The notes beneath the pieces are model-generated. The model saw only the letters and a list, made by a program, of their open reading frames with translations, searched no databases and was not told the DNA's origin. DNA of 63,250 bases, counting the filler, from Squatina squatina (lineage: Eukaryota), in the NCBI GenBank assembly GCA_031763465.1. It is 3 parts of 3 records of this genome, joined end to end, with 100 filler letters (N's around TTAATTAATTAA, not from the genome) between each part and the next. Parts side by side here need not be neighbours in the genome. Positions count along the whole stretch, not along the records: positions 33,069 to 63,250 come from JARFOE010000162.1; 2 more parts are not named here. One strand, given 5' to 3'. Of the stretch, positions 1 through 63,250 are shown piece after piece (positions within the stretch are counted from its first letter, which is position 1; every line of letters starts with the position of its first letter). The position numbers were made by a program, and so were the translations under genes.

Positions 1-860
1 GGGTTGTTTACAGGAAATTTGAAGGAGAGGTGGACAGGACCTGATTGAGCTGAACCATTAACAATATCAGCTAACATAGGGCCAGGAAGCAAACTGGCAT
101 AGTCAGCAGTTTGGTGGGAATAGGGTTGAGGGGGCAGAAGGTGGGTCTCATGGACAAGGTGAGCTTGAAGAGGACATGACGGGAGCTGGAGAGAAACGAG
201 AGAAAAAAGCAATTTCAGGGCTAGGGTAAGTGAGGGAAACAGCAGAAGCAACTGAAAAGCTGGTCTCAATCTTACTGACAAAGTAATCTATGAGCTCCTC
301 ACATGTTATTGGAGGTGGGAGTAGTGGGGGCAGTGGAGATGGGATTAAGAAGACAGTTTGTAGTGGAGGAGAAGCTGCAGGTTATCTTTGCATTCCAGCA
401 TGTTCCTGAAATAGTGAGATGTTTAGGCAGAGGACAGCAAGATTCAAAAGTGTTTATGGGGTCCAGCAAGATCTGACGATGAATGGCTAATCCAGTTGAC
501 CAACATAAACGTTCAAGTCCATGTCTGTTGTGCTTAAGGGAGCAGAGATAAGGGTGGTACCAGGGGGGAACAACCAGGGCAAGAGAAAGTGATGGTTTTA
601 AGGGGACAAGGGCATCAAAGGTGCAGGTGACAGTGTGATTGAGCAGATCAGTTGCTGCAGAAATGTTGTGGTACTTGGAGGGCCAATGACCAGACATTTG
701 GAAATTTGAAAGTGCCGTTTTAAATGATTTGGAGGAGAGTTTTTTTCCAGGGGCAGATAAAAAAGGGGGATGTGAGTGGAGAAGGATAGAAGGAAGTGAT
801 CAGAGATGGCCTTAACTGTGATTGGGAGTAGAGAGGCCACATGATGGCAAGGTCGGGGGT
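1..860 (-). mobile_element. L2-clade LINE ORF2 remnant (endonuclease-RT linker region)
   Basis: Minus peptide PWYHPYLCSLKHNRHGLERLCWSTGLAIHRQI closely matches PWYGPHLRSLKSKGHRLEQIWQTTGLAIHRQI in the larger L2 copy at 49700-51180. Frames are broken. Confidence 0.75.
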
Positions 861-2419
861 GGTGGTGGCATTGAATTAGTTCTTTTCAATAATTAATAAT
901 TTGCATAATATTATTTCTGATCTGCATGTTTGATTCTTTTCACTGAGAAAAACAGATACAGATCCCAGCAGTTAAACCTCTCTGGTACAAACCGGGCAAA
1001 AAGCGCTAGCCATTTCACATTTCCATTTCAGTCGATTGCGAAGTTACCGCTTACAGCATGTTGAGCGTAGAAATTTACCAATAGTTCACACCTCACTAAG
1101 GTCCACTTATCTTATATCCTTAACCGCCTCTAACTAGTGTTGGCTTGCAGGATTCCAGAGTTCTTTGGCAGAGACATGCAAGAGTGCTGTGGTGTAAATT
1201 TCAGGACATTAATGCCATTGTTAANNNNNNNNNNNNNNNNNNNNNNNNNNNNNNNNNNNNNNNNNNNNNNNNNNNNNNNNNNNNNNNNNNNNNNNNNNNN
1301 NNNNNNNNNNNNNNNNNNNNNNNNTTCAGTACAACCAGAAATTGAATTGCCACTTGATCTTTATCAAGGACCATTGATTATTCATTGTATGAAAAAAAGC
1401 ACCTTCAGCCTGGAAGATTTACTACTGCATAGCCTGAACACAGCCCACAGCTTTGGGCAAATGAGACCTTGGCACAAAATTTACAATCAAATAATTGAAG
1501 GCCATGGCCATGGCAGCTTCCTCGAACAAAAGCTGACTCTATGGGAACATCAAGGACATAGTCAATACAAAACAATCTGACTAATATCAGTTGGCAATTA
1601 AATGAGTTTCATAATTACTATAGCCAGTCGCCATTGGTCAATGCAACTGGTCTCAGTTATGAATTAATCTAACTAGATTTAGTTATTTACTAACTTGCCT
1701 TGATTGTTTACCTATCAAATTAGCTTCAACGTAACTAGTTAATCTCATATCTAGATTATGAAGGGAGGCGAGAGTTGTACCTAATATCTAGATTGAGGGA
1801 AGGCAGGCGAGTTCTCCAATATCTAGGAGGATAATATCCCCTTAACTAGGTTGTGAGCTAATATAATCCATGGCCTTTAGATAGAGTGGGGCTGGTGGAC
1901 ATTTTAGCAGAGAAGAGAGTGGCTGGGCATGGGGCAGGAAGTAGCAGCACTGGGGACTTTAAACTTTGGATGGAAGTGGAGATGGAGGTAAAACTATGAA
2001 AGCAGCTGGTGGAAGTGGAGGCAAGTTGGTTGGTTGCAGATTGAGCTGGGAAGAGTCCGACTTGAACGTCTTCTTGTGAGAGGTGGACGTGGTTGAGTAC
2101 AAACACAAGCTATCATTCAGTCTGCTTTGGGGATCAAAAGTTTGTTGCCTCTGGAGTTTTCTTTCCGAAATAGCAGGAATGATTTGGGACAGGATGGAAT
2201 GGTTGGCAGGCATTTCAGTGGGTGGGTGGGAGTGACATCATAGTTTTATATCTTTTAGTTGACTTTTGAAAGTGACCTTTGATCATTTAAAATAAAGTAG
2301 TATTACAAAATAATTAAAATACAATAGCTTTGGAAAATTGACCGATTTGTTGAAGTGCAGGAGTCACAGCCTGCCCGCCCTACTGGCTAATCTTTGCAGC
2401 TTTAGCTGCACTTAACTGT

Positions 2420-3285
2420 TGACCTGTTACATTGTTCGCACAACTGTACTGTTGGCCTGTTACACAGATAGCAGGACTGTACTGATGGCCTGTTAAACTG
2501 ATAGCCGAATTTCACTGTTGACCTGTTACACAGATAGCAGGACTGTACTGTTCGCCTGTTACACTGATAGCAGGATTGTACTGTTGACCTGTTACACTGA
2601 TAGCTGGATGGTGCTGTTGGCCTGTTATATTGATAGCAGGACTGTATTATTGACCTGTTACACTGATAGCAGAATTGTACAGTTGACCTGTTACTCTGAT
2701 GGCAGGAATGTGCTGTTGGCCTGTTGTTTTGATAGCAGGATTGTACTTTTAACCTGTTACACTGATAGCAGGACTGTACTGTTGACCTTTTACACTGATA
2801 GCAGGATTCTACTGCTGACTCTTACACTGATTGCATGACTTTACTTTTGGCGTGTTACACTGATCGCAGAATTGTAATGTTGACCTGTCAGAATGATAGC
2901 AGGAGTGCACTGTTGGTTTTTTACATTAATAGCAGGATTGTACTGTTGACCTGTTATATTGATAGCAGGATGGAGTTGTTGACCTGTTACACTGAAAACA
3001 GGACAGTACTGTTGGTCTCTAAAACTGATAGCAGGATTGTACTGTTGGCCTGTTACACTCAAAGTAGGACTGTACTGTTGACTCGTTGCACTGACAGCTG
3101 GAATGAACTTTTGAGCAGTTACATTGAGAGCAGGACTGTACTGTTGGCCTGTTACACTGATAGCAGGATTGTACTGTGGCCTGTTAAACTGATAGCAGGA
3201 TTGTTCTGTTGACCGGTTAGACTTAAAGCAGGACTGCACTGTTGAGCCATGACACGGAATGCAGGACTGTACTGTTCGCCTGTTT
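2420..3285. repeat. 33-bp minisatellite, consensus approx. CTGTTGACCTGTTACACTGATAGCAGGACTGTA; runs into an N gap
   Basis: Tandem units are directly visible; the ORF track shows the matching 11-aa periodicity (LLTCYTDSRTV). Confidence 0.95.
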
Positions 3286-3385
3286 NNNNNNNNNNNNNNN
3301 NNNNNNNNNNNNNNNNNNNNNNNNNNNNNNNNNNNNNNNNNNNNNNNNNNNNNNNNNNNNNNNNNNNNNNNNNNNNNNNNNNNNN

Positions 3386-3468
3386 CCTTTCACAACGTCA
3401 GGGTGTTCCAAAAGTGCTTTACACCCAATGAAGGAATCTTGGAGTGCTCTCACTGTTGTAATGTAGTT
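3386..3468 (-). mobile_element. Deu-type SINE 3' fragment
   Basis: Same text (ccaaaagtgctttacacccaatgaag...cactgttgtaatgtag) as the copies at 10649-10765 and 56254-56395. Confidence 0.6.
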
Positions 3469-4304
3469 CTAAACCTCTTGGTCAAGTGGACATTTAGCGA
3501 GGCACCACATTACCATCCATTAAATCGATGACTTGCCAAGTCATGGTCGGCCAATGATCACAGCTGCACATCAACACTGGGCAACTACAGATGCTGTTCA
3601 CGAAAAATAAAATAATTACTTACAGGACTAATTTGTGTTCATCTGTGCAGCTTGGTTATGGTCCTCTGAAAACATCTGACTATCTCCACACTTAATAGCA
3701 TCAATCTTGGGGAACCATGCCGGGAGGGAGGAATCCTGCTCGCTGCCAATGCACATTGCACAACACACCCGTGATCTGCTCTGGCAAGGCGTGAGGATCC
3801 CCACCTCCGGCAGGTACTGTGAGACTTATCCCAATATCTCTAACATGTAGAGACACATTCAAAGGGTTCATTTTTAGCTGTGTATGAATAGATTGTCTGC
3901 GTTTGTCCTCCCTTTCCATGTGGGAAGTTGAAGGTGATAAGCCACCAGTAGCAAATAACATTGCAAGATCCACAAGTTAAATAACCAATCTGTTGTTAGC
4001 AGTCGATTAGTCGTGCTGTTGGCACAATTTGAATAATATGTTTCATTGGATGTATATCTAGGAAACGATGCAAGGACATTCTCTTTGCTGGATTACTCCT
4101 TACAATTGACTGTCAAACAAGAGATTGTAGAGTTTTATTACTACTGGCGATCTCATGGTACAAACAATTTGGGATCAACTCACTGATCTCTGGCTTCCAC
4201 TAGCAAGATGTACTGGAGGGGAGAATGGGTCAGGTGGAGGGCAATAGCAATGTAGCACTTACCCACAAAACTGCAGTCCTAAAATTTACCGAAATTCCTC
4301 TCCA

Positions 4305-4575
4305 CAAATTAAACAGGGGAAATAACAGGAAAATTGAAAAGAGACACTTACTGGAAATATATTCCTGGGAAATAACTAGAACATTTAAAAGGGGCACTGA
4401 CTGGAACATTAAACAGGGGCACTGACTGGAAAATTTAAGAGGCAATATCTGGAACATTTGACAAGGGAAATAACTTGAATATTTATGAGGGGAAATAACT
4501 GCACTATTTAACAGGGGAAATAACTGGAACATTTAAGAAGGGCACTAATTGGAACCATAAACAGGGGCAATAATT
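4305..4575. repeat. Degenerate ~26-bp tandem repeat (AACAGGGGAAATAACTGGAACATTTA-like)
   Basis: Recurring ggggaaataact / ctggaacattta motifs at roughly 26-bp spacing. Confidence 0.75.
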
Positions 4576-5411
4576 GACTGCAGTGTCCAGTTTCATTCGC
4601 AACTCCTCAGATAATGAAGCAGACCATGCCCGCAAGCAGCAAGACCNNNNNNNNNNNNNNNNNNNNNNNNNNNNNNNNNNNNNNNNNNNNNNNNNNNNNN
4701 NNNNNNNNNNNNNNNNNNNNNNNNNNNNNNNNNNNNNNNNNNNNNNCGCTCCATTAACGTCCCTCGGAGGAGCTAGCGGGGCACAACCAGAGCTAAATTT
4801 CTCCCCCTCAATGTCTTTAACGTGCGTAACTGACCAAAATACCTGGGATTGACATTACCATTCATTGCGGTGATGGAGCTTAAGTCAGTTTCTGACCTCC
4901 AGCCACAACTTACTCCTATGAGAGATCGTTAAAAAAAGAGAATTTCTCCCCTTTATTTGTTGGTACAATGGAAGGCTTTCCGACATCCAGAGGTTGTGCC
5001 TCCAGTACCCTACCTGGGAGACCATTTCAAGCACTAATCACTCTTTGCATGAGGATGTGTTCCTGATATCAAATGCATATTTGTTTCCACCTGCTACTGC
5101 TTTGAAGTTGTTGTATTTTGATGGACGCAAAGTCACACCACACAGAAAGCGATTGCATTTTGGGCTGTGAGCATGGGAAATGGGTCAACAGGACAAAACA
5201 TTCACTTCGCAGAAACGCAACCTCTCCACTGCGACGTGTGAATGCAGTGAACGTGGACAGCAAATGGTTTACAATTTCCCTTCATACAACTTCACATGAC
5301 TGCAATCAATTGTAAGCGAAAGTGTTAAAAGACTCAAAACGAAAATGGTCCTGTTTAAATTTAAATAGTGTTAAGGGGTTTTGAAGGCAACTCATGAGTG
5401 ACCCGACTGAA

Positions 5412-5623
5412 TGGCCTTGAGAAAAAGCAAACTAGCTCTGCACATCACATTGACTATTGTACTGAATCACCTCATATTATTCCAGGCACAATCCATGCCA
5501 TTTTTCTGTCTCTGCCTCTGATCCATGTCTGTATTTTCACATAACCACCTCTCCACTATTTCAGTGATAACCTTGGAACTTGCTACAGAGCTGTTCAAGG
5601 TTATTTGGCAGCCGGGGTATAAA
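5412..5623 (+). promoter_or_regulatory. NR0B gene proximal promoter: three NR5A (SF-1/LRH-1)-type sites and a TATA box
   Basis: TGGCCTTGA at 5412-5420 (reverse complement TCAAGGCCA), TAACCTTGG at 5568-5576 (rc CCAAGGTTA), TCAAGGTTA at 5595-5603, TATAAA at 5618-5623, about 90 nt before the ATG. Confidence 0.65.
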
Positions 5624-5712
5624 GGATCTATCAGGGTCCTGTTTCTCGAACATAAACACTGATACTCCTCGCAGCACTGTTGACAAGGGGTGCTACTGTC
5701 TTCGCAAGAGCG

Positions 5713-5908
5713 ATGGCGTTCAGTTCCCACTCTGCCCCTCAGAGGAGATGTCACTGTGAGAATGACAAGATGAACCGAGGCAGCATCCTGTACCACATCC
5801 TGAACCACAGGGGACACCAGCACCCTCGCTCCTGCAGCTGCACGCACCAATCCAAGGAGAAGGTCGCGCTGGGATCGCCTTACGTCGCCTGCAAGGCTGC
5901 CTCCGAAG
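5713..5908 (+). CDS. NR0B-family orphan nuclear receptor (DAX1/SHP-like), 5' part of exon 1; truncated by a gap
   Basis: ATG in good Kozak context (gcgATGG). MAFSSHSAPQRRCHCENDKMNRGSILYHILNH...RSCSC...KVALGSPYVACKAASE has the NR0B N-terminal pattern: CxC, an SILYxIL LxxLL-like box, CSC, then VALxSPxVxCKAAS, as in non-mammalian DAX1. Confidence 0.85.
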
Positions 5909-7543
5909 NNNNNNNNNNNNNNNNNNNNNNNNNNNNNNNNNNNNNNNNNNNNNNNNNNNNNNNNNNNNNNNNNNNNNNNNNNNNNNNNNNNNNNNNNNNN
6001 NNNNNNNNNNNNNNNNNNNNNNNNNNNNNNNNNNNNNNNNNNNNNNNNNNNNNNNNNNNNNNNNNNNNNNNNNNNNNNNNNNNNNNNNNNNNNNNNNNNN
6101 NNNNNNNNNNNNNNNNNNNNNNNNNNNNNNNNNNNNNNNNNNNNNNNNNNNNNNNNNNNNNNNNNNNNNNNNNNNNNNNNNNNNNNNNNNNNNNNNNNNN
6201 NNNNNNNNNNNNNNNNNNNNNNNNNNNNNNNNNNNNNNNNNNNNNNNNNNNNNNNNNNNNNNNNNNNNNNNNNNNNNNNNNNNNNNNNNNNNNNNNNNNN
6301 NNNNNNNNNNNNNNNNNNNNNNNNNNNNNNNNNNNNNNNNNNNNNNNNNNNNNNNNNNNNNNNNNNNNNNNNNNNNNNNNNNNNNNNNNNNACCACATTT
6401 TTGTTCGGCACTGGGAAGTTCAATATGTATACAAATTTACTGTGCCAAACTTTTACGGAAGGTGGGTTTGTGGTTTGGTCAAAGGGAAGTTAGTGAAGCC
6501 CAGCTAAGGGAGGAAGTTGAACAGGGAAAGCACAGGGGGAAAGATCAGCTTTGATTCAACTTTCCGTGAAATAGTTCTCTTAGAAATGGTTCTATCGCAA
6601 AAAATATTTAAGCCCTTGGGCTAAAGCTCTCAGCAGATATGCCATATTTCTGTAATCCTTTACCTTTTAAGGAATTAAAATCGAAGTAGCTCTGAACAAC
6701 TGCTGACTGAAGTTTAAATAATAAAAGTCAAATCAAACACGTCTCAAGCAAACACAATGACTGGATTCGCATTTCATACTAACATAAATCTTTTTGCAAT
6801 GTTACATAATTAAAAGGAACAGAGAACACTCGACATTGTTATGTGCTGTATAGTTACAATTTACCATTGTTTCCAGAAATGTTTGCTTCAGATTTTAATA
6901 CGAGAGAAAAAGGGCAGATCCTTTCATAAATGTGCTGACAGCTCTGATCAACAGTGTGTTGTGAAAATTGTTTGATAACGGAACAAAACTGCTTAACCTT
7001 GGCAGGAAATGTTGGCCTTCAGAGCTGATTGGCACCTTAGAAGGTTCAGAAACATGCTGGTGTGAGTGTTTTCACAAAAGGCTATATGCAAAACATGACT
7101 GGCAGCTCACATATTATGTCCAATAAAACGCCAACACGTTTCATCGCTTTGAACCCCGCATATTCGGAGGTTACACTGAGGAGATGAGCATAAAGATGAG
7201 GTTAACCAGATTCAAATGACAACCCGAAACCACCTGATGTAGCCCATTCTAGGTTTATTTTAACTAGTGTGCCATAGATGATGGAGTTGATCCTTGGCAG
7301 TCTCACGTGGACTTTCCATTTAGGGTTAGGGTTAGGATTATAGATATGCATATGAACATAGGAACGCACAGGATCAAAGACCACTGTGGTCCATCTGGTC
7401 AGTCACAGGGATTTGTGTTAAATTGTTTTTTAAAAAACTGTAGNNNNNNNNNNNNNNNNNNNNNNNNNNNNNNNNNNNNNNNNNNNNNNNNNNNNNNNNN
7501 NNNNNNNNNNNNNNNNNNNNNNNNNNNNNNNNNNNNNNNNNNN

Positions 7544-7730
7544 AGCTTCTCCAGTCTATCCACGTAACTGAAGTCCCTCATCCCTGGAATCATTCTTGTA
7601 AATCTTTTCTGCACCCTCTCGAAGGCCTTCACATCCTTCCTAAAGTGCGGTGCCCAGAATTGGACACAATACTCCAGTTGAGGTTGAACCAGTATTTTAT
7701 ACAGGTTCATCATATCTTCCTTGCTTTTCA
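7544..7730 (-). mobile_element. CR1 LINE fragment (C-terminal part of ORF2)
   Basis: LYKILVQPQLEYCVQFWAPHFRKDVKAFERVQKRFTRMIPG is the canonical CR1 post-RT motif. Confidence 0.9.
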
Positions 7731-8361
7731 TTTGCAAGTCATTTTTTCAACAATAGGACAGACCGAGTGGCTTTTGATTTCCCCCCTCTGTCAAGCATTG
7801 TGTGAAAAATGGCCACTGATCATTGTTTCTCTGTACATAGCAATGTGCACAGGAAGCATACTGTCCCAAGTTCGCTTAACCTAGAAGTTATGCTCCAAGA
7901 GATACAAATGTTTAACTAGTTCATATAAAATCCAGTTGCCGACTATTTTAATGGGTTAACACCTCTACCCACTGAACTAACAAAAGAATCTAAATCTAAA
8001 GGGGTTATTCTGCAAGGCTCCAGCCCAGCTAGATCGAAGCATGGGTCACAGAATCAGCACTACTGTGTTGTAGGCCCACCTCCGACCTGCGCTCCCTACT
8101 CATGGAGCTCCGTGCTGGGAGTGCGTTGGTGAATTTACCCTCGTGTTCATTGGCCGGTATTCTCAACAGTCATTTGCAACTTCCATTATGTTCAGTCAGT
8201 GCACAGAGTTAGTGGTCGTGCATTGAAGTTTCTTTTAGAACATTCTCTGAATTTGTTAATTCCTGCCTAAACACTCTCAATTTTCCTCAAAACGTATACT
8301 CGATCCTGGATAGTCAGTAAGTTAACTTTTCTTAATATTCCTTTTGTTTTTCTTCTTGCAG

Positions 8362-8565
8362 GTTTTATACAAACTCTTTAAGACTTTCTGCATCATGCCC
8401 TCTGTTGGCGTGCCAGATGTTTTGTTTGGAATTATTAAGTTCTTTCTTGTGGGATTCGGAGGTTTACTGGTGGGCGTAACTTATGGAATCATTGCAGCCC
8501 TCACTACTCGCTTCACAGAGAATATCCGTGTGATTGAACCTCTCTTCGTATTCCTGTACAGCTAT
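8362..8565 (+). CDS. SLC9A2: Na+/H+ exchanger (NHE2/4-like) internal exon, transmembrane region; truncated by a gap
   Basis: Acceptor ttcttcttgcag. [10 protein letters not shown]...[21 protein letters not shown] matches NHE2; the exact paralog is not certain. Confidence 0.85.
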
Positions 8566-8907
8566 NNNNNNNNNNNNNNNNNNNNNNNNNNNNNNNNNNN
8601 NNNNNNNNNNNNNNNNNNNNNNNNNNNNNNNNNNNNNNNNNNNNNNNNNNNNNNNNNNNNNNNNNCTGTACCTTTAGAATTTTACAGCACCGAAGGAGGT
8701 CATTCGGCCCATTGTGCCTGTGCTGGCTCTTTGAAAGAGCTATCCAATTAGCCCCACTCCCCTGCTCTTTCCCCATACTAAATTTTTCCTATTCAAGTAT
8801 TTATCTAATTCCCTCTTCAAAGTGCATTTTTGACACAATGCTGACGGGTTAATGTTGCTGAGATTTAATGAACCAACTACATTTATCTCTTGTTTTCATT
8901 GTCACAG

Positions 8908-8997
8908 GGAATGACAATTAAACCACTCGTGGAATTGCTAGAAGTTAAAAGAACAAGCCAAGCACCTCCAACTGTAAGTGAGCAGATTCATATTCGG
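8908..8997 (+). CDS. SLC9A2: NHE2-like internal exon (90 nt)
   Basis: tcacag / gtaagt boundaries. GMTIKPLVELLEVKRTSQAPPTVSEQIHIR is the end of TM12 and start of the cytosolic tail. Absent from the ORF track. Confidence 0.88.
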
Positions 8998-9547
8998 GTA
9001 AGTTAAAGCCCTTGTGAAGGCATCAGTCACAATCTCTGCATGTGATAGTGCAATATTGGAATTATGCCATTGTTTTCCACTGATATGGGTTCTAATATAA
9101 TGCATTTCATTGCAGCTTAATGCACCTCAATGCGATTTATACTTCATTTGAGTTTCCTTGTTTGCCCATAAACTTGGTATTATATAATTAGTATGTTTCT
9201 GCGCATGCTTTTTTTAATTCAAGTATCGATTCATGTAACATCTTCACATAAGGTTCGAAGGTATTATAGATTATACGCCATTCCTGTGTTTGGCAATGCA
9301 CAGAACTCCGTCACCTCAACAGATCTAACGTGCATCTCATTCATTGGTTACTATGTTTACGTAANNNNNNNNNNNNNNNNNNNNNNNNNNNNNNNNNNNN
9401 NNNNNNNNNNNNNNNNNNNNNNNNNNNNNNNNNNNNNNNNNNNNNNNNNNNNNNNNNNNNNNNNGTTTGAGCTGTCACTGTCCAAATGCAGCGACAACAG
9501 GATATTTTCTGGAAACCCCGCTGAACTCTTCTTCCAATTTCTTACAG

Positions 9548-9712
9548 ATTTGAAAACTTCAACAATAAATATCTCAACAAAGTTTTCATCAGAGAGCAAC
9601 ATTTGTCAAAATCCAGCATTGTTGTTTTATACCAGAAACTGGAGAAGAAACACGCCATTGAGCTGGCTGAGGCGGGCCAGCTGGCTGGCGCTCCGTCCCT
9701 CGCTTCCCTCCA
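9548..9712 (+). CDS. SLC9A2: NHE2-like internal exon (165 nt)
   Basis: ttacag / gtgagt boundaries. FENFNNKYLNKVFIREQHLSKSSIVVLYQKLEKKHAIELAEAGQLAGAPSLASL matches the NHE2 KSSIVxLYxKLExKHAIE segment. Confidence 0.88.
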
Positions 9713-10648
9713 GTGAGTAGCCTTTGTGTCGCAAACTGAGTGTTGTTTCATTCATCTTTGTATTTTCCATCGCGAAGCTCTGAACTCCATTGGCTGCCAT
9801 CCCTCTGCAGTGTAAATCTGCCATCTTGGCTACCTCAGTGCCGTTGGTATGGAAGGGCCTATAAGGAGAATTGTGCAATGCCTTATATTTATGTGTGGGT
9901 TTTTTTTTTGCCACTCTCTGGCAATTGTTACTGATAATCCGGATGCAGTTGTGAAGTTTAGCTGCTGAAGTGGAGCTGTGTTTATACTGACATGTCCCTT
10001 TTAAGGGTACTGTGTTAAGTATTACCCCTGGGGAAATGGGCAAAGTAGACACTTCTGAGGTTAGAGATTAATTGTTTCGGGATGATTTTGAAAACTTGCA
10101 GCTACTTGCAAGTACTTACTTAACTGGCTCCTGCTCATGGGGAAAGCAAGTGGGGGTGGTGGAGCAGTAGATGGAAAGGTAAGCGGGAGATGACAGCGAA
10201 GCAAATGGGGAGGTGAAGATACAGGGAATTGAGTTAGTTGCTCAAAGGAGTAGAGGTAGGGTTAGGTGATGGAGGGGTGGGCTGAGGCTCGTGTGGAGCA
10301 CAGACATGGAGCAGTTGAGTCAAATGGCCTATTTCTGTGCTGTACACTCTATATAAATCAATGTAATATATCGCACTGACCCTAGTGAAGGAAGGGGAGA
10401 AGACAGAGTGAAAAAGGCTGGGTGAGGAAAACTAGGCATTTCTCAAGTCTCACTAACTGACCGGAGACATGAAGGAGGGCAACCTGAAATGGCTAAACGA
10501 AAAGGGTGGTGTGGGGGCGGGGAGACGGGCAAGGGCAACGGGATTAGCCCCCTCAAACCAGCACAGTTAATCAGCTATTTAAAATCCAGGACGTTTGATT
10601 TTCTTCTTGGGAACTGCCAGTCTGGATCCAAATAGGAGCATTCCTCAT

Positions 10649-10765
10649 AAAAAGAAAGACTTGCATTTCTGTAGCGTCTTTCATGACCTTGGAATGTCCC
10701 AATGTGCTTTACAGGCAATGAAGTACTTTTTTGAAGTGTACTCACTGCTGTAATGCAGGAAAATG
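10649..10765 (-). mobile_element. Deu-type SINE 3' tail
   Basis: aaagaaagacttgcatttctgtagcg...aatgaagtactttttgaagtgtactcactgctgtaatg recurs several times in the window. Confidence 0.7.
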
Positions 10766-11849
10766 TAGTCCGGGGTGAGCGTGCCGGGAGAGGGGAGATT
10801 TACCCTCCTTGTGCTTCAACATCTAGCTCACATTACAGTCACGTAGTGGCCGCGGAAGCTTTTATGTCATGGTTTGTGTCCACTTGGAAGAGAGTTGGGG
10901 TCATTCTACCCCAAATGTTTAATTTTTCAACAAGTGAGCTCCGAGGGTTGTATTTCCTGGAATTTCAAAGNNNNNNNNNNNNNNNNNNNNNNNNNNNNNN
11001 NNNNNNNNNNNNNNNNNNNNNNNNNNNNNNNNNNNNNNNNNNNNNNNNNNNNNNNNNNNNNNNNNNNNNNGAAGTGATAGGCTGAGGTCAACACGGAGTC
11101 CGTCAGGGCCCATGAATAAGGAAGGTGCTTGCTGTTACTCACCAATGAATGGACTGAGCCAGTAGACTATCATGTATTCTGACAATGTGTTTCCTGAACA
11201 GTGGAATGTGACTGAGGATGCAAGTGCTGGGTTAAACAGAGCTGTGGTATACGGGCCAGCTGCAGAGGAGATCAAAGCAACAGATTAAACACCAGACACA
11301 GCTATAAACTCAACTCCTTCTCGGAGTCCATCGCAGGACATGGCCAACGTTGCAAGCCAATAAACCACACTCCAGAGCCTATCCCACACACACAATCTCT
11401 CATTTATACATTACCACAGACATAAAGGGATACTTGCACTGAAAATTTGAAATAAAAGCAGAAATTATGGAAATACACAGCAGAGCCAGTGGCGTCTGTG
11501 AAAGGAAAAGACAGGTTAATATTGGGGGAATGGACCCTTCATAAAAACATAGCAACATAGAATGGTTAATCTGTTTGTCTGGCAATTGCTATCAGACAAT
11601 GGTTTAGGCTGTGAACTATCAAACAAATTATTGACAAATAGATAAGTAAATAGCAGCAAAGACAAACAACAGATTGATAGTAATATACAGAACTTCACTA
11701 TTCCTCCTCACAATAGAAAACAGCAAATGGTCGCACACGCTAAAATTAACAGTAACATTGACCCTGAAACAAAAATCCCTGATCATTACTTTATCTGAGG
11801 ACTCATTCCTAATTCCCATGGCTTCCCCTGCCTTTCTCTCTCTGTATCT

Positions 11850-12249
11850 CCCATATCACTCCCTCTTCCACCGGCACACCGTGACTGCAGTGTGTACCAT
11901 CTATATGACGCACTGTAGCAACTCGCCAAGGCTTCTTTGAAAGCACCTCCCAAACCCACAACCTCTACCACCTAGAAAGATAAGGGCAACATGGGAACAC
12001 CATCACCTGCAAGTTTCACTCCAAGTCACACGCCATCCTGACTTGGAAATATATCGGTCGTTCCTACATTGTTGCTGAGTCAAAGTCCTGGAACTCCCTC
12101 CCTAACAGCACTGTGGGAGTTCCTTCACCACACGGCCTGCAGCGGTTCAAGAAGGAGGCTCATCACCACCTTCTCATGGGCAACTAGGGATGGGCAATAA
12201 ACACTGGCCTTGTCAGCGATGCCCATATCACAGGAATGAATAAAAAAAA
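11850..12249 (+). mobile_element. 3' end of a CR1-group non-LTR retrotransposon with a short A tail
   Basis: Decayed ORF end (SLFHRHTVTAVCTIY...; WNSLP motif as tggaactccctccct), then aataaa and a terminal gaatgaataaaaaaaa. Confidence 0.7.
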
Positions 12250-12481
12250 CTCTGATTTACAGAAAACTGGCCAGATGTGCATTACAACTCCATTGGGATT
12301 CACCTAGGACCGAAAGAAATAAAATATGCACCTCTTCTCACTTCCTCAGGCTGTCAGACATCCACGGGACATGAAACACAANNNNNNNNNNNNNNNNNNN
12401 NNNNNNNNNNNNNNNNNNNNNNNNNNNNNNNNNNNNNNNNNNNNNNNNNNNNNNNNNNNNNNNNNNNNNNNNNNNNNNNNN

Positions 12482-12696
12482 AAACTAATGTAAGAGTTAT
12501 AGATATTCATTATATTAATATCATTTAAATAAGCATAATTCCTAGTGGTAATAAGTTCATCATAGGCATTTATAAATAATATTTTCCCTTTTAGCTCAGT
12601 TCGTTTATTGCAATTCAACAAAATAATACATGCCGGCATAGGTGAATTATAAAACAATCCAGGGCCAAGACTAATTACACATTCAATAATATCTGT
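12482..12696 (-). other. hsdM: Fragment resembling a bacterial type I restriction-modification methyltransferase (HsdM), C-terminal part
   Basis: TDIIECVISLGPGLFYNSPMPACIILLNCNKRTELKGKILFINAYDELITTRNYAYLNDINIMNIYNSY follows the HsdM pattern DxIEcVIgLxxnLFYNxxxxACI...NK...GKILFINA. AT-rich, stop-free, ends at a gap. Confidence 0.75.
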
Positions 12697-13999
12697 CCCA
12701 TAGACACAAATTTGCAACATTCTCTTTGAGAATTGTATTAATTTCTTTTTTTTTTATTATACAGCAAACCAACCCCCATCCAAGTACTGTGTCCATGGCT
12801 ATCTCTTCCCTTTTCCAATCGCATTGGGACCTGTGTCTTCACATGACAGTACTGCTGGTATGTATAGAAACATAATTAGCTTCAATTAACAGTACATGGT
12901 TCTCCTGTACAATTATAAGTGATTTTTCCAGCATTTTCTATATTGTTTAGGGTGTTGAGTTTGAATGTTCTTTGGTAATTTGATTGGGCCATTAAGTCCA
13001 CGTCGCTTTCTACCACTCTGAATGGTCTGTGGTAATCACCTGGTCAATGCTACTGTTGTTCTTCCAGTGGTTTGATTGGCTAAAGGGAATCAAGTGAACA
13101 ATGGTTTCCAATACTCTTTCAATGTTCCAATTGGTCACTGGGCACCGCCATGTGACCCATTCCTCCAATCATTTGCCTACAGCACTCAGAAGGACTGGAG
13201 TGCCTCATCACCCCCCGGAATAAAATTTTAACTTGATTTGTTAAAGTTCCTTTAAACTGTTTTTTGCTAAGTTACAGTCTTTATTGGTTGTGCCCCTTGA
13301 GAGGGGTACATGCTTGACTCTAAATCGGCAATAAAGAAGATTCAGCATTCAGAAGGTCACCAGCTTCATACACGCTTCTCCTATTCATCATTTACCTGGC
13401 AGCCATTTAATTTTTATTTGTTAATTCATCTTCCATTCCTTTTCGCACTGTCTTTATAAAAGCACAATGCTTTTGGCCCCGTTTGGTCAAAGTTTGAGCT
13501 AGTGCTGGTGTCATTGTTTATGTTCTGCCAATTTTTAATATTATCTTCCCATGGTCTTATTAAATTCACCTTCTCAATTTTCCAAGCATGCAAATTTCAG
13601 GATTAAACTGATATCGAAGCAGACAGCTATGGTTCCCTATCTAGGGAGAGATTACANNNNNNNNNNGTGAGCAAGGAAGAAGAGAAAGCGAGAGATAGAT
13701 GCTGGCAGATATTGTGTGAGTGGGATACGGAGAGATGAGGCAGATGGAAGGGTAACAAAGAGTCACAGAGAGAAAAGATAAGAGAAAATGTGTGACAACC
13801 AGAGAAAAACACAAGGAAAAGGAAAGGAGAACAAAGGGACAGAGATGGTTAAATGTAAAGAAATAGAGACTGAGGCATAAATGACAGGAAAAGGGAAACA
13901 ATTTCTTACTCTTACTTTTGTCCATACAATGGAAGATGAGCGAGTACAAGTGAGTCATCAGCAGGACTAATTATTTTTCATATTCTTTCCATTACACAG

Positions 14000-14075
14000 T
14001 GTACCGTGGCTTCTGGACAGCATTCATAATACTCGGTGTGGCCACTGGTCTTGTGGGAGGATTCCTGTTAGTTTG
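14000..14075 (+). CDS. TMEM182: TMEM182-like internal exon; truncated by a gap
   Basis: Acceptor ttacacag. YRGFWTAFIILGVATGLVGGFLLV corresponds to TMEM182 YRGFWAVLMLLGV. Confidence 0.8.
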
Positions 14076-14712
14076 NNNNNNNNNNNNNNNNNNNNNNNNN
14101 NNNNNNNNNNNNNNNNNNNNNNNNNNNNNNNNNNNNNNNNNNNNNNNNNNNNNNNNNNNNNNNNNNNNNNNNNNNCCCTCTCCCTCTCCCTCGGATTCCT
14201 CCCTCCCCCTGTGCACAGGTGGTGTCCTGGTGTTCTTGTAACTTGTGGCACAACAGCTGCTGGTGCGAAACCACCAGCAAAGGGATTCAACTACAGGCGA
14301 CCCAACCTTTGTAAATGCAATAACATTAGAAATCACGTGATCAGATGTCATGTGATCAGTCATCACATGATCAGTTGTCATGTGGTTAGAACGTTACCTG
14401 AACAAATCTCCAAGGTCTGCCTCCAATCAGAGTTGGCAACCCTATTCAAACAAGCTTTCTATTTTTGGTTCATAGAGTATCTTAACCCAATTGTTTTTTT
14501 AGTAGTGAGGCTTACATTCTCCCACGCAAAATTCCACAAGTTTTCCACTGGAAGCAATTTTTCACCAGTGACAATGTGTATAAGGTCAACGATAACTCCT
14601 GGCAGTGTTGGTTTTAGCAACTGGTAAATGTATATTTTGCATTTTGAGAAACTATAAATAATGGTGTCAAAATATGAACAAGCATACCTCAACGGAATCT
14701 CTTTTTTTGCAG

Positions 14713-14939
14713 GGATGCTATTTTCCATCCTGATATTTCTGTTTGTGATGTGGAAGGAATTTGTTGTGGATTTGGAAAAATACATACTGTTAGAGAGAAG
14801 CAGCGGCTGCAAGGATGTCCTGGTCCATGTGCAGTATGGATGGTCCTTCATGTTTGGGGCCGCTGGGATCCCTTTGGTTCTACTGGCTGGACTGCTGTTC
14901 TACCTGATTGGCCACACCACCGAAGCCCATAATAAATAA
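14713..14939 (+). CDS. TMEM182: TMEM182-like last coding exon
   Basis: Acceptor tttttttgcag. GMLFSILIFLFVMW...YGWSFMFGAAGIPLVLLAGLLFYLIGHTTEAHNK* has the claudin-superfamily YGWSF motif. AATAAA downstream at 15479-15484. Confidence 0.85.
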
Positions 14940-16739
14940 GAGGTAGATGCTGAAGTCTGGAGCAACAAGCTCCTGTGCGGTGCTAGATTCAACACGTGCA
15001 GTGGGAAATCAAAAATAGTCGTCAATGCCCCAAAATATTTGGGGTTGACAGCAACCTCCATCTTGTTTGGAGATTCGCGGGACACAAAGCGAGCCCCAGC
15101 TCAATTTTCAGAGAATGTTTTGTTTTGGATTGTTGTATCACGTTTGAGAAAACAGGAATTAATTTTGGCAACACGGGTGTGCTGAAGAGGGCCTTTAAGC
15201 CTATAAATTACAACTGGCCATATTAGCGTACAAACGGTCAACATGTTCATCTGATATTCCTTGATCCATTGTTTTAATTCAGGCATTAACCCCCTGAAAT
15301 GACTGACAGAGGAATGTTCTTCAGCCTAATCGATTGTTCACCCATTAATATTATCAAAAGGAATTTCTAAGCTTTGATCCTTTGACGATATGTTTTTTTG
15401 TATTCGATTTTGTAAAAGCAAACTAAAAAAATGAAATTATGGTTTCAATACTGCTTTTATTTCACGACATTCTACTAAAATAAAACACTATTTGAGATAT
15501 CCCAGCTGCTACATCTGCATGCATCGGGTACATTAATAACATTTTTCTCATTGATATACATTCACAGCACCAAATACTATCTCATCTTTTGCTAGTGATT
15601 GGTTGATGTGGAATAAAAGCTTTGCAGTCAATGGCAGCTGACTTTGATGTGCTATAGACCAGGAGGTCTTTATACGCAAACTCTGCAGCTAAAGCTAAAA
15701 TGTGTCTCATGTATTTAGACATATGACGGTTAATGTAGTATATTCTGAGGATAACTTAATAATTGCATTTCAAAAGCAAATAATTATTTAACAATGACTC
15801 TTAGAGTCCAAAAAGCTAACTGGTATGTAGTTAATATGAAGTATGTTTCAACCTTACAAGACAATGTCTGCTCCTCAACCTTCACACTGTTTCCAGCGTG
15901 TTGTAGCAGTGTATTGTCATAGGGTATATTTACTGTGCCAGTGTTTACTGCTTGTTCATGTTCAAGCATTGCAGTATTGCTGAAAATCTTAGATTTTGTG
16001 ATCAATGCAAAGATTATTGCAATAAACATTGTTTGGAGAATGTTAGAAGATAAATTTGAGACATTTATACAACACTACAATTTATACAAAGAGCTATATT
16101 CCAGAAAAGGCACAGTTAGAGGGAACGAAAACTGCATCACAAAACTAAATACTCAGCCAGTGGAGAATAAATCCAATACTGAGACATCCAATTGTGTAAG
16201 ATTTAAGGCTAAACTGAAAAGTGCATCCTTGACCCCAAAAGAGACATGAATGAGCCTTTGAGTTATGGTAAATGATGCCAACACTCAAACACTCAACATG
16301 TTAAATTTCTCCGCCCTCTTATTTTAGCATGTTTGTTTTAAATGGGTGACCGGCTGTATCAAAATAATAGAGAGAGGAGTTTGATGAGTTCGCTAACATC
16401 ACTCACAGTCATTTCCAGTCTACAGAGGGCCTGCCACCAGCAATTGTTCAAAGATTGAGTGAAGATTGTCCAAAACACAGTGGAAGTTTGCAACTGGATG
16501 TTTTAACACAAGAGGCGATGACCATATGGCTAGCAATTTTTGGGACCACAGAATAACTGGCCATGGAAGGGTATTGCAGGTCATTTAAACACGCACATTC
16601 GTCAATGAAAGGACCAGAAGTGCAATCGGGAAAGCACAACAGGTCCTAAAGTTTCCGTGCATTGTGGAAGAGGAAACCTTCAGACCTGTCCATGAGGTTG
16701 CTGAAGTGGAAACTGTAGAATCTGTGGGCATACCTTCTT

Positions 16740-17445
16740 CGATGTCCCCTGTCCCTTCGCCCTCTCGGAGGACGCTGTAGTGGTCTGGCCTGTGCCACCA
16801 GTGGTGCAGGTGGCTCTGGCATATCAGGTGGTTGCTGGGCATGCTCAGGAGCTGCTACTGCCTCACCCCTAGACTCATTTTCTTGCGCCCTCCTGGCTCT
16901 CTGCTGGTTTCTTAGATGTCTTCTGTGCCTGAGGTATCTCATGCGATGTTGGTAGGTCCACCGCTCGTGCAGCCCCCATGGCCGGTTTCTCCGATTTTTT
17001 CACTGTCAAAAATTCTCAACAAACGGCAATTGAAAGTCTGCAGAGTCTCTGTGAGCCAGAAAAAAGAGAAAAACCGTGATATCAGCATCACCGAGGCGAG
17101 ATACAAGCTCAAGGTGGAGCGCACTCCCAGGCTTTGAAATAGCGCTGGCATTCATTAGATCAAGGGTGTCAACGCCAAAAAAAATTGACACCACTATTTT
17201 TAAGGTTCAGCAGCGTCATCGAATTGTTCAGCGGGCGGCCATTTTGGGCATTGTGCCTCCTGATGACGTCATTGATGGCAACTACTGCTGGACCCTGAGT
17301 TTCCAGCGCTAGAGGTGCCCATTTAGCACCAGTGTTAACTGGACCTGAATTTTCCATCGATAAAGTTAGCACCAAAAATTAGCGTTAGACCCTTAACGCC
17401 GACTTAACTCTACTTTACCGCCCCCAAAAAAAGGACGAATTGGCC
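16740..17445 (-). mobile_element. PIF/Harbinger DNA transposon 5' end with transposase N-terminus (remnant)
   Basis: Arg-rich minus ORF (MRYLRHRR...RGHRRRYAHRFY) resembles Harbinger transposase N-termini. The CpG-rich subterminal region ends in gaattggcc, a TIR-like end. Confidence 0.5.
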
Positions 17446-17937
17446 ACCTCTGAATTTTATGATGTGTAGCAGCTATACGTTCAGCACTCCCACTAAAACT
17501 AGATGTTAAAGACCAGTTATATACTGACCTGGAAGCAAGATATTTATTAAAGTTTAACTGTCCCAAACTGTTGTATCACAATTGACTCCAATATTATGGG
17601 GATTGTATTCTGTGCCTCCTCCTCCCACTCCCCACGTACAGAATTTGATAGCAGAGGATGACGATCAAAGAAGGGATGTAGTGTTTGATTTGAAAGCTAA
17701 GGCTATCAAAGTGGCTGGCCCATTGTAAACTATCCTGTGTAGGCCCTATTGGCAATGTTGGAGAACAATAGCCTTTGCAGGCTCAGGTTCAGCAGAGAAA
17801 CACTTAGAGAGTGATACCACTTACAGACAACCTCGACTACAAGGACGACACAATACAAGAGACAGCCCGTGATAGTCTAAATTGTACAAGTTGGATTGGA
17901 TGGAGTGAGCTTCATAGCCAAATGGCCGTTTCCTATT

Positions 17938-18037
17938 NNNNNNNNNNNNNNNNNNNNNNNNNNNNNNNNNNNNNNNNNNNNTTAATTAATTAANNNNNNN
18001 NNNNNNNNNNNNNNNNNNNNNNNNNNNNNNNNNNNNN
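17938..18037. other. Artificial scaffold linker N44-TTAATTAATTAA-N44
   Basis: TTAATTAATTAA at 17982-17993 gives stops in all six frames and is centred in a 100-nt gap. Confidence 0.95.
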
Positions 18038-18400
18038 TACTGTAAGTTTTTCAGAAATTAATTTTTGGGTGATTCTTTTTGCTGATCACGGCAGGGGGGT
18101 GTCAGTTGTGAGAAATGGAACATGTCTTTTTTTTTTAAGCCCTCTAATTAGCTTCAAGAACTCCCAGATCCGAGTAAAGCTCTCTCTACTCTGCCCTAGC
18201 AATATGACTTAATTTAAACTTCAATATAGCACCGGTTACTTTTTTTACTTCTGAATGAGGTTGCCAATTCTGTAGTAATTTGTACCAAATTACAGACAGT
18301 TTTGTACTTTGAAAACTGGGAAACCTCCTTTCTCAGTTACTTGGAATAGTTTTGGTTTAAGAAAGTAGAATCAATCAGAATTTCTTCTCTCTACCTATCA

Positions 18401-18574
<174 letters not shown>

Positions 18575-19093
18575 TTATTACGTTAATACAACAAATAATT
18601 CACAGTCCTTCAAACAGGAATCACAGATTCATATTCAAAATTAAAATAAATCACACACTATTATTGGCAAACTACTGCCATTCAAATCACACACAAACTG
18701 ACAAATTTACAGCAGATGATCAGAATGGGAATTATGGCCAAGTTTCAGGTATGCACCGTTCTTCAGAACTGCACTGATGAAGTATACATACCTGGAACAG
18801 CATAATCTGCTCTCTTTACAGATCCTGACTGAACTGCTGTGAATTTCCAGCATTTTCTGTTTTTACTTCTGGGTTATCGGAGACTCATTAGCCTGAATGT
18901 ATGGGAAATCTACATATGAAACTGATGTACAGTAAATACCAGCTGATCCACAATTTTGTAGCAACTAAGCATAATGATCCTCAGTGCCCCCTANNNNNNN
19001 NNNNNNNNNNNNNNNNNNNNNNNNNNNNNNNNNNNNNNNNNNNNNNNNNNNNNNNNNNNNNNNNNNNNNNNNNNNNNNNNNNNNNNNNNNNNN

Positions 19094-19985
19094 TCTATTC
19101 ACACTCTCTCTCTCTCTCCTGACTGACTTCTACAACGTCATGACGTCGATTTCCTTGTGTTGACATAAGCACGCCACACACACACACACAGACACACACT
19201 CACAGACACACACTATCTGAAAGGTGCATTCACCAATAATAACCTTGTCTGTAACACCTCCCACATGAAAATAATTTGTTTCCCAAAAAAATCAACCGCG
19301 CATACAGTTAGTAATGTTAGTAATTCTCACTCCACATAAATACAGAATATCAGATCAGTACAGATACATGCTTCCCATTTAACATCAGGAAAGGCAATCA
19401 GCAATTACGTTATTTTTGCCTCTAATGTGAGTTATCATGAGGTCAAATTCTTGCAAAGTGAAGCTCCAATTTAACAACATTCTGTTCTTGTTTTTCACTC
19501 GGCTTAGAAACACCAACGGGTTATGATCTGTAAACACAGTCAATGGTTTATTAGCCGTGCAATCATATGCACTGAAATGCTGCAAGGCGAATACAAGTGA
19601 CAGCAATTCTTTCTCTATGGTGGAGTAATTCTTTTGATGCTCTAAATTTGTTTGAAAAGTAAGCTGCAGGAAAGTCCATATCATCAAGGTCGCCCTTCTG
19701 CAACAACGCAGCTCCTGCAGCTTCATCACTCGCATCTACTGCTAATGAAAATGGCTTTTCAAAGTCAGGTGATTTGAGTACAGGATGGGAGCATAAAACG
19801 GTTTTCAGCTTCTCAAATGCTTCTTGACGAGAATCTGTCCAAACAAACTTCACTCCCTTCCTCAAAAGATTAGTTAGGGGAAGGGCAATATCAGCAAAAT
19901 TTTTACAAAATTTGCGATAGTATCCAACCATTCCCAAAAATCTTCTAACAGTCTTCGTGCCTGTGGGAACAGGGAACTTAGATGT
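19094..19985 (-). mobile_element. Ty3/Gypsy LTR retrotransposon 3' part: RT connection and RNase H, PPT-like tract, start of 3' LTR
   Basis: RRFLGMVGYYRKFCKNF, FSLAVDASD, YSTIEKELL, VFTDHNPL, HIRGKNNVIADCLS, with one frameshift. Minus-strand gtgggagg is followed by TGTTACA starting at 19256. Confidence 0.9.
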
Positions 19986-20592
19986 TGCTAGTCCGTAACA
20001 ATACAAAGAGTGAAGGGTGCGTAGAATGCGCTGCCAGGGGTTGTAGTGGGGTAAATCCGATAGAGGCGTTAAATAAGCACAGAGGTTGTCTGACGCAATT
20101 CATTTTCAAGAGTCTACTGAAGCAGAAGTACCACATGTTTCAAGCAGTACTGATCAGCAATTGTACTTGATTTACTACGGTGCAACAGTTACTAGGGCAA
20201 AGCACTTTTTGCCTTATTTGTTGCACCAATAGATACTAACTGGAGCACGGCTCTTAGTAGGGAAACCTATAAAGCACAGCGACTTTCTGAAAGATTTAAT
20301 GAATCTTTCAGAATTAATAGTCACATAACCACCCTCATCACTCAGATAAAATCAAACTTTCCTGTCACTGGTTTGTCTATTAGAATTATTCCAAAGAATA
20401 GCTTGCACCAATTTGGAACTTAACTATTATTAAAGTCAATGGGAATATATCTGTACCTGGAACAAACTTACTTAGGCAAAATTGAGCAAGTCTTACTCTT
20501 ACACTGAACAGCTCGTGTACATAAAAATTGAATCTGTATAAATCAGAAGGTACAATTCCCCTTATAAATAGCATCTGCACAATCCAACTTAC

Positions 20593-20686
20593 TTTGAATT
20601 AGCCATGACTTGTAGTTTGACTCCTTCACCACGGAGGTCATAGAAAATTAGTTTTGCACCGGAGGCTCGTTTAGCATGGACACGGC
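20593..20686 (-). CDS. KARS1: Lysyl-tRNA synthetase internal exon (94 nt), anticodon-binding OB fold
   Basis: ttttctag / gtaagt boundaries; (G)[30 protein letters not shown]. Phase fits the upstream 166-nt exon. Confidence 0.95.
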
Positions 20687-21029
20687 CTAGAAAAGATAGA
20701 GATACAAAATGCTTCAATAAAAACTTCACTCACAAAAGCACACTGATCAACATGAACTCACAAAACCCACAATATGTAAATTAGTAAAAATGTGTGCTGT
20801 ATTGAATGAAGAAAACAGAACTTAATTTTTGCAACAGAACTTCCAGTCTAGAAAATGACTAGGATTTGTCAACTCAATTTTGTTTACATTTAAAATTGGA
20901 TTTTCCTTTTGTGCATAAGTTATTGAATTTCCATTAGTAGTCAATGATAACCAAACTGATTTATGAGCAATTATGTCTGAAGTAATCCATTCGCCACATT
21001 TATTATTATTCCCAAACCTCTGCCAAACA

Positions 21030-22160
21030 AATAGGAACAGGAGTAGGCCACTGAGCTCCTCAAGCCTGTTCCCTTCATGGCTGACCTGTACCTCAACTCC
21101 ATTTTTGATCCATACCCCTTGATAACCGTACCCAGGAAAAATCTATTTATCCAAAAACTTGAAAATTCCAATTGACCCAGCATCCACAGCCCTTTGGGCG
21201 AGCGAGTTCCAAATTTCCACTACCTTTTCAGTACTAAACTCTTTGTTCTGGATTCTCCTCAGTAGAGGAGGTACCTACCCTACTGAATCCCTTAATCATT
21301 TTAAATACCTTGATTAGATCACCCCTCAACCTCCTAAACTCAAGCAAATACAGGCCATGTTTAGACAACCTATCCTCGGAGTTTAACACACTGGTGAATC
21401 TGCTTTGTACCCCTTCCAAGGCCAATATTATTTTTCTGACGATCGAACGTAGTGCTCCAGACAGGGTCTGGCCAAGACTCTGTACAACTGAAGCATCACT
21501 TCCTCACTACAACCCCTTTGAGATAAAAGGTCAATATTCCAATAGCCTTTTTGATTACTTTTTGTACCTGTGCACTAGCTTTTAGTCATTTGTGTACATG
21601 GACACCTAAATCCCTATGCTGCTCCATAGCTCCTAATCGATCATCAGTTGGAAAATATTCCAATTTGTCTTTCTTAGATTCAAAGTGGATGATCTCACAC
21701 TTCCCTCACTGAACTCCATCTGCCATAGTTTTGCCCACTCACTTAGTCCCTTGGAAGCTTCCTGTTCCCATCCACACAACTTACTGTGCTTCCTAACATA
21801 CTGTCATCTGCAAACCCAAATATACAACTCTTTGTTCCTTCATCCAAGTCATTGATTTAAAAACTTGGTTTGTGATTCTCCCTTCTCCCTTTCAAACCTA
21901 ATATTAAATTCAAACATATTATGATCACTCTCTGCAAGATTCTCCTTTTACTTCAGATTGTTAACTAATTCTGGCCTGTTACTCATCACTAAATCCAGTA
22001 ATTGCCTATTCCTTTGGTCAGTTCTAAATCATACTGTTCCAGAAAATTATCCTGAATACATTCTAGAGATTCATTGGCTTTACTATTTGAGCTGTTCTGC
22101 TTCTCCCATTCTATGTGAAAATTAAAATCTCACATTATAACAATTTTGTTTTTGCGATAT
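21030..22160 (-). mobile_element. CR1 LINE fragments (3' end and RT tail; endonuclease piece at ~21880-22160) in a KARS1 intron
   Basis: ALEGVQSRFT...LEFRRLRGDLIKVFKMIKG; CR1-type 3' end (ataggaacaggagtaggcca); decayed ECIQDNFLEQY and SDHNM motifs. Confidence 0.8.
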
Positions 22161-22554
22161 GCTTCCCTTGTTTACCTTCACTTCCTTGCTTTTGTACTCT
22201 ATGCCTCTATTTATACAGCCAAAGATATCCATGATGCTTTTTTTTTTTTACAGCTTTATCAACTTGCCCTGCCACCTGCAAAGATTTGTGTATGTGAACT
22301 CCCAGGTCTCCCTGTTCCTGCACCCACTTTTGAATTGTTTAGTTTATACTGCCTCTCCTCATTTTTCATTCCAAGAAGATCAAAGTTCTTTTAAACTTCC
22401 AATCCATTTATTACTACTGTAGTTCAGTGATTGAGGTTAGGTTTATTTAAGTTTGTAACTGTCTCCAACTATTTTCTGGTATTAACTTTGATAAAAGTTT
22501 ATTTTAAGAAAAGTAAAATCTAAAAGTAAAAGAGCTAATTTGAAAACATCTCAC

Positions 22555-22720
22555 CTGCCACAGACAAAGTAACATTAGAGAGATGGTCACCAGGCTGCAG
22601 ATTATTATATTTGTCAATGTATTCTGTTAAGGATATATCTACATGGAATTTATGAGGATATGGATCCTCTTTAGTCCCCTTCAGTTGCTGGATAGCCTGT
22701 GTACGAATCTTGTAGTATTG
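22555..22720 (-). CDS. KARS1: Lysyl-tRNA synthetase internal exon (166 nt)
   Basis: ttttcag / gtgaga boundaries; [38 protein letters not shown]...LSVAG. Confidence 0.96.
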
Positions 22721-23702
22721 CTGAAAAGGAAGAGTATAAAACATGTTGCAACATACTCCATGAAAAACATACTTAAGATGTTTTAAATAGTATAGAATAT
22801 ATAGGCTGTTAACATAGAAAAATGACCCAAGGTGCTTCTCAGAAGCATAATCAGACAAAAACAGATGTCGAGCCAAAGGAGGAAATATGAGGAGGGCTTA
22901 CAAAAGCTTGATCAAAAGTTCGGTCTGAAGAAAGGCCTAAGGATGGAGAGGCAGAGAGGTTTAGGGAAGGAATTCTAAAGCATAGGGTGTAGACAGATAA
23001 TGACATGAAGACTTTTATATGTCCCATGTTGCCTGTATATTCTTTGGGGAAGCAGTTAATATCCTGAATTGTACATCCTCATCAAATTGTGCTTCAATAC
23101 CCATTCCTCTGTTCTCTCTTGCTCCATCACATCTTCCATAATGTCATACAAAAATGGCCTTCCTATTACAAGTACTTCAAATTATTCATTTGTTGACAAT
23201 TAGCTCTCCTGCACAATTACCAAGCAACTTATTCCCCCATCTTACCCCAAATCAGTCTACACATATTGGGCTGGATTTTAACCCGGAAGCGATATGTGCC
23301 GAGGGGGAGATGGGGAGCTGTTGTGAGGTTTGGAAACTCGAAAAAANNNNNNNNNNNNNNNNNNNNNNNNNNNNNNNNNNNNNNNNNNNNNNNNNNNNNN
23401 NNNNNNNNNNNNNNNNNNNNNNNNNNNNNNNNNNNNNNNNNNNNNNNNNNNNNNNNNNNNNNNNNNNNNNNNNNNNNNNNNNNNNNNNNNNNNNNNNNNN
23501 NNNNNNNNNNNNNNNNNNNNNNNNNNNNNNNNNNNNNNNNNNNNNNNNNNNNNNNNNNNNNNNNNNNNNNNNNNNNNNNNNNNNNNNNNNNNNNNNNNNN
23601 NNNNNNNNNNNNNNNNNNNNNNNNNNNNNNNNNNNNNNNNNNNNNNNNNNNNNNNNNNNNNNNNNNNNNNNNNNNNNNNNNNNNNNNNNNNNNNNNNNNN
23701 NN

Positions 23703-23787
23703 GTGAACGTGCTCAGCAGCAGCTTCTTTCTGTTTAATTTCCTTCTCAGCAGCTTTCTTCTCTGCCTTCAAACGCCTCTTCAGCTCA
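23703..23787 (-). CDS. KARS1: Lysyl-tRNA synthetase N-terminal exon; truncated by a gap
   Basis: Acceptor ttttctgtag; ELKRRLKAEKKAAEKEIKQKE is the eukaryotic LysRS N-terminal helix. Confidence 0.93.
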
Positions 23788-23914
23788 CTACAGAAAATAG
23801 AACATGGAAATACAAAATCAATTCCAAAATTAAATCAGCTCAACAGATTTAGCTACAAGGGATTTACTGCTCTTACGCTGCATTAAGTTATTTTAAAACT
23901 AAGCCAATTAGGGT

Positions 23915-24570
23915 TGACACCATGGCTGCAATTTTGCCAAACGAGCGACTGCCGAAGAAGAAGAATTTTGCCAATAGTGACAAGTCCAGTGCGGCCAACA
24001 TTGGTGACGTGTGGGGAACATGCTCCCGGCTCCATCCCTTCTTCTCAACACAATTTTCACTTGATTGGGCTGGTTAAGCCCGTCCTGGGAAGTTCCCAGC
24101 CAATTAACAAGACACGGATCTGATGGCGTCATCTGATGACATGTCATCAGCTGGTTTCCTTAAAGGGACCAATGCCAACTTTTTTGACAGTTGTTCAGTC
24201 AGTGTTTTGCAGCATTGAGTTGTTGCAAACAATGACCAGCACTGCACAAAGGTGCACGTCTGCTCTCAGACTCTCTCATGACTCCCTTCAGATGCTTATG
24301 GAGGGACTCACAGCATACAGGGAGGTCCTCTTCCCTTCCAATGGGCAGAAGAGACCTCCACAGGACACCAATGTAGCCTGGTTGCACATTGCATATGAGG
24401 GCACAAGCAGGGATGTGGTCAGGAGGACCTGGCTGCAGTGGCGCAAATCTTTCAATGATCTCAGTAGATCACAAAACATTACTGCAAAGCCACACTGAAC
24501 CTCATCCTACTGTGCCACTCATCACGACCCCATCACGCTGTCTTCCCTACCCTACTCCTGCACATCCTTA
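23915..24570 (+). mobile_element. PIF/Harbinger remnant carrying the Myb/SANT-like accessory gene (about 24250-24470)
   Basis: LRLSHDSLQMLMEGL...REVLFPSNGQKRP...AWLHIAYE...RRTWLQWRKSFNDL is a decayed Myb/SANT (MSANTD-type) domain. Confidence 0.75.
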
Positions 24571-24699
24571 NNNNNNNNNNNNNNNNNNNNNNNNNNNNNN
24601 NNNNNNNNNNNNNNNNNNNNNNNNNNNNNNNNNNNNNNNNNNNNNNNNNNNNNNNNNNNNNNNNNNNNNNGCACACAGGGAAATGCACTCTGCAGTCTA

Positions 24700-27600
24700 T
24701 AAATGTGTGTTATTAGCAAGTTTTCAGACTGACGAGCTAGAATTTCCATGACTACAAGCAATCACTTCTGGGTCACTGGCTGTTACCATAGAAAGTCTAG
24801 ATATCCAATTAGATAATGAACTCACAAAACACTTAATGAATCTGTGCAGTGTGTATGATGTGCTGCTGCACTATGTGTGGCAATTAAAGGCTGAAATTGG
24901 GCCCATAGAACTAAGATAGCAAGCATGTTCACACTATAGATCGGTAACCATTTGATTCCTATTCGTAATACCGACTTATTTTTAAACAATTTTTGCACTG
25001 CCAGGAACAGAAGGGTAATTTACATTTCCAGTTACTTCCATTGACAAATTAATTAAGTAGAAGAGGTATTTTCAGCCTTAAAACATCTTTTAGGATTCTA
25101 TTTTTGCCACTGTTGGTCAGCCTGCCAATCAGATACTACCCTTACTCAAACTACACAACTGAGGTGCATGAAAAACTTCCAGATACCACTCAAGACTGAT
25201 ATTCAAATTTCAGCTATCTAATTGGAGTCTCACTATTTCACATCTGGAACATTTTAAATTCAGAATGGTGAAATACAGTGGTGAAACTCTAATGAGGTAG
25301 CTAAAGCTGGCTTTTGAAACTGTATGCTTGAGAGTCCCGTGGGTAGTGATGACTGGAATTTCTAGTAGTATATTGGTCAAAGACAAAGATTAAAGTTTGC
25401 TCTTCTCAATTTATACTGTGCCACCTTTATCATTCGGCAGGACTGACACCTAAATGGAGACTTCACTACAGTGTCTAAATTTGCTAAGTAAAATATGAAT
25501 AGCCCATTTAGTTTGATTTAATTCTATTTTAAAGGAAAATGAAGGTATTTAGGTTTTTTTGGTAGTGGGAGCAGATTTAGTGAGAATATAATATATTAGT
25601 AATAAGTTTCAAATATCTCCCATGATCTACTAGTAATGTGGAAATATTAACTATTAACAACACTNNNNNNNNNNNNNNNNNNNNNNNNNNNNNNNNNNNN
25701 NNNNNNNNNNNNNNNNNNNNNNNNNNNNNNNNNNNNNNNNNNNNNNNNNNNNNNNNNNNNNNNNTATGTGCTGTATGTTCTATGTTCTATGTTGCAAAAT
25801 AAAAAGATTACAGGCAATCATAAAGGGGAGTTCTGATAGGATGAGAACAGTGTTACAATCCACAATAAATTCAGGGTTTTGCTCTGCACTATAAATTCAT
25901 TTTTCTAAAATTCAGGCTGCTACTTTGTGCTCAGGATGATCATTGTCAGTAACGGAATCAAATTAGTACAAGACAAAATGATGCAATCAATGTAAATAGT
26001 GATTTCAAAAGAAGTCCATTTATATAGATTTTTAACACGTGTTTTAGGTCTCAGCTTTGTCTCTCGAAAAAAGCTGAAATCCAAACATTAAACATACATT
26101 CTCATTCAGTGTTGTCTGGTTATATTGATTTTCATGCAGAGTTTTAAAAGATATTTAGCCCTACTACTTTACAGTGTGCCCCATAAATATTTGATTTCCA
26201 TTTAAAACAAGTAATTAAATGTCAAAAATGGTAGCAAAAGTGCCATTCTGAACTAATTTTGACAAAGTCTCACAAAGCCACCACAGAAACACGTGGTAAA
26301 GTTTATAATTTGATTGTACTCAACTAGTACAAATTCATATATATTTTTGTGTGTGTGTATATATGTATATATACATATACACATATATAAAAAATGTAAC
26401 TTTCCAAAAAATGAAACATACATTAGTTATAAACCATCGAAATTTGAATAGAAATTTGTATTTAAAATGACTGACCTAAAAGCCGGTCAGGCAGCTGAAG
26501 CTCCCTTCATAATAAGTAAAGCCCATCTTCAGTGCCTCTTAAGGAAGAAAAGTAGCTGCTTAAAAGTTTTTGCATGGCTCAAAATGTGCACAGTAGNNNN
26601 NNNNNNNNNNNNNNNNNNNNNNNNNNNNNNNNNNNNNNNNNNNNNNNNNNNNNNNNNNNNNNNNNNNNNNNNNNNNNNNNNNNNNNNNNNNNNNNNNNNN
26701 NNNNNNNNNNNNNNNNNNNNNNNNNNNNNNNNNNNNNNNNNNNNNNNNNNNNNNNNNNNNNNNNNNNNNNNNNNNNNNNNNNNNNNNNNNNNTTGCCAAG
26801 ATTTTGTCTCAAAGCTTTGTCTTTCCAAAGGAAAAATAGCTGTCTCACTTACATTATCCAGCTCATCCCAGTAGAAGTGCTAATAGAGTGCAGCAAAAAA
26901 ATGAAAAGCAAGGCTGTTTGTTGGTTAATATACAGACCTCTCAAGTATTGTCTTACATCCATTTCTGCTTCATATAGATATGTTTGTCCTTTTATGTACA
27001 ATGTGCATCATATCCACTTTCAATACAGATAATTATTCGGGCTAAGTGGATAAGCATTCATTCTTTAGTATTACATTTCTCAGATTCCAAGTCATTTCTG
27101 CTAAAAAGTTACATCACAGTTGTAAAATTTTAGTGTAAATTTTTTTTAAATTGGGGGAGGGTAATTTAATGGCCAAGTATCCTTAACGGGGCATTTTGCC
27201 ACTTCTTCCTAGATTGCTTGTAGGAGTACCTTATAACAAGGGAACCTGCCTTGCCACCTGTAACCTAATACTGACTGGCAACATGATGTTAAACCAATAT
27301 TTAACTGTACCAAATATTTACATTAGATCTGTGCAATACTTACGTAGCTATTGCAAGTTTACTTAAAACTAGAAAAGTAGAAAGTTATGGAATACATCCA
27401 TACTTTGGTATATATTAACAGGTTAATACTGTATCCAAATCCAATTTTAATTTGCAATTAACAGCAAATGCCAATTGTTGCTATTATACATCAAATAACA
27501 TCTGACATTAGATTTATGGGAGAAAAGTTCCTGATGATCTATGCATTGCACGTGCTTCTAGATCAGTCACATTTTTGGACAATAATTGGGAAATATGTAT

Positions 27601-30192
27601 GTACAATGCGATTTTACCTGCCATCACTGCAGATGTTGCATTTAGATTTGGAATATCATCCTTTCAGACATACAGACATACAATTATGCACTTGGCCTGT
27701 CCCAATCTATGTTCAGACAATTACTAATACCAAGAACCACATCTTGTATATAGTGTGCAAAAGAGAAAGTTGCATGCAACCCAGTTACACTTCAATAAAA
27801 AAAAATTCAGAGAAAGTAAGTAACTGAGTGAGCAAAAGTACAACTCCATCAGTAGTACTATTCAACAAGAATATCAAAATACCGGGAATCCCACAGGGTC
27901 AGAGAAACAAAAGTACAAATTTCTTTGCAAGATATTGAGCAGATTATTAGATCTGAGCCCTGCAGGAGGTGCATGAAATAAACAGATTGTACCCCTAAGC
28001 ACACAGTCCTCTAACCTGAATAGACCTCAGGTTTTTGACCTCCATTTTCCAACTTTCCCGATGAAGAAAAAGTGCTCAAGAAGCTGAAAGATAAGGCACC
28101 ATCTATGTATATGAGGAAGAGAGTTCCCAAACAAAGAGAGTGCACCCTTAAATTACTTGACGGCCACTAGAATTACTTGAAGGAAGCCCACCATTAATCA
28201 CTGCTTCCATTATTGTAAATTATACTGTTCTAAATTTAGAGAGGATTGTAGAGGGCACCATGTTGGATCTCCTGGTTGTTCAAATGACTATGTAATGTAT
28301 CTAGCTCTGCCAAACCTGATCAGGAAGTGTTTAGTGCCAGCCATGTGCCTTAAAGAAAACCTCAGATTAGTGCGTCCTACTGCATGACTGAATTTTTCCC
28401 AAACCAGCCATTCTCGTAGTCTGCGTGAGATTGCAAATTCAGTGCTAATTATTGCACTGAGTCTATGTCCGCTACAAACANNNNNNNNNNAGCAGGAAAG
28501 ATGGCCCTGCAAGAGGTGGATGCAGGTATAACCATCCAAGCATATGCTTTCTGGGCAGGAGACCCAGGTAGTGGATGTCTATGAGACTGCTTATATAAAC
28601 AGTGATCTCTCCTCATATTTTAATCCTGTAAAAGTGAATATAGACTAATCAGTAACTATGGTGTTGTGTTGTTAAAAGTTTTAAACTGTGCCACCTGATT
28701 CTTAAGTGACACATCTGGTGGACAGATGGCCCTAAAATTCAGATTAACTAGCAAACAGGAAGGGAAATTTACAGGTCCTTTTCTAATCAAGTGAAGATAT
28801 AGACCTACTCAACCGAGCTAACTGATTACTTAATTGCTGCCTGGTAGACCATCCTCTGTTAATGGGTAGAAAGGTCATCTCTTTGATTACCGTTGCAAGT
28901 CTGTTGAGAAGATAACCGTACAATGTAGATGAAACAGGCTACGGACAGATAGCACAGAACTGGAGAGCTTGGGTTTAAAATTAACAGCCTCTAGGAAAAC
29001 TAGAGATTAGAAGATTTATTTTCCCTTTACAGACTAGTGGATGCAGCACACACACACTCAACAAAAGTACTTGAGAGAGAGAGTTGACTATCTATTTGAG
29101 AACAGGCTTGGAAGTAACAGGGATAGGTGGTAACACAAATTATCAAATACAGCTGAACCCGAACATATTGCTACAGAAACCAGTGTGTATGATGATATCA
29201 TAATACTGTGACATGCATTAAAACTGCCACATCACTTCTTATGTCAACGCAGCCATTTCTTCCTCCCTCCCAGTTAGATTAGGTTGGTATTCTATTTTTT
29301 GCAATTGTCACTTAATCGTGGAGTTAGTGGGCTCTGCCCTCTCAAGAGCTGCTCAATTTGTGAATGGTGCTTCCTGATGGGAAGGTGAGAAAGTGCTCTA
29401 CCGCTCTTATAGTTTCCACCTAAAATAGACTATGAGAAAGTGAACTCAAGATCTGTTACTGAGCTTATATTAGCCCAGCTACACAAATAGAAATAAGTTC
29501 TGTAGGGCTATTAGAAGGGAATATAGAGAGATTTGATCCCCAAATCCTTTGGATATGTCACTGTTCATTGGGATTATAGTTGTAAAATAATCCAGGTTAG
29601 ACACAGAATTAAATTCTTGTAACTGTTGAGTGTCAGGTGAGTGCATTTTGTATCTCCTGCTCTGTGCTGTATCCTGGAATGGTGTTGGCCAGGTGCACTG
29701 CCCTTCATTATACCTTGGATTTGCATGCTTTGGTGGATGGTGCTGGTGGAGAGATCTGACTGAAATAACAAACTTTCTTAACTTGTAGTTAGTATTCTTA
29801 TTGGGAGAAATTGGGGNNNNNNNNNNNNNNNNNNNNNNNNNNNNNNNNNNNNNNNNNNNNNNNNNNNNNNNNNNNNNNNNNNNNNNNNNNNNNNNNNNNN
29901 NNNNNNNNNNNNNNNNNNNNNNNNNNNNNNNNNNNNNNNNNNNNNNNNNNNNNNNNNNNNNNNCACTAATAGTGCACTGAATAAAGAATTTAAGCTTCGT
30001 GAAGTGTCATGATTTACAAATGGAGGACAAGAACTGGCTTAAAAGCTGAAATGGATATAAGCAATATCAACACTTTGCCTTTCCCTTCATAGTACAGTCA
30101 TATAATCTGCTTTCCCTTCATATGATGGCATTCTAGTTTCATAAAGTTCGATGTTTCTTCATATCTTCTTTACTTTGTACTGTATAAATACT
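24700..30192 (-). other. NFAT5: Probable long non-coding last exon (3'UTR) of NFAT5
   Basis: A donor follows the NFAT5 stop codon directly, and there is a candidate acceptor ttttttattttag at 30193-30205. The stretch is AT-rich with few recognisable TEs. The distal end is not determined. Confidence 0.5.
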
Positions 30193-30544
30193 CTAAAATA
30201 AAAAAGAAATAAATTGTTAATCGATATCCATGAATCGTTACTGTCATTGCCTATTTAAAAATACTGTACATTATGGAATAGCAGAAAACACAAGTTGAAA
30301 GCAGTGATGTTACCAAATGAATATTTAATGCATTTATATTCAATTGCACTAAGTTATAAAAAAAAGTTTACATACAGCCAGACAAGAGATGTTAAACTGA
30401 GGGCACTGTCTGCATAGTCAGATGAATGGAAAAGATCCCAATGGATTATTTGAAGAAGAGTATGTGTTCTCTGGTATCCTGGTCAATACTTATCTCTCAG
30501 TGCAACTCCCCAAAAACAGATTAACTGACCATTTATCTCACTGC

Positions 30545-30885
30545 TGTTTAATACACCTCAAATTTGGCTGCCCGCAAAAATTCGTCACCATCCTCCGCCT
30601 GCTCCATGATGACGTGCAAGCTGTGATCCTCACCAACAGTTCAACTACAGACCCAATTCAAGTGCAAACTGGGGTCAAGCAAGGCTGTGTCATTGCCACA
30701 CCATTTNNNNNNNNNNNNNNNNNNNNNNNNNNNNNNNNNNNNNNNNNNNNNNNNNNNNNNNNNNNNNNNNNNNNNNNNNNNNNNNNNNNNNNNNNNNNNN
30801 NNNNNNAGGACTATTTAGTCACCTCAGAACCCACAACTCCGGAGTGGAAGCAAGTCATCCTCGACCCGAGGGACTGCCTAAGAGA
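30545..30885 (+). mobile_element. RTE-clade LINE fragments (RT segment and 3' end) on either side of a gap
   Basis: LKFGCPQKFVTILRLLHDDVQA...VQTGVKQGCVIA is an RTE RT motif. gtggaagcaagtcatcctcgacccgagggactgcctaag resembles an RTE 3' terminus. Confidence 0.8.
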
Positions 30886-30892
30886 AAAGAAG

Positions 30893-31035
30893 TTTGTGGG
30901 ACCTTGTGTGCAAATTGACTGCCATGTTTGCTTACATGACAGTGACTACATTTCAAAAGTAGTTCACTGGCTGTGAAGTGCTTTATAAGGTCTTGAAGAA
31001 ACACAAGGTGCTATATAAATGCAAGTTCTTTTCTT
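30893..31035 (+). mobile_element. Deu-type SINE 3' part
   Basis: gggaccttgtgtgcaaattgactgcc...ctgtgaagtgcttt...aaggtgctatataaatgcaagttctttt is the reverse complement of the family at 10649 and 56254. Confidence 0.7.
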
Positions 31036-31652
31036 TAAAAAATATGGCATCATTTACAAAGCCAGAAACAAAATTAGGCTTCATATCTGCTTGAATAGGG
31101 TTGCATCTTTGGAATTGAGTAAATAGAAAGAGCATTGTTTAATTTGCTGGTATGTCATCTAAGTGGATGCATAACAGCTTCCACAAGGGTGTATTCAGGC
31201 CCCACTCCTGGCCTGGATCCTCGAAGAGGGCTAATTCCTTTTTTTTTAAAAAGTGTGCAGATCGGCCCCCTTGCTCAGCAAGTCAAGGGGAACATTGCCA
31301 GCACTGTGGATGACCCTGGACACAAGCCAAAGTTTCCATGGCATAGGGTTGAAGGCGGGGAAGTGGGTGGGGACAGTGGCAGACACTTGGAACCGCTGGC
31401 CCCATGTTAATTAGGTACCCTCTGCGGATCCTGCAAATTCCGGTAGGGACTGCATCCTGTGGATTTTTGGCCCCTGTAATTCTGCATACTACATTCATAA
31501 CCAGTAACATGGGAACTGGAGAAATGACATGTTTTGCATGCACATGTCTACCACTGAAAGGTAACGCCTGGGCCTCAATGTAGCATGCTGCTATTATTTA
31601 TTCATTGCAAGGGATAGAAAACACCTTTGTATAGTACCCAAATTCATCCTAC

Positions 31653-31921
31653 CTATGGATTAAAAGACCTGCTGATGTTGCTTCCTTGGTTCTGTAAAGT
31701 GACAAGGATGTTATCAATTTTTTCCATGTTCTGTTCAGCAGTAATGGTCGATGATAGTTGCCTTGAATCAGTCATCTGCTGTGGGAGGAGAGTAGAAACG
31801 GCCTGTCCTTCAGTCTGTGCCTGCCCTGGCTGGCTTATCACGAGCAGTTGATCAGACAAAGTAGATGGTCCAGTAGGGCATGGCTGAGATACATTCGTTA
31901 TGCTCATTAACTGTCCACAAT
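31653..31921 (-). CDS. NFAT5: NFAT5 (TonEBP) last coding exon
   Basis: Acceptor ttttacacag. TGPSTLSDQLLVISQPGQAQTEGQ...QNMEKIDNILVTLQNQGSNISRSFNP* matches the NFAT5 C-terminus. Confidence 0.92.
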
Positions 31922-32720
31922 CTGTGTAAAACAAGAATATGTAAACATTTCTATGGTAACAAAAGGTAGTGTTATATTCCTGACTATTTTTGTACATTGC
32001 CAAAACAATGACTTCTGGGCAAGACATAAAACAANNNNNNNNNNNNNNNNNNNNNNNNNNNNNNNNNNNNNNNNNNNNNNNNNNNNNNNNNNNNNNNNNN
32101 NNNNNNNNNNNNNNNNNNNNNNNNNNNNNNNNNNAGGATTTATTTACCAATGAGGCAGTAGCACTAAAAACAGGCCTTTGCAAAAACTCAAGGCCCCAAA
32201 AAATCAAGCAAGGCAAACCAGCAAATAAGAAATATCCAAGTGCAAATAAAACTGAGTTGCCTGGGTTTTGTGGCTGGTTCCATGGCTGATGATCTGCATG
32301 TGACTCGCTGGCAAAAGTTTGGACATTCCTGCCATAGCAGATGTGCCAAAACTATAAGAAAACATAAAACAAAATATAGCTAATGGGGTTTTTGGTTGAA
32401 CCCAAAAAATATTCATTTAATATTTAAGGAAGATTTGTCTGGAAGAAGAATGTTGGACTCAGTTGTAAAATTTGGAAATTAACTTTGTCAAATTGTTGCT
32501 TTGCTCTGGTGATGCCAATTAACTCACTTTTTTTCAGCTGGCAGTGTATCAGTAGCTGGCTAGAGGCTAGTCCTTAACAGCAACTTTCAGCAAGGCTACT
32601 ACTTCATTAACAAACATTAATCTTGTTCCTGCTGGCCAGGATTGGTCAAGTTTTTAGCTCTTTGAGTTGAAAGATTTAAATAGACAAAGATTTAAAAACA
32701 TTGCATTGAGCTTCACTAAC

Positions 32721-32853
32721 CTGGATCTGGAGTGAAAGTAAAAGGCTGTACTTCATGTGACCTTCCAGCATTGGTAACGACATATATTCCAACTGAAACT
32801 GGTGATGTTATGCGTGGATTGTGATATGGAGGAACTTTAACAATAAGGTGATT
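32721..32853 (-). CDS. NFAT5: NFAT5 exon (133 nt), end of the Rel-homology/IPT domain
   Basis: ttttcaaag / gttagt boundaries; [44 protein letters not shown]. Absent from the ORF track. Confidence 0.95.
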
Positions 32854-32968
32854 CTTTGAAAAGAAAATAGGAAAACAAAATCACATGTATGATGAACACA
32901 GGTAATATTAATAATCTCAAATCCTTTCAAGAATGTATAAAAATTAATCATTTGCCTGTTTGGGACTA

Positions 32969-33068
32969 NNNNNNNNNNNNNNNNNNNNNNNNNNNNNNNN
33001 NNNNNNNNNNNNTTAATTAATTAANNNNNNNNNNNNNNNNNNNNNNNNNNNNNNNNNNNNNNNNNNNN
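32969..33068. other. Artificial scaffold linker N44-TTAATTAATTAA-N44
   Basis: TTAATTAATTAA at 33013-33024, same construction as 17938-18037. Confidence 0.95.
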
Positions 33069-33092
33069 GAGTAACGGCCCCCTTTGCCGCAG

Positions 33093-33246
33093 GTTGTGGA
33101 TGGAATGATTTATATGGAAGAGAGCGGTTACGTGCATCGGGATCTGAGGTCAGCCAACATTCTTCTGTCCGACACACTGGAGTGCAAGATTGGAGATTTC
33201 AGCCTAACTCAGAAGCTCAAAGGCCACAGATACGTCCTCCTCAAAG
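33093..33246 (+). CDS. Divergent Src-family-type tyrosine kinase exon (catalytic loop to activation loop, 154 nt)
   Basis: ccgcag / gtacat boundaries; VVDGMIYMEESGYVHRDLRSANILLSDTLECKIGDFSLTQKLKGHRYVLLK. HRDLRSAN and the phase 0 to 1 boundaries match the equivalent Src-family exon. Confidence 0.85.
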
Positions 33247-33602
33247 GTACATGCAACTGAGATTATTTAGTGAGAGGTCAGAAACATGCTCTGGATAATA
33301 AAGAGGCTTAGAAAATGTATACAATGCATAGCTGAACCCCGCAGATGAAGAAATTCCTGTTAACTGAGTTACCTGACCTCAGCCAGGGCTTAGGTACAGA
33401 GGCGGAGTTAACCTTAGCACCCTTGAGCGAGGCAGAGGAGCGTAAATCACCCAGGCTTCCTGCTCCTGATTGGCCATGCACCCTGCTGGAAAGTGCCTTT
33501 GTCTGGAGAGCAACAAATGTAGGATCAGGATGTGAGGCCTACAACAGTCAAATGCCCAAATGACATTGAGTGCCAAGGGTCACACACTAGTTGCTGCCAC
33601 TT

Positions 33603-33719
33603 GGGTCAGCCAGGGCACAGTGGGCAGCACTCTTGCCTCTGACTCACAAAGTTGTGGATTCAAATCCCACTCTAGAGACTTGGGCACAAAAATCTAGGCT
33701 GATACTGCAGTGCAGTACT
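33603..33719 (+). mobile_element. tRNA-derived SINE head
   Basis: A-box-like ggcacagtgg and B-box-like ggattcaaatcc (33656-33667), followed by non-tRNA SINE body. Confidence 0.7.
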
Positions 33720-35626
33720 NNNNNNNNNNNNNNNNNNNNNNNNNNNNNNNNNNNNNNNNNNNNNNNNNNNNNNNNNNNNNNNNNNNNNNNNNNNNNNNNN
33801 NNNNNNNNNNNNNNNNNNNGATCTTGGCTAGTGCAGCACTGGGGGCACTACCATTGGCATTGGCTCAGTGAAGGGCAAACCTTCCTGGGTTCTAGCTCCT
33901 GGCTGCTATCCAGCGATCCCTGTTGGAAATTGTATGTGTCGGCATCAGGCTGTGGTGGGTTTGAGCTCAGTTGTGTCTGCAAGGTCGAATAGCCTGCTGA
34001 CGCTTGCTACCGGAGGGCCCCAGGCATCCATGGAACTGTACCCCAGCAAAGAGTGAGCTCCTTCAGGAGGGAAAATTGGTTAGGGGAAAACAGTTTTCAA
34101 AAGTTTCGCTTGGGAAGAACCTTGGGCATTATATTTTTGCTGAATAACCTTCCTTTTCTGTGCTTTTCCTTACCACAACAATTGGTTCTGGAGGCTTGTG
34201 ATTAAGGTCTTGGATTTGAAGCATCCTTATTTTAATTTAGCAAGAGGAGATGTGATAGTTAATGCTGTATAACACGGGAAGTTGTGAGGAATTCTGAAAT
34301 GTTTGCGCTGATTCCGCAGGATGCGGTGTTACGACACGACAACAGCCTGATTGCATTGCGTATTGCAGACATTGATTTGTCATCCCATTTATTCTTTCTG
34401 CAGTCTGTAAAGTTGGTTTAAATTGGTTGACAACAGGATTGGCTGGTGTCCTCAGCTGCTTAAGGGAAACGCCTCTGTTTTGGTCACNNNNNNNNNNTTT
34501 TAAGATTTATATAGGCTCCATGTTCCAATCAAAATTTGAGCTGAAACCTTGAGATTTACAATTTTCAATTGGTATTTAGTAAAATGGCATTAGCTTTTGG
34601 ATTCATGCAGACTATTCTGGTTTAAATATAGTATTTCAGATTCTAATTTTTTTGCTATTTTGTGTGTCTGAAGTGGTATTGTTATATTAAAAAAAAAAAA
34701 AATTTCAAAGACAATTGACTTAAGTCTGTTTTAGGCTGCAAATTCTGTTTGAAGTGTTTGATTGGCATGTTGAATTTTAATCTCCTTCCTCTGCAACATT
34801 GTTATTCGAATGCATTGGGTTGCAGAACCACTGGCATGATAATCCTATCTTTAAAAAGCTACTAGCACAGAGTGAGCACAGAAACAAAAGACCGTAAGAT
34901 TTGTATGTCATCTAAACTTAATACAAGAGTTTGCTTACTGTAGTTGTCTTGTATGTCTGAAAAATAGTGTTCGTTACAAGAATGATTTGAAATCTGGGAA
35001 AAAATTGAGTTGTAGTTTACTGTTCCCAAACTGCTTGCTTTTGCATTCAAATTTAATGTTGCATATTGGCATATCTGTAAGGAAGTTTGACATTAAAACA
35101 AACATCATCCGGCCAGATTCCACATGTACACTGACGAGATCTAGTTCTTNNNNNNNNNNNNNNNNNNNNNNNNNNNNNNNNNNNNNNNNNNNNNNNNNNN
35201 NNNNNNNNNNNNNNNNNNNNNNNNNNNNNNNNNNNNNNNNNNNNNNNNNNNNNNNNNNNNNNNNNNNNNNNNNNNNNNNNNNNNNNNNNNNNNNNNNNNN
35301 NNNNNNNNNNNNNNNNNNNNNNNNNNNNNNNNNNNNNNNNNNNNNNNNNNNNNNNNNNNNNNNNNNNNNNNNNNNNNNNNNNNNNNNNNNNNNNNNNNNN
35401 NNNNNNNNNNNNNNNNNNNNNNNNNNNNNNNNNNNNNNNNNNNNNNNNNNNNNNNNNNNNNNNNNNNNNNNNNNNNNNNNNNNNNNNNNNNNNNNNNNNN
35501 NNNNNNNNNNNNNNNNNNNNNNNNNNNNNNNNNNNNNNNNNNNNNNNNNNNNNNNNNNNNNNNNNNNNNNNNNNNNNNNNNNNNNNNNNNNNNNNNNNNN
35601 NNNNNNNNNNNNNNNNNNNNNNNNNC

Positions 35627-35900
35627 TGCAACTCTCAGCTCTGCGCTCCTTCAATTCTGCCCTCTTGCACATCCCCGATTTTAATCGCTCCACCATTGGC
35701 GGTTGTGCCTTCAGCTGCCGAGACTCTGCCCTGGAATTCCCTCCCTAAACCTCTCCGCCTTTGCTCCTTACAACCTACCTCCTGTCATCATATCTCATAT
35801 GGCTCAGTGTCAAATTTTGTCTGATAACGCTCCTGTGAAGCGCCTTGGGATGTTACTTCTTCGTTAAAGGCGCTACATAAATAGAACTTGTAGTAGTAAA
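35627..35900 (+). mobile_element. L2 LINE 3' end
   Basis: ...RSTIGGCAFS...WNSLP motif (tggaattccctccct), then a tail ctgtgaagcgccttggga...ttaaaggcgctacataaata. Confidence 0.75.
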
Positions 35901-36171
35901 GAGAAATGCATTACTGTTGTGGTCTCTTACTTAAATTGCTATGCAATTAGGTTTAGGGTATTTATGCAAGTTGGACTCCAATTAATACAATGTTTGTTAA
36001 AATCTGTCCTAAAACTTCCTCTAAGCAAAGAATTTGCTGGTTTTTCTGTGATGGTTTATATTCTGTGCTAAATACGTTTTACATTTCTGGTTAGGCTGGT
36101 TTTGTTCTAACACGTCTGACGCAGTTCGTGCCTTTTTCGTCTGCAGGTGGTTGTTATTGATTGGGCTCAGC

Positions 36172-36299
36172 ATGGCCGTGGTCATCCGCTTGCAGGGTCT
36201 CCCCATTGTGGCGGGGACCATGGATATCCGCCATTTCTTCTCTGGATTAACCATTCCTGATGGTGGCGTGCATATTGTAGGTGGTGAACTTGGTGAGGC
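36172..36299 (+). CDS. RBM12: RBM12 coding start (first part of RRM1); frame breaks off at 36299
   Basis: Acceptor tttttcgtctgcag ends at 36146; MAVVIRLQGLPIVAGTMDIRHFFSGLTIPDGGVHIVGGELGEA is the RBM12 N-terminus. Confidence 0.93.
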
Positions 36300-38061
36300 C
36301 TCAACCTTCATACAGTTGATACTCTCACCTCACAGCACATAAGAATAAAATGAAATGGTCACACTTGTTTAACGGGCACTGTTCTACGGTACGTTGCTGT
36401 GACTGAAGATGCAGAGTGGAGTCTGTTGAACCTGACCCATTCAACACATGACTTGGTCTTTTCTGTGTTTAGGTGAGGAGTGGTATTTCTGAGAAATGTG
36501 GTTTCACATCTTGATGAATATAATTACACATTTGTAAAAGTGAAATAGTTACAGTGCTAATAATTAGGGTTAATGTCCAATATTTTTGCTTAAGGATTGA
36601 GTGATGAGAAATCATGACTCTGGTAAATGTGCTAATATATTTTGCATTCGCTAAATTCAGACAGTGTGGTAATGGTACCATTGACCTAGGGCTAGGCAGG
36701 AAAAATCATTTCCCAGGCCCGATGACTACCCAACAATTGTTACTCAAAGTAAAGGTGTCTAGATGTTGAGTAACGACAATAACAGCATTTGACAGCTTCT
36801 GTAGGCAAATAATCTGCTGGCATTCACTGTTGAAGTTCACTTGTGAAAAGGTACAGGAGGGTAATAGCACCTGTGGAACTGCACACCCTGGTAAAGGTTA
36901 GCACTTCAGCAAATGAGGGAAGAAAACTGAGGTGGGAGGGGTGGAGAGGAGAGGGAAATAGGGGGAGCTCATTAATGACCTTAAAAGTTCATCAAATAAT
37001 AATTCCTTTTAAAAAAAGTGACTGACTGACGCACGATAATGACAAATTTAATGAAGACATCCATCATCAGCTACAATCGAAGGTCAATATCAGTCTTCAA
37101 CCTTAAATCAAGGTAATTTTTCACAAGATGAAATGTATTGACTTTCTGACTTGTCTGAGCCTCTAGTTAAAGCCTGCTGATGTCACCTGGATTCAATCAG
37201 TTGTGACACTTGTAGTCACTGAGCATTTGGACATTTCAATCTGAAGTTGACTAGTGTGAGCAAACATTTCAGAATTCAGTTAGTTTGCAACTTGCCTCTA
37301 GTAACATCACGTCTTAAGTGCACTTTGTTTGTACAATTAAAACTTTCCTTTAGTCATTTCACAATTGTACAGCGGGTTTAAAAAGGGCAATGGAAGAGGG
37401 ACAGGTTTAGGAAGTGAGTACCAGAGAGCAGACTCAGTTGAAGACTGCTATCAACAATAGGGGTGAAAGGAGTGCGGGAGCGGGGGGTGGGGAAGAGAAA
37501 GTAGATCAAATCAGAGAAGTGGAATATTTGGGAAGGAATAGTGGGTTGGAGAAGGTTGAAGGGATAGGATGAACCAAGATCATGGAGGCTAGGGATTTTG
37601 AGTTTAACACATGATCGTGGGGGTGGGAGGTGGAGGGGCATGAATGTCTAATTCTAACATTTGGACTCATACATAAAAAACATTAGCTAAGACACAGTTA
37701 TGGATGTGAATGTTTTGTTTAAAAAGCATAAAATATAAGAATCTATACATAGTCAAATGGCACACAGAATAAGTGGTAGTTGATCATGGCCAGCCAATTC
37801 CTTGAGTTTTCAGCTCTCACATCATGATGCTGTGCAAAAACTATTACAGCAATAAATTAACTCAATTTAGGAATAGCTTTATTTCTGTAATACCGTATAA
37901 TCACAGTAACATTAACACACTTCAATTCTGCTTGCCATATCGTATTGTCCCCCCTCCTTAGNNNNNNNNNNNNNNNNNNNNNNNNNNNNNNNNNNNNNNN
38001 NNNNNNNNNNNNNNNNNNNNNNNNNNNNNNNNNNNNNNNNNNNNNNNNNNNNNNNNNNNNN

Positions 38062-40462
38062 TGAACTTGGTGAGGCTGTCATCGTTTTCTCCACAGATGA
38101 AGATGCACGGCTTGGTATGATGCGTGGTGGGGGTACAATTAAAGGATCCAAAGTATCACTCCTACTGAGTAGTAAAACTGAAATGCAAAATATGATTGAG
38201 CTCAGTCGTAGGCGTTTTGAAACTGGTAATGTGGATATGCCACCAGTGGGCTCAAGCAGGCCAGGGCCACCTAGTAATGCTGGTATGAGTGGAAGGGGTA
38301 ATTTGCCTACGACTATGCCTAATCTAAACACTCCCACTATGGTTACTACAGCTTCCTCGTTGCATGAAGGCATGGGGAACAAGAATGTGCCCACCTTTTC
38401 TGCTGCCAGCATGGGAAGCACACCCTCGAGCCTCAATCCCACTTTTAGCAGCCCTGGGTTTAGCATGGGTTCGACTATGGCCAGCACCATGCCACCATTG
38501 AATACAATAAACTCCGTACCACCACTGCCACCACTTCCTCCTTTACCTACAATGCCATCACTGCCGCCTATGCCTTCAATTCCTCCAATTGGTATTTTGT
38601 CAACATTGCCACCAGTGCCTCCCCTTCCTCCGATAGCACCTCTTGCTCCTATTCCCCCAATGCCACCTATACCTCCTATGCCAAGCTTGCCACCCATGCC
38701 TATGAATGCAGGTAGCACTCTTCCTCTAGGAAGCTCTGGACCCAGTGGAATGAATGGCTCTGGGACTGCGTTGGGCATGAGTAGTAGCCTAAGTTCCATG
38801 TACATGGGTCCCATGGGTTCGTTGAACCCCATGCACCCCATGAATTCCCATAGTTCAATGACTAAAGGACCACCACCAATTAATCCAGATGATCTGTATG
38901 TCCATGTTTATGGGATGCCATACTCTGCAATGGAATCAGATGTAAGGGATTTTTTTCATGGACTTAGAGTTGATGCGGTGCACATGATGAAAGATCATTT
39001 GGGGCGCAATAACAGAGATGCGATGGTGAAGTTTTATGGTCCCTCAGACACTTTCGAAGCTCTGAAACGACATGGAAAAATGATGATGGGCCAGAGATTT
39101 GCCAATGTGTTCCCTGCAACAGAGAGGCAGTGGATGAATACTACGGCTGGCTTTAATGCACCCAAAAGCATGGGCCCCCCACCAGCTATTGGACATTATG
39201 GACAAAACCTACCTCCATTTCACGCATCTAGGTCTGAATCTCCAAGCAGACGTGAAAGGTCACGATCACGTTCTCCTCATGAGAAGGAGTTCTGTGTCTA
39301 TTTGAAANNNNNNNNNNNNNNNNNNNNNNNNNNNNNNNNNNNNNNNNNNNNNNNNNNNNNNNNNNNNNNNNNNNNNNNNNNNNNNNNNNNNNNNNNNNNN
39401 NNNNNNNNNNNNNNNNNNNNNNNNNNNNNNNNNNNNNNNNNNNNNNNNNNNNNNNNNNNNNNNNNNNNNNNNNNNNNNNNNNNNNNNNNNNNNNNNNNNN
39501 NNNNNNNNNNNNNNNNNNNNNNNNNNNNNNNNNNNNNNNNNNNNNNNNNNNNNNNNNNNNNNNNNNNNNNNNNNNNNNNNNNNNNNCAGAAGAGAGAAGT
39601 AACCATGAAAACTGAGGAAGTGTGTGGTTCACCAAAAATTTGTGGTCACATATGGAATATTCCTTACAATGTAACCAAAAGTGACGTGTTCCAGTTTTTG
39701 GAAGGTATTGGACTAGCAGAAAATGGTGTCCAGATTCTTGCTGACTGTAATGGTCAAGGGCTGGGACAAGCACTGGTGCACTTCCTAACTGAAGAGGAAG
39801 CACAGAAAGCTGAGCGACTGCATCGCAAGAAATTAAACGGACGCAATGCATTTCTCCAACTAATCACTCTTGAGCAAAAGCAAGACATGGAGATAAATCC
39901 ACCATTTCAAGCCAAAGGTCAAAAGAATCCAAACCAAGGGAGTCTTGATCCTCCTTTCCTTACGTGTGTTGGAGGAGACAGCATTTTTTCTCCGGGTGGC
40001 AGTTCAGGTAATCTTAATGGCCCTGTACCACCATTCAACCCAGTCAGTAGCTTTAGTGGATCAAGTAATATGTTTGGAGCCAGTCCAGGTCCTGGATCTG
40101 GGCTCAGTGGTAGTATTGGCGATGGTCCAGTGGGAGGGCCTGTTTTTGGAAGCAGCAGTATAGGTAGTTTCCCAGGATCAGGGGTTGAGCCAAGCTTTGG
40201 AGGTGGTCCTTTAAATACCAACAGCCCAACAGTGGTTAAAGTTCAGAATTTGCCCTTCAAAGTATCTGTGGATGAAATCTTGGATTTCTTTTATGGCTAC
40301 CGTGTGATTCCCGACTCTGTGTGCCTGCAGTTCAATGAACAAGGTATGCCTACAGGTGAAGCAATGGTTGCTTTCGAGTCCTGCGATGAAGCAATGTCAG
40401 CTGTGGTTGACCTCAGTGATAGACCAATGGGATCGAGGAAAGTTAAGCTAGTCTTGGGATAA
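38062..40462 (+). CDS. RBM12: RBM12 main coding region (RRMs plus Pro-rich region), containing a 279-N in-frame gap
   Basis: ELGEAVIVFSTDEDARLGMMRGGGTIKGSKVSLLLSSKTEMQNMIELSRRRFET ... PINPDDLYV ... VVKVQNLPFKVSVDEILDFFYGY ... GSRKVKLVLG*. Confidence 0.96.
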
Positions 40463-43400
40463 CCCCAAATTTTAAACTAAGGCTGTAGCTTATAGACTTG
40501 CCTTTAGCACAGCTATTTAATATGGAGGTTGTCTGAGCTTCTGATGGCCTAAAACTTGCAAGTGTTTGCAGCTGACTTTTTGACCCAGATTATTTGGAAT
40601 CCGATGACAATGTTTAGGTGTCCAGTGGGAATTGTAAGTACACCACTGATAGTGTAGACCTAGCAGAAGTGGATGTTTTGTGTAGATCCATGAAACTGTT
40701 AGCTTACTCATACACTAGGCGAGCATAAAGCCTATGCACAGATGCATATTAGATGCTAATGTAGCCATATTCCTTTGTTACAATGCAATTGTTTTAAGTT
40801 TTGACACCCTGAACGTTGAGTGGGTAAAAGCTCTGTCTCTGGCAACGAATCTGTGACTGCAGATAACTAACTTTGCACATGGAAATGATGCAATCAGAGC
40901 TAAACCTAGGTTGGGCAGTTCTTTCTAAGTGATGTAAATTATAGTATTTGTGCACTTGGGTGTTCTTGTCAGCTGCCATTAGACAGTGAAATGGTAGAAA
41001 CTNNNNNNNNNNNNNNNNNNNNNNNNNNNNNNNNNNNNNNNNNNNNNNNNNNNNNNNNNNNNNNNNNNNNNNNNNNNNNNNNNNNNNNNNNNNNNNNNNN
41101 NNNNNNNNNNNNNNNNNNNNNNNNNNNNNNNNNNNNNNNNNNNNNNNNNNNNNNNNNNNNNNNNNNNNNNNNNNNNNNNNNNNNNNNNNNNNNNNNNNNN
41201 NNNNNNNNNNNNNNNNNNNNNNNNNNNNNNNNNNNNNNNNNNNNNNNNNNNNNNNNNNNNNNNNNNNNNNNNNNNNNNNNNNNNNNNNNNNNNNNNNNNN
41301 NNNNNNNNNNNNNNNNNNNNNNNNNNNNNNNNNNNNNNNNNNNNNNNNNNNNNNNNNNNNNNNNNNNNNNNNNNNNNNNNNNNNNNNNNNNNNNNNNNNN
41401 NNNNNNNNNNNNNNNNNNNNNNNNNNNNNNNNNNNNNNNNNNNNNNNNNNNNNNNNNNNNNNNNNNNNNNNNNNNNNNNNNNNNNNNNNNNNNNNNNNNN
41501 NNNNNNNNNNNNNNNNNNNNNNNNNNNNNNNNNNNNNNNNNNNNNNNNNNNNNNNNNNNNNNNNNNNNNNNNNNNNNNNNNNNNNNNNNNNNNNNNNNNN
41601 NNNNNNNNNNNNNNNNNNNNNNNNNNNNNNNNNNNNNNNNNNNNNNNNNNNNNNNNNNNNNNNNNNNNNNNNNNNNNNNNNNNNNNNNNNNNNNNNNNNN
41701 NNNNNNNNNNNNNNNNNNNNNNNNNNNNNNNNNNNNNNNNNNNNNNNNNNNNNNNNNNNNNNNNNNNNNNNNNNNNNNNNNNNNNNNNNNNNNNNNNNNN
41801 NNNNNNNNNNNNNNNNNNNNNNNNNNNNNNNNNNNNNNNNNNNNNNNNNNNNNNNNNNNNNNNNNNNNNNNNNNNNNNNNNNNNNNNNNNNNNNNNNNNN
41901 NNNNNNNNNNNNNNNNNNNNNNNNNNNNNNNNNNNNNNNNNNNNNNNNNNNNNNNNNNNNNNNNNNNNNNNNNNNNNNNNNNNNNNNNNNNNNTTTAAGG
42001 CCTGTAATTGTTATTTTGAGCTATATATTCTCACCTCCCTGAAATGTCAAAATTATTAGAATGATTTGATTAATTGGTTCGGTGGTTCTTGTTGGTGAAT
42101 GGCAAGTTTTTAAAAAAATTGATTGATTTGATTGGCCAGTTTTCACTTACTTATTTGTTCCTCATCGTTAGCTACAGGCTGTACCAAACTGCTTTGGATT
42201 TGATTATGTTTAGTCAGTCAGATATTTCATTGGTAATTTAATAGTTCATTTCAGCCAATCAATAACGTTTGTACTCTGTGTATGTGACACACTGAAGTGC
42301 AAACTTTGAGGTGTGATTCTTATACAGTGCAAAACTTATACAGATTGTGTGATTTTGTTATTTCCCCTGCTCCTCATTGCTAGTTGTTTTATTTGTAATT
42401 TGCAGACTGATGAATTTTGCATTTACATCTATTTGGTGAGATCAGTAGGCAAAGTTTTGAACTGAACCATGATGTAAAAGAACAAGTTGTACATACACCA
42501 TTATCTTCTGCAGCTTTCTGTCAATAAAATGCATTCCGTGATAAATAAAGGAAACAGCTCCCGTAGGTTTAGATGTAAAGCTTTGTGTTGCTTTTTTAAA
42601 AAAAATAGGCCAGACAAATGGCACATTTGTTGGCTGTCTTTGTTTTTTGCTTTCCTCAGTGTTTTGTGTGAAATAGTGAAGGACATTGTAGTGCACCTGA
42701 TGTCTGAATCTGATGGCCTGGTGGGAACGAAGTTGTCCAAGACTTAAATAGATGGGAGGGCCACAGCTATCCGAATGATTCCCTCATTGATCATCTATTC
42801 TTGCAATTGAATTTGCTTCTGAAATAATGAGGTAATGTTTTATACAATGAGCAGCTGTGGCAGTGATATTCCGTATGAAAAGGGTTTGCTGCTGTTCATT
42901 GGGTTGAGAAAATCAACTAACAACTGGGGGAAAAGTGAAATTCTCTGCAAATAATTTCAATTTTTCCCCTTTTGAAGTTTCTGTTTGTTAAGACTGGCTG
43001 TGTTACTTGTTTCTCTCCTGCCCCGCCCCTCCCCAAAAGAAAACAATCTTACAATGCTTAGTTCTCCCTATTTTGCTTTTATCCCACTCTCCCAATTCCT
43101 GGAAAAGAGTTGATGTGAATTCAAAAGAGAAGATCCATTGCTGGTTAGATTAGATTTGATTCACCTTCAGCAGAATACTGGCTGCTTTCCCTCCCAATTA
43201 CCTTTTAAGGGTGTGTATTAGGCTAAATTCTTCCTGTTATCAAAAGGGAATGAGTGAGTTTTTATTTTTTTTGGTCTGGCTTGTCCTAGTGGTATATTCT
43301 CAATTTACTTTCTTCAATTTTCAACAGNNNNNNNNNNNNNNNNNNNNNNNNNNNNNNNNNNNNNNNNNNNNNNNNNNNNNNNNNNNNNNNNNNNNNNNNN

Positions 43401-44768
43401 NAAAAAGGCAAAGAGTAACTCATTATCTGACTTGTCCAAATTGCTTGTGTCTGATTTACTTTGCCTACTCATTGCCGTATTGACATTGCCATAAGGACAC
43501 TGGTGTGCTACCTCTTAACATTGTGCTGACCACTTTGCATATACAGTTTGGAATATGCTGTGTTTTCCTTCAGTGAATCAATAGGCATTCTGTGCACCAA
43601 ATACAATTTGATGGCTTCAGTGCTGAAGTTTAACATGAACATTCATTTACCAGTGGTCCTATGCATTTATATATGTGGAATATATATATATATAGTACAA
43701 CTCCCAAAAATGCATTGCTTGCATAGTGGCAAGTTATATGCTTTGCAGAGAATGTGTACTGATGTTGATCATCTGCAGAATGGGCATCAGTTTTAAATAT
43801 AATTGCAAATATGCTTATATATTTCTCCAAACTTATTCCATCTTTCTCTTCCCAACTTAACTGTTAATGTTGACACAGAAAGGCATCCCCATTTCACAAA
43901 TTGGGGTAATCTTGTAAAAGTTGCTTCCTTTTTTTTTAATGATCCAGCACTGGCTCTGTTGATTTTCTTTATTTTCAAAAATGTCTGACGATGGTGATTT
44001 TCATTTAAGAGATACGATCTTGTGAAACGTTTTTTTTATATTTTGGGGAAAACTCCATCTACGAGACATTTTACAACACTTGTACCATCTGATTATTGAT
44101 TTATGCTCTTGATTGGTGAACCATTTTGCAATTACCTCTTCAGTAAAAGTATCACGAGTGAACGAGCCGATGAATTTTGAATGTAATGCAGTAACTCGTT
44201 CGGAGCCATGGGACCTGCAGGAATGTACCAAGTTAATCAAAAGGTCCGTACACTGCAAACTTAAAGGCTAATATTTGTATGGAGAACGCTGCTGAAGAGT
44301 GTGAATGTATCTGCTCTGAATATCTGAATGATGCTCCATTTCATTTACGTGCCGCTGTTAGTTGGTGCCAGCACTGCCATCAGTGTTGCCAATTTTGGCT
44401 TAGACCTGGCTGCCATCTGCAGTTCCTGCTGTCTTCGTTGCTGTATAAGTGCTGAGATCAGACTTGTAAAGTCATTGTGATGACGTCAACTGGGAACAGG
44501 TAGGTTGACAGATGTGTTTGGGAAGGNNNNNNNNNNNNNNNNNNNNNNNNNNNNNNNNNNNNNNNNNNNNNNNNNNNNNNNNNNNNNNNNNNNNNNNNNN
44601 NNNNNNNNNNNNNNNNNNNNNNNNNNCCCGAGGACGGGGGCGACGGGGCGGGCTTTACCCCCTCCCCGTCGCGGCTCGGCGCCTTAAGCTCTGGGGTCCT
44701 CAGGAGCATTGTCGCTGCTGACTCTTGGCTCCAGTTTCTGTGCTCACTTGGTGTTTGTTTGCTGTCAG

Positions 44769-44864
44769 GTGGCTGTTAACGATATGGATGAAAGCACAAG
44801 CTCCGATTTGATAGGGGAGTTCACTGTTCCCATTAAGGAGCTGTTGGAAGCAAAGGACCAAGTG
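44769..44864 (+). CDS. CPNE1: Copine C2B-domain exon, variant A (96 nt, phase 0/0)
   Basis: tttgctgtcag / gtgagc boundaries; VAVNDMDESTSSDLIGEFTVPIKELLEAKDQV aligns with the neighbouring exon. CPNE1 assigned from its position next to RBM12. Confidence 0.8.
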
Positions 44865-44912
44865 GTGAGCCCCTCTCTAACTCTTCCTATTGGCTGCCCT
44901 CTTTCCCTGTAG

Positions 44913-45011
44913 GTCACCTGCTCTGACTATGATGGTGACGGCTCACATGATCTGATAGGACTTTTTGAAACTAACTTCTCTAAACTGCAGCAAGTGGAAG
45001 CTGGGACTCCG
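44913..45011 (+). CDS. CPNE1: Copine C2B-domain exon, variant B (99 nt, phase 0/0)
   Basis: ctttccctgtag / gtgaga boundaries; [33 protein letters not shown] contains the copine [12 protein letters not shown] motif. Confidence 0.92.
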
Positions 45012-45730
45012 GTGAGAATCGTTATTTCTCTCTCGAATCTTTACAGGTGGCTTGTGCTTTTTTATTTAAAACCCATCTTCCACAATAACACTGCAGACCC
45101 CATGAAGTGCTGAAGTGTTTGCAGTTATTGAATTGTGAAATTAGGCACTGCACTTCCTGTAAATGTATAATTATTTGTTGTATTCTTTTTCTGTCTTTCC
45201 TCTTCTCTCCCTGTGCCCTCGCTCTTCTCTCCCTCTGCTGGCTGTTGTGAAAATGCGGTTGGGGTAGCTGTTAGTGGGCACAGGCCCCCAGCACAGAACT
45301 GCAGTTTGGCACTGGGATTGGGAGGGATGGGGTTTAGGGTCTCCATCAAAGGGGCAATATTGGGGAAACCGAGAAGGAAAACTAAAATCACACTGGGGCT
45401 GCCAGGGTAATAGCTGGTTTTGTGAGCTCGGCTTTTAAGGCACATTATTGCGGCAGATTAGATCCAGACCAGAAACGGGCCCCTCGGTCCATCGTACAAC
45501 ACAGAAGGAGGCCATTCGGCCATTGTGCCTGTGCCAGAAATTCTGTTTGAAAAACTCTACTACAGATCTCTGTAACATCCCTCTGTACCTCCATAATTTG
45601 TTTTGTATTTTTCTCCTTGTTTATCATTCAGATCCCTCTGTTTGGGTCCATCATTAGGAAGCCTGAGAAGGAACCAGCTGACAAACTTACACTGTATCAA
45701 GACTCTGACGGTGCCAATGTAGAAAGACAT

Positions 45731-45982
45731 GGGGCTAATTTTCAATAGTTAGCTGCCTGTTATTAGCCTGAAAAATAGGTTCAATGCTCAACCCCTTCTT
45801 GGAACAGCTCCCTACCTAGGCCTGACCTGCCAGCCCGCTCAGTTTGGGAGTTGACTAATTTCCTACTCTGCCACAACTAGTCAGTTGCAACGGGTCACCC
45901 ATTTGGCACCACAGCTCACTGGTGGCATTCAAATGAGGCCTAAACCTGAAAATAGTTTTGGGCAGAAGTTGAATTCAACCCC
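45731..45982. mobile_element. Putative Harbinger-type MITE
   Basis: Imperfect inverted ends GGGGCTAATTTTC ... GAATTCAACCCC; no coding capacity. Confidence 0.4.
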
Positions 45983-47138
45983 ATGATCTCTTATTAACCA
46001 TAATGGCAACAAGTTTGACATTCAAAAATACCTTTGACAAAGTCAGTGGAGACTGGTCATGACTGTCTGAGGTCCTGGAGTTGGATGAGAATGGAATGAT
46101 ATCTCTCATGAGACAGAAGGCTGTTCCGGATATTTACCTTGCTCTACATTTATGCACCCTCAGTGGTGAAGATGGCTATTTCTCTGCCCTTGTGATGATC
46201 AATAATGAGGTCTCGCTCATTATTAAGTTCTTGTTAATTATTCAACTGGTGGCTTGAATTACTCTAAACTTGTCTGTCTGGTTTTATGTGATATGTTTAA
46301 CTCCCTCAACCTCAATTGACCTGCATTTTTGGCCTATTCTGTCACTTGTGGCTTATCTTTTTAAATCTTTGCTTTTCCCTTTCTATTTCCTTCCATTCAT
46401 CATGGCCACTTGCCATCATACATCCTTATCAAAGAGTAGGTGAAGCCAAAGGACGCTCCATGGCCACCAACCATGTTGCTCCACAGGATACGACAACCAT
46501 GCCTGGTGGTCAAGACAACAGCCTTTTTTTCTAATGTTACTTCTNNNNNNNNNNNNNNNNNNNNNNNNNNNNNNNNNNNNNNNNNNNNNNNNNNNNNNNN
46601 NNNNNNNNNNNNNNNNNNNNNNNNNNNNNNNNNNNNNNNNNNNNTACTCCTGCACCTATTTTCTATGTTTCTATATACTTGTCGAAGCTCTTGTTATCAG
46701 TTTTTATATTTCTCGCTAGTTTGCCCTCATAGTGGGTGGCCCAGGGCAGCGTGTTCAGGATGGCCAGCGGCCCTCCCCTTTAAGATAAGCCTGGCTCTCC
46801 TGCTGACATCAGCGCACTGTGCGCTGACGCGGTGACTCAGAGGCCGGTGGCGTGGCGCTGAAGCCTCGCCACTGGGTCCGACCCTGGCTGCCCCAGGAGT
46901 GTCCGGGAGTGCGCTGTGTCCCGCAGGCATCCTGGAGAAGTGAATACCGGGACGGCCGGGGCACCGGCGAGCGAAATGCCGGCTCCAGCCATGTACGCGT
47001 TTTAAACGCGGCGGGACCCAATTTTGGCCCCCTGGTCTTTCTTGTAAAGAGACGGGATATTGGAGAGGAGATGCTTTCTCATATGGTTGAGAGTGAGGTG
47101 ATGGATAAAAGGGGAAGATTTAGATGTGGCATCGAGGT

Positions 47139-47318
47139 TAGGGTGACCAGATCTTCGGAAGGCCAAAACCGGGACAAAACTTATCTGCCGGCTGTGTCGA
47201 GAGACTGCGCAGGTCTCCGTCCTGACTGCAAAAAAAAATTGGGACATTTGAGGCTTTTTAAAAGAATTGTCAGGACACCGGGACGTTTGGGCAAAAACCG
47301 GGGCGTCTGATCGCCCTA
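47139..47318. mobile_element. Non-autonomous hAT (Blackjack-like) MITE
   Basis: TIRs TAGGGTGACCAGA and TCTGATCGCCCTA match at 11/13; internal GGGAC motifs; no clear 8-bp TSD. Confidence 0.7.
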
Positions 47319-49699
47319 ATTCTACCACTAGTTCATTCTACGCAGTGCTTCACAGCACTCTGACCCCTTTCCTATCTACAGCAGGACTTATCGATAATAA
47401 AGAGCTTCTCTTCATGTATCAGGTCTAAATGTAAGATCTTTTATGCAGATCTCCCTTCTCATACGAACGATGGTGCCATCCTTCCAGGACTTTGCTCCTT
47501 TAAGATTTCCCTCTCTGCACTGTTCTCGTCCCCACTCAGATCCTCATCAGTACAGGTGAGAAGGACTGAGCTCCCCCAATCACTCAGAACGCATCCCGCA
47601 ATAAGCACACGACACAAGAGATTCAGAAGCGGGGTTTCACTTGTCACATAAGCTGATGAACTCGTCCCATCGAGTTACGTGACTGAGAGATCCTGGGCTA
47701 GTCACGTGATTGGTTGGAAGAATTGTCACAATGGATGCATTTTATTTTTCCTTTGAAAAAACAGGCTTTGAATCAAAATGATAAAAAAGGGTTGCTTGAT
47801 TTGGAGAATAATGGGCCATTGTAGGCAGGAGCTCAGCACAAATAATGATTCTGTGGATTGTGGGATGTTGTAGACCAAACTGCCTAGTGTGGAGTTCTTT
47901 GTGGGTGAAAGGTTTATACACTTACACATGCTGCACATGGAAGGAATAGTGAACGGTTCTGTTTCCCATCTTGTAGCTGGAAGGACATAAACTTCAGTAC
48001 GATAAAACTGATAGAAACTGGACAAGTTTTAATTTCGGAACCGCTCGGCATAACTAATGAGATCCAGAATGACAGAATGTTTCAATAAATTATCATGCCT
48101 GACAGCTTCTAATTAGAATAAAGTAATGCAAATCATCACAAGGAACTGCACAAACAAAGGGTCACTGAGTACAGAGTAAAATCCAGCTGAACCCAGCATA
48201 TGCCGGGGTCGAGCTACTGATCTGATCAAGTCCCTGCAGAATTACCTGCTAATTGGAACTTAATGAAATGTTCTTGTTTTATGAAATATTAATTAAAGAG
48301 ACAGTGTTTCTGGATCTGAAATCAGAGGTACATGACTTTGTCTGGCGTGTTGGTGCACTCGGTGCGGTTTTCTCATGTTCCACCTCACCCTGTGCTTGTG
48401 GAACACAGTGAGTTTATGGGAGGGAGCACATCTACTCCACGATTACACCAGTGCTGTTAAAATCCATTGCATTGCATNNNNNNNNNNNNNNNNNNNNNNN
48501 NNNNNNNNNNNNNNNNNNNNNNNNNNNNNNNNNNNNNNNNNNNNNNNNNNNNNNNNNNNNNNNNNNNNNNNNNNNNNCAGAACTCCCTGTTCTACTCTGA
48601 ATAGTGCCATGGGGTCTTTACCATCAAGCTGAGCAGGTAGACTGGGCCTTGGTTTAATAGCTCATCAGTGGAGACGACTTTCACTGACGTCACCTGGTGT
48701 CAACAGAACAGTAACAGCCTCAAAGTGTGGTTAATAGCCGACGATGCGGCCAACTCCATTCTGAAAGGTGCTGACCTGTTGGTGTCCTAATTCAAGCGAT
48801 AGGCTCCTTTTTAGTATGGAAATCAGTGTTCAATGACATAGACAGGACCCCGATTGTCATTTTAAGTAGGCTTGGTTGGAGCCTGCACCATGCACATTCC
48901 TACCACAAACAATGGGACTGAATAATCCCACCAAAGGTAAGTGTCGAATTATTCTTGTGGGCTCAGGGGAGCCTTGTTGGCAGCTGCCTTGGCCCAATTT
49001 TAAGGCCTCAATCAGTGAGCACCTCACCTGCCAAATTCAAATGAGGCCAGGGCCTAAAAGTTGCAGGAGCCCCTTCACCGCCAGAACAGCAGGCCGATTA
49101 GCGGACCCCATCAGTCCGTCGTCCAAAAGTCAAAATCAGTGACCATGAAGTTTCCTATCTGAGACAACTGTGGTGTCTGCTGCTGTGTGAAGCTAACATG
49201 GACTTTCATTATAGTTTCGTGGGTAGGCGAATCCCCCAATCCTGAGAGAGACACATTGCCCCCTTTAACACACAACTTTGACACACTTGAATAGGTCACA
49301 TTCCACAATTTTGATACAGCTCTGTAGGCGTTATTTCCAGAGTATTGATGTAATGGCTTCATTATGTCTTCTGTGTGCAGCATAGGAACGATAAAATACA
49401 TCAGCACTGATATATTCAGAAGACAGAACCAAATGACTCAAAAAGCCAAAATTTTATATTAAATATTTTGGCGCAGTCATTTGAATCCACAGGCTGAAAA
49501 TCTTCTCTCTCTGCTGGCTGACCAGTTCCTAAGTGAAGCAAAGAATCAACCAATTCCTAGTGAGCTTAGTCCCACCACACAACAACCTGTCCCAAGCTGA
49601 TCTCACATCTGGAGTCGGAAGTTTCGAGGTCTCCACCCACATCCCCCTTCCATCCCCAGTCCCGATCCCCCCATTCCCCGGCCCAGACCCCCACCCCCC

Positions 49700-51180
49700 A
49701 GAGCTGCCCTTCTTCCTTCTGTGTCTGTCCCTGCAAAAAAACTCTCTCCAAACTGCACTTCTGAACTCCCAACTGTCCAGCCTTTGACCCTCCATTCAGC
49801 ATGACATTTCTGCAGCTCAACCACACCCTCACCACCACATTTGTTGCCCCAGTCCCTATTAAAACAATTACTCACTCTCACCCTGGCCATTCCCCCTGGT
49901 ACGGCCCTCATCTTCGCTCCCTTAAGTCCAAGGGGCACAGACTTGAACAGATATGGCAGACAACTGGTTTAGCCATTCACCGCCAGATCTGACTGGACCA
50001 CATAAAGCATTATCAGGTCCTGCTCTTGTCTGCTAAAATTGCTCACTATTCCAGAATCATTCTGGAAGGCAAAGATAAATCCCGACTTCTATTCTCCACT
50101 GCTCACCGTCTTCTTAAACCGCTCTCCCCTGTCTCCTCCACCCTCACCTCCGACAAGTATGAGGAGCTCATGGACTTTGTCTCTAAGATTGAGACTATCC
50201 GTTCAGCTGCCTCTGCCACTTCCCTTCCTACCCCTAGAGCACTAGGCCAAACTTCCTCTGAGGTTCCCCCTGCCCTAGCCCTGAACTCACACCTTTCTCT
50301 AGCTTCTCTCCTATCTCCCATCATGCCCTCTCATCCTGTCCATGAGACCCACCTCATGCTCTCTCGATCCTATTCCCACAAAACTGCAGACCACCCAACA
50401 TCCCTTCAAGGCCCCCATGTTAGATATTGTTAACAATTCCCTCTCCTCAGATCTGTACTTCTCTCCTTCAAATCCGCCATCATCACGCCTTTCCTCCAAA
50501 AGCCCACCCTTGATCCCTCTGTCCTTGCCCCATCTCCAATCTCCCTTTCCTAACCATGGTCTTTGAATGAGTTGTTGTCTTGCAAATCCGTGCTCATTTT
50601 ACCGCAACTTCATGTTTGTGCCCCTCCAATCAGGTTTCCGTCCCTTCCACAGCACTGAAACAACCCTTATCAAAGTCATAAATAACATCCTATGTGACTG
50701 TGACAGTGGTAAGCTATCCTTCCTTGTATTTTTGGCCTGTCTGCAGCCTTTGACATAGTTGACCACGCCATCCTCCTCCATTGTCCAGCTCGGCGGACCT
50801 GCCCTCAATTGGCTCTATTCTTGCCAACTCAATTTTACCCAGAGTATCTCAACCAGTGGCCCCAGATCATCACCTCTAGAGTCCCCCAACAATCCATCCT
50901 TGGCCCTCTCCTCTTCCTCGCCTATATGCTGTCCCCCTTGGTGCTACCATCTATACACATGGGATCAGCGTTCACATGTCTGCTTAGGACATCCAGCTCT
51001 ACTTCTTTACTACTTCACTCAACTTCTCCATTGCCTCTGTGCTGTCAGCCTGCTTGTCCAATATCAGACTTGGATAGGTCAAAATTTCATCCAGCTAAAC
51101 TGTGGGAAACCAAAGCAATTTTCTTCAGCCACCCAACACAAACTCCATACCCTTGCTGCTAACTGCACCCTAATGCCGTG
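49700..51180 (+). mobile_element. L2 LINE ORF2 remnant including RT
   Basis: PTSCSLDPIPT, QSGFRPFHSTETTLIKVINNIL and VPQQSILGPLLF motifs lie across several frameshifts. Confidence 0.9.
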
Positions 51181-51651
51181 GCNNNNNNNNNNNNNNNNNN
51201 NNNNNNNNNNNNNNNNNNNNNNNNNNNNNNNNNNNNNNNNNNNNNNNNNNNNNNNNNNNNNNNNNNNNNNNNNNNNNNNNNNTAGTGAGTTCCAGACTCC
51301 CACCACCCTCTGGGGGAAACGAGTTCTCTTCAAATCCCCTCTAAACCCCCTACCACTTACTTTAAATCTCTGCCCCTGGTTATTGATGTCTATTTAAGGA
51401 ATTCAAAGCACTGTTTTCTGAATATTTGTTTAGAGTTTTATTATCATTAAGAGATTTTCATTCTATGCTTTCAGTGTTTGTGAAGGACTCAAAATGACTG
51501 AAGTAGATTGTTGAGCCCCAGTCTACCTTTGACCTGGTCTGGACACATCCTCAACACTGCGATGGCAGGCTGTGCATAGGACAGTTATCCACAGTGCCTA
51601 CAGAACAAAGGAACCAATGTCAGGCAGGTAGAAGCAAATATCGAGTTGTAC

Positions 51652-51903
51652 CTTGGACAGGGGGTCGGCCTCCTCTTCATGCGCCGAGCTGGAGGGCGAG
51701 GGAGTGGCAGACTTGCTTCCAGGGGGCGAGGGAGAGCCGTGAGTAAGGCCGCTTCTACCCACGTTCAGGCTGACCTGAGCATTCAGTTGTGAATGGCTAA
51801 TGGCAGACATGTGACTAGGCGGCAGTATTCCTGACCGACTGACCATTGGGTGTTGAGGTCCTGAATCGTACGGAGGGCCTTCGAGATGGCCCATTCCATG
51901 CAT
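51652..51903 (-). CDS. TOX2: TOX-family HMG-box protein internal exon (252 nt), most like TOX2
   Basis: tttcttcaccag / gtacaa boundaries. [11 protein letters not shown]...[24 protein letters not shown] is the TOX signature; YDSG and SHMSA favour TOX2. Confidence 0.88.
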
Positions 51904-53204
51904 CTGGTGAAGAAAGATCAATTTGTAACAGCACGTTAGTTGCTTGGGCTAGGAACTCATTTCTGTAACATTTTTTCAAAGTAATAATTCCAGTAAAAAA
52001 AACACGGCTATATATTGGTCTTCCCAATGGTCATTGGCCCAAGTCCCAGGGTTGGCTGAGGCCAAGTTCCACCAGTCTTTGCCAGGTCACTAGGTAGACA
52101 TGAGGGAAGTGTGGCAATTCCATTTTGAGACTAGGAGCGGCTAAAGTCAAACAATGAACGAATTGGGGCTTAGTCATCTCAGCCCTTCTGCTGATGTCAG
52201 ACAGCTGTGGGCCCANNNNNNNNNNNNNNNNNNNNNNNNNNNNNNNNNNNNNNNNNNNNNNNNNNNNNNNNNNNNNNNNNNNNNNNNNNNNNNNNNNNNN
52301 NNNNNNNNNNNNNNNAAGGTACCTGGACCTGCACCTAAAGTGCTGTAAGCTGCAGGGCTACGGACCGGGTGCTGGAAGGTGGGATTAGAATAAACACCGA
52401 GTTGTTCTTCGAGCTGGCACGGACACGATGGGCCCCCTTCTGTGCTGTATCTTTTCCATGGTTCTATGGAATCCACCTTGTGTCCTAGCCAACATTTGCC
52501 CCTCAAGCAGCTCCACCAAAAGACATCTATTGCATTTGTAGTTGGTGGTACCTTGCTGTGCGTAAATTGGCTGTCATGCCTTCTTACAAAACAAGTAATT
52601 CATTGCCTGTTCTTTTGAAGTAAGTCCCTTGTCTTTGAGTATTCTGTCCATGCATGTGTCTGTGACATCCCGTCCCTATCGCACATTTATCAAATCGTTT
52701 TCCTTTGCTGGGAGTACATTCTAATTGTCTGCTCCTGTGGAAAAACCCTATTCTACCTGAGGCACATTATTTCTTGCCTTGTATTGGTTTGTACCACACT
52801 CAAGCACACAAATTAGCTGAAACTTTATATTTCAAACTTTACCTTGTTGCGGGATGTTTGGAGTGGTGGGTGCATTAGTTATTGATGTGTCTCTGAGATA
52901 GACAACAAAAACATAAAACAAACCAGGATAAGCACAGAAAGAGGTAACTTAAAGTAAGGCAATTCAGGAAGGACCATACCATCATCCAACTAAGGAGGGG
53001 AGTTGTGGATAACAGGTCCTGAACTCATGCATGATATAGAAGCCAGACCTCATTAGTGACAGTAAGGCAGGTTTATAGCAGTCTTGTAAAAAAGAACAGA
53101 TAAAAGTTATTTTAATATTTTGGTTCTCATTATGTAGTGAGTAGCAGTCCTTCACAGTGAATGTATGATGAGTTCAAATGTAAGCTTGCAGTGCAGCTAA
53201 CATT

Positions 53205-53277
53205 AAGCAGCGCCTCCAACAGAGCAGCACCTCCAACCGCAGCACCTCCAACAGAGCAGCCCCTCCAACAGAGCAGC
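53205..53277. repeat. Short ~17-bp tandem repeat (AGCAGCACCTCCAACAG), about 4 copies
   Basis: Directly visible. Confidence 0.8.
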
Positions 53278-54489
53278 GAGCTCTGACCCAACAGAATAAA
53301 GCTGAGGCATTATTTCCTTCCTTTCAGTCTCTGATTTTGCCCCTTCCTCTCTGCGCCAGTCACCTTGTTATTATCCAAGTGGCTGCTCTCCACGTGTGAC
53401 TCTGAGTATCAGTGAGCTGTTTAACAGCCGGTCCAGTCCTGTCCTGGTCCCATGTCCACAACTTTCCATCGGGGGTTGTTGGACAGCAGTTATGTGCGAG
53501 AACCCTGGCTGGTTGTCCCACACCTATCCCGGGCTCACACCGGCTGATTCTAGAGGTATCTGAGCTTCCACAATCCGTGCATGTCGGCTACAGACATTCT
53601 ACTGTATTCTACTTTGGCCAAGCAAGTTCCTGTGGCGTCGCCCTGGTTTGATGTTTGCCTATTTATATATTTTTTCCCTCCTTTTATTACTTGTCAAGAA
53701 AATTGTTCAAAATACTTCCTGAGAAGTGTGTGTTTTCACTTTGTGCTGACACTATCCATTGACACGATAGTAACCAACCATAGCAAGGGCTGTTGTCTTT
53801 GAGAAGCTGGTGAATTGTGGAGTAGAATCAGCTGTTGCCATAGTGATTCCAGCTGGAGATTCTGCATGTGGACACAATTGGAAACCGCGAGTGGGGGAGG
53901 TGTGTCTGAAGACAGCAAAAAACCTCAACAGGACAAACATCCCGAGTAGCCTTTGGAGCTTGTTAAACACGGTGCCCTCCCCAGCACAGATCCCTGCAGC
54001 TAAGATTTGTGGATATATGCTTAGAAATGTCAGCAAATGAAATATTTAATTCAGTTTACAGAGATTAATTCTCTGCTGCATTGTCTGGTCTAATAGTGAA
54101 CACTCCTTAAAAATATCTATGCAAATTGAAGGGTTTTTGTGCATATATCAAGGCATGTTTAAGATTTCAAGCAATTCCCTGGGTCTTTCGAGAAAGGCAG
54201 ATGAATACAAAGAAGTCATTTTGTCGGTAACAATCTGACTCTTAATATTGCCCCAGCCACATAGATCACCAGCAATGAATTCACTGCTCGGTCATTCAAG
54301 TGCTTTTTAATAGAGTTTTTTCAATTCATCCCACGCGGATTGGGAATTGCTCCNNNNNNNNNNNNNNNNNNNNNNNNNNNNNNNNNNNNNNNNNNNNNNN
54401 NNNNNNNNNNNNNNNNNNNNNNNNNNNNNNNNNNNNNNNNNNNNNNNNNNNNNCCCATGGCAATAGGTTGCCTCCAGTTCAATGTGTTC

Positions 54490-54795
54490 TCATTTTTGAT
54501 AAGTCTCTTGTGTGGAACCTTGTCAAATGCCTTCTGGAAGTCCATATAAATAACACCCATAAAGAATCTCTTATCTACCAGGTTAGTTACCTCCTCAAAA
54601 AAATCAACTAGTTTTGTTAGACATGACTGAGTCTTTACAAATCCATACTGGCCCTCGCTGATTAGTTCGTGCTTGTCCAAGTGCTAGGTTACTCTGTCTC
54701 TAATAATAGATTTTAGTAACTTCCCCACAACAGACGTTAGACTAATAGGCTTATAATTTCCTGGTTTATTTCTCTCACCCTTCTTAAATAATGGT
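54490..54795 (-). mobile_element. CR1 LINE RT fragment
   Basis: QYGFVKTQSCLTKLVDFFEEVT...IYMDFQKAFDKVPHKRL. Confidence 0.92.
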
Positions 54796-56253
54796 TCTGA
54801 GGAGCTGAGAAGAAAATTGTGTTGCGGTAAGAAGGGAAGTTAATTTAGCAATTAAATACAGCAATTAAATACAGCACCGATGACAGCATCACAGATGGAA
54901 TCTCATTTTGTTTCGATCAGTTGGGATGGATATGGGGTAAGCTTCTTGGCTTGACACCGTTGCCGTGACAACCTTGCTACACTGCGCGCTGCCGCAGATA
55001 CTGCTTCCATCGCTCCTAGTTTTTGGGGGGGTTAAAAGTTCACCTTAATTTGATCAGATGTCACTTCTGATATAGTCAAGAGTCCTTTTATTTTGAAATG
55101 TCATATTTCATTACACGACTCAGTCATTTCAGAGGTCAAGAGGTCACAAAGATTTGCTTGGTTAGCGAAGATGATATCATCTGTATTTAACCCCAGGCTG
55201 CCTGTGCACTGGCAGAGGAGCATTTTACAGTAACGGCAGTGTGTTCAATAACTAATATGGCCCAATCTGCATCAAGACAATATCCCCTCTGTTGGTGAGC
55301 GGAAAATAATGCACAAATATAAACAATCTTAACAAACAATGTCTAGTCAAACATGATCTGACTTAATTAGATTCAGACTTCAGACTGATGCTTGCCTATT
55401 CTCCAGAGATGAAACCATTGTTTACTGGAGTCCAGACAAACAGGCAGACCAAATTACCTTCAGCAAGTTGTTCCCGAAAGCATTGCTAACTCACAGAATA
55501 GATGGAAGAACACTGGACTATCCTATTGGACTATTCTAGAATAATTACCATTATTTATGGTAGATTCTTCTCTGCCTCCCCGGGGAGGAAGAGCAATGTC
55601 TCATTGCCAGTTCACAGCAGCTTGAGGATAGACTCCGAGTATAATCTAGAATGTTTGCCTTAAATAANNNNNNNNNNNNNNNNNNNNNNNNNNNNNNNNN
55701 NNNNNNNNNNNNNNNNNNNNNNNNNNNNNNNNNNNNNNNNNNNNNNNNNNNNNNNNNNNNNNNNNNNGATGACTTTCAACATTAAGCACTCAGAGCCTGT
55801 AAACCAGACTGCTCTACTGCAAAGTGCAGACAAAACAATTGCACTTACTCCAAAGAGTTAATTGGGCAGGAGAGAGGATGTCGAGTACAAGCCACTTTAA
55901 CTGAATATGGTAAACAGAGATGATGTGATAAGCACTGAGGCTGACTGCAATGGGCTCGGAGTTGCTGTGTATTGGGTTGTTACACCACAAGATCTGATAA
56001 GCTAAATGGAAAAAGTTTTGGTTTCCTTTAACATATAATTGGTTATCTTAATGCGATCTCAACATTTTAGAAAAAAAAGCTGAAAGATTAGTTGCACAGT
56101 TCCACCATCACGTGTTAAACACTAGTACCGCCTGCCGTTGAAGTGTTTCTGGTACAACAGAGTGTGAGAGTGAAGAGTGAGCCAGTACAATGAGAGCGTT
56201 CTGGGCAGGGACAGCACCGCAATGCTCTGTCAACTGTGTGGCTGCTTTAAAGG

Positions 56254-56395
56254 AAGAACGACGTGCATTTCTATAGCATCTTTCACGGCCACCAGATGTC
56301 CTAAAGTGCTTTACAGCCAATGAAGTACCTTTGAAGTGTACTCACTGTTGTAATGTAGGAAACACAGCAGCCAATTTGTGCACAGCAAGCTCCCA
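56254..56395 (-). mobile_element. Deu-type SINE 3' part
   Basis: Same family text as 10649-10765, extended by cagcagccaatttgtgcacagcaag. Confidence 0.7.
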
Positions 56396-58430
56396 NNNNN
56401 NNNNNNNNNNNNNNNNNNNNNNNNNNNNNNNNNNNNNNNNNNNNNNNNNNNNNNNNNNNNNNNNNNNNNNNNNNNNNNNNNNNNNNNNNNNNNNNCATTT
56501 GTGGAGCTGAACATCACCACTGAATTGTTGCACAGTTGCCTTGGGAAACCTTGATGCAGACATGCTCGCTGGAAATATGCTGATGAGCCCCAAGGCCCAA
56601 TTTCAGACAAGCCTTGCCCTCCGCCCACTGGTGCACATTCCGAGCACGTCGCCTACTTCAGGCTTAAAACAATTTCCTGGCCAGTGTTTTCAAAAAATAT
56701 GTTTCAATGAACCTACCCACTGACCTACATTACTTTCAAACCAAGTTGAACTCAGAGTGATGATCTCACCAGCAAAGGCTCGGCTGTGTACTGAAACACA
56801 GCACAGATGTGAATCCCTAAAATCGACATTCTGAGCAAGTATCGCTGTGGTAATAGGTCACAACATTTGCACTGATTCTGCAGTGATGGTGGCCGAGAGG
56901 GCGACTAACAGACACCGTAATGGCTGTGTGAATAAAGCATCATTATTTAAACAGAATTCCTTTGAAATGCGATTTAAGTAACTGGAAAAGAATTTGAAAA
57001 CTCCATTGTATAACAAAATAATAACGCCTGTCAATTTTTGATTTCTTCCCCGTACGCTTCCCACAACCTTGCTTCTCAGCTGCTACTGTGTTGTCGAATG
57101 TTACGATTTAAGAAACAAAGCATAAGGGGATCGCCGGAACACATTTGCCACACTGCACATAACTGCTGCACACTGTCAGATGCTGTAAATCTTAACCAGC
57201 AATGAAAAACAACTGGGAAAAAGCATTAGCCAATGCTCTTTTGTTTTTAAAGTGCATGAATCTTTTATACCTGATTGGAGTAGCTTTTAACAGCCCCATG
57301 AGGCAGTTGACCCAATTTCTTCATTCTTGCTTTCCATCAATGTGATTAGCTCTCTGACTTCCCAAAGAGACTCATGTCACAGTGTGTTAGAATATTGTCC
57401 TTTAACCTGCGAGACCTGCTCGGGGTCGAAGGGAACCCAATTGAGACTGAGAGGATGAAGGCTGGCACTCTCGGATGGNNNNNNNNNNNNNNNNNNNNNN
57501 NNNNNNNNNNNNNNNNNNNNNNNNNNNNNNNNNNNNNNNNNNNNNNNNNNNNNNNNNNNNNNNNNNNNNNNNNNNNNNCGACACAGACCTGCTGGGGCGG
57601 ATGGCCTGTTTCTGTGCTGTAAATTCTATATAATGGCTCGACAAAGGTCACCACCTTCAGGAGGAGAGCAAGCGAAAAAGAAAAGTAAGAGACAGCTTTA
57701 TGGCAGATTGTCCAATCACTCCCTGGAACAGGTATGTGATGTGCAAGCAATTTAGTCTGTTTAATGCTTGTAAAGTGACCCAGAGAATAACCTCTGCAGT
57801 ACATAATATCTAGAATATGATGCATCATCAACACACCCACAGCAGCAGTCACCACAGCAATAAAGGCTTGTGTTAGCTCTGAGGAAGGTTCAAATAAACA
57901 ATCTCAAACCAGCCAATAAATGAAGCAATAATTTCATTTCCCTTATTCCTCTCACCAAAGTGACATTTCACTAAAAGTGTGTTATCTGCTTTCACTAATA
58001 GCAACACCACAGGCCGAGAAGTGGCATTTATAAAAATCCCTGCTAATGTTTTGTTGACTATTTGCCATTTTATCACCCAGTGAGCAAGTAATTCATAATT
58101 AATATAATTACACACATGGCAGCCAGAGGACAAGGGATTTTTATGTCAAAACATTAACTAAGTCTGTGGAGTAAAAAGGTTTGCGCACGAACAGAGGGAT
58201 TAAAATAATCTGTTCAGATATTCATTGCAGAAGAGGGAACAGTACAGCAAGCTCGCTAATACACAGGGTCTGGAGCAGAACAGGTTACATCAGATTAACT
58301 AACGGCAGAAGAAATCTGGGAGCAGGAAGGGCAAGAGACAGACACTGAGGTTTGTGATTCACAACAGAGAATCACGGTAAAGATAAAGATCCCATGCAAC
58401 TGATCCATCAGTTTAGTGGTAGTAACGTTC

Positions 58431-58518
58431 CCGGGGCCCCCTGTAAACACTGACACACTCCCGGGGACCCCCTGTAAATACTGACACACTCCCAGGGCCC
58501 CCCTGTAAATACTGACAC
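58431..58518. repeat. 30-31 bp minisatellite (CCGGGGACCCCCTGTAAATACTGACACACTC); runs into a gap
   Basis: Three near-identical units are visible. Confidence 0.9.
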
Positions 58519-59965
58519 NNNNNNNNNNNNNNNNNNNNNNNNNNNNNNNNNNNNNNNNNNNNNNNNNNNNNNNNNNNNNNNNNNNNNNNNNNNNNNNNNN
58601 NNNNNNNNNNNNNNNNNNACATCCATCTTTCAGTGACCGCAATGCCAAGCGCATGGAAGCATATTTTTAATGATTACTCTCCGTCTCCCTCGCTCGGTGT
58701 CTCTCTCTGTCTCTATTGTTGGATGGAACAAAAAAAAAGAGAGAATGGGTAACACTCAATTAATCCTTGTCTCATATCCGTTTGTGGTCTGCAATAGTTC
58801 AGCCTCCATGCAAGACACAGATGCACACTTTGAACAGTCTTGCCATAATCAGTTCAGTAAAGTGGCACACAAAAAGTCTCAGATAGCAGACAAGCTAAGC
58901 AAGCAAATTGTTGCAAGAAAATGATGATGGTATTTTTTTTTCCTCCAGGGTCCCCGTGTCTGTTTTCTTTGTCTTTCTGTCTGTATCTCCCACACACTCG
59001 CTCTTTCTGTGTCTCAGTTTCTTTCTCTGCTGTCTGTTCTCAGCATGCCTCAGTGTGTTTACCCATGCGTTTAAGCTGAGGCTATCATTTGCTAGCTTTC
59101 TCCACATTGAAAGCCAAGCGACCTCTGCTGATAATAGAAGGGATATGGATGAGTGGGGGAGGGGAATATCTCAGGCTATACTGCACTTCAGATGAGGGAG
59201 CCTGATAAAATTGCAGCCCCTGACTGCACAAACACACATCAGGGACGGGAGAGAGTTTCAAATCCCTTCCACTAGAAACCCGAAGTGTACCCGTACACTC
59301 GAGTCCCTGAATTTGTTTTTTTTAACTGGGATNNNNNNNNNNGTTTCCTGGTTGAGAGCATTAGGACAATGTCAAAGCATTCCTCGCAGCACACTAAAGG
59401 TCCAGAATCTGCATGTACAACAAGCGGGCAAAATGGGTAGCACACGTCCTTACGACGTGCAGCACCCAAATTCTTTGAGAAGTTAACGTGTGTGAAATAA
59501 AGATTCTGTGCTGTTGGTGTTACCTGTTGTAAAGCAACGAGAGAAAGGCTGTGAGTAGGGAGGTGGGGGTGGGGGAATCATTTCAGGTTTCTTCACCCCG
59601 TTGCTAGCTTGCTGGGGACTTGATTGTCTCTTGGCTGTGATGCCTCTCCGTGACGGAATAGTCTTCCGACTCACACGTTAAACACGAGCCACTTGGATGA
59701 GGTACTGGGAAGATACCTGCAACTCTTCCCAACAAGAGTCCACCTTCCGAAGACAAAGGAAGAACATTTGGGTGGGAATATTTTTTTTAAAAGGCACTTG
59801 ATAATTTTTGAAGCCTTTTATTGCCCCTCTCTGATGTTGAATTTCAGATTGTTTGGTCTACAGGTNNNNNNNNNNNNNNNNNNNNNNNNNNNNNNNNNNN
59901 NNNNNNNNNNNNNNNNNNNNNNNNNNNNNNNNNNNNNNNNNNNNNNNNNNNNNNNNNNNNNNNNN

Positions 59966-60190
59966 TGCTATCAGCAACCTAGATTCCACACTCCTCAAAT
60001 GTCTCCCTAAACCATTCCGCCTCTCCACATCTCTCTCTTCCTTCAAAATCTTCCTTTTAAACGCACCTCCGACCTTCCTCATGTCTCCTTTCCTGGCTCA
60101 GCATCCATTTGTGTCTGATTATGTCTCTAGGAAACGCCATGGGACCTTTTTCTACATTAAAGGCACTATATAAATGCAAGTTGATGTAGC
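59966..60190 (+). mobile_element. L2 LINE 3' end
   Basis: Similar to 35627-35900; tail ttaaaggcactatataaatgcaagttg. Confidence 0.7.
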
Positions 60191-61135
60191 TTATAGTGGA
60201 TCTAGTTTCTGGTAACAGCTGTACCAGAATAATTCATGCACTGAGCTGAATCAGAGAGACGTGCCATTGCACCAGGTATGTTGAAATGTACATAAACCAG
60301 CCTTTTGTAATTTTATGACTTCCTCCTTGTGGAAACATGCGCGTAGTTCAAAAATGATATGCAATAAATTATTCATTACACATTTTGGAAGTAAATGGGG
60401 GGAAATAACTTCTTTTTTTTACCATACTCTTTCACCTAAGACACTTTTGAAATTTTACATTTTTAAAAAAGTTTGTCAGTTCTGCTTGAGTAAGCAACCG
60501 TGTTGCTCATTGAAGTGAGATGCATGAGGCAAAAAAAACACAAAAAGGGAAAGTTTGTCAGAGAAGAGCCATGAGAGCTAAGGCGAGGTTGACAATGGTG
60601 AACTATTGATGTCATTCCCATCAATTACAGCCTCAAACAAGTGACAGTTGGAAGTTTATTCAAATGTTAGATAATATAAAGGAAAAGAATACTGAGGATG
60701 GGGAAATGGAATAAATTATGTAAATTAACCCTTTGTGAACTCATCCACTTTGACCTATTTATGCACCAATCTTTTCTGAACTAAGTTTATAAGCTTTTCA
60801 GACAACACTTCAAGGGAAGGGGAGAAGCACAAGCCCCAGTGACTGTGCTTGGCCAAACTGATACTATTCTCTTATTTTAGGGAGGGTGGAAGAGATGAGG
60901 GGGAGTTTCATGCTCATCAATGGAGAATGGAACATTTTGGAATTCAGGCACCCAATGGAATGAAGAATATCCTCTGCACTTGCATTGGAGAGTCGAGGAG
61001 GGTGTGTTGCCCACTCGGTGCCAAAGTCAGGGATGNNNNNNNNNNNNNNNNNNNNNNNNNNNNNNNNNNNNNNNNNNNNNNNNNNNNNNNNNNNNNNNNN
61101 NNNNNNNNNNNNNNNNNNNNNNNNNNNNNNNNNNN

Positions 61136-61996
61136 AATATGTAAATTTCACCACTCCCTCTAGGTCTATACAGAAATTATTGATATACAGTGAACAGACG
61201 TGGTCCCAGAACAGAATCCTGTGGGACACCACTAACACTTCCAACCACATTGAAGAACTGCCCTTCATTCTTACTGTTTTCTCCCTTCTAACCAATCTTG
61301 CATCCAGTTACTATCCTGCTCCTAATTCCATACCTCTCAATCTATTCTACTGATCTCCCAAGGAGCAAATTGTCAAAGGCTTTCCTAAAGTCCATGTGAA
61401 CTAGAATCATATAGCACAGGAGGCCATTTGGCCCAGCGTGCCGGCTCTCTGAAAGAGCTACCAATTAGTCCGACTCCCCTGCTCTTTCCTCATAGCCCTG
61501 TAATTTGTTCCTTATTAAGTGGAGATCAAGTTCCCTCTTGAAAGTTACTATTGAATCTGATTCCACCACCCTTTCAGGCAATGCATTCCAAATCATAACT
61601 TACTAAGTAAATATTCCCTTTTTTTGCCAATTATTTTAAATCTGTGTCCTCTGGTGACTGATCCTTCTGCCAGTGGAAAGTTTCTCCCGATCTACTCTAT
61701 TTAAAAAAAACTCAATTTGAACACCTCTATTAAATCTCCCCCTGACCTTCTCTGCTCTAAGGAGAACAATCCCAGCTTCTCTAGTCTCTCCAGATAATTG
61801 AAACCCCTCATTCTTGGAACCATTCTAGTAAATCTCCTCTGCACTCTCTCCAAAGCCTAAAATGTGATGCCAGAATTAGACACAATACTCTAGCTGAGGT
61901 CTAACCAGGGATGTGTAAAGATTTGCGCAACTTCCTTACTTTTGTACTCTATGCCTCTATTTATAAAGCCAAGGATACCATATTCTTTTTTTAAAC
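61136..61996 (-). mobile_element. CR1 LINE fragments including a 3' terminus
   Basis: GILGFINRGIEYKSKEV; near-copy of 7544-7730 at about 61775-61920; CR1-type end tagaatcatatagcacaggaggccatttggccc. Confidence 0.85.
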
Positions 61997-62622
61997 NNNN
62001 NNNNNNNNNNNNNNNNNNNNNNNNNNNNNNNNNNNNNNNNNNNNNNNNNNNNNNNNNNNNNNNNNNNNNNNNNNNNNNNNNNNNNNNNNNNNNNNNAGCG
62101 TTGCTATGGTTTCCAGTCAAGCACTTTCTTGTTACCAATAAATTGGGTTTCCATGGAGCTGGCTTGTCCAGGTTGAAAATGAGGCTGAACTCTGCCGTTA
62201 CTAAGAGTGAAATTTATGTGCACAGAGAATCCCTTGAGGGGAGCAGCTGCTGTTGCCACATTGTAAAACAACATCTCAAACATGGGACCGATGTTAGTTC
62301 AAGACAGAAAAACCATATGTGTAAATGTCAAAGAGGTTCCTTTTTGAATTGTACTCACAGTTCTGCTCTTATTTGATCATGGAAGCAACAAACAGTAAAA
62401 ATCAAATGTGTCTAGTTTTCTTCTTTTGGTTCTTTTGCACAATGTTTCCGGTAATAATTTGCAACCATCTTCAGACAGAAAGGAATCAAAATTAGGCATT
62501 GAAAACAAAGATAGCCGGGCCCCCTTTCATTGCAAAGTTTATGCTGCAGCTCCGGGTTCTGTTGTGGCGAGGCTGTTATCTTCATTTTCCAAATGCTTAC
62601 TGTTGGTTATTTTGGTATCTCT

Positions 62623-62699
62623 ATACCATACCATATCATACCATACCATACTATACCATATCATACCATACCATGCCATATCATACCATACCATACCAT
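62623..62699. repeat. (CCATA)n pentanucleotide microsatellite
   Basis: Directly visible, about 15 imperfect units. Confidence 0.95.
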
Positions 62700-63250
62700 G
62701 CGCCCTCCCTGCTGATGCTGCTGTGAAAATGGCCTTAAGGATCTGCACCATTCGGGGTGATTGCCCCAAGCCCCAAAATTTACCTCCTTTCTTTTGGGGA
62801 AATATGCCTAAGATTAGGAAGTCAACATTTGGCTGTGTTTCCATGTCCTGCAGGTCCATTATGGGACATGCTGAGATCCAATGCAGTCTTCCACCACCGT
62901 CTGTCAAACGTGTCCAAATTAGGCCACGAAGCCTAGATTTCCTCTTTTGGTGATATTACCACCGGAATGGCTATTCAAGGGCTGAGACAGAAGCAAATGG
63001 AAGTGACTTCACCCAATTTTCCTGGGTCAACTCGCTAAAGTAACTTCACGTATATTTTTGGATTGATCACATTTAACTCAAATGTAACGGGATGGGACTT
63101 AAAGGGGAGTGTCACAGGGGGGCAGAAATTCCAATAGACTTTGGAGAGTTTCAAAAAGCATCTCAGCCCATTTGCAGCCTTTAGCAACACTGAAAGGTCA
63201 GGAATTATGAGAAAGAGAAAGAAAGGTTTGTTAGTGTTTGTTACTTACTC

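Follow-up and report, generated by a model that had tools for sequence, protein, structure and literature searches.

Exons A and B, two adjacent exons of the copine gene CPNE1 in the shark Squatina squatina, are a genuine and ancient pair of exons that are probably mutually exclusive. Our preferred explanation, which we consider probable when taken as a whole, is that the pair is a conserved alternative in which joining of A to B is likely blocked sterically, and in which the swap is predicted to replace a two-Ca2+ form of the C2B domain (B) with a form that has a third site (A).

Two homologous C2B exons lie 48 nt apart

The pair lies in a window of 63,250 nt (the whole stretch of DNA analysed), which contains 45 N runs with 6,118 N in total. 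Exon A, the spacer and exon B fall within one N-free stretch of 1.9 kb, and the coordinates, lengths and translations that the original prediction gave for all three were exact. The features are:

44700..44768, plus strand: exon A acceptor region; a motif scan alone gives branch-point-like motifs at 48 and 23 nt upstream of A
44769..44864, plus strand: CPNE1 exon A, alternative C2B segment with Ca2+-binding loop 3 (96 nt, 32 residues, phase 0-0)
44865..44912, plus strand: intron between A and B (48 nt, GT...AG, pyrimidine-rich, with a terminal in-frame TAG)
44877..44881, plus strand: CTAAC as predicted branch-point motif, its branch A (44880) lying 16 nt from the A donor
44913..45011, plus strand: CPNE1 exon B, ancestral-type C2B loop-3 segment (99 nt, 33 residues, phase 0-0)

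Inspection of the sequence revealed CAG just before exon A and GTGAGC just after it, GTGAGA directly downstream of exon B, and a spacer that runs from GT to TAG. The two exons are adjacent, homologous, similar in length (96 and 99 nt) and equal in phase (0-0). Ten of 29 residues are common to both, and shuffling matched their local alignment score in 3 of 10,000 trials. Both contain D-x-D-x5-D, the aspartate pattern that they had been predicted to retain. Neither A alone nor B alone gives a match in Pfam. Exon A shows 79-85% identity to "copine-1 isoform X2" in two other sharks, and exon B shows 81-91% identity to the copine-1 models of sharks and rays. A second in-frame donor is present 3 nt before the end of exon A; the 32-residue A segments in the models of other sharks agree with the donor at 44864.

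It had been argued that, because both exons preserve the reading frame, nonsense-mediated decay (NMD) cannot enforce exclusivity. This stands for RNA in which A is joined to B. However, translation of the spacer in frame after A stops at the TAG of the B acceptor, so that spacer-retained RNA in S. squatina would carry a premature stop and could be cleared by NMD.

The gene is CPNE1 and adjoins RBM12

The exons had been described as copine C2B exons, which they are, and the gene can now be specified as CPNE1 from its best matches and its upstream neighbor. The proteins closest to A and to B are shark and ray "copine-1" models, and in our trees B clusters with CPNE1 B exons (support 95/97). Both Heptranchias forms contain two C2 domains and a Copine domain above the cut-off, and the A/B swap covers residues 212-243/244 of Heptranchias copine-1. 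An open reading frame (ORF) for a protein with an RRM lies 4.3 kb upstream of the pair on the same strand:

36172..40462, plus strand: RBM12 coding region (ORF; RRM_1, E 6e-16; interrupted in the assembly)

We take this ORF to be RBM12. Since CPNE1 and RBM12 are described as paired at one locus (extracts of PMC2568002), the presence of RBM12 upstream identifies the copine as CPNE1. Three squamate copine-1 models (P0160, P0169 and P0171) carry RBM12 names because this locus is common to both genes. A tblastn search of the window, which is gappy, found no copine exon besides A and B, and a 17-nt motif of the upstream copine exon was absent from the window.

The RBM12 frame (window 36172-38090) breaks after ~43 codons and resumes ~1.77 kb on, across an N run, and the interruption is flanked by identical 15 bases at both ends. 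It could be either mis-scaffolding or an insertion with target-site duplication. Elsewhere in the window, a coding stretch rich in lysine and glutamate occurs on the minus strand at ~23.7-23.8 kb, which we take to be the beginning of lysyl-tRNA synthetase (KARS1). Reverse-transcriptase-like fragments occur at 19563-20099 (minus strand), 30401-30976 (plus strand) and ~7.5-7.9 kb (minus strand); these resemble LTR-retrotransposon and LINE sequence.

Exon A is conserved across jawed vertebrates

Searching with a profile built from the A segments of eight shark and ray proteins gave 477 matches, of which 120 were listed, and cluster look-ups added more. The 180 named proteins comprised 75 with A only, 93 with only a B-type loop (CPNE2 and CPNE3 among them) and 12 with both. 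Taking one A protein per species and removing 7 duplicates or unnamed rows left 68 species. Thus, A-only models exist in at least 68 species (18 elasmobranchs, 18 teleosts, the coelacanth, 18 amphibians, 12 reptiles and 1 bird), and at least 19 species have both A-only and B-only models. The Xenopus proteins NP_001083652.1/AAH61671.1, NP_001085407.1 and NP_001027494.1 are all of the A form, and one is tied to a BC-series cDNA protein; accessions of the NP_ and BC types derive from cDNA.

Phylogenetic analysis placed the A exons in one clade (99/97), separate from B. The B exons clustered with CPNE3 and with one protein outside the named set, which we take to be mammalian CPNE1. Since A forms a clade apart from B, while B groups with CPNE3, the pair is, judging from these trees, at least as old as jawed vertebrates. 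Absence of conservation had been named as an outcome that would count against the idea; instead, A is found across jawed vertebrates and is included in transcripts of relatives. The other outcomes named as refuting were likewise not encountered.

Some lineages have probably not kept exon A. Neither a mammalian CPNE1 A exon nor a percomorph A exon was found among the 120 listed of the 477 matches. Exon A was likely lost in mammals, and there are hints of a separate loss in percomorphs. The named teleost A exons among these 120 matches are all otocephalan or salmonid. The sole bird A exon among the matches listed, in quail copine-1 isoform X4 (P0091), has lost the position-10 Ser/Thr and is the one exception to a Gly16 that is otherwise invariant in A exons, which suggests decay of exon A in birds. 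In addition, the loops of three copines (P0184, P0194 and P0225) resemble that of A, with Glu8 and Ser10. P0184 adjoins vertebrate A in one tree, a placement flagged as a possible long-branch join.

Exons A and B are probably used one at a time

We searched 14.4 million records of the S. squatina RNA run X2 against a 420-nt stretch containing the pair. Ten reads fell on the stretch, all on B, and nine of these were at least 99% alike. In 7 of the 10, the upstream copine exon (C-N-G-D-M-E-K-P-I) lies directly before B; thus, A was skipped in these reads. None of the 10 reads from this one sample covered A, none of the 7 reads entering B came from A, and none covered the interior of the spacer (the terminal AG alone is represented, which is also compatible with the Lys codon of the upstream exon). 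Read depth drops to 0 past 45011. A second run, X1, gave 0 reads on the stretch and, having no control, is not a test. The RNA therefore demonstrates the B form here, and ten reads from one sample are compatible with tissue-restricted use of A. Of the junctions that had been predicted, upstream-B was found (7 reads) and A-B was, as expected, not (0/7); the expected upstream-A junction was absent (0/10 reads).

These reads could also mean that exon A is decaying or unused in S. squatina while functional elsewhere. Besides the lack of reads on A, position 3 of the S. squatina exon is Val instead of the Cys found in most sharks and rays, and the quail copy that lacks Gly16 indicates that decay does occur. 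However, exon A has an open frame and good splice sites, and 25 of 29 residues match those of its Heptranchias counterpart; Val3 is shared by 29 of the 68 species with an A exon, among the matches listed; and the sample is small enough for A to be used in particular tissues. We consider decay in S. squatina very unlikely.

Both forms are recorded in zebrafish. The extracts of supplement file 7 of PMC9534849 contain a mutually exclusive exon (MXE) event for zebrafish cpne1 (rMATS event 513), with exons of 96 and 99 nt, a spacer of 87 nt between them, and flanking exons of 90 and 87 nt, in agreement with the A-form protein of zebrafish. As the inclusion length of 245 equals 149 + 96, the 96-nt exon is the form that was counted. 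According to this row, A inclusion in zebrafish heart was 0.48-0.64 in 8 control libraries (mean 0.54) and averaged 0.46 in 8 rbfox1l/rbfox2 mutant libraries (FDR 0.001), an effect of 0.08 that is under the effect cut-off of that paper (PMC9534849). Reads skipping both exons numbered 0-12 per library (PMC9534849). The main text of that paper does not mention cpne1. Thus, each exon is included alone in zebrafish and in Xenopus (A alone and B alone), and in S. squatina B is included alone at its 5′ junction.

One set of models complicates this picture. In 12 of the 180 named proteins, A is followed by B. By accession, seven of the 12 are models from GenBank submitters. The remaining 5 have submitter, "hypothetical" or UniRef names, and none of the 12 bears a RefSeq "isoform X" name. 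Because of these names, we read the 12 models as probable prediction errors. If they were instead correct, A and B would be neighboring cassette exons that can be included together, which the preservation of frame by each exon would permit. This seems highly improbable, since no read entering B originated from A and no event with A and B as neighbors is present among the 7 zebrafish cpne1 rows listed in PMC9534849 (rMATS does not count A-B junctions directly), and since the both-exon models are without a RefSeq isoform. Exclusivity, as originally predicted, is therefore supported by the zebrafish MXE row and by the use of B without A in S. squatina, while the 12 models stand against it.

A 48-nt intron may enforce the choice

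A distance of less than ~50 nt between donor and branch point is taken to block joining of two exons (extracts of PMC5740500 and PMC7969005). The S. squatina pair is below this distance: since the entire intron is 48 nt, any branch point falls within the steric limit. The CTAAC motif begins at 44877, and the second of its two adenosines (44880) is spacer base 16, 32 nt before the spacer end, exactly as had been claimed. The spacer contains five adenosines only (positions 4, 15, 16, 25 and 47), and its positions 7-46 are 82.5% pyrimidine. Because the usable adenosines (15, 16 and 25) are all at most 25 nt from the A donor, any branch point would also be no farther away than this.

A model that accommodates these data has four steps. 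First, in S. squatina, both exons are intact, and B is spliced onto the upstream exon without A. Second, in relatives, A replaces B, as in the models of at least 68 species, in Xenopus cDNA records, and at approximately equal levels in zebrafish heart. Third, U1 on the A donor and U2 on the B branch point could not both bind less than ~50 nt apart; A would hence never be joined to B, and splicing factors would set the ratio only. Fourth, the A and B forms would differ in their Ca2+ or membrane response. For S. squatina, steric blocking of A-B joining is likely. The original claim of steric enforcement is thus supported in that the intron is below the limit, but it depends on a predicted branch point, and the 87-nt zebrafish spacer could escape.

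Spacer lengths elsewhere vary. In four read-through ORFs (P0220, P0247, P0057 from huchen, and P0286), the spacer is 57, 63, 66 and 72 nt, and the range over six cases (S. squatina, zebrafish and these four) is 48-87 nt, a consistently small size that is in keeping with steric blocking. Since read-through ORFs favor short, stop-free spacers, the four lengths are a biased sample. For the zebrafish spacer to come under the limit, its branch point would have to lie 38 nt or more before the acceptor, and for zebrafish we regard steric blocking as having an even chance of being correct.

Exclusivity could instead be set by RNA-binding proteins, with the short spacer incidental and any A+B protein lost, as two copies of the same strands would not fit one C2 sandwich. 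The zebrafish spacer (87 nt) is about the size of another cpne1 intron (90 nt; table in PMC9534849), A inclusion falls from 0.54 to 0.46 in the rbfox1l/rbfox2 mutants (FDR 0.001), and steric cases make up only 9% of human clusters (extracts of PMC5740500). However, in the 48-nt S. squatina intron, the branch point is necessarily inside the limit, and the Rbfox effect in zebrafish, besides being under the cut-offs of the paper, moves the ratio only. The (T)GCATG element is absent from the 1.9-kb N-free stretch. Thus, control by RNA-binding proteins as the source of exclusivity is unlikely, and we favor steric blocking. In two cyprinid-type read-throughs (P0084 and P0286), the peptide after A is G-M or R-M, which could encode a GCATG Rbfox element, although back-translation is ambiguous; such an element after A would be in line with the slight effect of Rbfox loss seen in zebrafish. 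RNA structure as the mechanism of exclusion was unsupported, as the region 44700-45060 has no unusual fold (z 0.28), which also counts against dependence on RNA-binding proteins.

The swap is predicted to change Ca2+ binding by C2B

C2B is described as the dominant domain in copine membrane binding (extracts of PMC10968396). Loop 3 of synaptotagmin-1 C2A can be aligned to exon A with no gaps, which places Thr10 on the only serine of that loop. In synaptotagmins, this one loop-3 serine decides the number of ions bound: S235 of synaptotagmin-1 C2A and S362 of synaptotagmin-7 C2B provide a third Ca2+ site, whereas synaptotagmin-1 C2B, which lacks the serine, binds two Ca2+ (extracts of PMC2932738). 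The difference in synaptotagmins is between domains or genes; in CPNE1, it would be a splicing switch within one domain.

Among the matches listed, position 10 of exon A is Thr in 47, Ser in 20 and Ala in 1 of the 68 species, and position 8 is acidic in 68/68. Position 10 of exon B is Gly in 27/27 CPNE1 B exons, and Gly occupies this position in 180 of the 189 B-like loops of all fetched proteins. Tyr6 and His12, both present in 27/27 B exons, differ as well: Tyr6 is kept in 1 of the 68 A exons, and His12 is replaced in A. As our segment finder demanded the three Asp of D-x-D-x5-D, the invariance of these Asp is not independent evidence. A three-Ca2+ C2 domain of the synaptotagmin-1 C2A type is marked by five aspartates and a Ser/Thr in loop 3. 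Exon A has the sequence expected of such a domain, namely loop-3 D-x-D-x5-D with Ser/Thr in 67/68, and two loop-1 Asp are visible in P0002. No vertebrate copine was among the structure matches.

From these comparisons, the A and B forms probably differ in Ca2+ or membrane response. That the difference acts through the loop-3 Ser/Thr, with three Ca2+ predicted for the A form and two for the B form, is possible, at somewhat less than even odds. Thus, of the Ca2+-loop switch originally proposed, the part that stands is that the exon carries C2B loop 3, while different Ca2+ or lipid binding by the isoforms continues to be a prediction.

The main rival to the Ca2+ reading is that the two forms are distinguished mainly by their phosphorylation or their protein partners rather than by Ca2+ number, with the acidic, Ser/Thr-rich loop of A serving as a kinase site; the helix that follows is also changed. 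Position 10 of this acid- and Ser/Thr-rich loop fits S/T-x-x-D, the casein-kinase-2-type consensus. The replacement in A of both Tyr6 and His12, and the presence of Asp or Thr rather than a fixed Ser10 in a non-vertebrate A-like exon, are also consistent with this rival. Against it, the single near-invariant A-specific change sits on a known Ca2+ ligand position. We rate it as the less probable explanation, and the two are not mutually exclusive.

A non-vertebrate copine has a similar pair

A pattern scan of metagenome contigs for the B loop gave 14 loci. Six of these (L004, L006, L008, L010, L011 and L012; four distinct sequences, pattern match at 501-535) belong to a non-vertebrate, intron-containing copine in which the same C2B loop-3 exon, with the same boundaries, is present as two 96-nt copies 55-58 nt apart. 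ACTGAT, with a branch-like A at position 19, is invariant in 4/4 distinct spacers, while the preceding bases vary. In one protein (P0209), the first copy is spliced between the flanking exons without the second copy. The other eight loci had no second copy within 500 nt on either side, none of the 14 loci was a vertebrate CPNE1 A-B locus, and a metagenome scan with the read-through alignment gave no match.

The best tree pairs the two non-vertebrate copies together (82/85), and they have 14/30 identities to each other versus 11-12/30 to vertebrate A. Since the copies are closest to each other, an independent duplication in the non-vertebrate lineage is favored by these data. A common origin with vertebrate A was not rejected (p-AU 0.31), and AU tests on 30 columns rejected no origin scenario.

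Combining these observations gives a joint reading that we offer as tentative: A would make a three-Ca2+ C2B and B a two-Ca2+ C2B, the tiny intron would make the choice binary, mammals would have lost A, and a non-vertebrate parallel would have the same tiny intron and early branch point. The non-vertebrate pair in this reading could be either independent or a relic predating vertebrates.

Discussion

Steric exclusion by proximity of donor and branch point is classically known for alpha-tropomyosin exons 2/3 and the alpha-actinin NM/SM exons, which have longer introns with distant branch points. These genes have the exclusion that we propose for CPNE1, but without a C2 domain. The original prediction likened the CPNE1 pair to alpha-tropomyosin; the arrangement differs, as the S. 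squatina intron is itself under the limit, with no distant branch point in a longer intron.

Homologous exclusive exons of the steric type are a known class that is enriched in Ca2+ proteins, including CALU and OGDH. CALU encodes calumenin, an EF-hand protein. Like CPNE1, CALU is a gene for a Ca2+-binding protein with a homologous, mutually exclusive pair of jawed-vertebrate age (extracts of PMC4494069) and a short intervening intron, which is 73 nt in CALU (extracts of PMC7969005). Unlike the CPNE1 pair, which changes a C2 loop, has a 48-nt intron and was apparently lost in mammals, the CALU pair is kept in humans. OGDH exons 4a/4b are likewise an exclusive pair, which alters the Ca2+ response and is enforced by branch points less than 50 nt from the upstream donor (extracts of PMC7969005). 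In OGDH, the branch points are mapped and lie far from the acceptor in a longer intron, and the Ca2+ effect is measured; in CPNE1, the intron is tiny, both the branch point and the effect are predicted, and both exons keep the core aspartates.

The two isoforms are already present in public data as automatic annotations and as a supplement row: "copine-1 isoform X1/X2" and zebrafish rMATS event 513 are the same two splice forms, annotated automatically only. Searches of mostly open-access literature for copine or cpne1 with mutually exclusive, homologous or duplicated exons found no paper on the pair. CPNE is absent from the main texts of PMC4494069 and PMC12946277 and of the human MXE atlas PMC5740500; in the supplement of the atlas, the 5 displayed of 10 matches are all a different exon, of CPNE2. 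No cpne1 MXE row was present in the supplements of PMC9501657 and PMC5703972, nor among the rows listed in the supplements of PMC9770155. PMC6158741 describes Xenopus cpne1 isoforms specific to skin and embryo, but these give no evidence of the A/B switch: one probe primer lies in the first coding exon, and two further primers match neither coding form.

A review describes the effect of alternative splicing on copine function as unclear (extracts of PMC10968396). The A/B pair alters a loop that binds Ca2+ in the very domain responsible for membrane binding. It yields a one-residue prediction that is testable in zebrafish or Xenopus, since these animals make both forms. Studies of zebrafish and Xenopus cpne1 may use an isoform that is apparently missing in mammals; the Xenopus RefSeq NP_ records identified are of the A form. 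At 48 nt, the shark intron offers a clean natural test of the steric mechanism. The non-vertebrate parallel suggests that loop 3 is a repeated target of exon duplication.
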